DNA of 64,000 bases. Source: Ascidiella aspersa. Taxonomy: Eukaryota. Position 1 is the first letter of the stretch, and each line of letters begins with the position of its first letter. The translations under genes were made by a program, and so were the position numbers. The notes beneath the pieces were generated by a model. It saw only the letters and a list, made by a program, of their open reading frames with translations, did no database searches and had not been told where the DNA came from. The stretch lies in the NCBI GenBank assembly GCA_963924565.1, contig OZ004608.1, positions 28,582,001-28,646,000 on the forward strand, read 5' to 3'. This document shows, piece by piece, positions 1 to 64,000 of this stretch.

Positions 1-545
1 TCAGCATATTTGTTTCTTCATTTAGTATAAAATTGTTTTACTTCGTAATACTTTTGCTAAACCATTTATTTACAGACCTCAGTGATACACCGTATTCCAA
101 AATCATTTCTTTATAAAGCATTTATTAAAAATAAATCTAAGCACTGTAACACCAATTTTGTTTTTCGAAAGCTCAAAAAATAATCCTTCTATAAAAAAAA
201 AAATAAATAAAAAAAAAATAAATAAACTACTATTATTTGTAATATACCATGGTAATAAAACTGTTTTTAAATCTATATCGCTTTGTCGTTATCAATTTTC
301 GTTTTACGCTCTGTACATATAAGGCAGGAAATCCAATAGCGCTTCACAAAACGTCATGGCGTTTTGATAAATTCTCAATGGTATCCATTGGCGAACGTCT
401 TAGTCAATAACCTGGAATTCCTCGAAAACCGTGCAGAATTTTAGTTGATCGGCTTTTTAATGTCCAGGTGGATTGAGGTTGTTTTTTCGTCAAACGATTC
501 GTTCACGTTGCAGATTGAAGTCTCTAGGGAACTTTGCGTATAGGC

Positions 546-828
546 CAGGGGTGTCCAACTCAAACTTGCCGACGTGCCAATTTTTATCTTATAACTTCTT
601 CCCGTGCCACAGTTTGGCAACTATATTTTTTCTAATATTAAAAGAGCTTTTCTACAAAAAATAAAAACAGTATAATGTCATAATATCAGAAGGAATTGTT
701 TGTTGTCGTAATTGCTGGGATTGTTTTGTATTGTGACTAAACAATGACAAATGGCTAAATAACAAATTTAGTATTTCTAGGGGGCTTGTGTGCCATTTTT
801 TATTATGTCCTCGTGTTGGATACCCCTG
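546..828. mobile_element. hAT-like MITE
   Basis: TIRs CAGGGGTGTCCAAC / GTTGGATACCCCTG; 8-bp TSD GTATAGGC/ATATAGGC (7/8). Confidence 0.75.
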
Positions 829-2899
829 ATATAGGCCTAATATATCAAAGGGAAATCACTGGATTTGCCTTAGGTCAACCGCGTTCGTTTTAATTACCGA
901 ATATTCGTCGGTTTGTTTTGCAAATCGCGGTTGCATGGGCGGTACTGATCTTCTATCCCGAGATATTCTTTGTTTTATCAGTACATATCGATACACCTGT
1001 CCTGCTAAGCCTATACGGAGAAACGAAGGCACGTTATGTGTGCTTGTGTTGCGCGATCCGGGCAACGTTTATTGCAACAATAAACAAATATCTCGGACAA
1101 CGTTTTTTGAACAAGATCAGACAAGTTGAACGTGCGACCCGACGATGAATGGTTTACTTTCGCTTTTGTGTCAATCGTTTTTAACTGACGACCTTCGCCA
1201 CACTACAAATAGTTTATGTGACGCACATATTTGTTAAGTATATATAGTTATTTTCCTGCAGTTATTTTTTTAAATACACTAAATGACGATTTTCGCCACA
1301 CAAAAAAGATAATGAGGCTCTAATATATTTTTTATTTAGTTATTTTCCTCCAATAAAAGAGCAAAAACCTTATTTTTGTTTTGAGTGATTCGATTCATGT
1401 TATCCTCGATATACAAACATGCCAACAAAATATACAAATTTTCTTTATGTTTACTTATTAAAAAAAATAAACTGCAAAGTTAAACTATTTTTGTTATTGG
1501 CCGACAGTCAAGCTTGGCGCAGAAAAAAAGTGAAACAATTTGGAGTCGTTAGCACGCCCAGTTTTTATCGATTGTTCGTAATAACAGGGGATTTAAACCG
1601 CATTGTCACAATCACACGAAAGCACCCGGCGCTACCTACGCTTAAAACCAATGAGATTATGCAAATGACGATCGCCTTGATGTTCTGCTTAGCCCGGCGT
1701 TTATTAAACTCCGGGGAAGCTTCAAAGCCTATTACGGCGGACAAGGAGGCAAGCGAAGCCATCTCTCGGAACTGATGAACTTTCAACCTTGCCAAATCGC
1801 CAGCTCGCTAACCCGGTGGTTCCCCGATTTCGGTCGGGGCGAGTTCTGACGCGTCCAACTCCGACTCAGTGACGTAAGTTGTTTACGTGGCAAGTTGGAG
1901 TCCCGCAATACCTAAGCACGAGATTGCACGCGCGATTCGACTCCACAGGCGACCGGCCCGCGCGGCCCACCGCTGAGTAAACAGTGGCATGCATCAGGCG
2001 GGTAATTACGACTGTTTCTGCGAAAATGCAGCTTCGTCATTCAGGCAAAGGAATGAGCGGAAGCTAGACCCGATGTAAGCTCGTTGGCAGTTATAATCTC
2101 CAGAAACTGAGCGTTCTCAATTCAGGCGAGGTGACACTTTTTGATAAATGCTCGGTATAGGATAATCTCTGCCGTTTACCAATTGTTTACATATTTTTGT
2201 AAGGCTTAACTTCCTCACTTGACGTTGTTATAGTAAAAAGCTACTAGCTAGTGTGATTTTTACACTGCAAAATGTTGCCAGTCCAAAAAGAGAAAACATT
2301 TTACCGGGTGTTTAAGCATGTAATATTTTTTAGGAAAAATAACGGAAAAAGTTCAAATGTTGTTATAACAATAAAAGCGCATTGTAACTTGTTTGTACTT
2401 TGGACGAAAAGCAAGTTATTGCCATAAAAAAAAAATTGATTAATTAGCACCCTTTGTAATGTAATCAAATTTCTAAATTTTGGGTATTTATTGTATAATA
2501 TCTTTGTATAGGTATTTATTATATGATATCTTCATAATATCTTTACTCATACTAAGCTATATTTGCTGTGGCAATATTTTTTGAAAAACATGTGGGAAAC
2601 AGATGAAATAGTAGGAATCTGCTGGCAACAAAGAATTTAGTGTAATGAATTTGCTTTATCCTACTGCGTTGTTACTCTTTTTAATTTTCCTGGAAGAAAC
2701 GTTTCTCGTTTTCGATCGGTCTCACGTTTTCTTGTTTATCAGTCAATAGAACACGATTTTTCTCTGTCGATTTGGTGACGAACGGCACGTTTACAACACA
2801 GAAAAACACCACAAACACACAAACACATTTTATAATATATGGAGAGAGCTAAAAGAAAACCGGACGATTTTGTGTCCCTCGTCCGTCAATCTCACCACT

Positions 2900-3362
2900 C
2901 GGGCGCGGATCAAGACATTTTAGGGGGGCATGAAAATTTCATGAGAGAGATGACATCACAAGGTTGCGTCAACACTAGACCTCACAAAGTCACGGAAAAA
3001 CGTGGCGTTACAAAGTTACCATCTAAACGAGACATCGTAAAAAAGTAACCACAATAACACCACTAAGTCCGTTTATTTTGTTAAAGATTTAGGTTGAATT
3101 TACCTTTCAACACGAAAGCCTCATTACAAACAAAGATGTATAAACGCTAACCCTAACCCATATATAAAAAAAGATTCGCACTAAGCAGGGAAAAACAAAA
3201 CAAAAAAACGCATTTATATGGTTTCAAGTAGAAAAAAAAGTTTTATTTTCGAGGGAGCGATAAGTCGCACAAATTTTTTTGCATTTACGTATATAATTAA
3301 AAAGGCACAAAATGCTGTTTCAGGCGTACATGGCCATGTGTGCCCTCCTGGATCCGCCCCTG
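2900..3362. mobile_element. Degenerate MITE with GGGGCGGATCC-type termini (PIF/Harbinger-like)
   Basis: Left GGGCGCGGATCAAG, right CCTGGATCCGCCCCTG. A similar terminal motif occurs at ~33038-33190 and ~58221-58372. Confidence 0.4.
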
Positions 3363-4037
3363 CTACCACTATTTAGATGAGAAGAACAAAACGAACGTGA
3401 GAGGAAAAATCACGCGCTTTCTATATGTATATATGGCGAAACCGCTGTATCGCGAACGTCGTCGTATGACCAAGGGCGCTTGCACCAGCGAGCCAGCCCG
3501 AGCTGGCCGTACCAGTGTCGCTGCCAAGCGCAACCTTTCGATTTCCCAAGAATCCGAGGCTGGGGGCGCCAAATTCCGGGAAAAATCGGCGCAAGAAAGC
3601 GCCCGCGTCGAATCCAAGGGCGACCGGGTCGGCAGGCAAAGCTGCTTAAGTCGCGGCCGCTGCGGCTTTCGCTGTGTCGGCGGCATCATAATGCAAGCTA
3701 GGTCGGCTCTGCTTTTTTGCAAGGACGCCTCTGCGCTTTGTGTGTGTTTTTTCGCATTGAACAAGTTGAAGACGAATAAAAGAGAATTAAAGGCGAAAAA
3801 CGCGTGTACACAAATGTCAGGCAAAATGGGATGCAAATGTAAACAATTGCAAACAAAATATGCAAACTAACTAACACTTGAGACATAAAACAATATGCTG
3901 CAAATCAAGGTTGACGAATCCATTTGCGAATTTCCCACTTCAGACCACCTCTGTTAACCCGACAGGATATGCGAGAGGCGGCCTGTTATGGGAATCTGGC
4001 AGAGGGGCAGAACTTTTGCTTCATCGGGTTCCATAGG

Positions 4038-4491
4038 CAGACTTGGACAACTATATATTTCTAGTTTTATAATTCAATAAATTAGAGCAAAATGCGACTA
4101 ATTCTAGTTCAAATCTAATTTGTGAATTTGATTTTACCAAAATGGTACTTTGTCCAACGGCATTTTTAGTCTCTTAGTGAATTGAAATTAAAACTTTTTG
4201 GTTGGAGCGTAATTTGCACAGTCTGAAATGCATATGCTTTGCTAAAAGGCATCAAAATTAGCACACATATATTTACCATTTACACTCTTTTTAAAATACT
4301 TATCGATTTAAATGAATTGTGAATAATCACGTGTAATTCTAGTTCAAATTTGTTTTTTTAAGAATATCGTAATTCGAAAACTGAAAATGATATAATTCTA
4401 ATTCAAATCTAATTTGAGAAAACTCAAAATGATCTAATTCTAATTGTAATCTAATTTAAAAATCTAAAATAAATCTATTTGCCCAAATCTG
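4038..4491. mobile_element. hAT-like MITE with internal AATTCTAGTTCAAATCT repeats
   Basis: TIRs CAGACTTGGACAACTA / TATTTGCCCAAATCTG; perfect 8-bp TSD TCCATAGG. Confidence 0.8.
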
Positions 4492-4774
4492 TCCATAGGT
4501 GTGCTACGTCACACCTTTCACCTCTGCTTTTCCACGTAGCCGCGCCCTTGCAAAAATGGAAACCCGGCCAATGGTGTGCTGGTATGAGAACCGCGCTCTT
4601 GCAGGCTGCTTTACAAGCTCAGCAAAAGGGGAAGTGATCGCGCAACGTGATTTAGTGCGATTTTTCATGAGATTTCAGACCTTTGTAGGAAATTGTTTCA
4701 ATTTATTCGAAACACCTTCCTATGGTTACACCCCATAATATTTTTACTTTTAACGTGAACATGCCCGTGTAAAT

Positions 4775-4993
4775 CAGTGGTTCTCAACCGGGGTGTCGTT
4801 TGTAATGCCCAAGGTTGACGAGAGATAATCCAATTAAAGCTTCCTACGTTGTGTAGAGTTGATGTGTGTTGCTAAAGTTCCGTTTATTGTGACATTCCAG
4901 TGATTTTTACCTACGGAAAAAAATCTTGTAGTGGTGCCGCAATCTATATACTTATTATTTCTGAGGCAAGCCATAAAAGGTTGAGAACCACTG
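4775..4993. mobile_element. hAT (Charlie-like) MITE
   Basis: Perfect TIR CAGTGGTTCTCAACC / GGTTGAGAACCACTG; TSD GTGTAAAT/GTGTAAAG. Confidence 0.85.
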
Positions 4994-6012
4994 GTGTAAA
5001 GGTTAGTTCTAATCGCTCATTTGTTTGAACCTGATTAACCGATGTTCTACACGATCTGCATTATTTTTAAATGGAATGTTTTTTGTAAACAATTGTTCTT
5101 GAATCATCAAACGCCCGAAGATGCAGTAGTCTTGCGGCGAACAGTCAATGGCGTGTAACAACATTAGCTCTAATGGATATCTGAACAACAAAAAACTTGA
5201 ACATTAACTGCATTGCACGTGTCTGTCTATGCTAAACGAAAGTCACCTCGGTCAGTGCCAAGATTGTTTCTTTCAACGAGTAGTTAGAAGAGGTTTTCTC
5301 GAAGTTTGACATGAATGCACAGTCATTTGGCTAATTGCTTATGTTGTTTCCCTGCTTGATTTTTAAATATGAAGCACAATGAGAAAATCACATAACAGCT
5401 CATCAATATCGGCACCATAAAGTTTGAAGTTTCAAGGCCAAAAATCTTGACCCTGGTGGAAACAGTTAACTTTCCCGTTTTAATTGCCAAAAAAATCATC
5501 ATATACAAACTAATGTACGTTCTATCTAGTATTTTGATGTGGAACATCACAGAACAAACATTTACTTCAGTGCCACACAAAAAAAGTGCTTAGAAAAAAG
5601 TACTGTTTCAAGTCAACCTTGTTGGCAAAGCATACGCAATTTGGCACAATCATGTATAAATTGACCAGGAGACAAAAAAAATTATTGTGTTTAAGCACTA
5701 TTGTCAGTGGTTTCTTATAATGACACTGTTAGTTTTGCATATTGCTCACTTTTTAAACAAGCATTTGTTGTGTTTCCAAAATAGGATTGAGAAAACGGCA
5801 ATCTATAGAGTTTTTGAGGGACAATGTTTTGAAAACTTGGTTTGAAATGAGAATGTACATCATTTATCACAATATTATCAAGACATATTAACAAACCATA
5901 TATAGATTTGTTTTAGTTAGATAGCTTATAAAACCTATGAGATATGGACAGATGAAACTCGCGTCAGAGAAACGCACAGACTCAAAAGCCTATTACCTTT
6001 CCCGGCGTGGCT

Positions 6013-6029
6013 GTCACGCATGACGTAAT
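6013..6029 (+). promoter_or_regulatory. Candidate Pax paired-domain site overlapping a CRE/bZIP-like site
   Basis: GTCACGCATGAC matches the Pax2/5/8-type consensus and overlaps ATGACGTAAT, in a GC-rich island. Motif match only. Confidence 0.3.
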
Positions 6030-6689
6030 GCCTCTTAGATGCCACACACAAAGCCGGCGTAATATACAGGGATATATATACACCGGGCGAGAAAGAGAGC
6101 CGCCACTTATGCGCCCGGCGTATCGGCGGTCGCAATAAACCCAAGCGACACGCTCACACACACTCGACAGCCCGCGACGCGTCATTCCCCCCTTAGTCCT
6201 CACCCATCTCCCCCAGAAGCCTCACAAAGGGCCCCCGCGTAAATTACGGGCGCAAATTACCTGGCGTCAAGCGCACGTTGCGTGCCGGGTCGCGGCCCAC
6301 GCCGGAAAAGGCTTCACGCTGCCGTTCCGCAACCCCCGTTGCCGCAGCAGCTTGCCGCGCGATCTCATGCTGGCGTGTTGAATGTGAAGCCTGGCTTGTG
6401 GTCGGCCTCCGTCACCTGCTGAAAGCCGACCGTCAAAACTTGCCACAGCCGGATGAACCTCTAAACCCGCCATTGGATCTTTGGGGGAAGGCTCTCGCGG
6501 CGACGTATATACGAAACCACAAAAATTCCCGCGCCCGTTCGCCCGTTTGCGAAGCGTTGCGCTTTGGGAAGAAACGTGTGAGCGCTTTGCCAACCTGGCA
6601 TGCAATCTTTACAAAAACGCAGACGTCTCGTCTGCATCTGGGCGTGCAGTTAATTTTTGCAGATATCCAAGTCACGGTGTTTTAAAAAA

Positions 6690-7101
6690 CAGTGCTGTAC
6701 ACAAGTCATTTTGAAAGGACCCAAGTCTCAAGTTATTTGCGAAATATAGCCGGTTATTTTGCGAAAAACAAGTTCCAGTCTAAGTCCTTTCATAACAAGT
6801 GAAGGCATTAACGTTAAAACAAAATGTTAAATTTGTAAAATTGGTAACTTTGCCGATCCTAAGAAATATATTATTTAGCACCCAAATAAGCGTACCAATA
6901 TAGAGCAAACTCTTTTCCAGGAAGACGTTTTGGTATAATAAGCAAATTTCACCCAAAATTATTCATTTCTTCGATAAACTCAAGTTAATCAAGTCATTTT
7001 GGCCAAAAGAGTTAGGTGACATCAATTCATTTAAAAACAGTGGCCTAATTGTACTTATGTCAAGTCAAGTCAGTGACTTGAGCCATTAGGCTACAACACT
7101 G
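6690..7101 (+). mobile_element. MITE family with CAGTGTTGTA termini and AAGTC repeats (diverged copy)
   Basis: CAGTGCTGTAC...TACAACACTG; homologous to 14500-14880 and 20531-20924; no clear TSD. Confidence 0.7.
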
Positions 7102-9881
7102 CTCGGGCTACATGTGGGCAGTAACATTATTATTATTTGTCCTCGGAACATTATTTTTGATTCTCGTACCATAAGGGGGTTTAACGAGGGACAAGCGATC
7201 AGTGAACAGAAAATGTGTCTAAACTCTTAGTGTATAGTTTTAATTTTGCACGACAAACTTGTAAAATAAACTATCATAAGATTGCAAATGGTCATGAAAC
7301 CTGTTTTGTATAAATCGCTAACAAAACTGAAATATTATGGTGGCCCCAAATGCATTATTCCACTTTTTTTTCTTGATTTCTGGTTTTCGCAGTTCTTTGG
7401 AGAAACTAATTTCATATCGGGCCGCCCACGTATATAATACTAAGCTACAGCTGCTAATATTACTTATAGTCGTTAATGGTTTACCGGAAAGGCATAGAAA
7501 TGCGGAGTAACACCTCGCTACACAGCGCGGAACTTAAACTCTAAATAGAGATGAGAAAGTTTCCGACAACCGAAAATTACGGAGCCCACTCAATGGCCCA
7601 CAGATTTGTCGATTGACGTCAAAAATCGGAAATTGGATATTTCGTGAGCTATAGGCGCCTGTAAAGCGAACAGCACTTATACTGTTTAATAAATATGCTA
7701 TGGCATAAACATACCGCGCTTAGGTTTGGCTTTAAAACTGTAATCGTACAATTACTAGTAAAACAGTTCCATGCTGTTAATTTACGACAAGAAAATCGAA
7801 ATAACACATTAAGTAGTTTTGACAACGTCATATGGACTTAAGTATCTTTCCGCGTTAATACACATAAAAGACAGTGGGTTCACGTACAAGTGCTTCTGTA
7901 TTCAGACGCATCCATTTATAGATTAAAGGCGTATGCACACTACACAGGATTCACACTATATGCGCCTGGCGTGGGTGGAATGGTGTTTTGGCGGGAGTCG
8001 ATTTGTTGTGCAGTAAATGTCAAGCCAGTTTCTTGCCCCCTTACCGCCCTTAAGCTCACCGGCGTATTTTTTGTCTGTCGGCGGTCATGGTCAACGAGAA
8101 GTCAGGGTCCTGATTGAAATAAACGATCGATCAAACATTCCGTAAGGTTTAAACTCACGCCAAGTGGGGTTGTGCGATTTGGAGCATTCGCCACAGGGCG
8201 AAAAGGCACAAGGTATGCCTACGTCAAAACAACTTAAACGTGTAAATTTTTTGCGGGAAAGCTTCCCGTAGCGAATTAAGCGTTTGAGGTGGGTGGATCC
8301 TTTCAGCGCACGTCGGTATCTTTATTTTAACGCAGCGTGAAAACCGTGGCGCTTGTATTGCGTAAACGGAGGCCCACACCCTATACGGCCCACGCATTTT
8401 TAAAGTTCATTGCGCTTCGTGCGTAACATTCTTGCTGGGTCTCGTATTCGGTTGGCAATCGTCTACTTTAAGTCTTGAGTTGTTTCCCACGAGTATTTTA
8501 ACTAATCTGATAGTGTTGGATTTACCCAACTGATTCGAAAAATGTTGTCTAATCAAATCGTTCCGGTAAATATAGTATTTAGTTTTATTAGAGCGAATTT
8601 TAATCACAACATTTTCTAGAAATATAAATGTAAAAGACTTGTAAAAAATAGAATTTAAGGATTCCCCTGGAGGGTAAAAGGATGTTAATATAGGAGGCCT
8701 AAATAAGGGCGATTTTTTGTAGGCAAGTTTGACCTATTTTACTTTAGAGATTTTATCAGTAAATGAAATTATGTATTTCTTTAATATTTTGCCAGTGATG
8801 TGTCGATCTGATTCTTGTAGCTTTTTTGCCACGAGTGGAAGTAGAATAATTTTTTTTGAAAGTTGACGTCACAAAGTTACGTCATAACGGGTGTTTCAAA
8901 CAAGAAACCTTTGAGTAAACCCGAGTTTATCGTTCGACGTAGTTTACAAATATGCCACCGCATTTTTAGTTTAAATACATTTAGGCAGGCGGCTACATTT
9001 CCTGGGGCTTATAACTCGGCAAAAAGAGAACATTTTTTACCGGTATGGTGTAACTGCAAAACAATTTTTCAGGCCATTTCGGCAACAATTGTTTTTTTAC
9101 CCCTTTTGGGCTGTTTTTTGGCTTACTTTTACCACAGTTTTGTAGGTAAATTTGTATAAATATAATTAGGCCTAATCTGTCATGTTAATAAATTAAATGA
9201 ACAAACTATAAAGTGGACCTCTTCGTGTGCTTAACTTTAATACAGTTCAAACAAAAATAAAATAAGATATTGTGTGAATTGGCCCATTTGCAGTCAAAAG
9301 AGTGAGCAAATTTTGGCTTCCACTTAAGCACGAACGCAGGTTAACTTCAGAAGTCTCCGGAAGAAAGGGTTCAGCAAGTTTTAAAAGACGCGCTGTCCTA
9401 TAACCTTTCGTGCAACGTGGAATGTAAAGGTTAACGGCGTCCCAGTCGGCAAAATGTTTGTCTGGCAATGATAAAATTATGGGTGTTTCCTTTCAGCTGG
9501 AGTCTGCGATGTTTGTCGTAGCCTACGCGCTGGTTTAATCGTCGTACGTCTTGTGTAACTTTTAAGGTGTGTTGAGAAATGACTGTTACAACCCCTACTG
9601 TGCGCAGTACACCTTATTATGCATTCAAAACATTCCTATATTTGTAATTCTATAGTACACCGGGTATAAAGACATAATTATCGACTGGAAATTGCAATCA
9701 CCGTGTACCCAAAAGAAGTGTATTTAAATAGAGCGAACAGTTGAGTGGTTTTTGTTGTTACGCACAATACTAGCGCAAAAACTATGTGTGAATGTATTTT
9801 GCGTAATGCTTGCTGAGCAACTATCTCTACCAGTTTATATTTAGCAGGAAAATATTGCCAAATATAGCGAAACAACAAGGG

Positions 9882-9958
9882 CTATGTTAAAAATAAATAT
9901 AGAGTTATTCGAAACGTTCAAAATGATACCTACTTCTGTATGGGCTTTGATATTCTTA
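9882..9958 (+). repeat. Single-arm copy of the palindromic hammerhead-like repeat at 33815/58997
   Basis: AGAGTTATTCGAAACGTTCAAAATGATACCTACTTCTGTATGGGCTTTGATATTC is nearly identical to the arm at 33903-33957. Confidence 0.8.
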
Positions 9959-10034
9959 AACGCCATAGTTGAAGGAAATACAAATTAGCCAAATAACAAG
10001 TCAAAGCCCAAATCAAATGACGACGAGCGGCCCG

Positions 10035-10051
10035 TGACCTTCGCGTGACCC
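10035..10051 (-). promoter_or_regulatory. Candidate DR5 retinoic-acid response element
   Basis: Minus strand GGGTCA-cgcga-AGGTCA, a perfect RGKTCA-n5-RGKTCA, in a GC-rich island. Confidence 0.4.
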
Positions 10052-10829
10052 CTTACGCGCGGGCTCAGAACGAAGGTCGATGAAGAAGCGTCTCGGCATA
10101 CAAAAAAAAATCGCGCGCGCCACGCACTGACACTCTTCACGTCAAAGCGTTGGAAAACTTTGCTCCAAGCCACGGAGCATTCCCAGCACTCCTACTTCTC
10201 TTTGCCCTAGCCTTTACCTACGTCAATCCAGCAAGCGGCAAGTGACACTTGGCCACCCGGGGCCGGTGACAAATCGCCAATTCACTGTTTGCCCAACTCG
10301 CCGCTGTTTGCCCGGGTCGAGCTCTGGAACGCGATTTAACTTTACCGCCGCCTTTGTTGCGCCCGTAGGGGGACAGGGTGCACTTCGCTCGGGCGCCCGC
10401 CTTGGTGGACGCAATGACGCCAGTGCGTCATTGTGCCTTACGCACACCGCGCGTGCGTGACCAGACGCAAGCGGACGTGCCGTTTCGACGCAATGCGGGA
10501 GTCCCGGCGTATTTTTAGCTCCCGTCCACGCAATACTTCACCCATAATAATGGAGGTCTAAGTTTAGGGCCTTGGTTTGTTTTACGTGCGCTAAGCGGCG
10601 CGGAATTTCGACAAGTGATGAAATTGCAAAAAACTGAAAAATTTCGTCCTGTTGACCCTTGGACGTCAACTCCACTGACGTCGAGTATTTTAGTGCGCTG
10701 TAACACTGGGAGAAATGGATAGTCATTAATTTCATAAGAATGATATATCACCTTGGGATATACGCGGTTTGTATCGCTTTGTGTAATTAAATTACCCTTG
10801 ACAGTAGGGCACTTGGGAGTGCTTTAAAT

Positions 10830-11070
10830 CAGTGGTTGTCAACTTTTTTTGGGTTAAGGGACCGCTTTTGGTGCAATCAAAGGTATGACAGACTCCTTGA
10901 CGTCTTTTATTTAAAATTTATTTTGTCTCCCAACGTAACCTAATGTTTCATATAACAGAGTGATATTTATATGAGTAAAAAAAAGACAGATAATTTAGCA
11001 AATGTTCGAACCTATATCACAAACAAAAGTGAATCATGCTACAAGTTTATAAAAAAATTGAAAACCGATA
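10830..11070. mobile_element. Degenerate hAT-like MITE
   Basis: Left CAGTGGTTGTCAAC, decayed right end ATTGAAAACCGATA, perfect 8-bp TSD CTTTAAAT. Confidence 0.6.
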
Positions 11071-11894
11071 CTTTAAATGGTGGAATCAACTAGGGATTTA
11101 AATCATAGGGCCGTGCAAACCTCAATGCTCTTTTGTCTGTTTGTCGATCGAGCAAAGGGTATTTTATTGGCCAAGACTTTTCGTCTTTGTGCGAAAAAAG
11201 CCTCGCCACCTGTTGCGATGGAAACGATGCAGCGCTTTGAAGCTTTACCCACAGATGTGGGATGATGTGTCGACTTTGACCCGGCGCCAAATCTATCGCT
11301 TGCATTTATGGGTTGGCCAGCCGTCAAGTTCAATTGTTGCCGGCGCGATAGCGCGCTGCGGTCAAAGTCGAGCACCCCCAAAGAGCGGCGTCGCGATTTT
11401 ATCTCAATTGTTTCGAACGAAAAGGCCACGGAAAATCCGCTAAGGAACCCCCTTCTTTGACTTCGAATAGGCGCACCTTTGTTTGGCGCGTTTAAAGTCA
11501 ACAGCAACGCTTCCTGCCTCGGTCTCTTGCCTGGTCACGAAACGGCGTGCGGCATTTTTGCGGCGATGGACTTGGCACTTTTACGGCGCGTGAAAAGCGC
11601 GAACCAACCCCTTCTCCTAACCCGTTGGAATTCGGGCCGGAGACCCTTCAGCGTCACCCCTAGGGTTGGGCGCTTGGCGGTGACCCCAGGTCAAATAACA
11701 GCGACGGCGGCGGCGACGTCGAACCGCCCACGCAATGAGCCTATAGCGGATAAGTTTACGACCTTTGACGCAACGTGTTTTATCCGTTGGTCGCTACAAA
11801 CAGGCGGCCCTGTACAAAGTGCAGGTTATACTAGCGCCGGTGATCAGCTCAAGAATAAGGAGAATAAGCGCTACGCGACGCGCCGATCACTTGT

Positions 11895-11985
11895 GTAGAG
11901 GCGGCGGTGGTCGAGCGTTGCGTTCTATTTGCGGAAGGGGTATATAAGAACGCACTCACACGCAGCCGTGCCCCAATTCCAAAGT
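11895..11985 (+). promoter_or_regulatory. Candidate TATA core promoter at the end of a GC-rich island
   Basis: GAGGCGG and GCGGAAG upstream, TATATAAG at 11941-11948, Inr-like CCAATT ~30 nt downstream; no downstream ORF recognised. Confidence 0.3.
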
Positions 11986-13774
11986 GAAAGGTGTGCGTCG
12001 TTGCCTGGCTGCCAACTTGTGGACCCTGGTAATCTCTTGCTAAACCATATTCTCTTAGAAATGAGCTGTTGTTTGCACATGTCTGTTTCATTTGTGTTCA
12101 GGTTGGCATAAATAAAATGCTGTTGTGTGTTTGGTGGTGGCGAAAACAATTTTTTCACTTGTTTGGTATTTAAAATGCCACAGCACACAAGCAAATTTTA
12201 GGTTAAAACTAGAAAATTTAAAATCCTGGAACACCTATAATAATACAATGCATTGAACGCCTAAGTGATAAAAAGTGTTGAAAGCATTTTTCCATCACGC
12301 GAGAATGGCCATCCTTTGCGAACCAACCAGCCGTATAAAAGCCTTTTTCGTCCATAAAGCAAGCGTCAAGTTTTACGTCACACTAAACTCACAGAATCAC
12401 GCAGAGAGAGCGTGTCAAAAACCGCAACCTGTCATTGCTTTCCACTTCCGGGCCAATCTGGGCTTATTTATGCCAATAAACCCCTTAAACCTGCTGACGA
12501 CGTCAGAACGCCTATAAACGACGCTTGCGTCTCTTTCCCAACTTCCTTTTGCGATGTGTACTCTTCTCGTTAAGGCATGGGTTCGAAACCGTAATCTTTT
12601 TTAGGGGCCGAGGTCTTTCAAACTTCAGCTTTGAACTGTTGCGGCTCTTTACCCACGCATTACGCACGACAGGCTGCTTTCATGGGCAGTAGGACGTGAT
12701 AAGAGTTTTGAGAATGTGTGTTAACCTATATAGCGCAGTTTGATGCAATGTCTAAACTGAGGCTGCGCATAGCAATAAATTTTGACAAACTTACGGGCAG
12801 TAATACTATTATCTGTTACTAAGATTTACTGGTGTTCGTTTTAATTTATCTATATTATATTTTTTCATTTTAATATGGAAATAAAAAACGGTGTTTTTTT
12901 TCTTGAGAGCACTGAATTTTAAATGTGGTCACAGAATTTTAAAGCGAGTTTTGATACAGATTACGAATTTGGCCAATTCAATTCAAAGTTAAATGTAAAA
13001 AGTATACCGTTTTAAGATGGTTGGGTAAGTTATGCTTCAAACCGACTGCTTTCCTGTAGTCAAAATCACACGAAACAGTTCGAGCGACGGTAAACGCACG
13101 TCGCTTTTAAATCCACAAATTAAATCCACAAAACGGGCCTTTCGAGGGTAAGACGGATGTTGTCTATGTTGTAACCTTACAATTTTAAAATTATTTACAA
13201 AAGATGTAACAAATATTTGAAGCAAAAATGTATGCTCTGCTTAAGAATGGACCAAAAGTACTTTACACATAAATACATATAATGATTAGGTTGAATATTT
13301 TTTGACTTGTCAAAAAAGTCAAAATTTTGTCATAATTTACACGTTAGATCAAAATTTGTGAAAAAATGACCGTAGTTTGTGAGCGCTGCCGGGCGACTGC
13401 GTCGATTTTATTTGCTTTAAAAGTCGGATACATATGATTCGATTATATCGCTTTATAGCGCTGCATTTGCGCGACGACTATGGGCGTGCTCTTATTTTCC
13501 CACCGCCATAAACCCCAGCTCCGGTCCGCTTCCACGTGGTTCCCGGGTAGGGGAGAGAGGGTCGGCGGCGCTGGCACAAAAGCGACGCTAACGTCGCGTG
13601 TCGCGATCGCGCCGCGGCCACGTTGCGCCGCCGCAATTAAGTGAGCTAACGAGCGGCTTATTAGCGCCCGGTATGAATTCTAATGCGGGCGCATTAAAAC
13701 ACCGCAAAGGTTCGCGATTTCGCGCCGCTGTTGTTCGCTGGTCGACGCGCGCTGGTTTATTGTAGCGCGCAGGA

Positions 13775-13805
13775 GGGGGTGTTGGGGAGGTAGGGGATGA
13801 GGGGG
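13775..13805 (+). other. Potential G-quadruplex
   Basis: GGGGG-tgtt-GGGG-aggta-GGGG-atga-GGGGG: four tracts of at least 4 G with 4-5 nt loops. Confidence 0.55.
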
Positions 13806-13962
13806 TCATATATTCCTCGCGTCCAATTCATTTCGCCGTTCGGACGCTTGTAAAGTTGTAATTCGACGGGCCGTGTTTGAACAGCGCGCAGAGGGACGCT
13901 CCGAATGCGCTTCTGTTTGTTTGTCTATTTGTTTGTGTGGGTGTTTTCCCTCGCGTTTGTTG

Positions 13963-14078
13963 GCGCTCTTGTGTGTGTATGTGCGTGTATGTGCGCTCCT
14001 GTGTGTGTATGTGCGTGTATGTGCGCTCCTGTGTGTGTATGTGCGTGTATGTGCGCTCCTGTGTGTGTATGTGCGTGT
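13963..14078. repeat. 30-bp minisatellite (~4 copies)
   Basis: Unit GCGCTCCTGTGTGTGTATGTGCGTGTATGT; explains the repetitive ORFs at 13806-14157. Confidence 0.95.
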
Positions 14079-14499
14079 TAGCCAGCGTGCGACCTTTATT
14101 CTTAACGAAAATAAAGGCACTAGAATGCATGTAGTTTCGGGTGACGAGTTCAACTAATTAGTTCGATGCGTTATGGTGGCTGACGCAACGCTATGCGTCA
14201 TTACCACGTCGGCTTTGCAAAGTGACGTAGCACGCCCAAATGCAAGGTCCGCTCGCACATTGTCCAACGCCTGTGCTGAGCTGAAACCAACCTATAAGTT
14301 GTATTAACGCTGCTATAATATATTATTGGTTGCAATGTGCAATAGAAACTAAAGAACGGCGATTTGAATTTTGCAAATTATGTAGGCTATTGATTGTTTT
14401 CCCTTCTAATTTATCGGTGCTGCAGATCAGATAGCTTGCATTCTCTTCCTTTAATATTTCCTATATAATTATGTATTTATATATATAACCGTAAAATAC

Positions 14500-14880
14500 C
14501 AGTGTTGTAAACAAGTCAGTTTGAAATGACATAAGTCACAGGTCTAGTCATTTGTAAAGAAACTTAGGTCCAATGTAAATCATATTTAAGTCCAGTCCAG
14601 TCTTTTTTAATAAAAACAAGTCTTTTTCCATGTCAAGTTGTTGTCAAAAATTACACGGTAATGTATTAGAATTGGGTAAACTTGTCCAATTATGAGCAAA
14701 ACTTTAACTAAAAATATACCAAAAATGCAATATAGGCAAGAGAAATGTTTTATATGCAAAAATTAGGATGAAGTCAAGTGAAGTAATTTACCAAATAAAT
14801 TTAAGTCAAGTCAAGTCATTTGAAAACTGTGACTTAAGTGCACTTATGTCAAGTCAATGACTTAAGTCATTACAACACTG
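14500..14880 (+). mobile_element. hAT-like MITE (CAGTGTTGTAA TIR, AAGTC-rich)
   Basis: TIR CAGTGTTGTAA / TTACAACACTG; TSD TAAAATAC/TATAATAC (7/8). Confidence 0.85.
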
Positions 14881-15705
14881 TATAATACTTCCCAACGATG
14901 TTTAGGGCTTAGTTTAGAATCAAGAAAATATTGGTGCAGGTGCCCGGTATCTAGTAAACGGGCAGTTAATCAGGTCGTAAAAAGCTATAAAATTGTTTTC
15001 GTTGATGCCATCCTTGACTGGGCGATTACCATACCGACTTAACGTGCTGACCTTTGTTTTTTTTTATGAAAGGCAAAAAAGTGTCCCAACGCCGAGACCA
15101 CCAGTCGCAAGAGGTCGTGCTGTCAGCTCAGCTGAATAAACAACAAACCGATCCGAAACGATCGCAACTAAAGTACCAAGCCCGAAATTGGGCTTTGTCA
15201 CGTCGGCGTGTTAGCTCAACTGCGGCCCTTCGCGACGTTTTGTTACCGTAGCCTTTGCGCGCATTGAGCGGCGCCACATGGCCAGTATATTCGCAATTAG
15301 GTGTAGGTTAAGAGCGCGTGTACAATAGTGCACGATGCTGTCGCGAAAAAACGGCCGGAAACGGACGTACAAGTGGCGAGACATGTTTTTCGGGATGTTT
15401 AGACAGGTATATTTGCCCCTTAAAGTTTCGACCTGCGTAATTCGCAATTAGGAACACTAAAAAAAGGTCAAACGCCCACTTGGACTATATCACCCACGCG
15501 CGATTTCGAGGTGACATTTACACGCTTTGGACGAACACCTGCGGTTAACTTCTGGAGCAAGATAAACACATAAGCGGGTGTGTTTAACTTCTTCTAATTA
15601 CTTATTCTAAAAAAAGTCTAGGGTACACTATGCACGGATCTGTAATGTAGCTTGAAAATGAATTACCCAGCCTAAAATAAGGTCGAGTAGATCGACATCA
15701 TCTTT

Positions 15706-15748
15706 GATTAAGACGTTTCGATACGAGCTCGTATCATATTCAGTTGAT
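15706..15748 (-). ncRNA. Degenerate minimal type-I hammerhead ribozyme motif
   Basis: Minus strand ATCAA-CTGAATA-T-GATACG(AGCT)CGTATC-GAAACGTC-TTAAT: perfect stem II, GAAAC/GUC, stem I with one mismatch, core G8 mutated to U. Confidence 0.55.
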
Positions 15749-17254
15749 GTTTTAAAAATATATATAATTATGTAAAAACCAACAACAAACCATAACAAAA
15801 TTCTCTCAAAAAAAGCAAATCACACAACATTGCTGTTCACTTTAGTTCGTTGCATAATAGCACAGTCGAATTTCGTGATTTCGTTCTCAGCAAAACACCT
15901 GCCGCCAGGTGGTGCTAGCAAACCTTGGTACCTGGCGTGCGATCACCTGATTGGCCACGCGCCATTTTTGGACCTGGACCTTTAAAGCGCAACTTTACTC
16001 CCGACAAGAACAGCAACAAAAAGGTTACAACATGAGCAGCGGCGTCCAGTCGACTCGGATGAGGCAGTCCGTGGCGACGCTCAATCAAATCATTATCAAG
16101 GTTTCAAAGTAATGCGGCCGATAGCGATCCACAGGAGTCGATGAGGGAAATTGCTCGGCATTTTGTCCCGTGTATCGCGTGCGGGCCGAAGGAGCTCTTG
16201 AGGTTTCGAGAAAGGCGTTCTGTGGCCGTCCAAGTATGCGAATTGGGGAAGCGCGCCAATCGCGCTTGTTAAAGGATGAAAACACACATACCTATATGCC
16301 TGGGTATAGGGCGAATTATTTATCTCTTTTTAGGAGGTCAAACTTTGGATGCCGTCAAAAAGGCTCGATCCTCAAAGGGGATGCCTGCTGTCTTTATAAC
16401 TGTGTGACAAATCGGTAATGCCTTATTAATTACCGTAAATAATTTTGGCTCACTTTCTTCTGGAAACTCTCGTGTGGTTTAGTGGATACTTTTCGTCTAA
16501 GGTATATCAATAGATAAAGAGACTTCACACCTTTGTATGCTTCACATAACCTTTCATATTGTAAAATTAAACAGTTTCTGCCTACAGTTTTACTACTCGA
16601 TTCGATTTCGTATAACTAAATTAACTTAAAAGGAAAAATACAGATACACAATTTATGACAAAGATTTAATTTTTTTTGCATCTGTGCGAGAGGAAACTGA
16701 ATCCCTGTGTTAAATTTGTTATAAATAGTTCTTAACATAGTTTTCGTCGTTTGACAGAAAAATCGTTATGACATATAACGGATAAAATAGTTGATGGCCG
16801 ACATGGCGTATCTTTTATTAGACAAAAATAGGACAAAAAAAGTTTATCAGAAGAAGTATACAAAAAAGCAAATTAATCTATTTTTTTAAAAACTAATAAT
16901 ATGTTAAGGATTTTTCAATTCAACTGCTTTGAATAGGCCAGTGTCGACTGCGATGTTCAAATCACCCGTTGATCGTTGCGAACCATACAAAAATGAATAC
17001 ACCGCTTAGTGTTTTCTTTTAAATCATTTTATACCCGATGACGAAATATAATTGACATCGCTGGTAAGGCGAGATATAACATTGCAAAACAAGCCTGTAC
17101 AAGACAAACAACGGTAGCCAGTCAGTGCGCGATGGACAGAAGGCCGTATCGCGGGCCAAATCGGCCGAGGGCCTGACATCCAACACCACACTTAGCTGAT
17201 TGACCAATCACAGTCGGTCGCTCAAATGACGCGGCCGACGCGAGTAGCACGCGG

Positions 17255-17272
17255 CCAAGGTCACCGAGGTCA
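17255..17272 (+). promoter_or_regulatory. Candidate DR3 / NR5A nuclear-receptor element
   Basis: CCAAGGTCA-ccg-AGGTCA. An inverted CCAAT-like pair (CTGATTGACCAATCAC) lies just upstream at ~17196-17211. Confidence 0.35.
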
Positions 17273-19499
17273 CGACACGCGGTATAACGAGGCCGGAGCT
17301 GGTAGCAAATTTGCCGCACGCTGGCGAGCGGGGATTAGGGGGGCAACGAGAGGCAATTGCAACGACAGGCCTTTGGCCTTGCGGTCTAAAGTTATACTGT
17401 TGCTGGTGCCGTGGTGGCTGTAATATGGGCCAATCGCCGACCTTTGAAGATGACCACTTTGGGAAGCGGCCAGCCTGGTCTTTGTTTGGCATTTCTTCTA
17501 GCCTCCTTTCGCACAGTAAGGCGTCGATTTGAGAAAAGCACAAAAAATTGTCGTTGTCGGTCAATTTTCGCCACAGATTTGAAATGCGGGAACGGCGCCG
17601 CTTGGATTAGAGTCGTGATTTTACGGCAATCGAGCAGTGAGCAGGCCTCTCTTCGGCCAGGAATGTCGTGCGGAGAATTTGCGAACCCCTAGTTGTATGC
17701 TCACTCTTCTAACATCTCCGACCTATCTGTGCAACTCTTTAAATTAAACTCGAGTCGGGTTTGATTGCGCCACAGGAACAATAAATTGAGATTGATTTAA
17801 CATATATTAAGTTCGATCTATTTACAGTCATATCACAAAAGTTTAAGCTTTAATGCACTCTGTTGGGTAAATGCCGGGACCCTTCTACTTTCCCCTTTGT
17901 GTGGTTATTTATATGATGGTGCAATGCAGTCGTGACTCCGAGAAATTAGTCAACGATTAGTCGAACACAAAGCGGGAATTTAAAGCACCCACTGTATATT
18001 TTTTCTAACTCTAAAATTCGCGCAAACGGCTTTCACTATTAACCAACGTAACTCGTATTAAAGCGACAAATTTTGCCAGCGACACACAGAGTACTTACTG
18101 GTTGCGTGGAAATCGGAACCCACTGTTTAACGACAGATTTTATTACAATATTCTAATGACCAAACCAGTAAAAATAGTTTAGGCTTTATCACAGTATTCC
18201 TTGCAATCAAGGCATTACAAACTAATAACGTTTTCGATGGCGCAAAACAAAACGACACAATGTCAAATACATTTTTAGAATAATGCATTTGCATTTTACT
18301 GTAAAAACATTGTAGAATAGGGTTAAAAAATCGAAAACCCGGCTGTTAAATAAGGTGGTCGTAAGTAGTGAACAAAACGTTTTCACAAGTGTTGCTTGAT
18401 GACCTGATGATGGACTGCCGTTAGCTGTATGCGCACAAGCAGACAAATCTTTCCAGTGTAGCTTTAGCGACATCGAGCGGCAATCACTATTGACTAAGCA
18501 AGCAACGTAATCTATTTGTGGGATTATTTTATACCAAACTATGGCTACACTAAGAATAGTTATGTACTGCCATTTGGCCAACATAATCACCATATCTAAA
18601 ACCAGGATATCTGGCTGACCAATTTTGAGGGCTAAAAACTATTTCAAGCCAACGTAAATGTGTGCAATAAAAATAACACAGCGCGTTACTATACGGAACT
18701 GTGGTGTGTTTTTCAGTTTAGTTAGAACGCCTCAGTAGTTTGTTAGTCTAAACCGCAAGCGATAAACGCTGTGACATAATGGTAAAGTAATATTATTGCG
18801 GTAACTTTTGCGAACCGTTACTATGAAACAAAAGGTAAATTTAGGTTAAGGTTTAAAATAAACTGCTTTGTGAGAACGCTTTATAACCTTTGTAGATGCC
18901 TAAATTCTTAATTTCCAATGCTTTTTATTTAAAATGAAGATAATATGCTAGTCTAACCTAGGGCTACCATATTTTCAGCACCTAAAGAGGACATTTTCTT
19001 GCCTCCTAAAAGAGGATATATGGTAGGCCTAGTCTAACCAAGTTATATATTGGCTATGGTTACCATATTATACACCCAATATAATACGTTTCGATTAAAT
19101 ATAAGTATTGCGAGACTGTCTTGTTCTCGAGCAATTCTGCTGTAACTCAAAACTCAATTTAATAGAGCTTCTGTCTACTCAACGTAGTTATACCAGAAAA
19201 TTGATGACACTATGGAACTTTATTAACGTCAACGTTTTGAAAACATTGCAGTGACGAGCAGTATTAATGAAAATATTAATCGTGTATATAATTATTGTGC
19301 AATTTCAATAATTTGACTTGCGAAGATACAATCATATTCGTAATGACGGCGAGTTATGAAGTTTGGCAGATTAAACAGAGAATAAAGAAACGATATGTCG
19401 CCAGCTTAAAGATGCAAGACAAATGTCGTTAAACGTTGAATGAAAGCGCATAAAATGATTGAACAATCTTCTGGCGACGTCCGAAGACAGCTTATGACT

Positions 19500-22400
19500 T
19501 TATAGTCCGTAGGTTATCCTGAAAGTAATATATTTACGGTTGCACCCATGGTAAGAGTTTTTGGCCAAGCATAGAAAAATGAAGTTTTCACAATCAGCTA
19601 ACATACAAAATACAGAGTTGGATAATTTGTAATTTGTAATTGATGTAACTAATTACAGGTTTTAATGTACTTTTAATTGTAATGTATTTGAGACATTTTC
19701 ATTTTGTGTAATTATAATTGTAATTGTAGTTGCTAAAATTTTGGCACAATACATTGATATTGAGAAAATTGAAGTTTTAATGCGGAAACTTGTAATTGAT
19801 GTAATTAATTACAGTTTTTAATGTAATTGTATTGTAATTTAATTGAACCATTTAAGGGAGTAAATATAATTGTTATTGAACTAAATTAATGTAATTGATC
19901 CAACTCTGATTCAAAGTTATTAAGCGCATTCGGCCGACTTTTTTGGAATGATTTTGTGCAGAACGTACTTGTAATCGGATTCAGACCAATTTAAAACTTA
20001 CTTGGATTCCTGCAAAACAGCGTAGACTTGATTCCTCCAAGTTCCGCCCTTGCCATTGGGATGACAGCCGCCGCCACTCCCGTACTTGTCGTATGTGTAC
20101 TGCGCGTCGAGCGCGCCGAAACATTGGCCGCCAAATTGCACGCCGAACACGGCGTAACCTCTGTGACGAAATGTAAAAAAAATTTTAAATAAATTGCTCA
20201 GGAAAAGACGAATTGTGGCAACACTATTTGAATCGCCTTTTATAAAGTCACTTAAAGGTTCGTTACTCTATAAGAAAGCTGACTAATCAAAGTTTTCAAA
20301 ACATTACAATCCAGCGATTGTAACTTCGCAGATTAACCTATTGGGGAGACACTGTTAAAATTTAATCTGACAAAGTAATTACACGTTGAAGTAATTTCAA
20401 AGCGATGAAAAAGGAGTATGAGTTTAATGTAACATTTCGTTTAATGAATAAACGTTTAGTATGTGTTGGAACACCGAAGCTATTTTCAACTATACCCAAG
20501 ACCTCCGACTGATACGGTGTCTGCTCACATCAGTGTTGTAATAACTTAAGTAATTGGCTTGACTTAAGTGCACTTAAGTCACTGTTTTCAAATGACTTGA
20601 CTTGACTTAAGTCTTTTGGACAAATGATTTGACTTGGACTTAAGTTATTTTGCCAAATCACTTTTGAAATTCAGTGTTTATCTCAAGTTTTGCACATTTC
20701 ACACTTTTATTGCTGTATATTGCGTTTGTGTTGTTTGTTAGTTAAATTGTCGGGTTTACCAATTTTAATATTTTAACAGTTTACTTTTATGACATGACTT
20801 GAAAGTGACTTGCTCTCAAAACGACTCAACTGAGACTTGACTTGGGCAACCGTTGACTTGGACTGGGACTTGACTTGTTACTTTTGCAAATGACTTGACT
20901 GGGCCTTAAGTCATTACAACACTGGATCATATATATAATAATCAATTAGGGTTTAAGAAGCAACAAAAAAAATCTCAAACCAACAAGTTTCTCGTATTCT
21001 TAGCGCTACTGTTTGTTTGGGGTTATTCAAAATAGTCCACGAACCGTGAATATGCCACTTCGGCACACTTTTCTATGGCGTCTGCCCTTGTCGTTGCATC
21101 GCCGTCCAGTCGCTTGTCTAAGCCGTCGAGTGAAGCCATTGCTCTTTCATGTTTGTCCACGTAACATCCGACTTTAAGAAGGGTAACTAAAAAGAGAATT
21201 ACCCACAACACATTAAGGGGTTTATAAAGCGAAGTAAGCCTAAACCATAGGTGTTGGCAATTTTGTTATTATTTAGTTGTCCAGCTTATTAAATTAGTTA
21301 AGCCGTGTGATTTGTGCCATTGTTTTTTTTTGGCCAAAACGCGTTTTTTCACGTGTTAACTGCCTTTGCAATTTCTGTAACGTATTTTATCACGAAACTA
21401 ATATCCAATGCTTCAGGCAATATTGCCGATCTGATACTATATGGCGAGACGACCTCGGTCAAATTATCCTGTTTTTAAGAAAAACATTGCTTCAGAAAAC
21501 TTATTGAAACCTTTTCTGATACCAGTTTTCTGAAACGAACCACTTACAGACGGAGGCGCTCCGAATCTCGTAGACTTGATTGGCCCAAGTGCCACCCTTT
21601 CCATCCGCATGACAAGCGGTTGAATGCCCGTGTTTCCTGTAGGTATCGCGGGCTGTTACTGAGGCGTAGCACTGGCCACCGTACTGCGAAAAAACAAGCA
21701 CAATTTGAAGGTCACAGCTATAAGAATAACAAGTGTTTTACCAAAATACGTCACGAAAAACCAACACACTAACGGGACTGCTGGAGATATAATAACCCTG
21801 GTGTAAAACTCAAGTTGGAGAAAAAAAATTTCCGACCTGCTTAACTTTTGACAATATAACGCTTATCTGTTGTTCACTTTTAGCATGTGCCCAGAGAACT
21901 AATGCTTTAGCGCGCATATTGCCAAATGCAAAACTTAACAATACTGTAATATTAAGAAAAACTATCGCATTAACGTTTCATTATTTTTTTTGTATGCGCC
22001 CTATGTTTATTACAATTGCATGATGCCCCTGTGTACAAGAGCTAATATTAATGGCGCTATACACCTGGAAGTTGTAAGTAGCGCCATAAAAATATCTTTG
22101 GATTAACAAGCAAACATCCTCCTCTATAAACACACTCGTAAAAATTCGGTAAACATGTGATGTTTTGTATTTTAAGTGCGAATAGAAAAAATTAATTGGC
22201 AAACTTTTTACCTGAACTGCGAATATTTCCGCTCCTAAACTTTCAGCCGCCTTTGCGCATATCTCGATCGCTCTGGAGCGACTTCTTGGATCCCCGGTAA
22301 GCACAGATCCCTCCAAACTCGTAATTGCGCGATGTTCCGTGTCTTTCCAGCATCCAAGGTTATTGTAGGTGTCTATGCGCAAAAATAATAAAAAACACAT

Positions 22401-23454
22401 CTTCAGCTAGATTAAAAAAGTTCGCGAATCAGTGTGCTATAGTAGAGCAGTGGTCTCAAACTAAACCATGGGTCACGATAACGTCTGGGGCAGCCTCAAC
22501 CTTTGATGGGGTCGCTACCACTCACCAAATTCTGCAGTTTTAGTGGTTTTATGCGCTCGTGGTCTAATTTTGGTCTAATTAGTTAAATAAAACTGTTAAA
22601 ACAAATTAAAAAAAAGTTTTATGTGGTAACTTCCACGTGTTGATTTCAACTTCATTTTTGGTTAATTTTAACCCTCATTTTGGTTCACATGTGTGTCCGC
22701 AGTTCTCTGGCATTGCGTATAACTTAAAGCATAATAATTAATCGCTTGTGTTATTTAGTTTATGTATTGCTTATCGAAAAAAAAAATACTGCTTTCTTGT
22801 TATTGGGGCTCCGAGACCATTGTTCGAGAGCAGTGTTTTTCAACCAATGTTAAGGCACGGTACATTTTACTCGTTAAAATAATCTTGCGCAATCCCAAAC
22901 AAAAGCGTATATAAATGCGTTATAATAAACAACGCAATCTCATAGCATTTACTTTCAGGTTTTGTTAGTATGGTACTTCGGTCTGTTTGGATGAGCGCAA
23001 AAAATGATGTTAAGGCTTTATTGCAGAAGCCAGACCACGCAATTAAGATTTTATAAGCAATATTGTATCCAACGAGTTTTATTCTTACACAACCGTAAAA
23101 AAAGCAAATTATAATGGAAATTTATAATTGGTTATTACAGTTTCTTACAAAGTTAATTAATTAAATTCCTTGTATTCAACCAGTGAATTTCGATCGGTGT
23201 TCCATGCAAAGTTATCCAGTTATAAATTTATTGTGGAACACTTGACATATTGTATAACGAACACTGTTGCGCATAACTCGAGTGAAGATACAAGGTTAGG
23301 TGATAATTTTCGAAAAACATTCAGCTATTTTGAAATAACAAGGGCACGAATACAAAAACACACCTTGAACTTAATTATTGTACTTACACGTATAGTAAGA
23401 TCCTTGGACCATTCCAAACACGAGACACAGCCCCAAAATGGCGTAGTACAGCAT
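19500..23454 (-). CDS. Secreted protein with two tandem WSC-like (Cys-rich, putative glycan-binding) domains, ~227 aa, 6 exons
   Basis: Exons 23388-23454, 22212-22372, 21548-21683, 21045-21186, 20002-20160 and 19500-19518, with GT-AG sites and consistent phases (1,0,1,2,2). Signal peptide MLYYAILGLCLVFGMVQG. Repeats LGCWKD..RAI..LEG..AIEICA..FAVQYGGQC..GKGGTWANQVY and VGCYVD..RAM..LDG..AIEKCA..FGVQFGGQC..GKGGTWRNQVY. AATAAA at 19219-19224. The last exon is less certain, because the unspliced form would end QESK* at ~19998. Confidence 0.85.
19613..19908. mobile_element. MITE with GTAATT internal repeats (intronic)
   Basis: TIR CAGAGTTGGAT / ATCCAACTCTG; many GTAATTG repeats. Confidence 0.7.
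20531..20924 (-). mobile_element. hAT-like MITE (CAGTGTTGTAA family), intronic
   Basis: 20-bp TIR with 1 mismatch; degenerate TSD GCTCACAT/GATCATAT; GACTT repeats show it is inverted relative to the 14500 copy. Confidence 0.85.
22448..23266. mobile_element. Two adjacent decayed hAT-like MITEs in intron 1
   Basis: CAGTGGTCTCAAAC...CCGAGACCATTG (22448-22822) and CAGTGTTTTTCAACC...GAACACTG (22831-23266). Confidence 0.45.
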
Positions 23455-25579
23455 GTCGACAAATTACGAAGTTCCCGATTGCAGTTTGCAAACAAAAAAC
23501 GTGAAAAGTGCAGTCGGCGTCACGCTTTTATACCAGTCTGACGAGCCTCGAACCTTTCCAACTCGACGTTTTCGATAATTTGGTGGTCACGAAACCGCTT
23601 CTTCGTGTTGCTTTCGGAATACAAAATCTTTAATTAAACTCGTATACTGAGTAATGTGACCAAAGTCTGGTACAGACTGACCACAATCGCAGTCAATTAT
23701 TGTCGGCTAAGAAATGCTGACAGATTTTTAGTACTTTGATGTGACTGTTTGTGTCAAACAGTGGTTCCAGACTTGTGTGGACACGTGCAACTATTGTTGT
23801 TCTATAGAACATAAAAGCCTTTTCATTTGGTACTCGAACAGCTTTAAAGTTATGAGTAGGGAGATTATTTTAGGTCGTGTCATTTTGATATTTCAAAAAT
23901 ATTAACTAAACATTACTATGAATATTTGCATAAACCATAATAAATAACTAATTTACGTTCCACCGGTTGGCTGTAAAACACCGATGCCCAACGATACTAA
24001 TACAGTACTTCACGCAACAATGCACTGTTTAAGGTAATGTATTCCTAGTAGGTCAAAAGTTTGCCCGTAAAAATATATTATTTTTATTTATTTTTTGATG
24101 AGAAGAATGTTTAAAATATTGTAAGTTTTGACATTATTGTGGCTGTCGTATGTTGTTGTATTTCCGCTTAACAATATTACATTAATATTGTCCAAAAGTT
24201 GCGTCTAGCGCTTTGACCTAGTTGGAATTTATTATTAGGCTTTCATAAGCAATAAGTATACCTAAATTTAAGCAAACTGTTTACATTTTAAAACCAGGTG
24301 GTATGTATGCGGCAACATTTAATTTGGTACGAGGCCAGAAAAGGTTCATAACCAATGTCTAAGTAATGCCATGATGACCATTTCACTTCAAATAAGTTCT
24401 TAAACGGGTCGTGCTTTTGTGAAGGCCCTAAGCTCTTAACACTATGGTCGCCCTATATATGATATTCAAAATATAATCGAGTTACGATTAATTTACATGA
24501 TTTTTGTTTAACTATAAGAACATAAAAAAAACATTGAAAATTCGGCTATGAAAATATCGGTGGCGCCACCAATCCCTTGGTACCCTTAGCCCGTGTTTAT
24601 TTTGCTTATTGGATAATCCAGCCCTGGCCAATATGGCCAGATAGAATCGAAACAACATTTGCTTATAAATCAGGCCACCTCGGTTCATGTTGAGGAAATA
24701 TGAATTTATTCTGTCAAAACTTTTGGAAAGATAATTAAGGACGTGCAGAAAATAATTACAAAGCGGCGTCGCAAAAACCGGACGCGATTAGTCGTTTCGA
24801 ATAGGTTAACGACTTTCGACGAAAATACGTGCAGAACGTTGCATAACATCGTTGCATAACAAGAGATGGCTTTTAAGCTGCCAACCTTACTTTACTGTTA
24901 GAGCAGTAACGATTTTGTTTGGAGGGGTACGTAAAGCTATAAACATAAAATAACAAAACTCCAACGTTCCTTGGGTACATTAAGTACGATTCTGTAATGT
25001 AGCTTGATTATGAATTGCAATTCATTACCAAATTCGTTTTTAATGCAAATAAAAATGCCACATTTTTTATTTTTGTCAACAAAAATGTTTTCTGGGCAAT
25101 TAGCGTCTAGATTCTAAATCGTTAGGCGTTTCTTTAATTTTACCGAGTTATTACTACTATTAGCCAATACTTTTCCACAGAGAAAACAATGAGTTTTCTT
25201 TGTATACTATCATGTCCCATGGAACAGTAAAGCCCTTTTATATGTATTCTTTATTATATTTTCGTTTTTGACCTCCTTTACATTCGATGCTTTTGCTAAA
25301 TGTTAAATCCGATCTGTTGCTAATGCGTCGTTTTTGCACATTTTGGCATGCACATTGTGCAAAAAATATTCGCATCCCCGTCTATCTGGTAGGGAACACT
25401 GCTCCAGCAATTATGCTCATTTAGTTTGTTTGTATTTTGTAAGAAGTTTAAAGCTTCAAAGGTTTAAAGACTGGTTTGATCTTTAGAAAATCAATAGTTT
25501 AATCCTTGGAAAAAACGCTAAAATTGTAAACACCAGACACATAATTACCGTACTGAAAATGCATGCTAACTATATACAC

Positions 25580-26064
25580 CAGTGGTTCTCAACCTTTTTA
25601 GCTTGCGGACCGGTAAAATTTCAAAACAAATTTTGTGGACCGGTGAACCTTCAAATATCGAAATCAACCCAAAATATAAACACGACGAAAGTATGCAACT
25701 TAAAAGCAAATAATGGAAACTTGAACTTAATAAGCCATTTGCTGCTGTCTTTTTGATACCATGTGTTATACGTGGTTCTACTGAAGTTTATTTACATACA
25801 ACATGGTCTTCAAGTTGAAGACTTGAGCGAGTTTTAGCCTACTTTTAACCAGTTGGGCACAAATTTTGCAGCATTACGTAGCCTACCATAAAGTCCCAGT
25901 AGATCATTAATGCTACGTCACAACGCTGCAAATTACGAAGCTGGCGTTCTAAATTTGATGGACAAGCCTTCAACATCTTGCAATTTGCAGTTGAGATTTA
26001 AAATTTTAATATATTTCGCACACCGGCAGGAAAGTTGACGCGGACCGGCGGTTGAGAACCACTG
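25580..26064. mobile_element. hAT (Charlie-like) MITE
   Basis: Perfect 15-bp TIR CAGTGGTTCTCAACC; perfect 8-bp TSD ATATACAC. Confidence 0.9.
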
Positions 26065-29000
26065 ATATACACAGAACAAGTTTTGAAAACCTTATATCAG
26101 CAAACATGCTTAATAAACGCACAATCGAAAGAAATTATAGCTGTTTCGATGACCATATTATAACTCTGTAAGAACGCAACTAAAAAAACGACAACTTTTA
26201 TATACAACAACCATAAAATGTTTAAAAAAATATATATGAACGAAAACCTTAAAGTTGATAGAATATATAAGTTACACTCAAAAGCTTGAAGAACTAAATT
26301 AGCGTAATATTTACGTAAGAATCATAAATATCTAACATTCGAAAAATGCGAAATATTGTGTTATTTAAATTAAAGGATATTGATTTACATTATTTGGAAA
26401 ATAGCTAAATAAATCTGTTTTAACTAACAGCAGTTTGTTTATTTTTGTTGTGTGATGAGTTGAAAACATTTAGTTTTTTAAAACCAGTTTAACCAAATAA
26501 TGTTGCATCACAGTTAAACGTCACAGTATACGACAACAATTTTAAATATAAAAATTAACAAACGCCAATTACACACTTTTAATTATTATTGAAGTAACTG
26601 TTGGAATAGAAAAATCAATTAATATAAGGCCTTCTAAAAACTGAACAAAAAATCCCTTTATCGATTTTATCACAATATCCTATTTTTGTGTCTTGAAATT
26701 TCTATAATAAAGAAATTTACCTTTTTTGACGGTTCACCAATATTTTGCCAAACAATTCATAATTATTTACACAACCCGTAGAAGAAAAGACAACCCGTAG
26801 AAGAAAGTTTACAGGCTTTCATGGATTTGAGGATACCCGATTTAAATTAACTATAACGCTTCACCTATAAAATATCATAATGGTAGAGTTGATGTCACGT
26901 TGTGAGTGAGCAAACCCGTTTGCTGATGAGTTGAGAACTTTATCACCAACTGAACCATCCCAGTCTGTAAATTTAAGTAAAAATGAAATACCACTGCCAA
27001 GCAATTTGCAATAAACTAATCAATAAAATGTCTTACTTTTTAAGGTAAATATTACAAGAGTGTTTTTTTTACCGTTTCAATTATAGTTATTCAAAGCGTA
27101 AGCTCGATACGGGCAAATAACGATATACATTAAAAAACGTCTTTTCAGCTGATTACTGACATTTTTAATGACAATGTGGGTAATTTTATTTTAATCGAGT
27201 TTTTTTAAAGCCATACTGTCCCCCAAGTGTTAGTTCATTCGGCTAGTGTTTTGCTTGGTAATTTTATAATATTTTAGACAAAAATAAACGATATGTTTCA
27301 CACAAAAAATCATCTCTAACTTACTAAGAAAATCGTTGCAGTCATCTCTATCAAATGATGTGCTGTTCATCACACCGCCGATGCAAGCAAACTCTCCATA
27401 ACAGCTATCAACTCTACAAAATAATATATTACATTTTTTTATGATTGGAAAGAACAGACACGCCCAAATATAACATAAAAAATAAAAAATAAACTAAAAA
27501 CGTTGGTAACTCGAGGATGGTTAATCACATATAAGTGGCATTTTTTTGTTATTAAAATTATCTAAACGTGTAATATGAAACAATAGCGAAATTGCTAGAG
27601 AAAATCGTTAACTAACTTTACTCCAGGGCACATTGCATAGGCGCTTCCAGACATTCCATAGCTCCTAAACTGAAGATAGCCAGGAGTAGCTTTAGGCACG
27701 GAAGGTGGAATAGAAGAGTTCAAAGCATCTTTGCCGGTTGATATTGTGACAGGAACAACCAAACCGTCTGAAGAACTACATCCTGGAACTGCATTACAAC
27801 AGTAACGGTTGTTAAAGGGACCTCCACTTTTGGGCAATGATAATATATTTTGCAACTATACCTATATCCTCCACTTCAGACACAATCTCCAATATCTTTG
27901 TCATTGATTTTTTTAGTTGAGACTCTGTTACCAATTGACCACCAGTTCTAAGAAGAAAACGAACTATTTACGATAATTTACAGCAGGTATTTTTTACAAA
28001 CAGTTATGTATTAATACAAACCTGGAAAACATGGTGTATCCTACTAGAATATTGGACCATTTATTGCCTAATGGACGAAGGTAACTATAATAGGTAGTAG
28101 AATATCGTATATACGAGTGGCGATCAGTACTTGTGTCGGATCCAGAGTGCCATTCCTTAAAAATACACAATTTGAATTTTTTCTACCAATTTATATATTA
28201 ACAGGTACCGTAACTTTAAAAGTGTGCTAGTACACCTTGGTGTTATTTATAAGGTAAAACACATCACAGATGCTCGGTGTGGTCATATTGTAACGGCAAT
28301 CTGATCGGTATTCCATCTGGAAGTTGCCACGAGTAATATTTCCTTTGTATGTTATCCTGTAGTCTGAGTTTGGTCTGTAACTATAAATCTAAAGAGAAAT
28401 ATTTAACGTATTAAAGGCAATGCGGTTTGTGGTTATTTTTTATTGTAGTATAAATTCTGCGACAGGTGCTATACTAACAACTACGACCGCAAACAATTGA
28501 AATACGAATATCACTGTATTAGAGACAACTATAAGAAAATGTGTTGGCCTCAAGCCCTGTAAGTAACGATTCATTACATTAGTTCTTGATAGTATTTTTT
28601 TAATTGTGAATTAGGTCGGTTCGCTTAGTTAAATGACCCTATTTCCAATTTGTTGAGGCCATCACGTTAAGTAGATACATTCACTCGTTTATTTTATCTG
28701 TAAAACCTAATGCTGGAATATAACACAATCTTTGTTGTTAAAAAATAAAAGCTCTATGGGATGTTGTAAATGGAATACATAAGAACTCAACCCTTCATTG
28801 GTGTTCAATTTAACACAGACTTACCCGAATATACATAGACCAAACGTAGTCCTGTTCAATGTTTGCGATTGCTGCTATGAAAAAGAACGGATGAGATTTC
28901 CGACTTGAAATGGCGACGCTGTGCTTTGGACATCTGAATATTTTTTTGCCAGAAAAATACATTTTTTAAATATAGCCCAAAACCAGTACATTTTACTAAC

Positions 29001-32000
29001 TACCCAAATCGCTAGCAATGAAAAAAATATATTCTTATAATACTTGCATGATATTTCACACGGAGGTACAATGCGTGGTTTTATTAAATCATTTATTTTT
29101 GTTTACATAAAACGTTTATTCAATTTGTTATTCGCAGTTAGGTGACAAAAATAGCGTGTTAGTTATAAATAGACAGACGAAACTTATTGGAATTTTGACA
29201 TTTTTTAAGCAACTGAGACATTGTTATTTATTTGATAAGTCATAATTGTACATATAAACAGAAACCTGTAATCCTTAGCATATTCGATATAAACACTGCA
29301 TCCGCTTCCATCGTTGAAATATATCTATAAAACAGAACAACAATATTATTTAAAGAATATTAATAATATTACTTCAAACATGGGTTGTAATGTCTCTAAA
29401 ATTATATTCTGTAATTTCCCTAAATGTGCGCTAACTTTATGCAAATTTATTTCAATAGTCCATTCCGGGGTTTGCAAATATATTTTCGGCGTTATCTTGT
29501 ATAGTTTACGTTGGCAATATTATGGTTATTTGTTAAATTTAAAGTATATACTGTGACGTAAAAATACGAATGCTAATGTCCCCACGAAGACTTCTTAGTG
29601 ACCCCACAAAGGGTACCGAGGGCAACGAATTAGAAAAGCCGCTCTATAGAGTGCTTCTTAAACTTTCGTCACTTGCGGCACACCAACAGAGTTTAAAATG
29701 TTGGCGGCACACCTAAAACGGCACACTAAAATACACATAAAACGATGACAAACACGGGGGATAATGTATAATGCAGCCGCCGCCGCGGGTAAATAGATTG
29801 TTGCAACGAAGGCGCAAAATATTGACGTATCATCGAATTTTGGGATTTTATTCCGCTCAACATTCTGGACTTGTCTCGGTTCTCCCTCAACGTTGACTGA
29901 TCAGAGAATGTTAAGTGCTTCCAAATAGCATTAAGAAAATAAAACTTAATCTAAAATTGTTTTGGAATTTAATGTTAAAATAGTCTTCGAACACTAACCA
30001 AGGTATTTGTGCAACAACAACAAAGATAAAAATAATTACATGCGATAGGAAGGAGAAACCAAAATGGATACTATTTTACATCGTAGTGGAATGGGCTTCG
30101 GGTGTATGAATAATAATATTTTCGGGTTCCGCTTTGGACCAAACGTTGGAAACCATAGTTGTATTGTTTAGACGCTCAAATCGTCAGGCATAGTTGAGTT
30201 TCTTCAAAACTATTTACAAATTACTACTTTTGTGATTATAACGGTAAAAAAAGGTTTTAAAAAAGTTTTAAATAACGAAGGTAAGTTTAGTAGAAAGATC
30301 GCAGGCAATCAAAATACCTGCTAAATCTTTTTTTTCTGTGTGTTAAACTTTTAATTTTTGGAAAAACGCAAGGAAAAAAAAATACACCGCAGCACACCGG
30401 TTTTGAAGCACCGCATACTCATGTTAGAACAATTAGTGCGGCTCGTAACGCACAATGAATCTTTAATCAATTAATGTTTATTAGTAAATCATGTGTTACG
30501 TAGGCCAATAGCAAATGGTTATTTCATGTGTATTGTACATTCAATTAAGTCTCGAATGCTTGGCTGCGATAAAAGATGCACACATATGTGTGTTACAACT
30601 AAAATCTAGCCCTTCTGAAGCTTACGTATAATTCGTACACCGAAAGCCATCACAGTGCTTGGCTGAAGGGGAATTTGAAACACAAATATGTTATTTTGCA
30701 AAATTACGAAATGTTCTGCGGCACACTTTAAAATCTCTTGAGGTACACAGTTTGAGAATCACTGTCATTCCGCATATAGCGAGATAAAACTTACTTTAAG
30801 TTTTGCATTGCTGTTATTAAAAATGGTCAAAAAATATCTGGAGTCAATGTCAGGAAAAGTAGCGGTGGGTTATACAGACCATTGTATAGGAAAATATATT
30901 CTAGGGCTCTCATCTTCTATTTGATAATCCACAAAAAGCACAAACAACATTCCATATAAATTGTAACCTGCATTCCATAATTGGTAAACATGGCGTCTGT
31001 AAGTTCGCGGGTCCTGGTTCCATATTGATAATTGTAGAAATCAGGAATCTCGGCTGAAACTTCAGATGCTCGTAAAACCAATTTATCGAGAATTTTGTTG
31101 ACGTTAAAGTATGCTTCTGCATTAAAAAACTTTGTATCATTTTGCTTCAAACTTATCAAGGTAAACTTACTGGATTAAGGGGGTAAAATTGCTAATAGTT
31201 GCAAATTTAGTTAGATACGCCTGTCATAGAGAACAAAAAGTAAAAATACATTTAACTTTTTGTCAACAGGTATTTTGGATAACTTACCTGGTTTGGGCTT
31301 AAGTGGGTAATGTTTGGTGTATAGATTATATAAATTGCCTCCATAGAATGACAAGAACTTGTTGGTTGTTTCATATTGAATAAAGTCTTTCGTTTTGTTG
31401 ATACTAGAATGCTGCTGAACGTGACTAATCATCACATTGTCAGCCTAACAAAAACGTACATTATTAAAATACCTAATAATGATAGCGGTGATCTCATTTA
31501 AATTTCGCCTTACATTTAGTTGAAAGTAGGCGGGACTTTTGTAATCGAAACTTGTGGAATATCCGGCAGATCCGAAAACATTTTTGTTTTCCCAGTTCCT
31601 GGTATCTACAAAAATAATCGGGTAGTTCATCGGACAATCGTATATTGATAATACTTTATATAGTGTAGGACAATGATTGAATGCCATTTTAACTACCTTT
31701 AAGAACATCTAAAGTTTCTCCAGGACTGAACCACATATCTCCACTTGAGCATGTACTTTTTATGTTGTTCTCGTTGATAGATGCAACCAACGTCCAACCA
31801 CCACCACTGGACACCATATCACAATAAACCTTTTAAAACAAACGCCTGCTAAAACTAATCGCCTTTTTGTTTGTGGCGTTTTTTTGAATTTCAAGATAAA
31901 TAGCAATTTGGAGTTTTATGTTTATTAAAATAAAACAAACTTTTATCACTGACATCTACATGTAAAATCGAGTTTTAGATATTTTTACTGAGGTATTAGT

Positions 32001-32001
32001 A

Positions 32002-32564
32002 CAGGGTGGTCCGAACCCAGGCCCGCGGGCATGGAACTTTCTAAAATGCGAACTTATAAGTTATGTTTGCGTTTTAAAATAAATGTACAATAAAGTATCT
32101 CGCTCTGCTAGAAAGTATTGTTGTACAGGTTTTTACTGTGACTTTATGCTATATGCCCCGACCCTTTCCAAGATGCAGTTTTAGCCAAATTGATCTGGTT
32201 AATAGAACCTTTTTGCGCGAACAACAACGTCTATGTAATTTAGCGATTGTGTAGAATGCAGCATCTCTCTTAAAATTTTAGTAAGATACGCACGCGGTTT
32301 TAAACAATATTCGACGCTTATAAAATACAGTCTTCTAAACGTTTTTTTTTGTCAAATGCGCAAATTTTTCCCGCTGTCTTTTACGATGCTTGGTGACGTC
32401 ACTTTTAACCATTTTATGCCCCGATCAAACAAAAAATGTTGATCCGCTCCATGTAGACATGTAGCCTACTTTATGTGGCCCACAAATAATATACAAGAAA
32501 AATTATGGCCCGCGATGCAATCAACCTTGGACCACCCTGTATAAGTTAACCTTGGACCACCCTG
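32002..32564 (+). mobile_element. hAT-like MITE with a duplicated right end (also at 57302-57864)
   Basis: CAGGGTGGTCC...GGACCACCCTG, GGCCCGCG subterminal motifs, ~25-bp tandem duplication of the terminus. Related inverted copy at 51603-52261. Confidence 0.75.
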
Positions 32565-33814
32565 TATAAGAACCTCAAACACACATGTGATAATTGTGCT
32601 CCTGGTCTTCTGAAATGGTACCGATCGGCAATAAAATTAATAAACGTTAAACCAATCTTGAGTTCTCATCTAATTATGGCTCTGCGGTTAAATTTGTAGA
32701 AATAATAAGGTAGAGTATATTAAATGCAATCGTTGGGCATCTTAGGATTATTTAATTTTAATGAATAATTTTGTTTGGATTTGCAATTTAAGTTTACGTA
32801 CAATAAATGGAAGGATTGAACCCTTCGGTTGTATAGCATACAATCCACTCGATGTAGTTCCTTGTTTCTTCAAATCTAAACATGATTCAGGTGGCTGTGC
32901 GCAAGTGATGATTGCCGAGGATATTTGTTGTGTAGTAAGTTGTTGAGGAAAAGAAGTTGTCCCCTCATTTGAATTATCGTTATCTTTAAGAGCTCCTTAA
33001 AGCCATAATATCGATTAATGAAATATAGGAGCTGTTAAGGGGCGAATCCAAGGGTACTCCACGCCATTAAAAAATAATGATGTTCTTAAGGTTACTTGAA
33101 TATGACGTCACGTTTTGACGAAAATTTGTGACGTCATTTCTTAACATTTATTGTGGGTTATGGAGAAACATAAATCGCGGAGCCGCCCCATGGAGCTCTT
33201 ACATGTAGAAAAATATGTTTCAATTGTCTTCATTTTACAGAATTATAAACATAAAACTGAAAAAATTAAAAATCAACATGCTTAGAATTTTTAGCGAATT
33301 GAAAATAATTCCTGACCAGAGTATTAGTTTAAACAATAAACTAATAAAGTATGAGCATAGTTGCTTAAAAGGCCTAAAAATATTTGATTTGTTTAGTTGT
33401 TTACTTGTTCACTTGTGCCATAAACAAGCTAAAATGTGCAAATAACTGTATACATTTTCGACGCATTCATAAGACTGTATGTCGATCAAAACACAAATAA
33501 AAACTACTATACTCACTGTTTTGCGAAACTGAGTTCTACAAATAATGTAATCATGTTAATTTATAAGCTTCTGAAAAATGTTTTTATTGTGCATTAATTT
33601 AAGTACACTATTTTTTATTACTTCATGAAGGCTGTAGCTTTGCTTTTCTACACCAAATTGCTTTGTCATGTAAACGAATTGTTGCACAAAGAAATATCAT
33701 AATATTCGTAGTTTTTAAATATGTTTACTTGTTTTCCATGGATTAATATTGTATTTATAAAATGTGTTACGAATATTAAATCTTTGGAGCATAATGTTTG
33801 GAGGTTGTAGTAAG

Positions 33815-33966
33815 ACGTAATAAGAATATCAAAGCCCATACAGAAGTAGGTATCATTTTGGACGTTTCGAATAACTCTTTATTCATTTTCAACATAGAAT
33901 AAAGAGTTATTCGAAACGTCCAAAATGATACCTACTTCTGTATGGGCTTTGATATTCGTATTACGT
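33815..33966. repeat. Near-perfect 152-bp palindrome containing a minus-strand hammerhead-like motif (Penelope pLTR-like)
   Basis: ~68-bp arms with 1 mismatch and a ~14-nt loop. Minus strand CTATG-TTGAAAA-T-GAATAA(AGAG)TTATTC-GAAACGTC-CAAAATG. Confidence 0.8.
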
Positions 33967-34887
33967 AATATTGAATCTCATGTTTGAAATTACCTTGTGA
34001 TCCACGTAAAACGCTACTGAAATTCCGATTATGATCAACAGAAGGGCTGCTACAACTCCAAACATCATAGTGACCGACACTGTCTTAGGTTTTTGTGTTT
34101 CTTCGACTAAACAGAGAACAAAAATAAATCGCATTTTGTTTTTGAAGGCAATAAAAAGTAAAATTTTAAAAATTAGGTTCAAGTTCACCCTGGTAGAAAC
34201 TACTATTGTAGTAGCATTGTAAAGTTTAATGGTCCTCACCTGGTATACCCAAGCACGTTATTTGGTTAGTTTATCCGCTGGAAAAATATAATTTACTTTT
34301 GCTTGGATTCGTTTTACAAATTACCGAAAGCGTGTTTTTAAGACTTTAAAAAACAACGTCAAGCATAATCCACAGAGCAAAGTTAACGAGCTTAACATAC
34401 TTTGTATTTGCTATACATAAAAATCGTTGTACATTTATTCATTGGCACGTTTACGCATGTTAATAAATATCCTTTAGAAAAATGTTTTTGCGTCCCCTTT
34501 ACTTTTAGTTTGGAGTGTGGCTTGCGGTATGGTATTTGAAAAGACTGCAAATTTTAACCGGGTTTTTAAGTCTATCGTAGCGACTTCGTAAGCATTTTTG
34601 ATCGGGAGATTACCCTCCATTTTAGACAATATCTATGTCGCAGATATTATTTTATCGTTCGTCTTTGTTCTGTTGTTTGTATGTGTGTTGTTTTTACCAC
34701 ATTGCTTTCAATCTTGCTTTTTCGCGTTACTTTCTTTGCCTCTTCTTACTTTTGCACCTGACCTTTCGCGTTTTATTTCTTATCTTATCAAGTTTTTTGC
34801 TGACACCTTATTCTTAGTCACATTCGGCACTCGCATCAATTTTAAACCTCGTTGTGGTTGTGGATGGAACGCATGTCTGTCTTAGAC

Positions 34888-35819
34888 CAGTGGTCGGCAA
34901 ACTGTGGGCCGCCAGCTACTTTTTAGTATTTTAGTTTTATCATGTATTCGTCGGCCGCGTTCTAGTCGTACGTGTACAAACGGTCATTCATTGTATTTTA
35001 AATGTTGGAACTTTTATACTGTCTCAGCGTGGTTCAAGCCCGCGTGCCAAATGTGACCCTGAGAGTGCCTGTCAAACTATACTTTTTGCGAACTATGTAA
35101 ACGGAAATTTTTTCGCGTTTATTCTTCGTTTATGGTGTGTTTTATATTATGGCAAGACGGTGTTTTTCGGCATAAAGGCGCCTTGTAATATATTTTATTT
35201 TTTGGTGTTAAAAGCCTCACGCTGTGTGGAATTACACTCCATACAAAAATGCAATTTCTACCAAAACATATCTATTTACAGTAATTTTCTATTTAACTTT
35301 TCTATTCAAGTTGCATAATACCACACCGGCTTGATCGTGAACAACACGTTTCCTAAATTTCTTGAACTGTGACGTTACTAGTGACGTCAAATGTCAGAAT
35401 TTTTATGAGCTTTTCATAGTTTTACTTAACTCTATTGAGCCCAAAATCGATATTCCATGGTTTTCTGCGTTGTGCGAAAACTTTACAGTCAAATTTCTGT
35501 TAAATTATACGATAAACCCGTTATTCTGAGCAATATTCGAATCCATTTACGTGCCATATGCCCCACGTATTCTTTTATTTGAAGTTTTGTCAATTTAAAC
35601 CAAACAAACCCTGTATTTTTTTAGATAGGCGCAATTAAACTGCATTTTAGCTTCATATTTGCCCCCGGGTTTATTTCAAAACAGGCGCAACTTTGTGACG
35701 TCATTCCAATGCCTCCAACTTCTTGGAGCTGTCACTTTTTCCGTAGTAGTTTTACGTAGTGTGCAATAGCTCTGAGAAAAATAATTTAGGCAGTGACAAA
35801 AAAAGTTTACCGACCACTG
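34888..35819. mobile_element. hAT-like non-autonomous element (also at 60073-61018)
   Basis: TIR CAGTGGTCGGCAAACT / AGTTTACCGACCACTG. Confidence 0.75.
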
Positions 35820-36651
35820 GTCTAGATTCTAGACTCTTAACTGGTAAAACTTTGGAGCCAATCATTGTTTAAGTCTCGACAATATCCAGATCTAGTCGTT
35901 GTCCGATTCTATCGTTTGAAGCCTATTTAATAATTATTTTCCTTTGTTTTCGCTATTTTTGCATTACATTTGTTAAGGCTAGTAAATAAAATATCTTCTG
36001 CAGACTGGCGGGTGACTTTCTGCAATGTTTCTGTTACGCAATCTCAAATTGTTTTAAGGGCCAAATGAAACCATCTATAGATAAACCGTCGGTCGCGTTA
36101 CATACGATCAATGTGTTCCAAGGTTGCCTAACTTAGTAATAATATTTATTGCGTGTCCTTCGATGGCCAAACATAGTGGTTAGGATTTGTTTTATTTTTG
36201 ACATCGTGATGTCATTTAACAATAATCCTACAATAACTCACTGTTTTGTAGAGAAATTGTGCGAAACAAATGCAGCCTAATCGCGCACAGCAAAAAAAAT
36301 AGTTTCAATGAAACAACTTTTACTTAAGAAAGAGTTCTTTATTAAAATATTAAGGTCGTTTTGAATTAAAACTATCATAAAAGAAGCAACTTGGTTGATA
36401 GGTTTATATCCGAGCGGATTTAACGAACAAAAAAAATTTGCATCACGAATAGTATTTTCAATTGGCGAATATTTTATTTGGTAGTTTATTCTAAACGCAT
36501 ATATTGGTCCATTTAAGGCCAATGAACAGTGTGCCTGAAACGATTTTTTTATAAAATATTCTTTAAATGCAGCAAAATGTACCAATTTGCCTATAGTCTT
36601 TACTTTTATATATATTTTAGACTGAAGTTTTGTGTAAATATGTATAATTAC

Positions 36652-36882
36652 CTTGATTTGGTGGTAAATCGACTTGGCAACTTATCGGTCCAGTTGTCAT
36701 TCGACGAAGATTTACTTGCTCGTAACGAGGTTCATGGTTAACATACGCTTCTTCCATAATAATGATCGAACCTAGACAGCTATAAGCACAAGAATGAGCT
36801 TTCGAAAGGGAATCAATTGCTGCCGTGTTTGCTCAACATATTAGTTTTGTAGTAGGTGTAGTAGGTGTTTCCTTGTGGGCAT
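36652..36882 (-). pseudogene. Orphan TM-coding first exon upstream of intelectin copy A (disrupted)
   Basis: MPTRKHLLHLLQN*YVEQTRQQLIPFRKLILVLIAV.. ending at CAAG|GTAATT; in-frame stop plus a 4-bp deletion relative to the 61844-62078 copy. Confidence 0.45.
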
Positions 36883-38052
36883 CTCTATACACCTTTATAG
36901 TTCTACGTACAGCGAGCTTCAATAATAATTAAATAGCTTCTTCCTATAAGATGCCAAAACAGCGACACTAATACATTGGTTGAAGTGTCTCCAAGCTAAA
37001 ACTGATTGTTTTTGTAGAATCCTCGAAATATATCTTTGTAAATCCAAAAAGGTTTAGTTTCTGCTTTCACAAATGAAATTTACCAATGGCTTTTAACGCA
37101 ATTTTGTTTATCATTTTTTAACAACCTTGGTATTTATGTATGGTTCGAATGATAAAATTGATAATAGTTCCCCAACCGGGAACCATTGCAGGTTGTACAC
37201 CTATGTGCGTAATCCCTACTTCTCCAACATTTGCGTTTGGTTTCAATTTCGTAACTTGGCAGACGCCCTCAACACATGGTGTCGTTTAATAAGGTTGCTG
37301 TAATGTAGAGTCTCACACTGGTGAATAAGTTACATTCGTAGAACTAGGTTAGATGCCGCTTAAAATCAACCGTTGAAATAGGCGTTTATGTTTATTGGCG
37401 CGCTTCATGTAACTAAACCTACTGAAGCGCAATACATCACGCAGAATTATTTTGTGTTTGTTTTTTTTTTGCTTAATTATGGAGAAAATACCGATATTAA
37501 AAGAGCATGTTGTGACGTATACCAGAATACTTCACTACGTCAGTAAACAGCCGGGTAAATTGTAGTAGTAACTTGATTACCTCCCCACACTTGTCATAAA
37601 CACATGTCATAAACAACACTTGTCATAAACAATACTTAAATTTTAAATTGCTTGGTAAATCTGTTCATCAATTAACAAGCCATTTTTTAACTCATTAGTA
37701 GCTAAAACCTTAAAGCTAAACAAAATAAAGATGAACTGCTGTAAAAACATTCCTATATTCTTAATGCGTGTGAAACCAATGAAAAAATATTTAAGAAGTT
37801 AGATCCTTTAAGATATTTTTTTAGAAGATAAAGATATGACACTCATATATACCACCCGATTCGATTTGTTTTTAACGCTTGTAGCGTTCGTATTAGGATA
37901 ATTCGGGGCTTTGAAGCGTCTGTGTTAGAATATGTGTTAGAAATTAGACGCTTTAAGCGGACCGTATAAGAACAGGATACAGGCGAACAGCGAATGCGCA
38001 GCCTAATCATGCATAACGAAACGTTGCCAAGCGATGCAAACTACAGATTTTT

Positions 38053-38661
38053 CACCCCATCCGTCAGAAATCAGTGCAGTTCTAAGCAAAAAGGTCTACG
38101 GCAATCAGTGCATTCAAAGGATCAAAAAGTCCGACTTTTAGACTTTGAGGTCTTGGACAATGCACTAATTTGCATTAACAAATGTGCATAAGAAGATTAA
38201 GTTTAACAATACTTGACCCCACCAAACCCAAACGCTAACCAGCGCCCTAACCCAAATAATGTGCGATAATTTAATAATTATAACGCTTCAGGCCCCAATA
38301 CCTCAATTTGTGACGTAAAAATCTTAAATACAATGGACGAGAAACCATCCGAGTTTGGGCTTTTTCCCCCAGCATTTAAATAATTATTGAAATAACGCAC
38401 ATTATTTGGGTTAGGATTCGGGTTAGCGTTAGGGTTTAGGTGGGTCAAGTGTTATTAATCCTATCTCATATTTTTTGTTATCTTTTCTGAACTTTTAATG
38501 AATATTTTTAATTTATCTTCGCCGGGAGTTTACCTAAAGGTCCAAATCAGTGCATTGCCAGGACCTCAAGGTCTAAAAGTCTAGACTTTTCTGCCATTGG
38601 ATGCCCTGATTGTCGTAGACCTTTTTGCTTAGAAATGCACTGATTTCTAACGGATCGGGTG
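38053..38661. mobile_element. Nested palindromic MITE in the left arm, same terminal motif as the host element
   Basis: TIR CACCCCATCCGTCAGAAATCAGTGCA / TGCACTGATTTCTAACGGATCGGGTG; 7-bp TSD GATTTTT; absent from the right arm (empty site ~48555); internal CCCTAAC/GTTAGGG-rich inverted repeats. Confidence 0.88.
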
Positions 38662-39526
38662 GATTTTTTATCTTGTACAGTTTTGGATATTAGAAATGCA
38701 GAAATGTTTATAACTGTACCAAGTTAATGCGATGTTTATAATTTTACCCAGTAAATAGAAGGTTAAAAGCTTTTATTGTTGCTAAAGCCTACCTTAGCGA
38801 ACATTATTTGGGTTAGGGTGCGGGTTAGCGTGTCGGTTTGGGTATAGGTTAAGCAATACTATTAATAATAATACTTGAACCACCCTTACCCCAGCCTGAA
38901 AAGTATAACAGAACACGCGGGTACAAATTCGGGTGACTAGGTGCAAGTGCAACAAAGTTAAAAAAGGGCGCTGGTCTAGAATCCTACCACATTATTAAAT
39001 CAACGCACAATATTAGAGTTAGGGGCGGCGAGAGTTAGTGTTTGGATGTGGGTGAGTCAAGTATTCTTATATTTATTTTTAACTCTAACCAAAATAATGT
39101 GCGTTGTGGTAGGACTTTAGACCAGCACGAAAAATGTGCATCTCTGGTCTGCTTTCAAATTTTCAGACTTCCACGTTATGATTTTCTCATGCACTCTGTA
39201 TTGCATACATTGCACTGTAAACATAATAGGGTGCACGAACGTTTTACATGTTTAGGGTGTAGTTCAGATTTTTTTCTGGGTGCACTTGTCATACTTTCCA
39301 CAGTGGCCCCCACCCAAACAGTCCAGCGCCAATACTTTTATTGTTGCTAAAGCTAATAATGCTGTTTCTGGCTATTGACTTTCATTGCAAGTTTTATTAG
39401 TTAAAAGACAATATTATTTACATTTACAATGCTAGAAAATATTAGTTGTAGCTAATTTACTTCATTATAATAAACTTAGTTAGCAAATAGAGCAATCAGG
39501 TGGCACTGTATAAAGACAAATTGGAT

Positions 39527-39664
39527 TTGATTCTCGACAAGCTTTCGCACAACCGTGCTTCATCAGGTCAAATTGATTCTCGACAAGCTTTCGCACAACC
39601 GTGCTTCATCAGGTCAAATTGATTCTCAACAAGCTTTCGCACAACCGTGCTTTATCACGTCAAA
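39527..39664 (-). ncRNA. Three tandem 46-nt minimal type-I hammerhead ribozyme motifs (left-arm copy)
   Basis: Reverse complement of 47549-47686. Two units have an intact CTGATGA..GAAA core and one has GTGATAA. Enclosed by ~39-bp inverted repeats (39485-39711). Confidence 0.75.
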
Positions 39665-42600
39665 ATGATATACAATTTGTCTTTATACAGTGCCACCTGA
39701 TTTCTCTATTTAGAATTAGACAAATACGGCCATATACAAAGATTAGTTAGCAAAATATATGCCAAGGAATATTAAATTAGATAAGAAGACCTTTGTTTTG
39801 CAACTTATTTTCTAAAATTTGGTCACCATTGTAATGTAAAGTAAGTCCTAGGTAGTATACATGTTTCAAATATTATAAATTGAAGCCAATATTTTGGTGT
39901 TAAATTTAACTTTAACAATTGGCTATTGTTATAGTGCATATTGCATCTAGTTTGCATTCTGTGGCAGATGCATACCAAATATTTTTAGAGCAATTTGTGT
40001 GCACACCTCAATAACTAAATTGCACACTTCAGAAAAGGTTGTGTTGCAGTAGGATTTCAAACTTCAGTTCTGCCAAAATATGTCTGCACATCTGGAAAGT
40101 TGGTGATGTATGTCAGATATCTGTGCATCGCACATTCTTTTTATCACATTTTAGTGTAAATTTCAAATTTGTGGCATAAAAATCTTAAGGTCCGAAAATA
40201 TGTTACTTCCTTCTGTTCATGGTGGTCTGAAGGCATACAACCAAACTAATAAAAACTCATGAATATTATTAGCTGTAAAAGTGTTGTAGTGATCTCAAGT
40301 TGATAAAAAATAGCTGCTGCATAAGGTTGCGAAGTTGTAGCGAATAGTGCCTAATAAATTTAAATTTAATATTTCACTACCTTAATTGACCTTACTTTTT
40401 AACATTTTTGCATTCTTAACTTTTTCCATTAAGGTCATATACAAGTCATGATTTTAAATAAAATTTTGAACTTAAGTTGTTTATTATCTATAAGCTGCTT
40501 TAAGTTTAATATTACAGAATTTAATTAAATATTATCATGCCTGGCCAAATTAATTTATATTTTTGTTTTTCATTATTAAAAATGTTTTTAGCATTTTATA
40601 TAATTCCTAGATGTAATATTTCAGTCAACCCCCAAAATTAAGGACTTTGTAAGGTGAAAGTGCAAGTAAAAAGATGTCTCTGAAAGTGTTAAGTAACCTT
40701 TAAATCATTGGAAAAGCTCTCTGCATCAAGTCTACACCCATTTGACAAAGAAACAGCTTCAGTTTCCATCCCCACTAACAAACCTTTGTGCACGGAAGTT
40801 AGAGAAAAGGTAATTTCCATTTTGTGTGTTGTGAATTCCAAAACATTAATGTTTACCAGCACTTCCCAACCCGTGGCCAATGGTTTCCAGGTACCAAACT
40901 CGAAAATGTTTTTTCAATTATTTTTTATAACGACTTGGCTAATTTAGTCCACAGTTATTAAAATATGTAACCAATAAACAAGGCCTATTTAATAAAAACA
41001 TGCAAGTAGTTCAGGAGAAATATATGTATATCTAACATTTTTAGTGTTGTCTAGTGTCGACAAGGGAGTCCAATCATCTAACAAGGAGAAACAACTAGCG
41101 ATGAACTCGTGGTGTCTATGTGCAAAAAATCATACAGTGATGAAGAAAAGGACAAACATTTAAATGTGTAATTATTCTAGACCGGTGGTTACTGTATAGT
41201 TACCCCGCATCATTTTACACAATCGTTCGTGATCGCGCCGCTTAAAACTGCACATGGTAAAATAAACAGATTTGGAAAATCATATCCAAAATGGCCCATT
41301 GATTGAGTTATAGTTCCTAACAGGCCGTTTAAAATACCGGAAATGCGATAATTTATTGAAAGATTTTATGGACTACGTATGCTACATTTATTACGCACCA
41401 CATTGTGCAATTTTGGAAAAACATATAAATAGTTTCCTGCTTTACTACACTCTGATTATGTTTTTGTGCCTTGTTTTTAGCTATTAGTGCTTTAATGTGA
41501 GTTTAATAAAATAAAAACACAACGGTTATGTGTTCCAGTGTTGGTTGACTACAAAAACTAAGTCCACTTACAAATAACAGTATTTTTGTTAGCTGATTTT
41601 TACGCATTTTGCGTTTCGTCCTTAGTATTAAAAAAAGAGGCCGAACAGTGTATTAAAATAAATAATTTTATTAATTACTACATTCAAATTATGTCCGTGT
41701 TGGGTCGTTCCTTGTTCTACAATTGACGATTAAAAATCAAGCAATATATCCACCGCACAACGCAGTAAATCAAAACGTGAATTGAGCACACATTTTTGTA
41801 GTGGTTTATCGTGATATTTATTGATTCGATCTATATTTGCCCCTATGATTTCGTTGTATCTGGTAGGACTCCAATGGTCCAGCCACACGATCGAAATATA
41901 TATTTCGGAATAAAACAAAAATCGGACTAGGACCTTATAATCGTAATAACGTATAAACGGAATATGTCCTAAATACGTCGGAATAAGACTTAACTTGCAG
42001 GAACCAAGCCTACACAAAATTTCACCTAACCCCGCCCGTAGGTACATCACAAACCCTTCTAATAATTTCAACTCTGAAAACAATTTTCAAACCCTAAACA
42101 GGGCCTACAATCGATGCCAAAACAGCGGAGCCTCAACGGCGCCGTTCCATCTAGGGTGCCCAAGCGTCGATACCAAAACAGCCGATGGCCCCTGATCGTC
42201 CCATACCCTCTCCCTACAGTTTTAGACGTTATTTTGGCCATCAAACGCCCTGTTTTAATAAATTTAGGACTTTCCGGCGGGTATGTGTGTTGTTCAGGCG
42301 ATTTAGATCTTATTCTGTCGTGGAAATTAGGCCTACTGCGTATTTGGCTTTATTATGTCGTTGATCTTCATACTATGGTATTATAGATTTTTGTGCTTAA
42401 TGTATTTTTGCTTTGTAGTTATTATTGTATGTTCCCATCTGATTCCTATAAAACTGTCTTAAATGGTGCCAAGGTGTAATGACTGTTAGCGATGGATACA
42501 ATCGTGTTTATACTTTTAATAGCTTACGTTACAACATGTTGGTCACCTCGGACAAACTTCCGACGTCAACCTGGTTTTAAAATGGCCATATGCCTGAAAA

Positions 42601-42898
42601 AATCCATCTCTTTAGGTTTTAATACTGTTAGCACTGCTGTATTGAGACATTGTTTTAACTACGTGTGACGAAACCAAACTAAACAATTATGGTTTGTTCA
42701 GTGAGAACATATTATTGACTTGCGTCTAAAAGTTGTTCACAATATTTGTCCAAAGTTAAAAAGCTTAGTATTAATGCACATTTCAACATACTAAACCATG
42801 CATATTAAAGATTTTCATCCTGGCAGCTGCACAGCCGACAATTGTCTGCGAGAGCCTGTGGCTGTTTTAATTCTCATGTACACGTTTTGAGTATACCA

Positions 42899-44215
42899 GT
42901 ACACAAAGTGTACTTCGGTTAAAAATGAGTTACTTTTACATTTGTAGAAGATATAAACACAATGATACTTGTGCAAAAACTGTTTGTTTACATTTCGTAC
43001 CTTGTCCGTAATTTTAATTTCGCGCTGACTGTTGCAAAGCTAACTTTCTCACGGTTGTACCTTTTAAATGCCTTTGATCCGCGTTAAGTACAGAAAAGTT
43101 TTTCAAGTTGGAAAATTAAAATAACCCATTTGTGGGAGAAATATAAACTGAGATGTTTGGTAAAACAACAGTTCGTTCAACTCTTTTCGTTTGACAGTAA
43201 TTTGACTGCGCGTTAAAGTTCGCTAGGCTGACTTTTCGCACAGGGTCGTGCCTCATAAATGCTTATGAAGCACGCTTAGTACAGAAGCATTTTTCAAGTT
43301 GGAAAATTAAAAATTACACATTTGTAAAATACATATAAACTGAGATGTTTCGTAAAACAACTGTTCGTTTAACTCTTTTCGTTTGGCAGTAATTTGATTG
43401 CGCGTTGAAGGTCGCAAAGCTGACTTTTCGCACATAGTAGTGCATTATAAATGCTTATGATGCGCGCTTAGTACAGGAGAATTTTTCAAGTTGGAAAATT
43501 AAAAATTACACATTTGTAAAAGACTTATAAACTGAGATGTTTCGTAAAACAACTGTTCGTTTAACTCTTTTCGTTTGGCAGTAATTTGATTGCGCGTTAA
43601 AGTTCGCAAAGCTGACTTTTCGCACAGGGTCGTGCGTTATAAATGCTTATGAAGCGTGCTTAGTACAGAAGCATTTTTCAAGTTGGAAAATTAAAAATTA
43701 CACATTTGTAAAAGACGTATAAACTGAGATGTTTCGTAAAACAACTGTTCGTTTAACTCTTTTCGTTTGGCAGTAATTTGATTGCGCGTTAAAGTTCGCT
43801 AGGCTGACTTTTCGCACAGGGTCGTGCCTCATAAATGCTTATGAAGCGCGCTTAGTACAGAAGCATTTTTCAAGTTGGAAAATTAAAAATTACACATTTG
43901 TAAAATATATATAAACTGAGATGTTTCGTAAAACAACTGTTCGTTTAACTCTTTTCGTTTGGCAGTAATTTGATTGCATGTTAAAGTTCGCAAAGCTGAT
44001 TTTTCGCACAGGGTCGTGCCTTATAAATGCTTATGAAGCGCGCTTAGTACAGAAGCATTTTTCAAGTTGGAAAATTAAACATTACACATTTGTAAAAGAC
44101 GTATAAACTGAGATGTTTCGTAAAACAACTGTTCGTTTAACTCTTTTCGTTTGGAAGAAATTTGATTGCGCGTTAAAGGTCGCAAAGCTAACTTTTCGCA
44201 CTTGATTCGTACAGA
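42899..44215. repeat. 192-bp tandem array (~7 units) in the foldback spacer
   Basis: GTACAG anchors at 43088, 43279, 43471, 43663, 43855 and 44047; a more diverged unit starts at ~42899; no ORF of 60 aa or more in the track. Confidence 0.95.
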
Positions 44216-44297
44216 AGTGTTTCTGAATTTAACCTCGTAATAAAAAGTGCTCATCTTCTGTTTAACTAGACGAATGAATTTTCTTCCATAAATGGGT

Positions 44298-44402
44298 AAG
44301 TTTTAGATTTCCAGCTTAAAAGCACTGCAGTATAAGGGCGCATTATACGCATTCCTAAGTCACTTTATACTACAGTGCTTTTAAGCTGGAAATCTAAAAC
44401 TT
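44298..44402. repeat. Small hairpin (~38-bp arms) in the foldback spacer
   Basis: AAGTTTTAGATTTCCAGCTTAAAAGCACTGCAGTATAA / TTATACTACAGTGCTTTTAAGCTGGAAATCTAAAACTT. Confidence 0.85.
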
Positions 44403-47400
44403 TTAAGCTGGAATTAAAAACGTCGGCTGTGCAGCTGCCAGGATGAAAATCTTTAATAGGCATGGTTTAGTATGTTGAAATGTGCATTAATACTACGCTT
44501 TTTACCTTTTGACAAATATTGTGAACAACAATATTTTTAGACGCAAGTCAATAACATGTTCTCATTGAACAAACCATAATTGTTTAGTTTGGTTTCGTTA
44601 CACGTAGTTAGAACAATGTCTCAATACAGCAGTGCTAACAGTATTAAAACCTTAAGAGATGGATTTTTTCAGGCATATGGCCATTTTAAAACCAGGTTGA
44701 CGTCGGAAGTTTGTCCGAGGTGACCAACATGTTGTAACGTAAGCTATGAAGAATATAAACACGATTGTATCCATCGCTAACAGTCATTACACCTTGGCAC
44801 CATTTAAGACAGTTTTATAGGAATCAGATGGGAACATACAATAATAACTACAAAGCAAAACCAACGACATAATAAAGCCAAATACGCAGTAGGCCTAATA
44901 CCCACGACAGAATAAGATCTAAACCGCCTGAATAACACACATACCCGCCAGAAAGTCCTAAATTCATCGAAACAGGGCGTTTGATGGCCAAAATAACGTC
45001 TGAAACTGGAAGGAGAGTGTATGGGACGATCAGGGCCATCGGTTGTTTTGGTGTCGACGCTTGGGCACCCTAGATGGAACGGCGCCGTTAAAGCTCCGCT
45101 GTTTTAGCATCGATTGTAGGCCCTGTTTAGGGTTAGAAAATTGTTTTCAGAGTTGAAATTATTAGAAGGTTTGTGATGTACCTACGGGCGGCAAATTTTG
45201 TATAGGCTTGGTTCTTTCTTGCAAGTTAAATCTTATTCCGACGCATTTAGGACATATTCCGTTTATACGTTATTATTACGAGTGTTAGGTCCTAGTCCGA
45301 TTTTTGTTTTATTCCGAAATATATATTTCGATCTTGTGGCTGGACCATTGGAGTCCAGATACAACGAAATCATAGGGGCAAATATAGATCGAATCAAAAA
45401 ATATCACGATAAACCACTACAAAAATGTGTGCTCAATTCTCGTTTTGATTTACTGCGTTGTGCGGTGGATATATTGCTTGATTTTTAATCGTCAATTGTA
45501 GAACAAGGAACGACCCAACACGGACATAATTTGAATGTAGTAATTAATAAAATTATTTATTTTAATACACTGTTCGGCCTCTTTTTTTAATACTAAGGAC
45601 GAAACGCAAAATGCGTAAAAATCAGCTAACAAAAATACTGTTATTTGTAAGTGGACTTAGTTTTTGTAGTCAACCAACACTGGAACAAATAACCGTTGCT
45701 TTTTATTTTATTAAACTCACATTTAAAGCACTAATAGCTAAAAACAAGACACAAAAACATAATCAGAGTGTAGTAAAGCAGGAAACTATTTATATGTTTT
45801 TCCAAAATTGCACAATGTGGTGCGTAATAAATGTAGCATACGTAGTCCATAAAATCTTTCAATAAATTATCGCATTCCGGGTATTTTAAACGGCCTGTTA
45901 GGAACTATAACTCAATCAATGGGCCATTTTCGATATGATTTTCCAAATCTGTTTATTTTACCATGTGCAGTTTTAAGCGGCGCGATCACGAACGATTGTG
46001 TAAAATGATGCGGGGTAACTATACAGTAACCACCGGTCTAGAATAATTACACATTTAAATGTTCGTCCTTTTCTTCATCACTGTATGATTTTTTGCACAT
46101 AGGCACCACGAGTTCATCGCTAGTTGTTTCTCCTTGTTAGATGATTGGACTCCCTTGTCGACACTAGACAATACTAAAAATGTTAGATATACATATATTT
46201 CTCCTGAACTACTTGCATGTTTTTATTAAATAGGCCTTGTTTATTGGTTACATATTTTAATAACTGTGGACTAAATTAGCCAAGTCGTTATAAAAGATAA
46301 TTGAAAAAACATTTTCGAGTTTGGTACCTGGAAACCATTGGCCACGGGTTGGGAAGTGCTGGTAAACATTAATGTTTTGGAATGCACAACACACAAAATG
46401 GAAATTACCTTTTCTCTAAATTCCGTGCACAAAGGTTTGTTAGTGGGGATGGAAACTGAAGCTGTTTCTTTGTCAAATGGGTGTAGACTTGATGCAGAGA
46501 GCTTTTCCAATGATTTAAAGGTTACTTAACACTTTCAGAGACATCTTTTTACTTGCACTTTCACAAAGTCCTTAATTTTGGGGGTTGACTGAAATATTAC
46601 ATCTAGGAATTATATAAAATGCTAAAAACATTTTTAATAATGAAAAACAAAAATATAAATTAATTTGGCCAGGCATGATAATATTTAATTAAATTCTGTA
46701 ATATTAAACTTAAAGCAGCTTATAGATAATAAACAACTTAAGTTCAAAATTTTATTTAAAATCATGACTTGTATATGACCTTAATGGAAAAAGTTAAGAA
46801 TGCAAAAATGTTAAAAAGTAAGGTCAATTAAGGTAGTGAAATATGAAATTTAAATTTATTGGGCACTATTCGCTACAACTTCGCAACCTTATGCAGCAGC
46901 TATTTTTTATCAACTTGAGATCACTACAACACTTTTACAGCTAATAATATTCATGAGTTTTTATTAGTTTGGTTGTTTGCCTTCAGACCACCATGAACAG
47001 AAGGAAGTAACATATTTTCGGACCTTAAGATTTTTATCCCACAAATTTGAAATTTACACTAAAATGTGATAAAAAGAATGTGCGATGCACAGATATCTGA
47101 CATACATCACCAACTTTCCAGATGTGCAGACATATTTTGGCAGAACTGAAGTTTGAAATCCTACTGCAATACAACCTTTTCTGAAGTGTGCAATTTAGTT
47201 ATTGAGGTGTGCACACAAATTGCTTTAAAAATATTTGGTATGCATCTGCCACAGAATGCAAACTAGATGCAATATGCACCATAACAAGAGCCAATTGTTA
47301 AAGTTAAATTTAACACCAAAATATTGGCTTCAATTTAAAATATTTGAAACATGTATACTACCTAGGACTTACTTTACATTATAATGGTGACCAAATTTTA

Positions 47401-47548
47401 GAAAATAAGTTGCAAAACAAAGGTCTTCTTATCTAATTTAATATTCCTTGGCATATATTTTGCTAACTAATCTTTGTATATGGCCGTATTAGTCTAATTC
47501 TAAATAGAGGAATCAGGTGGCACTGTATAAAGACAAATTGTATATCAT

Positions 47549-47686
47549 TTTGACCTGATAAAGCACGGTTGTGCGAAAGCTTGTCGAGAATCAATTTGAC
47601 CTGATGAAGCACGGTTGTGCGAAAGCTTGTCGAGAATAAATTTGACCTGATGAAGCACGGTTGTGCGAAAGCTTGTCGGGAATCAA
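47549..47686 (+). ncRNA. Three tandem 46-nt minimal type-I hammerhead ribozyme motifs (right-arm copy)
   Basis: Unit TTTGAC-CTGATGA-A-GCAC(GGTT)GTGC-GAA-AG/CT-T-GTCGAG-AATCAA. Cores at 47555 (CTGATAA, mutated), 47601 and 47647. Stem I UUUGAC:GUCGAG; palindromic AGCU stem III. 39-bp inverted repeats at 47502-47540 / 47690-47728. Confidence 0.8.
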
Positions 47687-50600
47687 ATTCAATTTGTATT
47701 TATACAGTGCCACCTGATTCCTCTATTTGCTAACTAAGTTTATTATAATGAAGTAAATTAGCTACAACTAATATTTTCTAGCATTGTAAATGTAAATAAT
47801 ATTGTCTTTTAACTAATAAAACTTCGGAATGAAAGTCAATAGCCAGAAACAGCATTATTAGCTTTAGCAACAATAAAAGTATTGGCGCTGGACTGTTTGG
47901 GAGGGGGCCACTGTGGAAAGTATGGCAAGTGCACCCAGAAAAAAATCTGAACTGCACCCTAAACATGTAAAACGTTCGTGCACCCTATTATGTTTACAGT
48001 GCAATGTATGCAATACAGAGTGCATGAGAAAATCATAACGTGGAAGTCTGAAAATTTGAAAGCAGACCAAAGATGCAGTTTTTCGTGCTGGTCTAAAGTC
48101 CTACCACAACGCACATTATTTTGGTTAGGATTAAAAATAAATATAAGAATACTTGACCCACCGACATCCAAACACTAACTCTCGCCGCCCCTAACCCTAA
48201 TATTGTGCGTTGATTTAATAATGTGGTAGGATTGTAGACCAGCGCCCTTTTTTAACTTTGTTGCACTTGCACCTAGTCACCCGAATTTTTTCGGCATTGT
48301 ACCCGCGTGTTCTGTTATACTTTCCAGGTTGGGGTAAGGGTGGTTCAAGTATTATTATTAATAGTATTGCTTAACCTATACCCAAACCGACACGCTAACC
48401 CGCACCCTAACCCAAATAATGTTCACTAAGGTAGGCTTTAGCAACAATAAAAGCTTTTAACCTTCTATTTACTGGGTAAAATTATAAACATCGCATTAAC
48501 TTGGTACAGTTATAAACATTTCTGCATTTCTAATATCCAAAACTGTACAAGATAAAAAATCTGTAGTCTGCATCGCTTGGCAACGTTTCGTTATGCATGA
48601 TTAGGCTACGCATTCGCTGTTCGCCTGTATCCTGTTCTTATACGGTCCGCTTAAAGCGTCTAATTTCTAACACATATTCTAACACAGACGCTTCAAAGCC
48701 CCGAATTGTCGTAATACGAACGCTACAAGCGTTGAAAACAAATCGAATCGGGTGTATATACAGAAGTTGAAAGCGATAACTTTGAACCATAAAAGGTCAA
48801 ACAAAATACCATATGTACATAAATATAACACTGGATCGTATATTCAAGTTACACTCAAAAGCTGTAGAAACTTGGAGTAAGGTGTAGAGTAATGTTTATG
48901 CGTGAATCATAAATAGCTAACTTTCGAAAATAGCAAATATTTTTGGTATTTAAATTAAACAATGCTAATTTCCATGATTTGGAATGAAGCTTAGAAATAT
49001 CTTTACTAACGGAATTTTATTTGTTGTCCTGTCATGGGTTAAAAACATCGTTTTTTTAAACCATGCAGTTGTCCAAAATAATGTTGCATCACAGTTAAAC
49101 AGTATGCGGTATAAGACAATAATTTAAAAATTAACAAACGCGAGCTATAACACACTTTTAAATAGGAATTAAATGTTGGAACAGAGAAATCATTTTAATT
49201 TTATAAGGCTTATCATTTTCATTACAATATTGTGTTTCGTGGTTTATTTTTATATCAGGGAAATTTCAATTTTTTGTCGATTCAGCAATGTTTTACAAAA
49301 CAATTTACAGACAACCCGTAGAAGAAAGTTTACAGGCTTTCATTGATTTGAGGATACCCGATTTAAATTAACTATAACGCTTCACCTATAAAATATCATA
49401 ATGGTAGAGTTGATGTCACGTTGTGAGTGAGCAAACCCGTTTGCTGATGAGTTGAGCACTTTATCACCAACTGAACCATTCCAGTCTGTGGATTTAAGTA
49501 AAGATGAAATAACAGTGCCAAGCTATTTGCAATAAGCTAAATAATAAAATTTCTTACTTATTGAGGTGAATGTCGCCTCTGGCGAATATTACCAGAGTGG
49601 TTATTTTACCTTTTTGTTTATAGTTATTCAAAGCGCAAGCTCGATTAGGTGCACATAAAGATATACCTTAAAAACGCTTTTTAGCTGATTGCAAATTGAA
49701 TGACATTGTGGTTAATGTTAATTTCATCGAGTTTTAGAGTCATACTGTTCCCCAAGTGTTACTTCATTCGGCTAGTGTTTTGCGTGCTAAGTTTATAACA
49801 ATTTAGACAAAAACAAACAATAAGTTTCACACAAAAAATCATGTCTAACTTACTAAGAAAATCATTGCAGTCATCTCTATCAACTGAGGTGCTATTCCTG
49901 ACACCGCCGATGCAAGCAAACTCTCCATAACAGCTATCAACTCTACAAAATAATTTAATACAATTATGTTTGGAAAAGACAGACACGCCCAATTAAAAAT
50001 GAAAAATAAACTCAAAAGTTAGTAACTCGAGGATGGTTAATCGCATATGAGTGGCATTTTAGCGTTTGTTGTTGATATGTTGTCAAACTTATTTTATATA
50101 TATATATATATTGAACAACGTTTGCTCCACGTGTAATTTAAATCAAGAGTAAAATCGCTAGAACAACTAGTTAACTAACTTCACTCCAGGGCACATTGCA
50201 TAGGCGCTTCCAGAAATCCCGTAGCTCCAAATTGTAGAAAACCAGGAGTAACTTTAAACAATGAAGGTGGAATTGTGGAGTTGAGAACATCTTTACCGGT
50301 TGATATTGTGACAGGAACAACAAAACCGTCCGAAGAACTGCATCCGGGAACTGCATTACAACAGTAACGGTTGTTAAAGTGACTTCCATTTTGGGCGATG
50401 ATAATATATTTTGCAAAATACCTATATTTTCCACTCCAGCCACAATCTCCAATATCTTTGCCATTGAGTTTTTTATTTGAGACTCTGTTACCAATTTACC
50501 ACCAGTTCTATAAAAAAAAAAACTTAATCACACTTTTGTTTAGCAGTTATCCTATGTAGTTTTTCAAACCTGGAAAACATGTTGTAGCCTACTAAAATGT

Positions 50601-51602
50601 TGGACCATTTATTGTCTTATGGATCAAGGTAACCATAATAGCAAGTCTTGGAGTTTGAATAGCTTTGACGATCAATGCTTGTGTCCGATCCAGAATGCCA
50701 TTCCTTAAAAATACATCAATTTATTTGTTTGCACCAACCTATAAATTAACAGGTACTTTAAAAGTGTACAAATATACCTTCGTGGTGTTTATAATGTAAA
50801 ACACATCACAGATGCTTGGTGTGCTGGTCATGTTGTAACGACAATTTGACGTGTATTCCATCTGGAAGTTCCCGCGAGTAATATTTCCTTTGTATGATAG
50901 CCTGTGGTCCGTGATTGGTCTGTCACTATGAACCTAAAAGAGAAATGTAATTAATTAAACCGCAATGTCGTACGTGATTTTTGTTGTTGTATAAATTCTG
51001 TGGCAGGTGCTATACTAACAGCTATACGACCGCAAATAGAGATAAGAACATCACTCTATTCAAGAGAATTATAAGAAAATGTGTTGGCCTCAACCCTGTA
51101 AGAAGCGATTTATTGCTAAGTTCTTAAATAAGGACACAACATAATGCGAAAGAAAAAAAATAGGCGAGATAAAACACATGTCAGAAAGTGACGATTTAGC
51201 AAGATGGTATTAAAGTACAGCTATAGGGTTTCGGGGTTGTAGTGAGTGTAGTGAGCTTTAAAATAGCCCTGCCCACTTGCAAAGAAAGTCATTTAATATA
51301 ATTATTCCGAGTTGCGATAAGATGTTGCGATTTCTGGATTGATTTGACCATACTCAGAAACATAATTAAATCGGCACGGATTGGGCGTGCCGATACTTAC
51401 AACGGTAAATAAAAAAACGCGCACACAACAACAAACAGTTCAACAGGGTATCAGACTGATCCGCGACATTTGAACAGGATGACAGACTTCATTAATTTTT
51501 CTTACTGAGTATTTAAACAAGTTGTCATTCATGGATAGGTCACTAAGTTTATTCAAGTCCCATCATCCGGGGATAGCCGAAAAACATTAAGATGTTCTAA
51601 AT

Positions 51603-52261
51603 CAGAGCGGTCCAAGGTTGACAGCATCGGGCCACAATATTTCTTGAATATTCTTTGCGGGCCACATAAAGTCGGCTACATGCGTACGAGGGCTGAAATG
51701 TTTAAAAATCGACGTCACAAATAATTGTCCAAGACATATAATTTTTTTTAGAAGACAGCATTTTATAAGCGTAGAATGTTCACGGAAAGCAAAAAAATTA
51801 AGAGAGATGTCGCATACTACACAATCGCCAAATACAAAGAAGTTTTCGGTTTGCGCAAAAAGGTATTAACCAGATCAATTTAGCTGAAATTTCACCTTGG
51901 AATGAATCAGCGCGTTAGGGTAAAGTCACAGTGAAAACCAATTTTTTTGAAAAGTTTCGTATAAGACGCACTGCGGCTCAAACCGGTCATTACTTATAAC
52001 ACATACCAAAATTAGGCGTCCGTGCTATACCCTGCTGCAAATTTATTGAGCGATAGGAATCTGGTTTATTTCATGGTATAACTGGAAAAATGTAATCAAG
52101 ACCAAACAATTGCAGTATTCTTACTGTTCGTTTGTCACTTAGATTTCTTTGAGTAAACAGTCAACGGTACGCATTGCAATAATTCACAGTGCTCATGGGC
52201 CACGAAAACTGATGTCGCTGGCCACATGTGGCCCGCGGGCCTATGGGTTTGGACCACCTTG
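51603..52261 (-). mobile_element. hAT-like MITE related to the 32002 element
   Basis: CAGAGCGGTCCAAGG...GGACCACCTTG; TSD TTCTAAAT/TTTTAAAT; internal homology in reverse orientation. Confidence 0.7.
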
Positions 52262-53031
52262 TTTTAAATTATCGTTATTTTTTGCGGAAAAAAGTTGTGC
52301 AAGATTATCGTAGGGCATATAATGCCCTGTATTATTGATCGGATACCTGTAATCCAATATGCCAGCATTAGTCATAGTCTTTATAACAAAGTTTTTTTAC
52401 GGCTATAATAAGCAATATGTTGCTCAAGGGTCCACAACCTGGGGCCGTACGAAATTTTTGTCTACTTTATTCGCAAATTATAGGTTTCTGAAACTGGTCT
52501 AACAGTACACAGGGTTTTTATGTTAGAGGCTTGGCAGGAATGTGCCTTCCAGTTGGCTTGATCAGTGTAAAGAAGTAATGTAAAAAGCTTTACGCCATAA
52601 TCTATGAAACGTCGCCAAATTTTAAGAGTTTATAAATAGGCAAGCCTTGGTTTGGATAAGAAGGCAGCTAATGGACGAATTTATTAGCTCCAGCTTTTAG
52701 TTTCCAAATGAAACTAATGCAGTTAACAATCCAATGAACAACGGGCACGAGAATAGATTAAAAAAACACATACCGAATTCCATTGGCAAAGACCCATATC
52801 ACGAGTCGGAAATAAGTTACCTGCCTTTGGAAAAATTATGTGCGAAAGCCCAAACGATTTAATAAAACCACTTTCTGTATTTGTTTTTATTTAATTTAAC
52901 AAAAAGTTTTATATTTTATTACAATTAGGTAAGAACATTTGTACGAATATTAACATAATTTATTTTGATAAAGAAATGAATAAAAAGGTACTAATTTAGA
53001 GGTGGTCTTAGAGAAGTGTAATACTTGACAT

Positions 53032-53703
53032 CAGGGGTATTAAACATGCGGCCCGTAAGACCTTACGCGTCATACTTTAAATTTTTGTGCACGTGAGACC
53101 CAAACCACATTTAAAAATCAAAAATACAGTCTCGACTGGGTGGTTTTGCTGATTTTCAATACTATTTTCTGGTTTATAACAGAGATAAAAATATGCACAA
53201 TTTTTTGGCGTCTTCGGCGCAAAATACCGTTGTTGCATTTGCCATTTTTCCAAATTATGGCTTTTTCTGGGCCAGAAAACATTAAATTTATGCGGACGCC
53301 CGTGCAACTTAATTATTTGGCATTTATGAATGCTGCTAAAACGTCAGTATTTCTACTATGTAAAACAGCGCACTGTTGCGCCATGAAACGTTGTTGGATG
53401 TGTAGCCCTTAATCATAAAAGTATATGATATATATTTTTTTATCATATACTTTTATGCTTTTTTGTTCAGTTTAACTCTCTGAGCATACACCATTTTAAA
53501 GATTATTTGACTAGGGGGCTCACGTAACAAATAATTGCAAAGATTTCAAGAAAATACCGCTATACCAAATAAGTATCGCGTTCTCTTTGCATCGCTCTCC
53601 ATGTCCGCCACCAAACTTTTAGACATCATGCGCAATGGCGGCCGTGAGAATAAATAAATACTGCCACTATGAATGTTGTTGACTATAATCTGGTGCACCC
53701 CTG
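53032..53703. mobile_element. Decayed hAT-like MITE
   Basis: CAGGGGTATTAAAC-ATGCGGCCC ... GGTGCACCCCTG termini. Confidence 0.5.
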
Positions 53704-54451
53704 TCCTAACTGGTCATGTTGATCCTTTCGCTTACGCTTGTGTTATTTTCTAATTTATTGATTGGTGAAACCCAATGCTGGCTGATAAAACAGCGTTAAC
53801 GTTCGAAGGTAAAAAATAAAATTTTATGTAAAATGTAAAAGTGAAATAGGCCTACCTAAGAATTTAACATTTTAGTGGTGTCCAGGTTAACACATACATA
53901 CATACCCCAATATACATATATTGAACGTCCTGGTCAATATTTGCGATTGCTGCTATGAAAAAGAACGGATGAGATTTCCGACTTGAAATGGCGATGCTGT
54001 ACTTCGAACATCTAAAAATTTGTTTAACAGATAAATACATTTAAAAATCTAGTCGGATGAACAAGTAAATGCTCAAATCGCTAACAATCAAACAATATAT
54101 TCTTATTCGCATGATATTTTTCGCAAGCTATACGCTTAGCAATGCATGGTTGAACGAAATCTTTACTTTTTGTATACACAATGAATGTCACTTGTTAATA
54201 ACAGGTTTATTAAATAATATGTTATTCGCAGTTAGGCATAACAAATATAGCATGTTAGCTGAAACTTACAGGAATTTTGATCTTTGTAATTAAACAACGA
54301 TATTATTAATTTATTGCTAAGTCAAATTGTAAATACAAACAGAAACCTGTAATCCTTAGCATAAATGATCCTATAACTACACCCGCTTCCGCCGTAAAAA
54401 TAAATCTATAAAAAATAAAACATCAATTTTATTAAAGAATTTTTGCAATTA

Positions 54452-55514
54452 CTAGGCGAAATACCCGGCGTTGCCCAGGTTAAATAGAATATTTACCGAT
54501 TATTTGTAAGATCTTCGTAAATGACATCAATAATGCAAATATATTTTTTTAAATGTCATAACAAATTTGCTTATGCCTAAACGTTTGAACTATGTGTCAC
54601 TAAATAGAAATTTCAAATCATGTGATGTGAAGTCGGTTAACTATAGCGCACAACACTTGGCTAAGCATGCAATACATCTTTTAAGTAACGAAAACCCGTG
54701 AAGTTTGTCAATTGAGATTAACTCCCAAACGTAAAACTTTAGGTTGCAGCAGCAATTGCTTAGACTTGGTTGATAGCGTCATGTTTAAGCAAATACGTAA
54801 TCCCGGTGCTAAACTGCGTCAAACGTGAGAAAAATTCTCATTGAAAAAACAAATGCTTACTGTTAACTACTGCAATAAACGCAATATTTCGCGAACTATG
54901 CTAAGTATTGCGTGGGTAAACACATTGTAAGGCTTTGGCCTCAATCACAATCGCTAACAAACGGCTTAAAAATAAAAATTCAAGTCTTCGTAAATTTGCG
55001 AACTCTACCTAAATTTTTCGCGTAAACAGGCATCAACAAGTTCCTAAACATAATAGACTTAGTTGGAAACATTAAAATTTTACTTTATAAAGGAAATGTA
55101 CTTAGTTTTATTTTTTTATTTCCTGGCAGGTAAATTAAACTTGGACTATCTTTAACTTACTTCCACAACAAACGCGATATTTTGCGAACTCTGCCTAAAT
55201 TTGGCATTTTTAAACTTAAGTCTTTACTTGGAACTTTGCACACGTTTGTTAGCATAGTTTATAATAGTGGTTCTCAACTGGGGGTCCACAAAAACTTCTA
55301 AATATACCTATATTAAATTAACTAACGCTGGGGCTTGGGATACATGCTTAAACACAATCTTGGTAACATTGTACCATGTTGTAAATCGCATTGAGTATGA
55401 CGTAACATTTCCATTGTGATGTAACACAAATATATTGTAAAATGACTTGGCGAACATGTTGCCACACACACACACACACACATATCTCACAAACTTTCTC
55501 TTTTATTATGTAGA
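54452..55514 (-). mobile_element. Non-autonomous Helitron
   Basis: Minus strand begins TCTACATAATAAAAGAGAAAGTTTGTG followed by (TG)n, and ends with a GC hairpin CCTGGGCAACGCCGGG then CTAG. Inserted between A and T; absent from the paralogous intron of copy A (~29365). Confidence 0.75.
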
Positions 55515-58500
55515 TTAAGTAAAACGTGGCTTGTAATGCCTCCAAAATCATGTTCGGTAATTGTTTTATTTTTTTGCCTACGTTACGCAGATTAATTTCA
55601 GTAATCAATACCAGGGAACCGTAAATATATTTTTCGACGTTACACGTATAGCTTACATTGGCAATGTTGTAGTTATTTTTAAAAAGGTTATAAAATGTTC
55701 TCTAAAAAATCAGTTTATCTGGCTTATAATTAAAATATAATATGTTCGTCTCCCTCCCAATACTGTTCCGTGGCACCTAGGGTCGTCGAGGTCCACGCCT
55801 TGCCCTTTAGGGCATAATTTTTTATGAGATGTCTCGTTATGCAGTAAACGTTTTGGGGTTTTATATAGACCGTCGAATTGTTAGATTTCGATTGCGCTAA
55901 TCTGTAGTTTTTTTTGAAGAACACTCAGCCGTAGACAAACCTAAATAAATATGAAGCGACTGTCTGTAAAAACATACCAAGCGCTGCCTAGTCTTTACCC
56001 GGAAGTTGTGCAGGCGAATATAGCATTAAGCACCTCCGTCCTTAACAATTCGCAGCCGTGTACAACAGTAGCTAGTAAGACATCATAACTTGTATAGGTG
56101 TGGTCAAATAATTTCCTAGTACAAAGTTTTGGTGTGTAGCACAATATAAATGGGATATTAGTTACTCAATGATCAATTTGCCTGTAATATGATCTTAACA
56201 TTACATCATAATAGTCCTGGTAAAACAAACAAAAATTCCATATAACTACCAACCTCCATTCCATAATTGGCAAACATGGTATCTGCAATTCTGTAGGTTC
56301 CAGATCCATATTGATAATAGTAGAAATCAGGGATCTCGGCTGAAACTTCGGATGCTCGTAAAACCAATTTGTCAAGAATTTTGTTGACGTTAAAATATGC
56401 TTCTGCATTAAAAAAAAATATATTGTTTTGCGACTAATTTATCAAAGTAAACATTAGTATGAAGTGAATTAGGGGGTAAAACAGCTAAATTGTTAATTCC
56501 GTTAGATGTCTTAACGAAACACATTAAACTTTGCCTAAAGCCCCAAACGAAATGCTTTCTTGCAAGCAGGTTTTTAGGGTAACTTACCTGGCTTGGGTTT
56601 AAGTGGGTAATGGTGGGTGTATAAATTGTATAAATTGCCTCCATAGAATGACAAGAACTTGTTGGTTGTTTCATACTTTATAAAGTCTTCTGTTTTGTTG
56701 ATACTAGAATGCTGCTGAACGCGACTAATCATCACATTGTCAGCCTAACAAAAACGTACGTTATTAATATACATAATAATGATAGCGGTGATCTCATTTA
56801 AATTTCGCCTTACATTTAGTTGAAAGTAGGCGGGACTTTTATAATCGAAACTTGTGGAATATCCGGCAGATCCGAAAACATTTTTGTTTTCCCAGTTCCT
56901 GGTATCTACAAAAATAATCGGGTAGTTCATCGGACAATCGTATATTGATAATACTTTACATAGTGTAGGACAATGATTGAATGCCATTTTAACTACCTTT
57001 AAGAACATCTAAAGTTTCTCCAGGACTGAACCACATATCTCCACTTGAGCATGTACTTTTTATGTTGTTCTCGTTGATAGATGCAACCAACGTCCAACCA
57101 CCACCACTGGACACCATATCACAATAAACCTTTTAAAACAAACACCTGCTAAAACTAATCGCCTTTTTGTTTGTGGCGTTTTTTTGAATTTCAAGATAAA
57201 TAGCAATTTGGAGTTTTATGTTTATTAAAATAAAACAAACTTTTATCACTGACATCTACATGTAAAATCGAGTTTTAGATATTTTTACTGAGGTATTAGT
57301 ACAGGGTGGTCCGAACCCAGGCCCGCGGGCATGGAACTTTCTAAAATGCGAACTTATAAGTTATATTTGCGTTTTAAAATAAATGTACAATAAAGTATCT
57401 CGCTCTGCTAGAAAGTATTGTTGTACAGGTTTTTACTGTGACTTTATGCTATATGCCCCGACCCTTTCCAAGATGCAGTTTTAGCCAAATTGATCTGGTT
57501 ACTAGAACCTTTTTGCGCGAACAACAACGTCTTTGTAATTTAGCGATTGTGTAGAATGCAGCACCTCTCTTAAAATTTTAGTAAGATACGCACGCGGTTT
57601 TAAACAATATTCGACGCTTATAAAATACAGTCTTCTAAACGTTTTTTTTTGTTAAATGCGCAAATTTTTCCCGCTGTCTTTTACGATGCTTGGTGACGTC
57701 ACTTTTAACCATTTTATGCCCCGATCAAACAAAAAATGTTGATCCGCTCCATGTAGACATGTAGCCTACTTTATGTGGCCCACAAAGAATATACAAGAAA
57801 AATTATGGCCCGCGATGCAATCAACCTTGGACCACCCTGTATAAGTCAACCTTGGACCACCCTGTATAAGAACCTCAAACACACATGTGATAATTGTGCT
57901 CCTGGTCTTCTGAAATGGTACCGATCGGCAATAAAATTAATAAACGTTAAACCAATCTTGAGTTCTCATCTAATTATGGCTCTGCGGTTAAATTTGTAGA
58001 AATAATAAGGTAGAGTATATTAAATGCAATCGTTGGGCATCTTAGGATTATTTAATTTTAATGAATAATTTTGTTTGGATTTGGCAATTTAAGTTTACGT
58101 ACAATAAATGGAAGGATTGAACCCTTCGGTTGTATAGCATACAATCCACTCGATGTTTATCGTTATCTTTAAGAGCTCCTTAAAGCCATAATATAGATTA
58201 ATGAAATATAGGAGCTGTTAAGGGGCGGATCCAAGGGTACTCCACGCCATTAAAAAATAATGATGTTCTTAAGGTTACTTGAATATGACGTCACGTTTTG
58301 ACGAAAATTTGTGACGTCATTTCTTAACATTTATTGTGGGTTATGGAGAAACATAAATCGCGGAGCCGCCCCATGGAGCTCTTTCATGTAGAAAAATATG
58401 TTTCAATGGTCTTCATTTTACAGAATTATAAACATAAAACTGAAAAAATTAAAAATCAACATGCTTAGAATTTTTAGCGAATTGAAAATAATTCCTGACC

Positions 58501-58996
58501 AGAGTATTAGTTTAAATAATAAACTAATAAAGTATGAGCATAGTTGCTTAAAAGGCCTAAAAATATTTGATTTGTTTAGTTGTTTACTTTTTCACTTGTG
58601 CCATAAACAAGCTAAAATGTGCAAATACTGTATACATTTTCGACGCATTCATAAGACTGTATGTCGATCAAAACATAAATAAAAACTACTATACTCACTG
58701 TTTTGCGAAACTGAGTTCTACAAATAATGTAATCATGTTAATTTATAAGCTTCTGAAAAATGTTTTTATTGTGCATTAATTTAAGTACACTATTTTTTAT
58801 TACTTCATGAAGGCTGTAGCTTTGCTTTTCTACACCAAATTGCAATGCCATGTAAACGGATTCTTGCACTAAGAAATATCATAATATTCGTAGTTTTTAA
58901 ATATGTTTACTTGTTTTCCATGGATTAATATTGTATTTATAAAATGTGCTACGAAAATTGAATCTTTGGAGCATAATGGTTGGAGGTTGTAGTAAG

Positions 58997-59148
58997 ACGT
59001 AATAAGAATATCAACGCCCATACTGAAGTAGGTATCATTTTGGACGTTTCGAATAACTCTTTATTCATTTTCAACATAGAATAAAGAGTTATTCGAAACG
59101 TCCAAAATGATACCTACTTCTGTATGGGCTTTGATATTCGTATTACGT
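58997..59148. repeat. Second copy of the 152-bp hammerhead-like palindrome
   Basis: Same as 33815-33966 with ~2 extra substitutions in the left arm. Confidence 0.8.
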
Positions 59149-61843
59149 AATATTGAATCTCATGTTTGAAATTACCTTGTGATCCACGTAAAACGCTACT
59201 GAAATTCCGATTATGATCAACAGAAGGGCTGCTACAACTCCAAACATCATAGTGACCGACACTGTCTTCGGTTTTTGTGTTTCCTCGACTGAACAGAGCA
59301 CAAAAATCATATCGCATTTTGTTGTTGAAGGCAATAAAAAGTAAAATTTTAGAAATTAGGTTCAAGTTCACCCTGGTAGAAACTACTATTGTAGTAGCAT
59401 TGTAAAGTTTAATGGTCCTCACCTGGTATACGCAAGCACGTTATTTGGTTAGTTTATCCGCTGGGAAAAAACATGATTTACTTTTGCTTGGATTCGTTTT
59501 ATAAATTACCAAAAGCGTGTTTTTAAGACTTTAAAAAACAACGTCAAGCATAATCCACAGAGCAAAGTTAACGAGCTTAACATACTTTGTATTTGCTATA
59601 CATAAAAATCGTTGTACATTTATTCGTTGGCACGTTTACGCATGTTAATAAATATCCTTTAGAAAAATGTTTTTGCGTTCCCTTTACTTTTAGTTTGGAG
59701 TGTGGCTTGCGGTATGGTATTTGAAAGACTGCAAATTTTAACCGGGTTTTTAAGTCTATCGTAGCGACTTCGTAAGCTATTTTGATGGGGGCAATTACCC
59801 TCCATTTTGGGCAATATCTATGTCGCAGTTAATATTTTATCGTTCGTCTTTGTTCAGTTGTTTGTATGTGTGTTGTTTTTACCACATTGCTTTCAATCTT
59901 GCTTTTTCACGTTGCTTTCGTCGCCTCTTCTTACTTTTGCACCTGACCTTTCACGTTCTATTTCTTATCTTATCAAGTTTTTTGTTGACACCTTATTCTT
60001 AGTCACATTCGGCACTCGCATCAATTTTAAACCTCGTTGTGGTTGTGGATGGAACACATGTCTGTCTTAGACTAGTGGTCGGCAAACTGTGGGCCGCGAG
60101 CTACTTTTTAGTATTTTAGTTTTTTCATGTATTCGTCGGCCGCGTTCTAGTCGTACGTGTACAAACGTACATCATTGTATTTTAAATGTTGGAACTTTTT
60201 ATACTGTCTCAGCGTGGTTCAGGCCCGCGTGCCAAATGTGACCCTGAGAGTGCTTGTCAAACTATACTTTTTGCGAACTATGTAAACGGAAATTTTTTTG
60301 CGTTCATTCTTCGTTTATGGTGTGTTTTATATTATGGCAAGACGGTGTTTTCGGCATAAAGGCGCCTTGTAATATTTCACTATTTTTTGGTGTTAAAAGC
60401 CTCACGCTGTGTGGAATTACACTCCATACAAAAATGCAATTTCTACCAAAACATATCTATTTACAGTAATTTTCTATTTAACTTTTCTATTCAAGTTGCA
60501 TAATACCACACCGGCTTGTTCGTGAACAACACGTTTCCTAAATTTCTTGAACTGTGACGTTACTAGTGACGTCAAATGTCAGAATTTTTATGAGCTTTTC
60601 ATAGTTTTACTTAACTCTATTGAGCCCAAAATCGATATTCCGTGGTTTTCTGCGTTGTGCGAAAACTTTACAGTCAAATTTCTGTTAAATTATACGATAA
60701 ATCCGTTATTCTGAGCAATATTTGAATCCATTTACGTGCCATATGCCCCACGTATTCTTTGAAGTTTTGGCAATTTAAACCAAACAAACCCTGTATTTTT
60801 TTAGATCGCAATTAAACTGCATTTTAGGCGCAATTAAACTGCATTTTAGCTTCATATTTGCGCCCGGGTTCATTTCAAAACAGGCGCAACTTTGTGACGT
60901 CATTCCAATGCCTCCAACTTCTTGGAGCTGTCACAGTTTCCGTAGTAGTTTTACGTAGTGTGCAATAGCTCTGAGAAAAATAATTTAGGCAGCGACAAAA
61001 AAAGTTTACCGACCACTGGTCTAGATTCTAGACTCTTAACTGGTAAAACTTTGGAGCCAATCATTGTTTAAGTCTCGACAATATCCAGATCTAGTCGTTG
61101 TCCGATTCTATCGTTTTAAGCCTTTTTAATAATTGTTTTCCTTTGTTTTCGCTATTTTTGCATTACATTTGATAAGGCTAGTAAATAAAATATCTTCTGC
61201 AGACCGGCGGGTGACTTTCTGCAATGTTTCTTTTACGCAATCTCAAATTGTTTTAAGGGCCAAATGAAACAATCTATAGATAAACCGTCGGTCGCGTTAC
61301 ATACGATCAAGGTGTTCCAAGGTTGCCTAACTTAGTAATAATATTTGTTGCGTGTCCTTCGATGGCCAAACATAGTGGTTAGGATTTGTTTTATTTTTGA
61401 CATCGTGATGTCATTTAACAATAATCCTACAATAACTGAAATTGTGAGAAATTGTGCGAAACAAATGCAGCCTAATCGCGCACAGCAAAAAAAATAGTTT
61501 CACTGAAACAACTTTTACTTAAGAAAGAGTTCTTTATTAAAATATTAAGGTCGTTTTGAATTAAAACTTATCCTACAAGCAACGTGGTTGATCGGTTTAT
61601 ATCCGAGCGGATTTAACGAACAAAACAATTTTGCATCACGAATAGTATTTTCAATTTGCGAATATTTTATTTGGTAGTTTATTCTAAACGCATATATTGG
61701 TACATTTAAGGCGAATGAACAGTGTGCCTGAAACGATTTTTTTTTAAATATTCTTTAAATGCAGCAAAATGTACCAATTTGCCTATAGTCTTTACTTTTA
61801 TATATATTTTAGACTGAAGTTTTGTGTAAATATGTATAATTAC

Positions 61844-62078
61844 CTTGATTTGGTGGTAAATCGACTTGGCAACTTATCGGTCCAGTTGTCATTCGACGAA
61901 GATTTACTTGCTCGTAACGAGGTTCATGGTTAACATACGCTTCTTCCATAATAATGATCGAACCTAATAAGACAGCTATAAGCACAAGAATGAGCTTTCG
62001 AAAGGGAATCAATTGCTGCCGTGTTTGCTCAACATATTAGTTTTGTAGTAGGTGTAGTAGGTGTTTCCTTGTGGGCAT
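61844..62078 (-). pseudogene. Orphan TM-coding first exon upstream of copy B
   Basis: ..LIPFRKLILVLIAVLLGSIIIMEEAYVNHEPRY..PPNQ|GTAATT; in-frame TAA after MPTRKHLLHLLQN. Confidence 0.45.
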
Positions 62079-63059
62079 CTCTATACACCTTTATAGTTCT
62101 ACGTACAGCGAGCTTCAATAATAATTAAATAGCTTCTTCCTATAAGATGCCAAAACAGCGACACTAATACATTGGTCAAAGTGTCTCCAAGCTAAAACTG
62201 ATTGTTTTTGTAGAATCCTCGAAATATATCTTTGTAAATCCAAAAAGGTTTAGTTTCTGCTTTCACAAATAAAATATACCAATGGCTTTTAACGCAATTT
62301 TGTTTATCATTTTTTAACAACCTTGGTATTTATGTATGGTTCGAATGATAAAACTGATAATAGTTCTCCAACCGGGAACCATTGCAGGTTGTACACCTAT
62401 GTGCGTAATCCCTACTTCTCCAACATTTGCGTTTGGTTTCAATTTCGTAACTTGGCAGACGCCCTCAACACATGGTGTCGTTTAATAAGGTTGCTGTAAT
62501 GTGGAGTCTCACACTGGTGAATAAGCTACATTCGTAGAACTAGGTTAGATGCCGCTTAAAATCAACCGTTGAAATAGGCGTTTATGTTTATTGGCGCGCT
62601 TCATGTAACTAAACCTACTGAAGCGCAATACATCACGCAGAATTATTTTGTGTTTGTTTTTTCTATGCTTAATTATGGAGAAAATACCGATATTGAAAGA
62701 GCATGTTGTGACGTATACCAGAATACTTCACTACGTCAGTAAACAGTCGGGTCAATTTTTAGTAACTTGATTACCGCCGCAATTTTAGGCTGCATAAACT
62801 TTCCGCCCACGCAATACACAAAGTTTCCAATCTGGCTCTAGTCTAGTGAGTGCAGACTAATATCGCAAAACGAGATCGAAGAACGTCAGCACCCTGATGT
62901 TTCTTAAATTTAGTGTTTTTAGATGTCTGTTAAAAACGCAATTATGTGCTTAAGATCGTAACTGTGTACTTTCCTAGGATCGGTAAAATAAATTTCCATG
63001 CGTTGCTGAACCCAATCTTAACATTGCCCTGAATCCAACCACCCCCATTAAACCAACCA

Positions 63060-64000
63060 TTTAAGATATTTTTTTTTAGAAGATAAGATCTGACAATCAT
63101 CATATAAACAGACGTGAAAAGCGATAACTTTTAACTACGAAAGGTCAAATAAAATACCATATGTACATAAACATAGCACTGGATCGTATATTCAAGTTAC
63201 ACTGAAAAGCTGTAGAAACTTGGAGTAAGGTGTAGACTGTAGAGCAGTGATTCTCAACCTTTTTTAGAGCAAGAGCCGCATTTCAAACGTAAGGTTTGCA
63301 AGGAGCCGCATAAAAAACAACAGTAGGCATATAATTAAAAAATATTAAGAAAGCAACAAGAAAACAACCAATATAGATTACGCTAGCCTAGGCTAACTAA
63401 TTAACAGTGTTTGCCCTAGCTTGTCGATCAGGACTAAATATATTGTGACGTAACAAACCACAAAATTATTTTAAAGAGCCGAATGGAAGTACCCGGTAAC
63501 ATTAGTACTTCGTACTCGGGATCCTTGCTGATACAATTCAATAATTCTTCATTTCTCTTACTTACTTTGTTGCAATTCTGCTACTTCTAACTAATTTTTC
63601 ACTCGGTAAGAGAGCCGCAAAATGTTCAGTTGAGAGCCGCATGCGGCTCTGAGGGCCGCGGTTGAGAATCACTGCTGTAGAGTAATGTTTATGCGAGAAT
63701 CATAAATATCTAACTTTCGAAAATAGCAAATTGTTTTCGTATTTAAATTAAAGTATGTTGATTCCCATGATTTGGAATGAAGCTTAAAATTGATTTTTTA
63801 ACCATGAAGTTGTCCAAAGTAATGTTGCATCACAGTTAAACAGCATGCGGTATAAGAAAATAATTAAAAAATTAACAAACGCGAGTCATAACACACTTTT
63901 AATCAAGAAGTAAATGTTGAAACAAAGAAACCAAATTAGTTATACAAGCCTCTTTTATTTACATTACAATATTCTGTTTTGTGGTTTATTTTTATATTAG
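63060..64000. repeat. Start of a third tandem unit (3' flank of the next intelectin-like paralogue)
   Basis: Homologous to 37807-37852 joined to 48762-49258, and to ~26270-26700. Confidence 0.8.
63245..63674. mobile_element. hAT (Charlie-like) MITE
   Basis: Perfect TIR CAGTGATTCTCAACC; perfect TSD CTGTAGAG; GAGCCGC subterminal repeats; empty site at ~48885. Confidence 0.9.

What the first reader, a model, noticed from the sequence alone, without database searches (positions are those of the whole stretch)
47459..47737. Tandem array of three 46-nt minimal hammerhead ribozymes in an inverted-repeat cassette
Seen: three head-to-tail units containing almost nothing but a type-I hammerhead. Each has stem I UUUGAC/GUCGAG, core CUGAUGA plus one extra A, stem II GCAC-GGUU-GUGC, GAAA, a zero-loop palindromic stem III (AGCU) and a predicted CUU cleavage triplet (after ~47628 and ~47674). 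Unit 1 has G8>A. The array is enclosed by 39-bp inverted repeats and flanked by a 12-bp direct repeat TTTGCTAACTAA (47459-47470, 47726-47737), a possible TSD. Established: such minimal hammerheads occur in Penelope-like retroelements and animal retrozymes and cleave as dimers via the palindromic stem III. Inference: adjacent units supply the dimer partner in cis and would release a 46-nt monomer that could circularise. This would be an extremely small ribozyme-only retro-mobilised unit, here carried by a DNA transposon.
Basis: partly seen in the sequence, partly recalled or inferred. Interest (0 to 1): 0.9.

Follow-up and report, generated by a model that had tools for sequence, protein, structure and literature searches.

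The report
Truncated Penelope insertion with amplified hammerhead
The three 46-nt hammerhead units are real, but they lie in an ordinary, severely truncated head-to-head insertion of a Penelope-like retrotransposon, and the tandem array arose locally at this one insertion rather than moving as a 46-nt ribozyme element.

Summary
There is a 46-nt x 3.1 tandem array at 47544-47686. Each unit is a minimal type-I hammerhead, and unit 1 has G8>A. The array lies between 48-nt inverted arms and a true 12-bp target-site duplication.

The cassette (47471-47725) is not a DNA transposon. It is two 5'-truncated 3' ends of a Penelope-like element (PLE) joined head to head. One arm carries the 34-nt PLE "tail". 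Thirty independent family members range from 158 to 2171 bp. All have the tail on exactly one arm and most have TSDs of about 12 bp. The longer members encode GIY-YIG and RT + GIY-YIG.

The hammerhead matches the published PLE "min-HHR" feature for feature. About 1000 copies are in the genome.

Every same-strand tandem hammerhead pair in the genome lies in a paralogue of this one insertion. That insertion was copied along with a roughly 11-kb palindromic repeat, and unit number varies from 1 to 5 between paralogues. There are also 14 paralogous empty sites. So nothing shows that a 46-nt unit is mobile.

RNA reads show low family expression and no read ends piled at the predicted cleavage sites. 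The scan's first readers noted similar PLE-hammerhead palindromes elsewhere in this genome.

Verdict: a new member of a known kind, of low to moderate interest.

The parts
47459..47470 (.). Left copy of the 12-bp target-site duplication TTTGCTAACTAA
   Evidence: Direct repeat found. Fourteen paralogous empty sites hold a single copy. An empty-site joint 47458>47726, with 12 letters fitting both sides, appears in 3 RNA reads and one contig.
47471..47504 (-). 34-nt PLE 'tail' extension at the outer end of the left arm (sense strand is the - strand)
   Evidence: Present at exactly one end of each of 30 independent family members. Its length and one-sided presence match the 30-40 bp PLE tail described in PMC8557442 and PMC11167929.
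47505..47548 (-). Left arm: the terminal ~46-nt segment of the PLE 3' end, 5'-truncated before reaching the hammerhead
   Evidence: Inverted repeat with 47681-47728. In other copies the same arm continues into an antisense hammerhead and the PLE 3'UTR/ORF.
47549..47588 (+). Hammerhead unit 1, core CUGAUAA (G8>A); predicted cleavage after 47582
   Evidence: The G8>A change is shared by the first unit in all paralogues.
47595..47634 (+). Hammerhead unit 2, identical to the family's commonest form; predicted cleavage after 47628
   Evidence: 83 identical copies among the loci held.
47641..47680 (+). Hammerhead unit 3, 3' strand of stem I reads GUCGGG (U-A becomes U.G); predicted cleavage after 47674
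47680..47725 (+). Right arm distal segment (terminal 46 nt of the PLE 3' end, without tail)
47726..47737 (.). Right copy of the 12-bp TSD
39476..39754 (-). Second copy of the same cassette with its TSDs (three hammerhead units on the - strand at 39532-39664), in the other arm of the large palindrome
   Evidence: 97% over all 279 nt; inverted arms 39389-40650 / 46563-47824.
37853..48754 (.). Host sequence: a ~11-kb palindromic (foldback-like) multi-copy repeat, with arms ~37853-42839 and ~44422-48754 and a central 192-nt tandem repeat, into which the PLE fragment inserted
   Evidence: Inverted cassette pairs 7-8 kb apart lie on C9, C4, C2 and C6. Some copies have one arm filled and the other empty.

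Best explanation
The cassette 47471-47725 is a dead-on-arrival insertion of a Penelope-like retroelement (PLE).

Inferred insertion mechanism, taken from published PLE biochemistry. The PLE RT/GIY-YIG protein nicked both strands of an AT-rich target about 12 bp apart. Each nick primed reverse transcription on PLE RNA from one of two internal start sites, one of them 34 nt further downstream, which gives the 'tail'. The two very short cDNAs were joined head to head. The result is a left arm of tail plus 46-nt terminal segment, a right arm of hammerhead plus 46-nt terminal segment, and a 12-bp TSD.

The hammerhead is the family's own minimal type-I ribozyme. It sits about 50 nt from the 3' end of the element's RNA, and published work indicates that this class acts as a dimer.

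At this one insertion, the 40-nt hammerhead plus a 6-nt spacer was later amplified in tandem, or amplified during insertion. Unit number has since drifted between 1 and 5 among paralogues. This happened while the host ~11-kb palindromic repeat spread the insertion to at least 17 arms.

If the + strand of the array is transcribed, neighbouring units could pair through AGCU/AGCU into a cis double hammerhead and cut out 46-nt pieces. That last step is possible but not shown.
For: Family ends and TSDs: independent copies share precise ends and have different flanking duplications. In 30 independent elements of 158-2171 bp, the 34-35-nt tail is on exactly one arm in 30 of 30, and a TSD of 11 bp or more (modal 12) is found in 25 of 30.

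PLE identity: longer members have inverted arms of 390-445 nt around a GIY-YIG coding end (Pfam E 4.4e-8). A 2.2-kb member has a 488-aa frame with RVT_1 + GIY-YIG, and the nearest Atlas clusters carry the same domain set.

Literature match: an inverted 5'-truncated copy and a 30-40-bp tail at one end are PLE hallmarks (PMC8557442). The PLE protein cuts and extends both strands, uses two internal RT start sites and prefers AT-rich targets (PMC11167929). [quoted passage not shown]

Insertion status: 14 empty paralogous sites.

Array restricted to one lineage: 23 of 23 and 15 of 15 tandem junctions fall in founder paralogues, with 1, 2, 3 or 5 units.

The cis double hammerhead is nested and evaluates to -16.0 kcal/mol.
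Against: No intact full-length copy of this PLE family was found. The RT part has one good copy and a few broken ones, so the source of the enzyme is not identified.

The double-strand priming model is taken from an Anolis PLE studied in vitro. It was not tested for this family.

Whether the first duplication of the unit happened at the DNA level or by RT template switching cannot be told from the sequence.

Hammerhead activity is unproven:
- Rfam models do not score it.
- The predicted MFE of two units is a competing 12-bp inter-unit duplex at -25.9 kcal/mol.
- No excess of read ends appears at the cleavage sites (only about 6% of one run was read).
- Conservation of the core (97.4%) is barely above that of the adjacent arm (96.4%), so it reflects youth rather than visible selection.
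Confidence: 0.85

Rival explanations
1. One reading: the 46-nt hammerhead is itself a minimal retro-mobilised (retrozyme-like) unit that multiplies through RNA, cleaving as a cis dimer and circularising. Here it rides as cargo in a DNA transposon with terminal inverted repeats and a TSD.
For: The array, inverted arms and TSD exist. Adjacent units can form a nested double hammerhead. Non-LTR retrozyme families with consensus lengths as short as 51 bp, related to PLE pLTRs, have been reported (preprint 10.64898/2026.07.22.740005).
Against: All tandem junctions in the genome lie in paralogues of one insertion that share the same TSD and flanks. Copy number varies within that lineage, as expected for DNA-level expansion and contraction.

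The 'TIRs' are PLE 3' ends. They are asymmetric (tail at one end only), and element length is continuous from 158 to 2171 bp with RT/EN coding remnants. No transposase was found. No array-specific RNA or cleavage ends were seen.
Confidence: 0.05
2. The short (~160-260 bp) cassettes are a discrete non-autonomous SINE-like or retrozyme-monomer family. They are copied as a unit from master copies and mobilised in trans by a PLE, rather than each arising as an independent double truncation.
For: Many copies cluster at 158-176 bp, and in the sampled short copies the tailed arm is always the one lacking the hammerhead. Non-autonomous PLE derivatives are known (PMC8557442; preprint).
Against: The inner junction between the two arms differs in nearly every copy, so they do not descend from one master. 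Lengths grade continuously into ORF-bearing copies. The apparent asymmetry is at least partly ascertainment, because the copies were found with this cassette as the query.
Confidence: 0.1

Closest known systems
Minimal hammerhead ribozymes (min-HHR) of metazoan Penelope-like elements (Cervera & de la Pena 2014, PMC4209133)
   Same: Type-I topology. Core CUGAUGA...GAAA. One unpaired nucleotide between A9 and G10.1. G10.1-C11.1 closing pair. Palindromic 15.2/16.2 (G-C) with no loop 3, so helix III can form only between two units. Location in the terminal repeat of a PLE. Dual motifs on opposite strands 100-700 bp apart. Hundreds to thousands of mostly solitary copies per genome.
   Different: Helix II is short (4 bp with a GGUU loop) and helix I is 6 bp. 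This is closer to canonical metazoan type-I motifs than to the 7-8 bp helix II and 4-5 bp helix I of the Schistosoma consensus. Copies here are nearly identical to one another (as in D. virilis) rather than highly variable.
Complex inverted/tailed insertions of Penelope-like elements (Craig et al. 2021, PMC8557442; Frangieh et al. 2024, PMC11167929)
   Same: Strong 5' truncation. An inverted 5'-truncated copy abutting the sense copy. A 30-40-bp tail at one end only. AT-rich targets. RT + C-terminal GIY-YIG in one frame.
   Different: Here both copies are truncated so far that almost nothing but the hammerhead and the last ~46-80 nt remains. The result looks like a MITE. The TSD is close to a constant 12 bp in this family.
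Animal non-LTR retrozymes (Cervera & de la Pena 2020, PMC7229834; Li et al. 2026 preprint 10.64898/2026.07.22.740005)
   Same: Head-to-tail repeats, each holding a type-I hammerhead that needs a neighbour to form helix III. Sequence kinship with a PLE terminal region.
   Different: The unit is 46 nt, below the reported 51-972 bp consensus range and the ~170-400 nt circRNAs. There are only 1-5 units. The array is confined to one insertion lineage. No evidence of circular RNA or of independent spread.

Membership tests
Hammerhead ribozyme, minimal type-I (PLE min-HHR) | Conserved core C3 U4 G5 A6 N7 G8 A9 ... G12 A13 A14, A15.1-U16.1, H17 | tested here: met
   Units 2 and 3 read CUGAUGA ... GAAA-GC-U-U. 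Unit 1 fails at G8 (A).
Hammerhead ribozyme, minimal type-I (PLE min-HHR) | Helices I and II flanking the core, G10.1-C11.1, one extra nucleotide 5' of helix II, palindromic 15.2/16.2 without loop 3 | tested here: met
   UUUGAC/GUCGAG (6 bp including G.U pairs); A bulge; GCAC-GGUU-GUGC; AGCU. Criteria taken from PMC4209133.
Hammerhead ribozyme, minimal type-I (PLE min-HHR) | Score against curated covariance models (Rfam Hammerhead families) | tested here: not met
   No hit at gathering score or at E<=10. A motif with no helix III hairpin would be expected to score poorly. D. virilis variants likewise escaped the published min-HHR descriptor.
Hammerhead ribozyme, minimal type-I (PLE min-HHR) | Compensatory changes in the helices across copies | tested here: inconclusive
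   44 of 66 arms have an identical hammerhead. The few stem I variants are CpG transitions that happen to keep pairing.
Hammerhead ribozyme, minimal type-I (PLE min-HHR) | Site-specific self-cleavage | not testable with these tools
   No pile of RNA read ends at 47582, 47628 or 47674 in one RNA-seq run, of which about 6% was read. This is weak negative evidence only.
Penelope-like element insertion | Single ORF with RT followed by a C-terminal GIY-YIG endonuclease in longer members sharing the same termini | tested here: met
   RVT_1 (E 3e-10) and GIY-YIG (E 2.3e-7) in one 488-aa frame of L081, flanked by the same hammerhead arms. GIY-YIG in L031.
Penelope-like element insertion | 5' truncation with an adjacent inverted 5'-truncated copy; 30-40-bp tail at one end only | tested here: met
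   30 of 30 independent elements have a 34-35-nt tail on exactly one arm; lengths 158-2171 bp.
Penelope-like element insertion | Target-site duplication and a demonstrable empty site | tested here: met
   A 12-bp TSD here and in most copies. 14 empty paralogous sites.
Penelope-like element insertion | Intact autonomous copy of the same family in the genome | tested here: not met
   The longest frame is 488 aa. The RT region has only one 100% copy, and other copies at 85-93% carry stops. The search scores only the best candidates, so absence is not proven.
Animal non-LTR retrozyme | Tandem hammerhead-bearing units dispersed to several independent loci and expressed as unit-length circular RNA | tested here: not met
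   Tandem junctions occur only in paralogues of one insertion. No array-specific RNA was seen. Circular RNA could not be tested.
MITE / DNA transposon with TIRs | Symmetric terminal inverted repeats reaching both ends; fixed unit length; related transposase-encoding element | tested here: not met
   One end carries a 34-nt extension with no inverted partner. Length is continuous. Internal sequence, where present, is PLE RT/EN.

The most novel reading that the evidence does not exclude
The 46-nt array is a nascent 'mini-retrozyme' caught at its birth inside a PLE terminal arm. When transcribed, neighbouring units fold into cis double hammerheads, release 46-nt RNAs that are ligated into circles, and could seed a new tandem ribozyme family. 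It would be smaller than any retrozyme reported so far (51 bp consensus minimum).
Probability: 0.06. Interest if true: 0.65.

Novelty: new member of a known kind. Interest (0 to 1): 0.27.

Why it matters
The result mainly corrects an annotation. A structure that looks like a MITE carrying ribozymes is the minimal footprint of Penelope-type integration: two arms, one tail and a 12-bp TSD. This genome holds about a thousand such hammerheads.

The regular 'tail at exactly one end' and the TSD of about 12 bp, seen in 30 of 30 and 25 of 30 natural insertions, fit the two-strand, two-start-site model proposed from in vitro work on an Anolis PLE.

The local 1-5-unit amplification shows how a PLE terminal hammerhead can turn into a tandem array. 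This is the step proposed for the origin of animal retrozymes. Here, however, there is no sign that the array has become mobile or active.

Tried and rejected
- **Rfam.** The whole window at gathering score and 47400-47800 at E<=10 gave no hammerhead hit, only a chance mir-929 match.
- **Cleaved templates.** I tested whether truncated arms end at the hammerhead cleavage site, which would indicate HHR-cleaved templates. Inner junctions are scattered (before, at and 3 nt past the site), so I dropped the idea.
- **Selection on the hammerhead.** I compared its identity with that of the adjacent arm: 97.4% against 96.4%, Fisher p = 0.04, with most mismatches at truncation edges. This is not convincing.
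- **Other hammerhead families.** A descriptor search of the held loci, meant to find covariation, returned only one unrelated candidate, in L044.
- **Intact PLE.** The search for an intact full-length PLE of this family found none.
- **More copies.** The census therefore rests on 30 independent elements.
- **RNA evidence.** One RNA-seq run showed low coverage coming mostly from longer PLE copies, and no ends at the cleavage sites.
- **Organism.** Names are coded in the reads tools, so the species is not identified. Atlas neighbours only say 'animal PLE-like'.
- **Consensus.** The only majority string computed was for the ~200-nt non-coding arm, to measure conservation.
Full report
**1. What is in the sequence**

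Tandem Repeats Finder reports a 46-nt period, 3.1 copies and 94% matches at 47544-47686. The three 40-nt units lie at 47549-47588, 47595-47634 and 47641-47680, separated by 6-nt spacers (AATCAA, AATAAA).

Each unit reads, 5' to 3':
- UUUGAC (helix I, 5' strand)
- CUGAUGA
- one extra A
- GCAC-GGUU-GUGC (helix II)
- GAAA
- GC
- U16.1
- U17
- GUCGAG (helix I, 3' strand)

Unit 1 has CUGAUAA (G8>A). Unit 3 ends GUCGGG, which turns a U-A pair into U.G. Predicted cleavage falls after 47582, 47628 and 47674.

The inverted arms are 48 nt long and 92% complementary (47502-47549 / 47681-47728). The 12-nt direct repeat TTTGCTAACTAA sits at 47459-47470 and 47726-47737.

Rfam gives no hammerhead match, either at gathering score on the whole window or at E<=10 on 47400-47800. 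That is unsurprising for a motif with no helix III hairpin. The motif is still not a chance match. Its 31-nt core (up to 2 mismatches) occurs 1029 times in the 308.6-Mb genome, 517 forward and 512 reverse. The reversed control gives 0.

**2. The cassette is an insertion with a real TSD**

The full 279-nt stretch, including both 12-mers, recurs at 97-98% identity at several places. These often come as inverted pairs 7-8 kb apart. The reason is that the cassette sits in both arms of a large palindromic repeat. Its arms are roughly 37853-42839 and 44422-48754 at 98% identity, and its centre holds a 192-nt tandem repeat. The second cassette copy is at 39476-39754 on the minus strand.

That could have meant the 12-mers are simply part of a larger repeat. 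They are not. Fourteen other copies of the host repeat carry the uninterrupted target with a single TTTGCTAACTAA. Six of these align continuously across the junction. In several palindromes one arm is filled and the other is empty (C2:25820558 vs 25827241; C7:16793563 vs 16786554; C5; C8). Three RNA reads and one contig also show the empty-site joint 47458>47726, with 12 letters shared by both sides.

**3. What the cassette is**

Diverged copies at unrelated sites share exact ends and have their own flanking duplications. The left end carries about 34 nt that have no inverted partner at the right end.

Larger members have the layout: tail - arm - antisense hammerhead - internal sequence - sense hammerhead - arm. 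In the 1.1-1.4-kb members the inverted arms are 390-445 nt long. The unique centre encodes the C-terminus of a GIY-YIG endonuclease (Pfam PF01541, E 4.4e-8, above cutoff). A 2.2-kb member (L081) has a 488-aa open frame with both RVT_1 and GIY-YIG. Its nearest ESM-Atlas clusters are animal proteins with the same RVT_1 / GIY-YIG / HTH_animal set. RT followed by a C-terminal GIY-YIG in one ORF is the Penelope-like element (PLE) architecture.

In a census of the loci I held, there are 30 independent elements of 158-2171 bp. All 30 have the 34-35-nt extension on exactly one arm. Twenty-five of the 30 have a TSD of at least 11 bp, with 12 the commonest length. The targets are AT-rich.

These are published hallmarks of PLE insertions:
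- A high degree of 5' truncation, an inverted 5'-truncated copy adjacent to the sense copy, and a 30-40-bp 'tail' often at only one end (Craig et al. 2021, PMC8557442).
- In vitro, a PLE protein cleaves and extends both DNA strands, starts reverse transcription at two internal sites whose spacing corresponds to the tail, and prefers AT-rich DNA (Frangieh et al. 2024, PMC11167929).

The window's cassette is thus the extreme case. Its left arm is the tail plus the last ~46 nt. Its right arm is the hammerhead plus the last 46 nt. The inner junction between arms differs in nearly every copy. This argues for independent truncation events rather than copying of a short master element.

**4. The hammerhead**

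It matches the 'min-HHR' that Cervera and de la Pena found in the terminal repeats of metazoan PLEs. [quoted passage not shown] That paper also notes 'dual min-HHRs ... in opposite strands' and mostly solitary copies from truncated PLEs (PMC4209133). It reports low activity in vitro. Frangieh et al. found protein-assisted cleavage and no RNA-seq ends at the cleavage site.

Here 44 of 66 arms carry an identical hammerhead. The adjoining arm segment is almost as conserved, 96.4% against 97.4%. The conservation therefore reflects a young family rather than demonstrable selection. The stem I variants seen (GUUGAG, GUCAAG) are CpG transitions.

**5. The tandem array**

Two genome-wide pattern searches looked for a hammerhead 3' end followed by the next hammerhead start on the same strand. 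They found 23 sites (fixed spacer, up to 3 mismatches) and 15 sites (any 3-33-nt spacer, exact). Every one lies in a paralogue of this same insertion, with the same flanks and the same TSD. Among those paralogues the unit number is 1, 2, 3 or 5.

The array is therefore a local amplification at one founder insertion. It was then carried around by the host palindromic repeat. I cannot tell whether the first duplication arose by replication slippage, unequal exchange, or RT template switching at insertion.

No independent insertion carries an array. So nothing indicates that a 46-nt unit is itself retro-mobilised.

**6. Could the array work as proposed?**

Two adjacent units can be drawn as a fully nested double hammerhead. 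It has an outer helix I between unit A's 5' strand and unit B's 3' strand, and an inner helix I hairpin with the 6-nt spacer as its loop. It also has two helices II and a shared 4-bp AGCU/AGCU helix III.

For units 2+3 this structure evaluates to -16.0 kcal/mol. The predicted minimum-energy fold, at -25.9 kcal/mol, instead pairs the two near-palindromic helix II segments with each other. The whole cassette RNA folds into a long hairpin at -98.7 kcal/mol. Tertiary contacts and proteins are not modelled.

In the one RNA-seq run available (coded X4; about 6% read), coverage of the cassette is low. It comes mostly from longer PLE copies: the soft-clipped sequence upstream of UUUGAC matches the PLE 3'UTR seen in L031. 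No position shows an excess of read starts or ends. Activity therefore remains untested.

**7. Comparison and novelty**

All the structural features are known for PLEs. The only unusual point is the 46-nt tandem repeat of the hammerhead. A 2026 preprint reports non-LTR retrozyme families with consensus lengths of 51-972 bp and shows their kinship with PLE pLTRs (10.64898/2026.07.22.740005). The array here looks like the first step of such a transition but has not spread.

The scan's first readers noted many similar PLE-hammerhead palindromes elsewhere in this genome and noted the host foldback separately. I treated these notes as leads only.

I rate this a new member of a known kind, of low to moderate interest.

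**8. Limits**

- The species is not identified, because names are coded.
- No intact autonomous copy of this PLE family was found.

Noticed in passing
window 37853-48754: An ~11-kb palindrome with ~5-kb arms at 98% identity and a central array of 192-nt repeats (43050-44166). It has no ORF over 117 aa. It is multi-copy in the genome, with inverted cassette pairs on C2, C4, C6, C7 and C9. Some copies have the PLE insertion in one arm only, which suggests arm-to-arm conversion or repeated palindrome formation.
   Followed up: partly
G000:C9:23485959-23494499 (not fetched): Four RT-like open frames of 698-816 aa spaced exactly 2671 bp apart on one strand, 29% identical to the RT of the family studied here. 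This looks like a head-to-tail tandem of another, possibly intact, retroelement family.
   Followed up: no
L044 (G000:C1:4248700-4249500), minus strand near position 710: A different minimal hammerhead candidate, with core CUGAAGA, a longer helix II, and CG as the palindromic 15.2/16.2 pair. It suggests a second PLE-type hammerhead family in the genome.
   Followed up: no
window 47396-47524 in run X3 (organism B): A contig from a run labelled as a different organism spans the left insertion junction (flank plus tailed arm) with one mismatch (table 8, record 17). The founder insertion may therefore be shared with a close relative, or the label may differ for the same species.
   Followed up: no
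G000:C8:8490431-8875103: Five near-identical single-hammerhead cassettes (86% to the query) spaced 36-125 kb apart on one strand. They are probably carried by a large segmental or tandem duplication on contig 8.
   Followed up: no
L034 (G000:C3:16820500-16823400): A 248-bp PLE mini-insertion lies nested at the right end of a 1402-bp member of the same family. This suggests PLE insertion into PLE terminal sequence, in line with published homing of PLEs to their own pLTR.
   Followed up: no
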